From positions 1 to 20,970 of the forward strand of contig JBFMGU010000187.1 of assembly GCA_040752415.1 (NCBI GenBank): a stretch of DNA of 20,970 bases, written 5' to 3'. Shown here in pieces: positions 1 through 20,970 of the stretch. The notes under the pieces are model-generated. The model saw only the letters and a list, made by a program, of their open reading frames with translations, had not been told where the DNA came from and searched no databases. Source of the DNA: Myxococcota bacterium. GTDB lineage: Bacteria; Myxococcota; JACRCW01. Positions within the stretch are counted from its first letter, which is position 1. The number at the start of each line of letters is the position of its first letter. The translations under genes and the position numbers were made by a program.

Positions 1-374
1 AGCGCCCGCGGGGAGACCGCGGTGATCGTCGCAAGAAGCCGGAGGCGGAGGCGCGCAAGCCGGAGCCCGCGCAGGACACCGAGCAACCGCAGTCGGCCGC
101 GCCGGCGGCGGGTCGCGAGGACGCCATCAACGAGCTGGTGACGCGGGCCCGCGCGCGCATGGAGGCGGGCGACCACGCCGAGGCCGTCACCATCCTGCAG
201 AAGGCCCGCAAGGCCGCACCGCGCCATGCCCCCGCCGCCAAGCTCCTCGGCGACGCGCTCATGGCCAGCGGCGACATCTCCGCGGCCTGCCCGCACTGGA
301 AGGATTTCCTGAAGCTGGCGCCCAGGGATCCCAAGGCCGCAGCGGTGAAGGCGCGCCTGGCCGCCTGCCCCTGA
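1..374 (+). CDS. 3' end of a TPR-repeat-containing protein (5'-truncated by the window edge)
   Basis: The frame is open from position 3 (RPRGDRGDRRKKPEAEARKPEPAQ..., low-complexity linker). It continues into TPR-like helices (AGDHAEAVTILQKARKAAP..., LGDALMASGDISAACPHWKDFLKLAP) and ends at TGA 374. Confidence 0.75.
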   Translation, partial: RPRGDRGDRRKKPEAEARKPEPAQDTEQPQSAAPAAGREDAINELVTRARARMEAGDHAEAVTILQKARKAAPRHAPAAKLLGDALMASGDISAACPHWKDFLKLAPRDPKAAAVKARLAACP

Positions 375-451
375 GGCGCGTCCCGTCGTCGAGCACGGAG
401 CCCGTCCGCGCCGCGCCTCACTGCGAAGCGCCTTACCGTCCTCCAGCGGTT

Positions 452-533
452 CCCGTTGAAGTTGTCACCCCCTCGTGGCTTTGCCTGGCAGGATGCGCCG
501 CGTTGGTCCGAGCGAAAGCCGCACTTCAACGGG
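452..533. repeat. Imperfect inverted repeat / hairpin
   Basis: CCCGTTGAAGT (452-462) is the exact reverse complement of ACTTCAACGGG (523-533). The inner GTGGCTTT can pair with AAAGCCGC. Confidence 0.55.
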
Positions 534-548
534 TCGGCACGCGCAGTC

Positions 549-776
549 CTTCCGTCGTTGACGCTGCGGGCGCCAGCCCTTTGGGAGTGCGGTCTGCAAT
601 ACCGCTTTGGTTCGGCACCGTCGGCGATTGGATGTACCACCGGGAGCTGCGTAGCCACGCGCACGTTCGTGGAGTGGGCGTCAGCAGGGAGAAGCGCTCC
701 ACCGAGGAACCGAGCCAAAGCGGTATTTCAGACCGCACTCCCAGAGGGCTGGCGCCCGCAGCGTCAACGACGGAAG
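549..776. repeat. Long inverted repeat (67-bp arms, 94-bp spacer), REP doublet/REPIN- or MITE-like
   Basis: Arms 549-615 and 710-776 match at 64/67 positions as reverse complements. Each arm contains GGAG-T-GCGGT-N7-ACCGC-TTTGG, a tetranucleotide foot plus short hairpin typical of REP sequences. The element lies between convergent genes. Confidence 0.8.
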
Positions 777-877
777 CACGCGCCGCGCACCCGTGATGCA
801 ACGGGCGACGAACGGCCGTCCCGCGCAACCCGGGCGGCGTGACGTCTGCGGATTGTGGGGGGTAGCTCGTTCGGCGC

Positions 878-1318
878 TCAGGCCGTCTTCCGACGACCAA
901 ACAGGTCGCCAATCATCACGCGCTGCTTGTCGTCGACCTTCAGCTCACGCAGCTTGCGGTCCTTGAGGAGGAACTCGATGCGCTCCTCGATCTGCAGCAG
1001 GTGCTTGTCGATCTTCTTCTGCCGCTCCTTCTCCTTCATCCGCTGCAGCTCTTCCTGGACAAAGGCCCCCACCACGCTGTCCAACGCCGCCAGCGCCTGC
1101 GACGTGAACTGGTTCTTGTACCGCTCGCGGACGTAGCAGAGGTCTTCCGCGTCCTTGCGCTCCAGCTTGCCGGAGGCGGTGGCGCGGACGAGCATGGCCC
1201 GCACATCCGACTTGTCCAGCTTGCCGTCATCCGCGGACAGATGCGCAGCCATCTGGCGGATGTCCATCTTCAACATTTCCAGCCGATGGTGCCCCGGGCG
1301 ACTCTTGACCGACTGCAT
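878..1318 (-). CDS. Hypothetical protein (~146 aa): small helical domain plus charged coiled-coil tail
   Basis: GGAGAGG Shine-Dalgarno 9 nt before ATG 1318 and GC3-biased codons. The sequence has D-D-G-K-L-D and S-G-K-L-E loop-helix segments and an E/K/R-rich C-terminus. Downstream ATGs are alternative starts. Confidence 0.65.
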   Translation of the reverse strand: MQSVKSRPGHHRLEMLKMDIRQMAAHLSADDGKLDKSDVRAMLVRATASGKLERKDAEDLCYVRERYKNQFTSQALAALDSVVGAFVQEELQRMKEKERQKKIDKHLLQIEERIEFLLKDRKLRELKVDDKQRVMIGDLFGRRKTA

Positions 1319-1481
1319 CGTCGTCAACCTCTCCGCCGCAACTCGCGGCAAGAACGGACGGTAGTGGGAGGCCTGTTTATCGGCAAGGAATCGCGAATTG
1401 TCCTGTCGCCCGCAAAACCGAACCGCCGCCAACCCCGGATGCGGGCTGGCGGCGGCTCGGGACCTTCAAGCTACGCGGGTC

Positions 1482-4400
1482 TTACCAGGCAAACCCGTCC
1501 GCCTGGTCGTAACCGTACTCGGCCAGCAGGCCGCGCATGATTTCGATGATGCGGACGTCCTGGCGCAGGGCGCTCTCCTGGCCCGGCTTGATGGTGACGC
1601 CGTCAGCCTGGAAGTACTTGTCCTTGATCTTCCGGATGTACTCGTAGCCGATGCTGTAGAACGGCCGCTCCGCGAGGAACCAGCTGTCCGAGGGCTGCAT
1701 CTTCACCGCGTAGTAGATGTAGCCGGTGGTCGGGTCCGTGAACTCCACGTACCGGCCCGCGTCGCGGATGGCCTGCGGCACGGAGATATCCACCGTGCTG
1801 CCCGCCTTGCCGATGAACATGGACTGGTTGAAGTCCTGATCCTCGGTGATCTGCGTGTAGTAGACCGAGCCGATGAACATGGCCTGCAGACGCGCCATGT
1901 ACTGGTCGTCCGGGTTCAACGTGATGGTGCCCGCCGGCTGCTCACGCGGCGGCTGACCCTGCAGCGCGCCGGAGAACGTCGGCACCAGCTCGCGGTAGCG
2001 CAGGTTGGCCTGGCCATCCGCCACTTCCACGTACGGCGCGTACTGGTTGTAGTCCTCGTTGATGAAGCCACCCACGGCGCTCTGGATCTGGTTGAAGAAC
2101 AGGCTGTTGAAGCTGATGAGGTAGCTGCGGCTGTCACCGGTGGCGTCCACGCCAATGAACTCGGTGTACGGATCACCCAGCGCCTGCATCGCCAGCCACT
2201 TGTCCCACCAGGAGCCAATCGCCACCGGCTTCCAGTAGAAGTAGTAGCCGTACTGCTCCCTGTCGTACTTATCCAGGCCGTAGCGACCAATCCCCAGCGG
2301 CACATCCACCGGCTTCTCCCAGATGTCGTCGCCACCGGCGGTGAGCTGGGGCAGCCAGCTGTCGCAGCTCTCGCTGTCTTCGATGTGCGTGTACGGGTCG
2401 GTGGCCAGCACCGTGGTGAGCGTGCCGCCCGGGTTGGCCGGCGGGTTGGCGCACACGGAGTCATCCAGCTTCTGGATGGTGGCCGGCAGACCGTTCACGT
2501 CCTCGTTGCTGTCCAGGTAGCAGCCAGGCTTGCGACGGATGTAGCAACCGGGCTCCGGCGTCTGCAGCACGCGACCCAGCGCATTGGCCGACTCCAGCGC
2601 TCCCGCAAAGCGGTCCAGACCACAACGCGCATCCACGAAGTGCACGCCGCCCGCGCTGGGATCATCGCAGCCCGCGTCCCAGAACCGGTTGATCAGGTTG
2701 TCGTTGAGGAAGTGCTTGTTCTGCGCGGACAGGAACTCGAAGTAACGCCCGTAGATGCGGCTGATGTAGTTGTACAGGCTCATGCCGAAGCCAACGCGGT
2801 TCCGGCGGAGACCGTTGAAGATGTAGTAGTTCTCGTACATGGCCGCGTTGTTGCGGACCTGCTCGTACGCATCCGCGCCCTGGTCAAAGCGGTAGCAGAA
2901 GAACGAGCTGTTCACGTACTCGTCGGAGCAGAAGCGGTACGGCACTTCCACCAGCGTGCTGCTGGCCATCACATCCGCCTCACGCACCGTCTTGCGCGTG
3001 TAGATGGCGTTGACCTTGGCGTCGTAGGTGTAGCTCGGGTCGCCGGCAATGATGTCCGGGTAGGTCGTGTAGTGGCGGACAATCGGCGCCAGCAGCGGCG
3101 CATCCCGACGCTGGATCTGCGGCGCGTCGTTGCCAGCGTTGCTGTCAAACACCTCCACCATCAGGCCGTAGCCGTACTTGATGGCGGCGCGGTCGTAGAG
3201 GCCCAGGCCGTGGATGTCGCTGTTGGGCTTGGAGCCGTAATCCATGATGGTGCTGTACTGGAACTCACGCAGGCCCTTGTTGAGCGCGTCCTTCAGGCCC
3301 TCACGCTCCTGCGCGTTCAGCATGAATTCCGGCTTCAGCTTGCCGTTGGCGCCCACCGTGTTGCCACGCAGCTCCCAGTACTGGGGGAAGTAGTTGATGG
3401 CGTCCGTGGTGCCCGCGAAGTTGTGTCGCAGACCCACGTTGTGGCCCACCTCGTGGAGCTCCACGCCCACGAAGATCTCCTCCAGCAGCCAGTTGTAGGC
3501 CTTCTCCTCGTCCAGTGTTCCCTCGGGCGTGCAGAACAGGCCGAAGTCGCGCGCGTCGTCGCCGCTCTCGTTGGGCCGCAGGTTCTTGCAGTCCATGCGG
3601 TGCGCCAGGCCCTGCATGCCGTCGTCAAAGAACTCCATCATGTCGATGGTGGCGCGGCCCAGGCGGTACTCACGGTCCTTGTGCAGGTTCATGAACACCG
3701 GGTCGTGCATGGTGGCGGGAGACAGGAACCGCTGCCAGCTCGGCGGGGTGTCGGAGGCGTTCTCGAACTGCGGCGCCATGGCCCGACGCATCGGCTCGGG
3801 GAAGAACACGCCCTCCATGGTGGTGCCACGGATGCGCTCCAGGCGGCCGGGAATCTCGTCGGTCATCAGCTCACCGCGGGCCAGACGCTCACGCAGCACC
3901 GCGGCCTTCTGCGGAATGCCCAGGTTCTCCGCCAGCTGGCGGAACTGCTCCGGCTGCATGGACATCTCGCTGGACTCACGCATGGCGCGGGCGCGCTGGT
4001 AGTGCTGGCTGATCTGGCCGCCGTTGACGAAGTCGGAGGCATCCAGCTCGCCGTTCTGCACCTTGATCATGTCCAACGCGTACTGCACGTAGGTCTCCAG
4101 CGCGGCGCCGTAGAAGAACGCGTTGGCGCTGATGACCTCACCGGTGGTGATGTCCACGGCGTGCGGGCCGTAACCCAGCGGGCTGGCCTCCTGCGGACCG
4201 TTGACGATGTAGATCATGTTGTAGCGGAGGTCGCCGGCCTGGGGGTTGGTGCCCGGCGCGCCGCACTCGGGACGGTCGCCCTCACGCACCGGGTTGTTCA
4301 GACACACCACGAAGACGTCCGGCAGGCTGTCCTTGCTGCGGCCGGTCATGGCGCTGACCGCGTCCTTGAACACGTCGTTCCACTCCGCGCCAATGCGCGC

Positions 4401-5429
4401 GGCGCCGTTCTTCAGACGGTCCGGGAAGTCCTCGTTGATGTAGTAGACAATGGGGCGGATCTGCTCGTTGGCGCAGTTGGCGTAGGGGTGCTCCAGGCTG
4501 TCGTCGCGGCAGGTCTCACCCGGCTTGTGCTTCCACAGGTTGAACCGCTCAATCAGGTAGTCCACCGACGTGTCCACGATGTCGTAGTGACGGTCGTAGC
4601 CGTAGCGGTCCACGCGGAAGTAGCCGAACTTGGCGAACTTGTTGTCGTCGTAGGTGAGCGCGTCGTAGCCGCGGTCCGGGTCCGCCTTGAGGAAGCTGCT
4701 GCGCACCTTCAGGCGGGAGCCCATGCAGTCCGCGTAGATGGTGCTGTACAGCCAGCACGACGGGATGGGCATGCCGTAGTAGTCGCTCAGCCACGCGTTG
4801 ATTTCCGGCGCGGCAATGATCTCGTGCACCACGTCCACGTAGTCCGGCGTGATCTTGGCGGCGTCCTTGCTGTTCTCCGCCTCACGCACGTACCGGCCGC
4901 CGGGCTGCTGCATCACGTAGCTGCCGGAGAACCGGAAGTCCGTGATCAGGTTCTGCGTCCAGTCCACGCGCATGTACTCGCGCTCGTTCCAGGGACGGTC
5001 GACCGTGTTCTCGCTGATGACGTTGGTCTGCTCCCCCGTTCGGGGGTTGTACTCGCGCTGGATGTCGAAGTGGCTCTCGATGGGGAACGCGGCAATGGGC
5101 GTGCCCTCATACGGAACGCCGGGGCGCGCCGCGTACTCCTCACCGCCCTTCAGGTGCTCATGCGCGCGGAAGGCGTAGAGGAAGTCACGGTCGATCTTCC
5201 ACACCACCTTGGTGGTCTCGCCCTGCTCACCAATGAAGGAGATGGCGCTGGTGGCCGGGATGTCGATGATCGTCTGGCGGAAATACCAGGGCTTCCCGTC
5301 GGTGAAATAGCTCTTGGCAACCTTGTCCGGTTGGGTCCGGTCAATGTCCCCAACGTTCATGCCGCAGCCAACGGCAGCTGCAAGCCCCGCCATCATGGCC
5401 AGCGCCTGGGCGCGCATCCTGAAGACCAT
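1482..5429 (-). CDS. Large lipoprotein zinc-dependent metalloprotease (metzincin, EcxA/DUF4953-like catalytic domain), ~1315 aa
   Basis: HEVGHNVGLRH zinc motif (3423-3455) and STIMDY Met-turn. The N-terminus MVFRMRAQALAMMAGLAAAVG-C ends in a lipobox. A GAGGAGAGG SD before ATG 5429 supports this start over 5600. Confidence 0.9.
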   Translation of the reverse strand: MVFRMRAQALAMMAGLAAAVGCGMNVGDIDRTQPDKVAKSYFTDGKPWYFRQTIIDIPATSAISFIGEQGETTKVVWKIDRDFLYAFRAHEHLKGGEEYAARPGVPYEGTPIAAFPIESHFDIQREYNPRTGEQTNVISENTVDRPWNEREYMRVDWTQNLITDFRFSGSYVMQQPGGRYVREAENSKDAAKITPDYVDVVHEIIAAPEINAWLSDYYGMPIPSCWLYSTIYADCMGSRLKVRSSFLKADPDRGYDALTYDDNKFAKFGYFRVDRYGYDRHYDIVDTSVDYLIERFNLWKHKPGETCRDDSLEHPYANCANEQIRPIVYYINEDFPDRLKNGAARIGAEWNDVFKDAVSAMTGRSKDSLPDVFVVCLNNPVREGDRPECGAPGTNPQAGDLRYNMIYIVNGPQEASPLGYGPHAVDITTGEVISANAFFYGAALETYVQYALDMIKVQNGELDASDFVNGGQISQHYQRARAMRESSEMSMQPEQFRQLAENLGIPQKAAVLRERLARGELMTDEIPGRLERIRGTTMEGVFFPEPMRRAMAPQFENASDTPPSWQRFLSPATMHDPVFMNLHKDREYRLGRATIDMMEFFDDGMQGLAHRMDCKNLRPNESGDDARDFGLFCTPEGTLDEEKAYNWLLEEIFVGVELHEVGHNVGLRHNFAGTTDAINYFPQYWELRGNTVGANGKLKPEFMLNAQEREGLKDALNKGLREFQYSTIMDYGSKPNSDIHGLGLYDRAAIKYGYGLMVEVFDSNAGNDAPQIQRRDAPLLAPIVRHYTTYPDIIAGDPSYTYDAKVNAIYTRKTVREADVMASSTLVEVPYRFCSDEYVNSSFFCYRFDQGADAYEQVRNNAAMYENYYIFNGLRRNRVGFGMSLYNYISRIYGRYFEFLSAQNKHFLNDNLINRFWDAGCDDPSAGGVHFVDARCGLDRFAGALESANALGRVLQTPEPGCYIRRKPGCYLDSNEDVNGLPATIQKLDDSVCANPPANPGGTLTTVLATDPYTHIEDSESCDSWLPQLTAGGDDIWEKPVDVPLGIGRYGLDKYDREQYGYYFYWKPVAIGSWWDKWLAMQALGDPYTEFIGVDATGDSRSYLISFNSLFFNQIQSAVGGFINEDYNQYAPYVEVADGQANLRYRELVPTFSGALQGQPPREQPAGTITLNPDDQYMARLQAMFIGSVYYTQITEDQDFNQSMFIGKAGSTVDISVPQAIRDAGRYVEFTDPTTGYIYYAVKMQPSDSWFLAERPFYSIGYEYIRKIKDKYFQADGVTIKPGQESALRQDVRIIEIMRGLLAEYGYDQADGFAW

Positions 5430-5660
5430 CGTCAACCTCTCCTCGCTGCCGGAAGGCCGCGGAAAAAAAAGTGCGGCATCCTTGTTCGCGGGCTCCACGG
5501 TGTAAAGCCCGGCAGGCATGCCGAAATCACCGGCCCGACGCAAATCAAGAAGCATGCCCGCGCCAGCGTTGCCGGCCGGTGGGGCAAGGTAGGCCTTCAC
5601 AAGGGAAATCTGGCGGTTTTCCAGGAGTGGTGCGGCCTACGTGAGCGCTGCCACGGGCCC

Positions 5661-5682
5661 GGGTGTTAGGCGGTTAACACCC
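5661..5682. promoter_or_regulatory. Palindromic operator candidate GGGTGTTA-N6-TAACACCC (CRP-family/MrpC-like)
   Basis: Perfect 8-bp inverted repeat with an AT-rich core in GC-rich DNA, about 230-250 bp upstream of the metalloprotease start. It fits TGTY-N8-RAC and TGT-N10-ACA. Confidence 0.45.
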
Positions 5683-5693
5683 CGCGGGCGCGA

Positions 5694-7136
5694 TCACGGA
5701 TGCCCCGGAGCGGGAGGCGGAGGGCCCTTGATGGGCGGCAACGCCGCGGCGGCCTCCCCCATGATTGCGCGACGGATGGCGGCCCACGGAGCGTCATCCT
5801 TCAACGTCAGGTCATCCTCCTCACCCAGCAGCCCCAGCCGTGAGTAGAGCTCGGGCATGGGCAGGGCGCGCTCCCCGCTCAGCGTGGCCTCCAACCAATG
5901 CCGACCCCAGCCCGGCTTCAGCTCCGCCCGGAGCGCGTGCAGGACGTCCCCCACCTCCAGACCCTCCGGCGTGCGCAGGCTCCGCTCACGCAGCTCCAGC
6001 AGGAGGTCATCCAGGCTGCGGGTATTCCCGGACTGGTGTCGCAAGGCCACATCCAGCACGAACGCCGCGCACGCCCCACCCCAGTACACACGCAGGTAGT
6101 TGCGCTCCTGCTGCATGGTGGGGCTGGCCTTCAGGAGGCTCTCGTCGTGGGAGCGGGCGCAGGCGTAGCCAAAGCCGTGCAGCAGGTTGCGCCACATGGC
6201 CTTCTGCGTCCGACTCCCGGCGCGCGCACGGATGACATCCCCGTAGTAGGTGGTGAATCCCTCGGTGAACCACGGGATGCGACGCGCCAGGTGCGGATTG
6301 GTCAGGTGGAACAGCTCGTGAGGCGCCACCCATTCTCCGCGCAGCTCCTCTGGGCCGGCGTCCGCGCCAAACCACAACACGATGCTCCCGTGCCCCCAAC
6401 GCAGCGTGGTGCCAAACACGCCGGCCTCAGCGCTCCCGGACACCGGCACCAGGATGAGATGCGTGCGTGGCACCGGCATCTTCCCGCGGTTGAAGGCGGC
6501 CACCATGCGCGCGCTGTCGCTCATCCAGCGGCCCAGCTCCGCCACGGAGGCCTTGTGCTCCTCCTCCACCACCACCGCTTCCACCACGCTGCCGGGAACC
6601 TCCACCGGCACCACGCGGTGCGCGCCAAAGAGCAGGTACGCTCCGCCTTCCAGCTGCTCCGCCGTCACCTGGTAGCGACGCGGGGAATCCCGCGCTTCCC
6701 ACGGCGCGGCGAACGGCACGGCGCTCTCCACCGTGACGAGGATACGGGTCTCGCGCGGAAGCGGATCGGGTCGCAGCAGCACGCCGTCGTGCACCACCAC
6801 GGCACGGCCGGCGGGCGTGGCGTAGTCCGGGTCGCGGTAGGAACGCGCCATGTCACCCGCGCGCACCGAGTAGCTCACCCGCAACACTCCGTCGGCGGAG
6901 GTGCGCTGCAGATCAGACAGGTACTTGCCCATGCCGCGCATGCCCGGAACCAGATCCGCATCCGCCGCCACGCCGCGCAGCGTCACACCCACGCGCAGCA
7001 CCAGGGGCTCAGGCGTCAAGGCCTTGATTTCGTACGCAATTTCCGGCGCTGCAGGCGCCGCGTCCACGCCGTGGATCACGCTCACGGCGCAGGTGAATCC
7101 CAATCCGAGCACCAGCGTCAGAAGAAAACGTTGCAT
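5694..7136 (-). CDS. Secreted M61-like (gluzincin) metallopeptidase without PDZ domain, ~480 aa
   Basis: WVAPHELFH (HExxH, 6306-6320) is followed by WFTEGFTTYY (third Zn ligand E) and VYWGGA..AFVLDVALR. Signal peptide MQRFLLTLVLGLGFTCAVS... from ATG 7136. The longer 7352 start overlaps the divergent precursor gene. Confidence 0.85.
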   Translation of the reverse strand: MQRFLLTLVLGLGFTCAVSVIHGVDAAPAAPEIAYEIKALTPEPLVLRVGVTLRGVAADADLVPGMRGMGKYLSDLQRTSADGVLRVSYSVRAGDMARSYRDPDYATPAGRAVVVHDGVLLRPDPLPRETRILVTVESAVPFAAPWEARDSPRRYQVTAEQLEGGAYLLFGAHRVVPVEVPGSVVEAVVVEEEHKASVAELGRWMSDSARMVAAFNRGKMPVPRTHLILVPVSGSAEAGVFGTTLRWGHGSIVLWFGADAGPEELRGEWVAPHELFHLTNPHLARRIPWFTEGFTTYYGDVIRARAGSRTQKAMWRNLLHGFGYACARSHDESLLKASPTMQQERNYLRVYWGGACAAFVLDVALRHQSGNTRSLDDLLLELRERSLRTPEGLEVGDVLHALRAELKPGWGRHWLEATLSGERALPMPELYSRLGLLGEEDDLTLKDDAPWAAIRRAIMGEAAAALPPIKGPPPPAPGHP

Positions 7137-7248
7137 GGCGGGAATTGCGCGAGAGGAGACTCTGCGTGATAGCGTCCGCCACCGCAAAAGGCCATGGACA
7201 TGGTGTCCTGACCGCCACACGCCCCGCCAATGGGGGTAGAGGTTGCCG

Positions 7249-7458
7249 ATGAACAAGAAGCTCGTTGCTGCGTTTGTGGGTGGTTTTGCGTTCTCCTCCG
7301 TTGCTGCCATGGCCGCCCCGAGCGTGACCGTGGCCGAGAAGAAGGACGACAAGAAGAAGAAGGACGAGAAGAAGGGTGGCGAGAAGTCATGTGGCGGTGA
7401 GAAGGGCGGCGAGAAGAGCTGTGGCGGCGAGAAGAGCTGCGGCGGCGAGAAGAAGTGA
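7249..7458 (+). CDS. MNIO-modified RiPP precursor (oxazolin/HvfA- or bufferin-like), 69 aa, with Sec signal and 3x EKSCGG
   Basis: MNKKLVAAFVGGFAFSSVAAMA|APSV signal peptide, a K/D-rich spacer, then GGEKSCGGEKGGEKSCGGEKSCGGEKK. It has an AGAGG SD and lies immediately upstream of DUF692 and DUF2063 genes. Confidence 0.88.
   Translation: MNKKLVAAFVGGFAFSSVAAMAAPSVTVAEKKDDKKKKDEKKGGEKSCGGEKGGEKSCGGEKSCGGEKK
7375..7455 (+). repeat. Intragenic tandem repeat encoding GGEKSC units
   Basis: 18-nt unit GGCGGCGAGAAGAGCTGY repeated directly, plus a synonymous variant GGTGGCGAGAAGTCATGT and partial GGEK units. Confidence 0.8.
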
Positions 7459-7486
7459 GCGCTTGATTCTTCTCTGAATCACCCAC

Positions 7487-7530
7487 AGGCGCCCCTTTCC
7501 ACGTCGGGAAGGGGCGCCTTCGGTTTTCTG
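7487..7530 (+). terminator. Intra-operon hairpin / leaky intrinsic terminator after the precursor
   Basis: AGGCGCCCCTTTCC-ACGTC-GGGAAGGGGCGCCT forms a 14-bp stem with one G:U pair, followed by TCGGTTTTCT. Confidence 0.75.
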
Positions 7531-7571
7531 GGGTTGCCCACCACGTCACTCCGCTCGAGGGAAACACCAAC

Positions 7572-8393
7572 ATGCCGCGCAAGGTTGCCGGCCACGGCAT
7601 TGGCCTCCGCCGCCCCTACTACGACGAGGTCCTGCACACGTCCCGCCGCGTGGACTGGATGGAGATCACGCCGGAGAACTGGCTGAGACGAGGTGGCGAA
7701 CGCGCCCGCCAGCTGGCCGCCGCCGCGGAGCGCTTTGCACTGGTGCCGCACAGCGTCTCGCTCTCCATTGGCGGGCCGGACCCGCTGGAGGACTCGTTCC
7801 TCGACGAGATCAACGCGCTCTGCAAGCTCACCGACCCGCCGTTCTGGTCGGACCACCTCTGCTACTCCTCGGCGCACGGCATCCACTTCCATGACCTGCT
7901 GCCCCTGCCCTTCACGCGTGAGGCGGTGCGTCACACCGTGCAGCGCATTGAGCAGGTGAAGCGCAGGGTGGACCGCCCGTTCCTGCTGGAGAACGCCACC
8001 TTCTACGCGTTCATGCCGGGCGCGGAGATGGATGAGGCCACGTTCATGACGGAGATCCTGGAGCAAGCGGACTGCGGCATGCTCCTCGACGTCAACAACG
8101 TCTACGTGAACTCGGTGAACCACGGCTTTGACGCGCTCAGGTTCATTGACGCGTTGCCGCTCAAGCGCGTGGCCTACGTGCACATGGCGGGGCACACGAA
8201 GAAGCAGGACGTCATCATCGACACGCACATTGGTCCCATCATCGAGCCGGTGTGGCAGCTCTACGCGGAGGTGATGAAGCGGCTGGGGCCGGTGCCGGTG
8301 ATGGTGGAATGGGATGACGAGATTCCCGGCCTGGACGCGGTGCTGGATGAGGCCGACCGCGCCCGGGAGATCACCACCAGGGTGTGCGCATGA
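7572..8393 (+). CDS. DUF692-family multinuclear non-heme iron-dependent oxidative enzyme (MNIO; HvfB/BufB/MbnB family)
   Basis: Family motifs GIGLR, EITPENW, HSVSLSIG, WSDHL, HDLLPLP, LLEN, LLDVNNVYVN, HMAGH, IDTH and VEWD. GAGGGA SD. Confidence 0.95.
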   Translation: MPRKVAGHGIGLRRPYYDEVLHTSRRVDWMEITPENWLRRGGERARQLAAAAERFALVPHSVSLSIGGPDPLEDSFLDEINALCKLTDPPFWSDHLCYSSAHGIHFHDLLPLPFTREAVRHTVQRIEQVKRRVDRPFLLENATFYAFMPGAEMDEATFMTEILEQADCGMLLDVNNVYVNSVNHGFDALRFIDALPLKRVAYVHMAGHTKKQDVIIDTHIGPIIEPVWQLYAEVMKRLGPVPVMVEWDDEIPGLDAVLDEADRAREITTRVCA

Positions 8394-9103
8394 AGCTCCG
8401 TGAGTTCTACGACGTCATGGGCCCGTATCTGGCCGGCCAGCGGACGCTGGAGGAGACCGCGCGGGCCCTGGGTGACGACATCAACGTGGCGCGCCTGGGC
8501 ATCTACGGACGTTTCTGCCAGCTCCACCGTGAGGGCATCCTGGACACGCTCTTCCCGCTCACCCGCGCCGCCGCGGGGAACGCGTTGTGGGAGGAGCTGG
8601 GGCGCGCCTTCTTCCAGGCACATCCCACGCGCGACTGGGAGCTGAACGCCAACGCGGAGCGCTTCCCGGAATTCCTCGCGTCACGACGAGAACGCGACCC
8701 GCGCATCACCGCGTGGCTCCCGGACCTGGCGGACCTGGAGTGGTGGGAGTGGGCCAGCTACGTCGCGCAGGAGGCGGACCCGGAGCCCGCGCGCAAGCAC
8801 CAGGTGAATCCCACGCTGGCGCTGCGACAGTACGCGCACGACGTGGTGACCTACGCGGATGACGACGAGCGCACCGGCGCTCCGGCGGCCCAGCCCACGT
8901 TCGCCGCGTTCTGGCGTGATGCGCGACTGCAACCGTGTCGCCGGCGTCTGGGCGGTGCGGAGCTGGGTGTCATCAAGGCGGTGATGGAGGACGTGGCGCT
9001 GAAGCACGCGGCCGCGGCCATGGGCGTGGAGGAGAAGCTGTTGCGCAGCGCGCGGGAGGGGCTGTGTCGCGCGGGTATCATCCTCCGCCCGACGAGGAAA
9101 TGA
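8390..9103 (+). CDS. DUF2063-family MNIO partner (HvfC/BufC-like, RiPP-recognition)
   Basis: ATGA overlap with the DUF692 stop. Pattern RLGIY...LDTLFP...W..L.R.FF..HP...W.LN...FPEFL...WL.DLA.LEW. Confidence 0.85.
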   Translation: MKLREFYDVMGPYLAGQRTLEETARALGDDINVARLGIYGRFCQLHREGILDTLFPLTRAAAGNALWEELGRAFFQAHPTRDWELNANAERFPEFLASRRERDPRITAWLPDLADLEWWEWASYVAQEADPEPARKHQVNPTLALRQYAHDVVTYADDDERTGAPAAQPTFAAFWRDARLQPCRRRLGGAELGVIKAVMEDVALKHAAAAMGVEEKLLRSAREGLCRAGIILRPTRK

Positions 9104-9109
9104 GCGGAA

Positions 9110-9149
9110 GCAGAAACGCCCACGCCAGCCTGGTGCCGACGTGGGCGTT
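9110..9149 (-). terminator. Hairpin between convergent genes; probable terminator for ppiD (possibly bidirectional)
   Basis: On the minus strand AACGCCCACGTCGGC-ACCAG-GCTGGCGTGGGCGTT forms a 15-bp stem with two G:U pairs and a short TTTCT tail. Confidence 0.6.
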
Positions 9150-9170
9150 GTCCTTCACACCGCGAGAGGA

Positions 9171-10748
9171 TCAGAAGTCCTGCATCGGGTTCGGGCTGGA
9201 GCTCTGCGCCACGTCGTAGCGGATGACTTCCGGCTCAATGACCACCTTGGCGGAGCGCGTGTCATTGCGACGCTCCTTGATGAAGTCCTGCACCACGCGG
9301 TTGCGCTTCTGCATCTTCAGGCCGTCTTCGATGCTGGCGCGCTCCTCCTCGAACTTCGCCTCGTCAGGCTTCTCCCGCTCCTTGACGTTGACCACGTAGA
9401 AGCGGTCGTTCACCTCGAACACCTTGTCCAGCATGCCGGGCTTCTCGGCGGCGAACACGGCGTTCACCACGTCGGGGGCCACGCCCAGGCGCGGGATGTA
9501 CTTGGTGCCCTTGTTGAACCAGCCGGTGGCCTCCGCCTTGGGAGCCAGCGGGTCGGCGGTCTGTCCCTCGGCGGGCGCGGGCAGCAGCTCGGTCAGCGTC
9601 TTGCCGGCCTTGGCGTCGGCCAGGAGCTTGTCGGCGAAGGCGCGCGCGGACTGCTTGGTGGCACGCTCCTCCCACACCAGCTTGGCCACCTCCTCCTGCA
9701 CGTCCTTCAGCTCGCGCTTGGTGGCCTCCTTCACCTCCTCCACCTTGATGACGTGGAAGCCAAAGCGGCTGCGGATCACGTTGCCCACCTCGCCCGGCTT
9801 GAGACGGTTGGCCTCGTCCTCGAACGGCTTCACCCACACGCCGGGGCCCTGCAGGCCCAGGTCACCGCCGTTGGCGGCGCTGCCATCCTCGCTCACCTCG
9901 CGCGCCACCTTGGCAAAATCCTCACCGCCGTCGACGCGCTTCTTGGCCGCTTCAATCTTCTCCTTGGCCTTCTGAACGTCGGCGTCGGGGGCGTTCTCCG
10001 GCACCTTGGCCAGGATGTGGCGCGCACGGACCCGCCGCGGCTCGTTGTAACGGGAGGCGTGCTTGTTGAAGTACTCCTCCAGCGCCTTCTGGTCCTCGGC
10101 AATCAGCTTCTGGATGGCCGCCGGGTCCGCCTTGAGCTCCTCGCGGTAGAACGCCGGGTCCACCTTCACGAACTCGATGTCCGCGCGGTTGTTGCGGCTC
10201 TCCCACTGCTCCTTCACCTCGGCGGGGCTGACCACGGCCAGATCCTCCAGCGCCTGGCGCATCTTCCGGGACAGCAGCGTGCGGCTGTAGTCCTCCTCGA
10301 ACTTCGCCTCGGAGAGGTTCTGGAAGCGCGCGTACTGGGAGTACTTCTGGCGGTCGAACTTCCCGTCGGTCTGGAAGAACGGGATCTTCTTGATCTCCTC
10401 GCGCAGCTCCTCCGGCGTCACCACCAGCCCCCGCGCCTCCGCCTCCTGCGCCAGCAGCTCCTCGCCAATCATCTGCTCCAGCACGGTGGACTTCAGTCCC
10501 TCCGCCTTGGCCTGCTCGACGGTGTAGCCGGGCCGGAACTGGGCCATGTTCGCAAACGTGGCGGCGTACTGACGGGTGAATTCCGCCTCACTGATGACGC
10601 GTCCGTTGACCGTGGCGGCCCGGGGCGTACGACCGCCGCACTGGGACACGGAGCCCGGTCCGAAGTTCAGCGCGAACACCACGATGATGGCGCCGAAGAC
10701 GAGAATGGTGAGGCCTTGGTTGGCGGTATTGCGCATGCCTTCAAGCAT
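9171..10748 (-). CDS. ppiD: PpiD-type membrane-anchored chaperone / parvulin peptidyl-prolyl isomerase (SurA N-terminal domain), ~525 aa
   Basis: MLEGMR start with GGAGG SD, one N-terminal TM helix and AATVNGRVIS. FQTDGKFD...Y segment, then rotamase motifs VRARHIL, GEDFAKVAREVSED, NGGDLG, VKPFED and RSRFGFHVIKV. Confidence 0.88.
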   Translation of the reverse strand: MLEGMRNTANQGLTILVFGAIIVVFALNFGPGSVSQCGGRTPRAATVNGRVISEAEFTRQYAATFANMAQFRPGYTVEQAKAEGLKSTVLEQMIGEELLAQEAEARGLVVTPEELREEIKKIPFFQTDGKFDRQKYSQYARFQNLSEAKFEEDYSRTLLSRKMRQALEDLAVVSPAEVKEQWESRNNRADIEFVKVDPAFYREELKADPAAIQKLIAEDQKALEEYFNKHASRYNEPRRVRARHILAKVPENAPDADVQKAKEKIEAAKKRVDGGEDFAKVAREVSEDGSAANGGDLGLQGPGVWVKPFEDEANRLKPGEVGNVIRSRFGFHVIKVEEVKEATKRELKDVQEEVAKLVWEERATKQSARAFADKLLADAKAGKTLTELLPAPAEGQTADPLAPKAEATGWFNKGTKYIPRLGVAPDVVNAVFAAEKPGMLDKVFEVNDRFYVVNVKEREKPDEAKFEEERASIEDGLKMQKRNRVVQDFIKERRNDTRSAKVVIEPEVIRYDVAQSSSPNPMQDF

Positions 10749-10929
10749 GTCTTTCCTCCAGGAGCCCCCACGACACGACACCTCGGCCATGGAGGGGGGG
10801 CGCAACCTACTCAAGGTCGCCCCACCTGTCAGCTGCCCGAGCGGACGTCAACACCCGGAGGCCGCCCCCGCTGACCCCCCAGCTCCGCCCACGGCGTCAA
10901 ATCCGCGCCGGGGAAACTTCTCGGTTTCG

Positions 10930-12762
10930 CTATTCGCCGTCGGCGTCGTCGCCGCCCACCAGCTGCTGGAGCCCCTGCTGGGCCAGCCGGCGGACCTCGG
11001 CGTTGCTGTCCTTGGACGCGTGGAACAGCGCGCGCCGGAACCCCCGCTCCGAGAGCGCCACCATGGCCCAGACCGCCAGTGCCCGCACGTCCTCATCCTC
11101 GGAGCGGCTGTCCTCGATGAGTCGACGCGCCACGCGCTCCCGGCCACGACGGTCGGGCGCGTTGCGGAAACGCTCGACGAGATCCTCGTAGAACGCCTTG
11201 AGGTGGTCGGTGGCGCTCATGCCCTTGCCGTCGGTGACGGCCACGTGCTGCTCGGTGAAGGGCTTGCGGGAGCGCTCGTCACCGAGATCCCGGGACAGGG
11301 ACGCGGCGCGCGGCAACGGCTGCTCCGGGCTGGTGACGTTGACCTCGTGCTCGGAGAGGACCGCGGTCTCCAGCGCCCCCTCGAACGGCTGGGTCATCAC
11401 CGGATCCTCGAACACCTCCGACGACGGCCGCGGTGGCGGGCTGGGCCGAGTGACCGCGGGCGCGGGGTACGGCTTGGTGGCGCGCGCGTTCTCTGACGGA
11501 GCGGCTGGTGGAGGTGGCGGCGGTGGTGGCGGAGGCGGTGGCTCCGGCGGCGGGGCGATCTGCGCCTGCACCGGTCGTGGTGGCGGCGGACGGCTGGCGC
11601 GCGCGGGTGGCGGACGGCTCTGGCCCGGACCGGCGGGTGCACGGGAGAGGTTCAGCCCGTCGAGGGCGGAGACGTCCAGGTGCGGGATCTCGTCGTGGAT
11701 CTTGGCGGCCAGCGTGCTGCCCTCACGCTTGGCGTCCTTCAGCAATTCCTCGACGGAGCGCGGCAGGCTGGTGCTGGCGGAGAGCACGTGCAGCGTCACG
11801 TCCGCGCCCTTGGTGACGTAGAGGCCGGGGTACACCGCGCCACCGCGCGTGCGCTCCTTGAGCAGACGCTCCATCTCGTCAAACGCGCTGGCGCGGGTGT
11901 CCTTGAGCACGCTCTCCGGCGCCACCAGCACCACCGCCAGCAGGCTCACCTTCTCCACCGGCATGCCCGTGGAGAACACGTCGCCGCCGTCCACCGCGTG
12001 CAGGACCTGGTTCACCAGCTCGTCGGCGGTGAGGCTGACGTCGGTGAGCGTGTGTTGGCTGGGCACCACCACGCCGCCGCTGAGGAGCACCTTGCGGAAA
12101 TCCTCGCCGTCAAAGCTGCGCACGCTGCGCAGGTCGGTGCGGCTGTTGAGGCGGTTCAGCTCGTCGATGGCGTTGACGATGTGCGCGTTGGCGTGACGGT
12201 AGTAGCTGAGCACGTCCAGCGAGGGATACAGCTCCGCCACGCGCTGGTTGTCCACCAGCATGCGCGCGTGGATGGGCACGTCGACGAGCGACTCCGCGGC
12301 CTTCACCGCGTTGACCTTCACCAGCCCGCTCTCGGAGTTGGAGGGCAGCGTGCACAGCGCCGCGCGCGGGATGCCCGTGCCTTCCAGCACGCGCGCCAGC
12401 TCGCTCACCGCGCTGCCGGTGCCGCCGCCCAGCCCCGCGCACAGGATGACCAGGTCATGCCCGGCAAAGCGTGAGCCCACCTCCTGCACCAGCATCTCGG
12501 CGTGCTCGGCCACGCAGGCGCGACCGTAGTCGGGATCCTTGCCGGCGCCGTCGGTGCCATCCAGGCCCACGTAGACGCGCGCGTCCTCCGGCAGGCCGAA
12601 CTCACTGCCACCCAGGGAGCGCAGGTCGGTGCTGGCCGTGTTGACCGCCATGGCGCGGTAGCCACGTCGGGAGAACTCCACGGCCAGGTTGCCACCGGCT
12701 TGACCGAGGCCCACCACGCCCATGCGCAGGGAGAATTTGTCGGATCTGGCCGGGGCGGGCAC
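10930..12762 (-). CDS. Divergent tubulin/FtsZ-superfamily GTPase with poly-proline linker and C-terminal HEAT-like repeat domain (610 aa)
   Basis: T1 VVGLGQAGGNLA (12688-12711), T2 AVNTASTDL, T3 GAGKDPDYG, T4 AGLGGGTGS (12412-12429), T5 TLPSNSE, T6 LVDNQR and T7 SFDGEDF (12097-12117). Then 12 consecutive Pro and HEAT-like EDEDVRALAVWAM / DSNAEVRRLAQQGL. GAGGA SD before GTG 12762. Confidence 0.9.
   Translation of the reverse strand: MPAPARSDKFSLRMGVVGLGQAGGNLAVEFSRRGYRAMAVNTASTDLRSLGGSEFGLPEDARVYVGLDGTDGAGKDPDYGRACVAEHAEMLVQEVGSRFAGHDLVILCAGLGGGTGSAVSELARVLEGTGIPRAALCTLPSNSESGLVKVNAVKAAESLVDVPIHARMLVDNQRVAELYPSLDVLSYYRHANAHIVNAIDELNRLNSRTDLRSVRSFDGEDFRKVLLSGGVVVPSQHTLTDVSLTADELVNQVLHAVDGGDVFSTGMPVEKVSLLAVVLVAPESVLKDTRASAFDEMERLLKERTRGGAVYPGLYVTKGADVTLHVLSASTSLPRSVEELLKDAKREGSTLAAKIHDEIPHLDVSALDGLNLSRAPAGPGQSRPPPARASRPPPPRPVQAQIAPPPEPPPPPPPPPPPPAAPSENARATKPYPAPAVTRPSPPPRPSSEVFEDPVMTQPFEGALETAVLSEHEVNVTSPEQPLPRAASLSRDLGDERSRKPFTEQHVAVTDGKGMSATDHLKAFYEDLVERFRNAPDRRGRERVARRLIEDSRSEDEDVRALAVWAMVALSERGFRRALFHASKDSNAEVRRLAQQGLQQLVGGDDADGE
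11506..11541 (-). repeat. Poly-proline tract (12 consecutive CCN codons)
   Basis: TGGTGGAGGTGGCGGCGGTGGTGGCGGAGGCGGTGG on the plus strand, with mixed synonymous codons. Confidence 0.9.
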
Positions 12763-12864
12763 CGCGTGATGTCCTCAGGAGGGGCCCCTCACACGTCGTC
12801 AGGGACCGGAGCGCCACCCACTCTAGTGCCGGCGCCCCACCCGGCGCGAACTTTCGTCCAACCC

Positions 12865-13149
12865 TCAGCCGCCCACGCCCGCGCCGTGCCGCCGCGCCGG
12901 TGCGCCAAACGCCGCCTGCAGCAGCGCCGTCCCCCGCAGCTCCACGTCGGACTCCACCGGGATCTGCGACTGCTGCCGCCCACCCAACGCCTCCGCCAGG
13001 AGCGCCTGCCGCTGCTCCGCCGTCAGCCCGGGCAGGGACGCCACGTGGCGCTGCACGTCCGCCACCATGAGCTCCCGCAGCAGATCCGGAGAGTGTGCGC
13101 CACCGCCCGGCACCGCGCGCATGGCATCCAGCACGTTGGTCTTGGACAT
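12865..13149 (-). CDS. Small hypothetical protein (~94 aa) upstream of the tubulin-like gene
   Basis: Co-oriented ORF filling the gap between panC and the GTPase. GGGAG/AGGA upstream of ATG 13149 and a helical-looking sequence (PDLLRELMVADVQRHVASLPGLTAEQRQALLAEAL). No family recognised. Confidence 0.5.
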   Translation of the reverse strand: MSKTNVLDAMRAVPGGGAHSPDLLRELMVADVQRHVASLPGLTAEQRQALLAEALGGRQQSQIPVESDVELRGTALLQAAFGAPARRHGAGVGG

Positions 13150-13260
13150 TTCCTGCCACTCCCAGAGGGCCACCGGCTCGTCGCCATACCCATGTAAGAG
13201 GGAGGCGCACCTTGCCTGACACCATGTGGGATGTCTACGGAATTCGACCGACGCGACGCG

Positions 13261-14268
13261 TCACATTTCCGGGCCCAACGGTCCGTTGTCGATGAGACGC
13301 ACGTTGCCCAGGTGGGCGGCGATCAGCACGCGCGCGGGCCGGTCGACGTCGCGCAGCGGCGTGAGCGAGCTGGCGTCGACGATCTCCACGTACTGCAGCT
13401 TCACGCCGCGCGCGGTCTTGATTTCATCGATCACGGCGCGGTTGATCACCGCCACGTCGTAGACGCCCTGCGCGTAAACCTCCTGCGCGCGGGCAATGGC
13501 GCGGGAGAGGACGCTGGCCTGCTCACGGTCTCGCGGGGTGAGGTTCAGGTTGCGGCTGCTCATGGCCAGCCCGTCGGGCTCACGGATGATCGGCCCGCCC
13601 ACCACCTCCACGGGGTGGTTGAGGTCCCGCACCATGCGACGGATCACCTGCAGCTGCTGCCAGTCCTTCTCGCCGAAGATGGCCACCTGCGGCTGGACGA
13701 CGTGGAAGAGCTTGAGGACCACCGTGGCCACGCCGCTGAAGTGCCCGGGACGGTACCTCCCGCACGCGCCCTGGGTGATGGCGCCCAGGCTCACCTGGGT
13801 CTGGAATCCCTCGGGGTACATCTCGTGCGCGTCGGGCATGAACACCACGTCCACGCCGGCGGCCTGGCACTTCATGAGGTCACCACGCTTGTCGCGTGGG
13901 TAGACCTCGTAATCCTCACCGGGGCCGAACTGCGTGGGATTGACGAAGATGGTGAGCACCACCACGTCCGCGCGCTTGCGCGCCTCCTCGACGAGTGAGA
14001 GGTGCCCCTGGTGCAGCGCGCCCATGGTGGGAACCACCGCCACGGTGGCGCCGCGCTGTCGCAACGCCAGGGACGCCGCCTGCATCAGCGCCACGCTTTC
14101 AATGACCTTGGGTGCCTTGCCGCCGGGGACGCCCTGCACCAGCGCCTCACCCTTCTTCACCTCCTGCGCGGAGACGCCGGGCAGCAGCGGGACCTTCTGG
14201 ACCTTGGGGGCCTTGGGGGCCTTGGCGCCCTTGGGCGCGGCCTTGGGACGGGTGGCGTTCTTGACCAT
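13261..14268 (-). CDS. panC: Pantoate--beta-alanine ligase (pantothenate synthetase) with N-terminal K/A/P-rich extension
   Basis: Motifs VPTMGALHQGHLSL, IFVNPTQF, RPGHFSGVATVVLKLF, FGEKDWQQ, REPDGLAMSSRN and VRLIDN. Confidence 0.97.
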   Translation of the reverse strand: MVKNATRPKAAPKGAKAPKAPKVQKVPLLPGVSAQEVKKGEALVQGVPGGKAPKVIESVALMQAASLALRQRGATVAVVPTMGALHQGHLSLVEEARKRADVVVLTIFVNPTQFGPGEDYEVYPRDKRGDLMKCQAAGVDVVFMPDAHEMYPEGFQTQVSLGAITQGACGRYRPGHFSGVATVVLKLFHVVQPQVAIFGEKDWQQLQVIRRMVRDLNHPVEVVGGPIIREPDGLAMSSRNLNLTPRDREQASVLSRAIARAQEVYAQGVYDVAVINRAVIDEIKTARGVKLQYVEIVDASSLTPLRDVDRPARVLIAAHLGNVRLIDNGPLGPEM

Positions 14269-14276
14269 GGCCCGGG

Positions 14277-14305
14277 AGCATAGTCGGTGGCGCGCGGCGG
14301 GTCAG
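14277..14305 (-). promoter_or_regulatory. Putative sigma70-type promoter for panC (CTGACC-N17-TATGCT)
   Basis: -35 at 14305-14300 and -10 at 14282-14277 with an exact 17-nt spacer. The -10 box ends 8 nt before ATG 14268, and no SD is present. Confidence 0.5.
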
Positions 14306-14357
14306 AAAGTTGTGAGCGCTTGATGACGGCTCCCCCTCCCCGCTACGGGACCATCTC

Positions 14358-15614
14358 ATGGCCTCCGTGACCTTTCCCCCCGTCGAAGAGCAGTTGTCCA
14401 CGTTGTTGCGCGGTGTGGTGGACGTCCACGTCAAGAGTGAGCTGGAGAGCAAGCTGACGCGCAGCCGTGAGCAGGGCCGGCCGCTGAACATCAAGGTCGG
14501 CTTTGACCCCACGGCCCCCGACCTCCACCTCGGCCACACCGTGGTCATGCACAAGATGCGACAGTGGCAGCGCCTGGGCCACAGGGTCACGTTCCTCATC
14601 GGCGACTTCACCGCGCTGATCGGCGACCCCACCGGCCGCTCCGCCACGCGCCCGCCCCTGACGCGCGAGGAGATTGCCAAGAACGCGGAGACCTACAAGG
14701 CGCAGGTGTTCAAGATCCTCGACGCCGAGAGGACGGTGGTGCGCTTCAACAGCGAGTGGCTGGGCAAGCTCTCCTTCGAGGACATCATCCGCCTGGCCAG
14801 CAACGTCACGGTGGCGCAGCTTTTGGAGCGCGAGGACTTCAAGACGCGCATGGCGGAGCGCAAGCCGCTCTCCCTGCACGAGATCCTCTACCCGCTCAGC
14901 CAAGCGTATGATTCCGTGGCGCTGGAAGCCGACGTGGAGATGGGCGGCAGCGACCAGCTGTTCAATCTCATGATGGGTCGGGATCTCATGCGTGCGCGTG
15001 GGATGGAGCCGCAGTGCATCCTCACCATGCCCATCCTGGAAGGCACCGACGCCGAGCCGGGCGGCCGCAAGATGAGCAAGAGCTACGGCAACTACGTGGG
15101 CGTGAACGAGCCGCCCGACACGCAGGTGCTGAAGCTCATGGGCATCAATGACGCGCTGATGTGGCGCTACTACGACCTGCTCAGCGACCTCAGCACCGAC
15201 GAGATTGCCGCCAAGCGTCGCGACGTGGAAGCGGGACGCGTGTCTCCGCGTGATGCCAAGGCCGCGTTGGCCATGGAGATCGTGACGCGGTTCCACGGAA
15301 CCGACGCGGCGTCGCAGGCGTGGCAGAGCTACGAGAAGCTCGCCAGCGGAGAGTCCCTCCCCGACGACGCGCCGCTCAAGACCGTCAAGCTTGAGGGCGA
15401 GACGATTGCCGCGAGCCAGCTGGCCGTGGAGCTGGGCTTTGCCAAGAGCCGACGGGAGGCGGGAGAGCGCATCAAGCAGGGCGCGCTGCGGCACCGTCCG
15501 CGCGGCGGCGCGTGGCAGACCGCCGGTGAGCGCGACGCCATCACGCTGAAGCCGGGCGACGAGCTGGAAGTGCGTTACGGGAAGCGGGACTACGCGCGCG
15601 TCCGTCGGGCGTGA
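14358..15614 (+). CDS. tyrS: Tyrosine--tRNA ligase
   Basis: KVGFDPTAPDLHLGH (HIGH), IGDFTALIGDPTG, YPLSQAYDSV, GGSDQLFN, KMSKSYGN and a C-terminal S4-like domain. Confidence 0.97.
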   Translation: MASVTFPPVEEQLSTLLRGVVDVHVKSELESKLTRSREQGRPLNIKVGFDPTAPDLHLGHTVVMHKMRQWQRLGHRVTFLIGDFTALIGDPTGRSATRPPLTREEIAKNAETYKAQVFKILDAERTVVRFNSEWLGKLSFEDIIRLASNVTVAQLLEREDFKTRMAERKPLSLHEILYPLSQAYDSVALEADVEMGGSDQLFNLMMGRDLMRARGMEPQCILTMPILEGTDAEPGGRKMSKSYGNYVGVNEPPDTQVLKLMGINDALMWRYYDLLSDLSTDEIAAKRRDVEAGRVSPRDAKAALAMEIVTRFHGTDAASQAWQSYEKLASGESLPDDAPLKTVKLEGETIAASQLAVELGFAKSRREAGERIKQGALRHRPRGGAWQTAGERDAITLKPGDELEVRYGKRDYARVRRA

Positions 15615-15643
15615 CGCACACAGGGTGTCAGGGAATTCAAGAA

Positions 15644-15719
15644 AAGGGAGTCAGGAGTCAGAAGACGTACGCGACGACGAGCGGTCAGCGCCTTCTGACT
15701 TCTGTATTCTGACTTCCTT
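15644..15719. repeat. Inverted heptamer-repeat hairpin between convergent genes (possible terminator)
   Basis: AAGGGAGTCAGGAGTCAGAAG (15644-15664) faces CTTCTGACTTCTGTATTCTGACTTCCTT (15692-15719). The 7-nt units GGAGTCA and TTCTGAC pair with G:U wobbles on the plus strand. Confidence 0.6.
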
Positions 15720-15738
15720 GGGGACCTCCCGGCCCCGA

Positions 15739-17019
15739 TCAGGCCTCGCGGTAGGTAACCTGCACTCCGCCCAGGGAGACCACGTCGCCGTCCCTGAGTG
15801 AGTGCACCGGGGTGGGCTTGCCGGCAACCTGCGGGAAGCGACGGTCGCCCACCGCGGTCACCATCCAGCCCGTGGGCGTGGCGGCGAACAGCAGGTAGCC
15901 GGTGGGGGCGTAGTTGAGCCCGTCGGGGGGGCCGCCTTCCGAGCCGTCCTCCGCCACGTACGCCCAGTCCTTCTTGAGCTTCACGGTGCGGGTGGCCCCG
16001 TCGCTGTGCGAGACCTCCAGCGAGGCCTCCGGCAGCTTCACCGCCGGGCTCTTGGTGCCGGTGGTCTGCAGACCGGTGGGCGGACGCAGCGGCGGAGGCG
16101 CCTTGGTTGGGATGGGCGCCTTGGGCGCCGGGCCCTTCCCCGGCGGCAGCGGCGGGGGCTGGGAGACACCCACGGTCTCGCCGGCCTCGTCGCCCTCCTG
16201 CCAGTCCACGCTGCCCGGGCCTTCCAGCTCCTCCTTGGCGGCGGCGCCCTTCTCCGCGCCCTGCGGGCCAAACGCCAGGCGGTTCTCGTGGGTGACCTGC
16301 ACCTCGAAGTCACCGCCCATGTCCGCGGCCGCCGCCAGCTTGCTCTTGTCCAGCAGCATGGTGCGGTTGCCGGGCTTGTGGGCGTGGGGAGCGTCGGCCT
16401 CCGCGCTCGCCGACTCACTCTGCTCCAGGTAGCTGACGCGGATGGTGTACTCGCTGACGCGGATCTCGTCGTCGGGGCCCACCGGCGTCAGCCCGCGGAT
16501 CTTCTCCCCGTTGACGCGCGTGCCGTTCTGGCTGCCCAGATCCTCGGCAAAGAACTTGCCATCCTTCAGGACCACGCGCAGATGACGGCGGGAGATGGAC
16601 TTGCGACCGATGGAGATGTCGCAGTCCGGGCTGCGACCGATGACGATCTCCTCTCCCACCATGGCGAAGCGGTGGCTGCCTTCCGGGCCGGTCAGGGTCA
16701 GCACCGGCGTGGAGGTCTTGGCCTCTTCCACGCCCTCCAGGCGGAGCTGGAACTTGCCGCCCAGGCTGATGATGTCGCCGCCCTGGATGGGACGGGCGCC
16801 TTCCAGGCGTTCCCCGTTGATGAACGTGCCGTTCTGGCTCCCCAGGTCCCGGATCCAGATGGACGCACCGCGCACCTCCAGCTGCGCATGGCGACGGGAC
16901 AGCGCCCGGTTTTCCAGCCTGAGATCATTGGCCTCATCCCGGCCAATGGACATGCTGGGTCCCCTCAATTCGGTGCGGAGAACCTGCTCACCCTTCTCTT
17001 CAACGACGACGAACGCCAC
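15739..17019 (-). CDS. Multi-FHA domain protein (two canonical FHA, Pro-rich linker, degenerate C-terminal FHA-like domain), ~426 aa
   Basis: IGR...LSRRHA...DLGSQNGTFING and IGR...ISRRHL...DLGSQNGTRVNG, with a C-terminal LRDGDVVSLGG. AGGAGA SD before GTG 17019. The longer 17781 start overlaps a plus-strand gene. Confidence 0.9.
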   Translation of the reverse strand: MAFVVVEEKGEQVLRTELRGPSMSIGRDEANDLRLENRALSRRHAQLEVRGASIWIRDLGSQNGTFINGERLEGARPIQGGDIISLGGKFQLRLEGVEEAKTSTPVLTLTGPEGSHRFAMVGEEIVIGRSPDCDISIGRKSISRRHLRVVLKDGKFFAEDLGSQNGTRVNGEKIRGLTPVGPDDEIRVSEYTIRVSYLEQSESASAEADAPHAHKPGNRTMLLDKSKLAAAADMGGDFEVQVTHENRLAFGPQGAEKGAAAKEELEGPGSVDWQEGDEAGETVGVSQPPPLPPGKGPAPKAPIPTKAPPPLRPPTGLQTTGTKSPAVKLPEASLEVSHSDGATRTVKLKKDWAYVAEDGSEGGPPDGLNYAPTGYLLFAATPTGWMVTAVGDRRFPQVAGKPTPVHSLRDGDVVSLGGVQVTYREA

Positions 17020-17163
17020 CGCTGCGCTCTCCTGTGACCGTTCTCGGCGTGGGCCGGAGGCCAAACCTAACCGCGATTCCCTACCAAAGTCCAAAGCACG
17101 GACACCGTCATCTTTCCGGTGCCCGCCCCAGGCGGGAAAACCGCTAGAGTTGCGCGCGCACCC

Positions 17164-17784
17164 ATGAAGCTGCTTTCCGCGCTCCTCGTCGTGGTCCTGG
17201 CTCCGCTCCTGGCGGCCCAGGAACCGGAGGCTCCCCCCGCGGAGGCCCCGGCGCGTACAGTCCAGCTTCACATCGGCATGTTCGAGGGCGACACGCCCAG
17301 CGCACGCAACCTGGCGCCGGAGGTGGCACGTCACGCCGCGCGGCTGGCGCGCACCCGTCCCACGCTCAAGGTCACGGAGGACGCCACCGGCAGCCAGGCG
17401 GACCCGGAGCTGCTGCGCCACGAGGGCGCGCTGCTGGTGTGCATGAACCCCTGGTCCAGCAAGCGCGAGGTGCTGGCGTGCATCAAGGGGCTCACCTTCC
17501 CGCCCGCGTTGGAGGCTCCGCCGACGGGCACGCAGTTCCTGCTGCGCGGCAACGTCCGTCCCGGCGACGGCGGAACCTACATCACGGCCACGCTGGCGCC
17601 CATGGTCGACGGGGAACCCGGCCCGCTGCTGTCCAGTCGGACAGTGCTGATTCCCACGCGCGCCGGCCGCAACAAGCGCGACAAGCTGCTGGCGGAAGTG
17701 TTCAACCCGCTGCTGGACGCGGTGGAGGGCAAGCCCATTGCGCCCGCGCCGCCGCCACCCAAGAGGTCCAAATGGGGGCACTGA
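17164..17784 (+). CDS. Hypothetical secreted protein (~206 aa), paralog A
   Basis: Signal peptide MKLLSALLVVVLAPLLAAQE and GC3 bias. Shares a CxNPxxxKxxVLxC motif with the next gene. Confidence 0.75.
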   Translation: MKLLSALLVVVLAPLLAAQEPEAPPAEAPARTVQLHIGMFEGDTPSARNLAPEVARHAARLARTRPTLKVTEDATGSQADPELLRHEGALLVCMNPWSSKREVLACIKGLTFPPALEAPPTGTQFLLRGNVRPGDGGTYITATLAPMVDGEPGPLLSSRTVLIPTRAGRNKRDKLLAEVFNPLLDAVEGKPIAPAPPPPKRSKWGH

Positions 17785-18323
17785 TGGTGGTGCTCCTGTG
17801 CCAGTCGGTGATGGCGCAGGAGGACAAGCCGCTGGCGCTGGTGGAGGTCAGCAGCGTGGAAGGCGACGAGGCGGCCACGCCCAGGGAGATGGTGCAGGTG
17901 GAGGACGCCATCGCCATCGCCTACACCAACGACCTCATCCGCGTGGAGACCAAGCGCCAGCGCATCGCCCGGATTCCCTACAGCATCTACATGCACGCGC
18001 AGGAGCTGAACGCGTGCGCCAACCCCACCTGGCCCAAGCAGCGCGTGCTCAACTGCGTGGACAGTCTCAAGTGGCCCAATCCCATGCCCAAACAGCCGCG
18101 CCTCTCGCGCATCACGCACACGCTGCGGATTGCCCGACAGAAGAGCAAGGAAGGCGAGACGCTGGCGGTGAGCTTCTCCGCGGTGGGCACCGGCGAGGAG
18201 GAGACGGTGGTGCGTCGGACGCTGCCCAAGGACGCCACGCAGGAGGAGCGCAAGGCAGCGGCGCTGGAGATGGCGGCGGAAGTGCTGGCACCGTTGCGCG
18301 GCGTGGCTCCGCGCCCGCGGTGA
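17772..18323 (+). CDS. Hypothetical secreted protein (~183 aa), paralog B
   Basis: AAGAGG SD before ATG 17772; ATG 17784 in a TGATG overlap is an alternative start. Hydrophobic N-terminus ending VMA|QE and the shared motif with the upstream gene. Confidence 0.75.
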   Translation: MGALMVVLLCQSVMAQEDKPLALVEVSSVEGDEAATPREMVQVEDAIAIAYTNDLIRVETKRQRIARIPYSIYMHAQELNACANPTWPKQRVLNCVDSLKWPNPMPKQPRLSRITHTLRIARQKSKEGETLAVSFSAVGTGEEETVVRRTLPKDATQEERKAAALEMAAEVLAPLRGVAPRPR

Positions 18324-18324
18324 C

Positions 18325-19626
18325 TCATCCCTCACGCTGGGGCTCACCCTCCGCCGGAATGGACTCGGGGGCCAGCTTCTCGACGTGGATACGGCACACC
18401 CGCTTCTCGTCCGCCTCCTTCACCACGAACTGCAGGTCCTGGAAGCGCAGCTTGCTGCCCACGCCTGGCAGCCGCCCCAGCGTGGCGATCATGAAGCCAC
18501 CCACCGTCTCATAGCCACCGTTGCTGGGCAGCTCCACGTGCAGCGCCTCCGACGCCACCGCCACCGGCGTGCGACCATCCATCACCCACTTGCCGGGAGA
18601 CAGCTCGCGGATGCTCATCTCCTGCACGTCGTCCTCGTCGCGCACGTCCCCCACGATCTCCTCGACCACATCCTGCAGCGTCACCACCCCGCTGGTGGTG
18701 CCGAACTCGTCGACCACCAGGGCCATGTGCGTGCGTCGACGCTGGAACTCGCGCAGCAGGTCGCTGACGCGCATGACTTCCGGGATGAAGTACGGGCGGC
18801 GCATGGCCTGTCGCACGTTGAGGGTTTCGCGCGTGGTCATGGCGTGCAGCACGTCGGTCATGAAGAGCACGCCCACAACGGTGTCCAGGCTCCCCTGGTA
18901 GATGGGGATGCGCTCGTGGCCGGTGTCGGCGAAGAGGCGCTGCACCTCGTCCAGCGGCGTGTCCACGTCCAGCGCCACGATGCGCGCGCGCGGAATCATG
19001 ACCTCCTTCACCACGGTGTCCTGGAAGGTGAGGAGGCTCTGCAGCAGCTGCTGGTCGGGGTCGGGGGGTTGGCCGGCCTGGGGTGCCAGGCCCCAGAGGC
19101 GCGCCAGGTCATCCTCGGTGAGGAAGGGGCCGGCTTTCTCCGCTTGCGGGTCGCCGTGGGAGAGCGTGCGCGCCACCCGACGGGTGATGAGCTCCAGCAA
19201 CGCGCTGAACGGCCACAAGAGGATGTCCACGGGCGTGAAGAGCAGCGCCGCGGTGCTGGCCACCCTCTCCGCGCGGTGCTTGGCCCACGTGGATAGCAGC
19301 ACCTCCCCCACGACAATCTGGATGAGCGGTGCGGTGAGGGCTCCCGCCAGCATGGACCCCGGCCCCAGCAGCCACTCCGCCTGCAGCGCCATGAGCCACG
19401 CGGCCAGCGCGGTGAGCCCGATGCGCGCGGTGAGGATGGAGAGCAGCAGGCGGAGCGGCGCGTCCAGCCACCGACGCAGGGCGCGACCGGCCTTGCCCCC
19501 GTCAATCATCTCCCGCACGCGCTCCTGTCCCAGCGCACGCAGGGAGATCTGCGCCACGCCCGCGGTGAGCGCCGCGGCCAGGCACAACAAGGAGCAGACC
19601 ACGCCCAGGCCCGACGCCGGGTTCAC
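18325..19626 (-). CDS. Hemolysin-family HlyC/CorC (CNNM/DUF21 + CBS pair + CorC_HlyC) membrane protein
   Basis: N-terminal TM helices (IVVGEVL), VKEVMIPRARIVAL, GHERIPIY, FIPEVMRVSDLLREFQRRRTHMALVVDEFGTTSGVVTLQDVVEEIVG and YETVGGF. Confidence 0.92.
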   Translation of the reverse strand: MNPASGLGVVCSLLCLAAALTAGVAQISLRALGQERVREMIDGGKAGRALRRWLDAPLRLLLSILTARIGLTALAAWLMALQAEWLLGPGSMLAGALTAPLIQIVVGEVLLSTWAKHRAERVASTAALLFTPVDILLWPFSALLELITRRVARTLSHGDPQAEKAGPFLTEDDLARLWGLAPQAGQPPDPDQQLLQSLLTFQDTVVKEVMIPRARIVALDVDTPLDEVQRLFADTGHERIPIYQGSLDTVVGVLFMTDVLHAMTTRETLNVRQAMRRPYFIPEVMRVSDLLREFQRRRTHMALVVDEFGTTSGVVTLQDVVEEIVGDVRDEDDVQEMSIRELSPGKWVMDGRTPVAVASEALHVELPSNGGYETVGGFMIATLGRLPGVGSKLRFQDLQFVVKEADEKRVCRIHVEKLAPESIPAEGEPQREG

Positions 19627-19638
19627 GTTGGATTCCCT

Positions 19639-20316
19639 TCAGCGCTGCGGCCGGCCAAAGGTGCCGCCGGGGCCGCCGTCCTCGCCGGGGCGCGTGTAGA
19701 CGCGATTGCCCAGGAGGAGGTCGCGTTCCCGGGTGGAAAGGCCAGCGTAGGCCGCCTGCACCTGCGCGAGCGCGGCACGTGCCTCCTCCAGGTCCTTCTC
19801 CGCCTTGGGAACGGTGGCGGCGTCGCCCATGCGTCCGTGGACCATGTCCTCGAAGCGCGCGGTGGTGAGCGCCTGTTCCGCGGAGGCCACGCGCTGCTGC
19901 GCGGCCGCAAGCTCCTGGGTCAGGCGCTTCTGCTCCTCGCGCAGGCTGTCCCACTGGAAGCGGAACTCGTCGGACATCTGCTTGTACGCGTCCAGGTCAT
20001 TGCCCACGATCTGGAAACCCATCCACTCCTTGGCCTCCGCGCGATTCTTCAGCGTGGGCGGGCGGATGAGGGCCAGCGGCGGCCAGTTCCCCGCCTCCTT
20101 CAGCTCGCGGATCTGCTTGGGGGTGTACTTGGTGCGTGCTTCCTCCTCGATGAGCTCGAGGTAGCGGGTGCGCACGTCCGCCGGGAGGTCCCAGAGGTTG
20201 TCGGTGACGCGGACCTGACCTTTCTCGTCGGTCCACTGGTAGATGCGGCCCGCCAGCGCCACTGCCGGCACCAGCAGCAGCGCCCACAGGACCAGGCCGG
20301 CCAAGCCTCGACGCAT
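19639..20316 (-). CDS. DUF4124-like secreted protein with coiled-coil (~225 aa)
   Basis: Signal peptide ending ALA|G, followed by IYQWTDEKGQVRVTD. Heptad-rich C-terminal half. TGATG coupling to the upstream GAF gene. Confidence 0.78.
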   Translation of the reverse strand: MRRGLAGLVLWALLLVPAVALAGRIYQWTDEKGQVRVTDNLWDLPADVRTRYLELIEEEARTKYTPKQIRELKEAGNWPPLALIRPPTLKNRAEAKEWMGFQIVGNDLDAYKQMSDEFRFQWDSLREEQKRLTQELAAAQQRVASAEQALTTARFEDMVHGRMGDAATVPKAEKDLEEARAALAQVQAAYAGLSTRERDLLLGNRVYTRPGEDGGPGGTFGRPQR

Positions 20317-20970
20317 CAACCCTCCAAGGCAGCCAACAGCTGCGCGCCCTCGGTGGCAATGTAGTTCAACACGTCGACTTCCTGGTGGCTGTACGTATTC
20401 CCGCCGACGCGATTGATGAGCTGGATGGCGCCCCACAGCCGCCCGTCGCGGTACAGCGGCGCGCAGATCATGTTGCGACAGTCGTAGCCGATCTTCTCCG
20501 AGATGCTCTGGGCGAAGCGCGGGTCCTTGTGCACGTCGGAGATGGCCAGCGAGACGCCTTCCTGCGCGCAGAACCCCACGATGCCCTGGCCCACCGGCAC
20601 GGTGATGCCGGACTTCAGGATCTGCTGCGCCTTGGGGCCACGCACCGCGGCAAACTGCAGGTCCGAGCCGCTGAGGTCCGCGATGTAGAACGTGCCAGCG
20701 TCGCTCTTGACGTAGTTGAGCGCCTGGTCGAGCAGGAAGCTGGCCACGCGCTCCCGCGTGAGGTCCGCGGCGTACAGGTCCTGCATCTTCTCGAACAGCT
20801 CCGCGAGCACGTCCTCCACCTGGAACGGCGCGGGCTGCGTGGTGCTCCGTCCAATGGGCGCGGGCGGGCGCTCCTTGGTCTCGGTGCGCTGCACCGGCGC
20901 GGGGGCGGTGGAGAACTGACCGGTGACCTTGCGCTTGGCGGCCACGTCCTTGGCTGCGGCCGCCGCCGCC
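20316..20970 (-). CDS. GAF domain-containing protein (C-terminal part; 5'-truncated by the window edge)
   Basis: The frame is open to the edge. GAF motifs LQFAAVRGP, VPVGQGIVGFCAQEG, SDVHKDPRF, NMICAPL and GAIQLINR. Confidence 0.88.
   Translation of the reverse strand, partial: AAAAAAKDVAAKRKVTGQFSTAPAPVQRTETKERPPAPIGRSTTQPAPFQVEDVLAELFEKMQDLYAADLTRERVASFLLDQALNYVKSDAGTFYIADLSGSDLQFAAVRGPKAQQILKSGITVPVGQGIVGFCAQEGVSLAISDVHKDPRFAQSISEKIGYDCRNMICAPLYRDGRLWGAIQLINRVGGNTYSHQEVDVLNYIATEGAQLLAALEG

Follow-up and report, generated by a model that had tools for sequence, protein, structure and literature searches.

A probable chromosomal clade of TubZ/RepX-like proteins in Myxococcota with a proline-rich linker and a predicted HEAT-like C-terminal domain

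Overview

The window analysed here (the whole 20,970 nt stretch of contig JBFMGU010000187.1 from a Myxococcota bacterium) encodes a protein of the tubulin/FtsZ superfamily, as shown by its match to Pfam PF00091, its verified motifs and the fold of its model. Sequence, profile, fold and tree comparisons indicated with high confidence that the protein belongs to a chromosomal clade of its own within the TubZ/RepX-like radiation. This differed from the wholly new cytoskeletal family proposed in the first-pass annotation. The best explanation, which is considered probable, is a host-resident TubZ/RepX-like protein that works beside, and not in place of, FtsZ.

Gene and conserved motifs

The ORF at 10930-12762 was present and its reading strand was the minus strand, with the plus-strand frame interrupted by stops. 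A GAGGA sequence was found approximately 10 nt 5' of the GTG start codon, and this start was preferred over an internal ATG (M14) because the conserved DKFSLR, located before the first strand, precedes M14. The GC3 was 0.93 for the core and 0.90 for the tail, comparable to the neighbouring genes. The features of the locus were as follows, all on the minus strand:

12865-13173, minus: small ORF of 102 aa directly upstream of the window gene, GC3 0.90 (coding-like)
10930..12762, minus: whole ORF of 610 aa, GTG start, TGA stop at 10930-10932
12148..12723, minus: N-terminal GTP-binding (Rossmann-like) domain with T1-T6, residues 14-205 (Pfam Tubulin, pLDDT >90)
12691..12711, minus: T1 loop GLGQAGG, residues 18-24 (coordinates verified, alignment)
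12412..12435, minus: T4 signature GLGGGTGS, residues 110-117 (coordinates verified, alignment)
12094..12117, minus: T7 loop SFDGEDFR, residues 216-223 (coordinates verified, alignment)
11758..12147, minus: C-terminal (activation) domain of the core, residues 206-335 (TubZ-like_C match, RepX aligned through residue 344)
11683..11757, minus: long helix after the core, residues 336-360 (model helix 335-358)
11221..11661, minus: disordered Pro-rich linker, residues 368-514 (pLDDT <50, composition)
10957..11214, minus: C-terminal HEAT-like domain, residues 517-602, predicted as a cap helix and two helix-turn-helix repeats (model, profile)

The Pfam Tubulin profile PF00091 matched residues 16-178 at 47.4 bits (cut-off 33) and TubZ-like_C PF22453 matched residues 210-335 at 34.5 bits (cut-off 26). 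The core was also matched at E ≤1e-30 by 90 representative proteins, far beyond chance. Motif conservation was scored over 22 full-length aligned sequences (the window protein and 21 relatives), where T1, T4 and T7 of the window protein were invariant or nearly so. G18, L19, G20, Q21, G23 and G24 were invariant in T1, as were F217, D218, E220, D221 and R223 in T7. MAFFT aligned SFDGEDF with NVDFADV of FtsZ, HFDASEF of RepX and VVDSSEI of CetZ, so that D218 and D221 are the counterparts of both acidic T7 residues in these proteins. The first-pass annotation had described the GTP loops as recognisable, and T7 as keeping two acidic residues and lacking the asparagine of FtsZ; the located loops and the alignment, with Ser in place of Asn, showed the same.

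Predicted structure and conservation of the linker and tail

The AlphaFold2 model showed a core at residues 8-360 with pLDDT mostly >90, a linker of 147 aa (residues 368-514) with pLDDT <50, 27% Pro and one run of 12 Pro, and a terminal region of 86 aa (residues 517-602) with five helices at pLDDT ~97. The Pfam HEAT and HEAT_2 profiles matched residues 553-603 just under their cut-offs (21.5 vs 23.5 and 21.1 vs 27.7, respectively). The tail HMM scored the window protein at 122 bits. In the tail region the family profile matched designed alphaRep HEAT-like repeat proteins at 102.5 bits (E 2.4e-28), and some relatives bear a precomputed PF13646 label. From model and profile, the tail was read as HEAT-like, with a probable cap helix and two ~31-aa repeats of the alphaRep/PBS-lyase type. 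The C-terminus reads ...LVGGDDADGE and an FtsZ-type C-terminal peptide was absent; the protein is closed by the HEAT-like domain, as the first reading of the sequence had it. The layout of core, Pro-rich disordered linker and helical domain with two HEAT-like units was likewise borne out by AlphaFold2 and is conserved in relatives. A complex prediction for core (residues 9-375) and tail (residues 515-610), run without controls, gave a score of 0.00, which counts neither way on binding.

The tail HMM matched 148 of the 257 collected relatives, in every case at the extreme C-terminus. In the 138 full-length members the distance between the end of the tail and the C-terminus was 0-13 residues (median 1), and the linker ranged from 46 to 572 aa. 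Mean pairwise identity over the 22 sequences was 56% for the N-terminal GTP-binding domain, 44.5% for the tail, equal to the C-terminal domain of the core, and 21% for the linker. PF00091 was present in all 19 proteins found by tail-only matching, and a search for stand-alone tail proteins produced a single 64-aa fragment and nothing else. Judged by its position, its identity relative to the linker and its co-occurrence with PF00091, the tail is evidently under constraint.

Genomic context

The neighbours of the gene were a PpiD/SurA-like gene, the small orphan ORF, panC and tyrS, and no ftsA, ftsQ or mur genes were found near it. This agreed with the earlier description of a gene set among housekeeping genes (panC, ppiD-like) and away from ftsA/ftsQ/mur. 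One genome of the same family (G001) showed synteny with the window, in the order FHA-tyrS-panC...ppiD-protease. Across 14 loci no neighbour was conserved, no gene pointed to a partner and dcw genes were never close to family members. Loci L015, L099 and L100 had a divergent greB-like gene in common and loci L017-L019 had several neighbour genes in common. In two genomes (G082 and G032) the family gene was on the same contig as the FtsZ gene.

The 102-aa ORF was considered as a TubR analogue and rejected; it had no Pfam match and was found neither in the other 13 loci nor in five related genomes. No iterated centromere-like repeats were found upstream of the gene, where just one 2-copy 17-nt repeat was present, and promoter and terminator scans at the locus found nothing. 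Searches of plasmids, phages and viral contigs yielded no relative with more than 33% identity. Overall, the GC3, housekeeping neighbours, synteny with G001, single copy and lack of a close plasmid or viral copy indicate, at the level of sequence, that this is a host gene and not part of a mobile element. The reading as a relic left by an integrated plasmid or prophage was rejected, as no conserved neighbour, no TubR-like gene, no repeat array and no close plasmid or viral copy was found.

Placement within the tubulin/FtsZ superfamily

The genome of the window carries a separate murC-murB-ddl-ftsQ-ftsA-ftsZ cluster on another contig (C268), and the FtsZ encoded there matched FtsZ_C at 119.8 bits. 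Each of the five other positive genomes checked also had one FtsZ_C match. The window protein scored 71.8 bits with TIGR00065 against a cut-off of 295.2, and FtsZ_C, CetZ_C and Tubulin_2 were not among its Pfam matches at E ≤1. An FtsZ identity was therefore rejected by the TIGR00065 score below cut-off, the lack of FtsZ_C, the position outside the FtsZ clade and the separate dcw ftsZ in the genome. The expectation of a second, non-division tubulin-superfamily paralog in a genome with its own dcw-linked ftsZ thus held.

The best solved relative by phmmer was Bacillus RepX/TubZ 4ei7 (E 7.5e-18, residues 9-344). In the profile search RepX scored 108.5 bits over the whole core, followed by CetZ2 at 79.5 bits, and FtsZ reached at most 66.3 bits, in the GTPase domain only. 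The top Foldseek matches were 4ei7 and 2xka. In VIA, TubZ-Bc gave Z 36.1 (rmsd 2.9, 343 aligned), TubZ-Bt 35.6 and CetZ2 34.7, while the best FtsZ gave 31.1 and tubulin 28.6; the TubZ and CetZ fold scores lie within ~1.5 Z of each other and structure alone therefore cannot tell them apart. The VIA alignments ended at model residues 354-358 for TubZ, 349-361 for CetZ and 330-343 for FtsZ chains. The long helix after the core was present in the TubZ and CetZ alignments and lay past the end of the FtsZ alignments.

The ML tree comprised 61 rows, after 25 had been dropped from an initial set of 86, and was built without TubZ-Bt, PhuZ, BtubA/B, eukaryotic tubulins, artubulins and FtsZl1/2. Support was 100/100 for FtsZ, 100/100 for CetZ, 100/98 for a TubZ/RepX-like group with 44 rows and 100/99 for the tail-bearing family. 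The TubZ/RepX-like group included RepX, Brevibacillus and C. perfringens plasmid proteins, phage G gp138 and the tail-bearing family. A CetZ identity was rejected on the lack of CetZ_C and the exclusion of the window protein from the CetZ clade, despite the common GQAGG in T1. A phylogeny of the kind suggested in the first-pass annotation set the protein outside FtsZ and CetZ, and it grouped with TubZ/RepX-like rows instead of standing apart from known families.

Distribution and variation

Of the 401 genomes sampled from the phylum, 26 contained an ortholog; these were concentrated in a few families and had one gene each, which in G150 was split into two frames. In most families of the phylum no ortholog was found; two of them, for example, gave 0/172 and 0/67 positive genomes. 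The related-locus search of genome contigs gave at least seven true orthologs among the matches listed. All named database members were MAG proteins, Polyangiaceae being represented among the records, and the cluster labels were MAG or hypothetical only.

Core and tail subtypes shifted together between the two main subclades. A tail-bearing subclade (P0165, P0176 and P0212) had degenerate T1 and T7 motifs, and some members may therefore not be active GTPases. The tail was missing in L099, L020 and L021 and diverged in L017-L019, so the tail appears dispensable in places; the core was intact in the tail-less lineages. A search of the literature and of characterised proteins found no match for the architecture of tubulin-like core, linker and HEAT domain, in line with the earlier statement that none was known.

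Proposed function and alternative explanations

It is somewhat favoured, from sequence and model, that the protein forms a GTP-driven filament with a tethered adaptor (docking) domain for a putative partner, beside FtsZ. The core would bind GTP through T1-T6 and polymerise head to tail, with T7 (D218, D221) of one subunit completing the GTPase site of the next, and the outcome would be dynamic filaments. The disordered linker of 46-572 aa would act as a flexible tether, and the conserved HEAT-like end domain would dock the filament to a putative protein partner (cargo or anchor). We infer filament formation from the conserved loops and the fold; GTP turnover, the role of the tether and the partner itself are likewise putative. 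In known systems, the linker and C-terminal peptide of FtsZ join filaments to FtsA/ZipA, and the C-terminal tail of TubZ joins them to TubR-DNA. A more specific version is put forward tentatively: a vertically inherited host cytomotive filament of the TubZ type, in some non-Myxococcaceae Myxococcota, in which a built-in HEAT docking domain, held on a long entropic tether, has replaced the TubR-binding tail. This filament would position a cargo in the cell, for instance part of the chromosome, a complex at the pole or a large assembly of enzymes.

DNA segregation of the type III (TubZRC) kind is an unlikely alternative. In its favour, the closest characterised relatives, TubZ and RepX, are described by Makarova & Koonin (2010) as functioning in plasmid maintenance. 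The filament would here move the chromosome or a large replicon, with the tail binding a DNA-binding adaptor encoded elsewhere. In six of six plasmid/phage loci compared, an ORF of 290-360 nt lies directly upstream of the tubulin gene, and the window too has its 102-aa ORF with GC3 0.90 in this position. However, that ORF is without a Pfam match and confined to this locus among those compared, no neighbour is conserved in the 14 loci and no iterated centromere-like repeat lies upstream. Neither an adjacent TubR-like gene nor iterated repeats nor a plasmid or phage location, which mark TubZRC systems, was found for the window gene. TubZ has a basic flexible TubR-binding tail, and here a folded domain stands in its place. 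Another reading, considered improbable, is that the HEAT domain binds its own core in cis or neighbouring subunits and caps, bundles or autoinhibits the polymer in a TOG-like manner. HEAT-repeat proteins bind tubulin in eukaryotes, and the confinement of the tail to the tubulin family (PF00091 in 19 of 19 tail matches) and the co-variation of core and tail subtypes across the two main subclades are consistent with it. The first-pass annotation had drawn this analogy with TOG and cofactor D, which the analysis did not support; a TOG domain consists of six HEAT repeats and the tail, with its cap helix and two ~31-aa repeats, is far smaller. The variability of the linker suits a tether that reaches out more than a fixed intramolecular clamp, and the core is intact in lineages without the tail.

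There is a slight chance that the protein is a paralog with an accessory part in division or cell shape, which would assemble together with FtsZ or the divisome or modulate either of them. Its coexistence with one FtsZ in its own genome and in the five other genomes checked would agree with this, as would the FtsZ-like layout of core, disordered linker and conserved end element. Against it stand the position outside the FtsZ clade, the lack of FtsZ_C, the TIGR00065 score far under cut-off, the distance from dcw genes in all 14 loci and the searches that found no such gene in most normally dividing families of the phylum (for example 0/172 and 0/67 genomes in two of them). Finally, it appears very improbable that the protein has kept the tubulin fold but does not polymerise, and serves as a GTPase switch or scaffold that regulates as a monomer or dimer and binds proteins through its HEAT module. 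The subclade that lost the T7 acidic residues and has an altered T1 still keeps the tail, so the architecture can outlast canonical polymerisation-coupled GTPase activity. Invariant T7 and GTP loops are nevertheless the hallmark of assembly-activated GTPases of the tubulin/FtsZ superfamily, and these loops are invariant or nearly so in the window protein and its 21 aligned relatives.

To our knowledge, the tubulin superfamily is represented in bacteria by FtsZ, by the motors TubZ/PhuZ of plasmids and phages and by BtubA/B, which is rare. If the cytomotive-filament reading is true, the family would be a third, chromosomal tubulin system of bacteria in addition to FtsZ and BtubA/B, and would either descend from the TubZ/PhuZ motors of mobile elements or have given rise to them. 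It would also link a tubulin-like filament to its target in the cell in a novel manner, through a folded adaptor and without TubR. The family would bear on the question of whether hosts domesticated the tubulins of mobile elements or these tubulins originated from paralogs in the host. An extra cytoskeletal system is plausible and testable in myxobacteria, given their large genomes and intricate cell biology. Every named member is from an uncultured genome; both core and tail are small, can fold separately and should be readily expressed.

Comparison with known systems

The tail resembles alphaRep/PBS-lyase HEAT-like repeats (HEAT_2) in its profile match and in the helix-turn-helix repeats of the model, whereas it has only two repeats and a cap helix, its own HEAT_2 score is under the cut-off and its subtype was found only fused to a tubulin-like core. 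FtsZ shares the fold, the GTP loops and the layout of core, disordered linker with varying length and conserved C-terminal binding element, but the window protein has GQAGG in T1 instead of GGGGG, is without the C-terminal peptide and is encoded outside the dcw cluster. With CetZ (4b45, 4b46, 3zid), which are archaeal cell-shape proteins, it shares the GxGQAGG T1 loop, the long helix after the core and the status of chromosomal non-division paralog; in contrast, the window protein is bacterial and has a HEAT tail.

Phage tubulins (PhuZ/phage TubZ-like, Bacillus phage G gp138) are also similar. The nearest ESM Atlas structural clusters were viral TubZ-like (TM 0.72-0.81), the BFVD matches included a Caudovirales FtsZ-like protein (E 4e-27) and PhuZ (4e-11), and viral-contig relatives were 25-33% identical to the window protein. 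However, the tail was found in 0 of 18 viral loci, and their core-HMM scores were ≤184 bits compared to ≥270 in the tail-bearing family. The closest system is TubZ/RepX, the type III partition tubulins of plasmids and prophages in Bacillus and Clostridium (4ei7, 2xka, 3m89, 4xcq), which gave the best sequence, profile and fold match including the long helix, with the D-x-x-D/E of T7 retained and TubZ-like_C over its cut-off. The identity is only ~25%, and the window gene is a single-copy chromosomal gene with housekeeping neighbours, with no conserved TubR-like gene and no tubC-like repeats. Its hosts are Myxococcota and not Bacillota or phages, and in place of the short flexible tail of TubZ/RepX it has a long Pro-rich linker and a folded domain predicted to be HEAT-like.

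Gene, motifs and domain architecture

The first-pass annotation had described a stand-alone tubulin/FtsZ-like GTPase joined by a poly-Pro tether to a HEAT-like domain, and this observation on the ORF and its architecture was confirmed. The features at the locus were:

10930-12762, minus strand: TubZ-like ORF, 610 aa, the sole ORF at this position
Residues 18-24 of the ORF, minus strand: T1 motif GLGQAGG
Residues 110-117 of the ORF, minus strand: T4 motif GLGGGTGS
Residues 216-223 of the ORF, minus strand: T7 motif SFDGEDFR
12865-13173, minus strand: orphan ORF, 102 aa, immediately upstream of the TubZ-like gene and co-oriented with it; its GC3 of 0.90 is coding-like

The plus-strand reading of 10930-12762 was interrupted by stops. 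Codon-position GC of the TubZ-like gene was that of a real gene in a 68% GC genome, with a GC3 of 0.93 for the core and 0.90 for the tail. All three claimed GTP-loop motifs were found in the ORF and checked by coordinate. The T7 segment SFDGEDF aligned with NVDFADV of FtsZ, HFDASEF of RepX and VVDSSEI of CetZ, therefore both acidic residues are kept, as had been proposed; they correspond to D209 and D212 of E. coli FtsZ. Pfam Tubulin matched at 47.4 bits and TubZ-like_C at 34.5 bits, above their respective cut-offs of 33 and 26, while HEAT and HEAT_2 at residues 553-603 scored slightly under their cut-offs. In the AlphaFold2 model, built on a 22-sequence alignment, the core (residues 8-360) was predicted with confidence (pLDDT mostly >90), residues 368-514 were disordered (pLDDT <50), and five helices, again confident, spanned 517-602. 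Proline made up 27% of the linker, which included one run of 12 Pro.

Separateness from FtsZ

The genome carrying the window (11.0 Mb, 520 contigs) had two Tubulin-domain genes, the TubZ-like gene and one on contig C268 that matched at 165.6 bits. The latter carried FtsZ_C and was located in a murC-murB-ddl-ftsQ-ftsA-ftsZ cluster, which supplied the separate dcw-linked ftsZ that the first-pass annotation had wanted checked. The TubZ-like protein scored 71.8 bits against the FtsZ equivalog TIGR00065, compared with a cut-off of 295.2, and this score together with the separate ftsZ ruled out its identity as FtsZ. One FtsZ_C match was also found in each of the five other ortholog-carrying genomes checked. 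In G082 and G032, the TubZ-like gene shared a multi-megabase contig with the FtsZ_C gene, which places it on the chromosome in these two genomes.

Nearest relatives of the core

The best solved-structure match in a single-sequence search was Bacillus RepX/TubZ 4ei7 (E 7.5e-18, residues 9-344), followed by FtsZs at about 1e-12 over the GTPase domain only. The family profile scored RepX at 108.5 bits, CetZ2 at 79.5 and FtsZ at 66.3 at most. Foldseek ranked 4ei7 and B. thuringiensis TubZ 2xka at the top, and VIA-align gave a Z of 36.1 for 4ei7 (rmsd 2.9, 343 residues aligned), 35.6 for 2xka and 34.7 for CetZ2, with the best FtsZ at 31.1 and tubulin at 28.6; by the predicted model, TubZ and CetZ were close to tied in the fold comparison.

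A maximum-likelihood tree was built from 61 rows and 367 columns, reduced from 86 rows by leaving out 25 that were mostly redundant, with one long branch; it held no rows of TubZ-Bt, PhuZ, BtubA/B, eukaryotic tubulin, artubulin or FtsZl. FtsZ and CetZ were each supported at 100/100. The tail-bearing family (14 tail-bearing rows and P0179) was supported at 100/99 and fell, in this tree without TubZ-Bt and PhuZ, within a 44-row group (100/98) that also included RepX-type plasmid proteins, one plasmid protein each from Brevibacillus and C. perfringens, gp138 of Bacillus phage G and metagenomic groups. The claim of a new cytoskeletal family stood in that the clade is distinct, but sequence, profile, fold and tree all placed it inside the TubZ/RepX-like radiation, so it is not wholly new. 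The TubZ-like gene belongs to a distinct chromosomal clade of this radiation, and with that one correction the earlier interpretation was largely right.

Full-text literature search turned up no description of a TubZ-like protein that carries a HEAT tail and is myxobacterial or chromosomally encoded. The matched passages of Santana-Molina et al. 2023 (PMC9871819) described TubZ as plasmidic in Firmicutes and made no mention of Myxococcota. In the portion of its supplement searched, the Myxococcota passages concerned canonical FtsZ and GLGQAGG, invariant in the tail-bearing family, had 0 occurrences, although gapped alignments could hide the motif. The matched passages of Makarova & Koonin 2010 (PMC2875224) contained no such TubZ-like/HEAT family.

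The tail-bearing family

At E ≤ 0.001, a word-index search produced 202 proteins, with 55% identity for the best match. The named rows were MAGs of Myxococcota, 'Deltaproteobacteria' or Myxococcales, with proteins labelled hypothetical, 'cell division GTPase FtsZ', 'CetZ' or 'HEAT repeat domain-containing'. Among the 120 of these 202 matches that were listed, 115 had a strong tail, one a weak tail and four none (404-572 aa, one labelled partial). An exhaustive search of 1.84 billion representatives gave 3408 proteins at E ≤ 1e-3, of which 452 passed E ≤ 1e-10 and 90 passed E ≤ 1e-30. With core and tail HMMs, the tail was found in 148 of 257 collected proteins (142 at 50 bits or more), and distant relatives with a core score below about 270 bits were without it. 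In 138 full-length members, the tail ended 0-13 residues from the C-terminus (median 1), and linkers spanned 46-572 aa, with a median of 148 and a Pro content of 16%. The 22 aligned sequences shared on average 56% pairwise identity over the GTPase domain, 44% over the C-domain and 44.5% over the tail, compared with 21% over the linker. PF00091 was present in each of the 19 similar-length proteins returned by a tail-only search, and among short proteins this search gave only a 64-aa fragment. The family profile matched designed alphaRep HEAT-like repeat proteins (E 2.4e-28).

Three orthologs or near relatives of 452-478 aa (L099 of G032, L020 and L021) had no tail, and in L017-L019 it was strongly diverged (24-27 bits), hence the tail was lost or remodelled in some lineages. 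The subclade of P0165, P0176 and P0212 kept the HEAT-like tail with a degenerate T1 (GLGRGGG) and a degenerate T7 (GIQANRL) in which the acidic residues were lost; judged by these motifs, they may be catalytically dead paralogs or orthologs.

Distribution and genomic context

Of 401 genomes sampled evenly across the phylum, 26 including the window's own had an ortholog (threshold E ≤ 1e-30); among the high-quality genomes, 15 of 316 did. Each carried one TubZ-like gene, which in G150 was split between two neighbouring matches in different frames. Positive genomes clustered in few coded families (f6 14/20, f18 5/11, f1 1/1, f2 2/2, f20 1/1), and no ortholog was found in the sampled genomes of f11 (0/172), f15 (0/67), f10 (0/21), f4 (0/18) and f30 (0/17). 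The ESM Atlas cluster of the protein had 51 members, and Myxococcota was the phylum most often represented. Among named genome records, true orthologs came from MAGs labelled Polyangiaceae, Myxococcales or Deltaproteobacteria, and one tail-less copy was found in a 'Fibrobacteres' MAG.

No neighbour of the gene was conserved across 14 loci. The order FHA protein, tyrS, panC ... TubZ-like, ppiD-like, Met-zincin was shared with the window only by the same-family genome G001. At L096 (G002:C87, 5425-10338) of the same class, rpsP-, KH-, rimM- and trmD-like genes lay upstream of the ortholog and an rplS-like gene downstream (named from translations only), and a greB-like gene, named likewise without a family scan, adjoined the ortholog in three genomes. 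The 102-aa upstream ORF had no Pfam hit, was not found at the other 13 loci or in five related genomes, and is a lineage-specific orphan. Relatives were found in 231 plasmid records, all below 60% identity and at about 25%, mostly Bacillus RepX; in phage records, Bacillus phage G was the sole source of relatives. IMG/VR contigs had 18 relatives at 25-33% identity, none with the tail (0/18).

Other genes in the window

A 71-aa ORF at 7243-7458 (+) with a signal-peptide-like start and three EKSCGGEK repeats lay directly upstream of an MbnB/TglH/ChrH-family gene (7572-8393 (+), 345 bits) and a DUF2063 gene (8384-9103 (+)). The genes at 7243-9103 look like a Cys-repeat RiPP precursor with a modifying enzyme pair, and may resemble bufferin/oxazolin-type clusters. 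The 1372-aa protein at 1482-5600 (-) had the zinc-protease motif HEVGHNVGLRH, a short Met-zincin (DUF4953) match and 62% identity to its syntenic counterpart in G001. The ORF at 15739-17781 (-) combined Pro-rich stretches with a pair of FHA domains (133 bits); over the FHA part it was 82% identical to the syntenic protein of G001, and its listed start is probably too far upstream.

Proposed function

The most likely activity is GTP hydrolysis coupled to assembly, since the GTP loops are invariant, T7 is intact and the fold is TubZ-like; the core would assemble into head-to-tail protofilaments. The tail is read as a putative docking domain through which the filament would be held to one specific partner, because its constraint equals that of the core and it was found only in this family. 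Less likely, rival readings of the protein are DNA segregation through an unlinked adaptor, a tail that binds its own protein, a role as a divisome accessory, and a non-polymerising switch.

FtsZ (linker and C-terminal peptide) and TubZ (C-terminal tail) hook their filaments to partners. Docking of the TubZ-like protein by its tail would resemble both, as this family also has a conserved C-terminal element preceded by a disordered linker of variable length, but with a folded HEAT-like module of two repeats as the hook.
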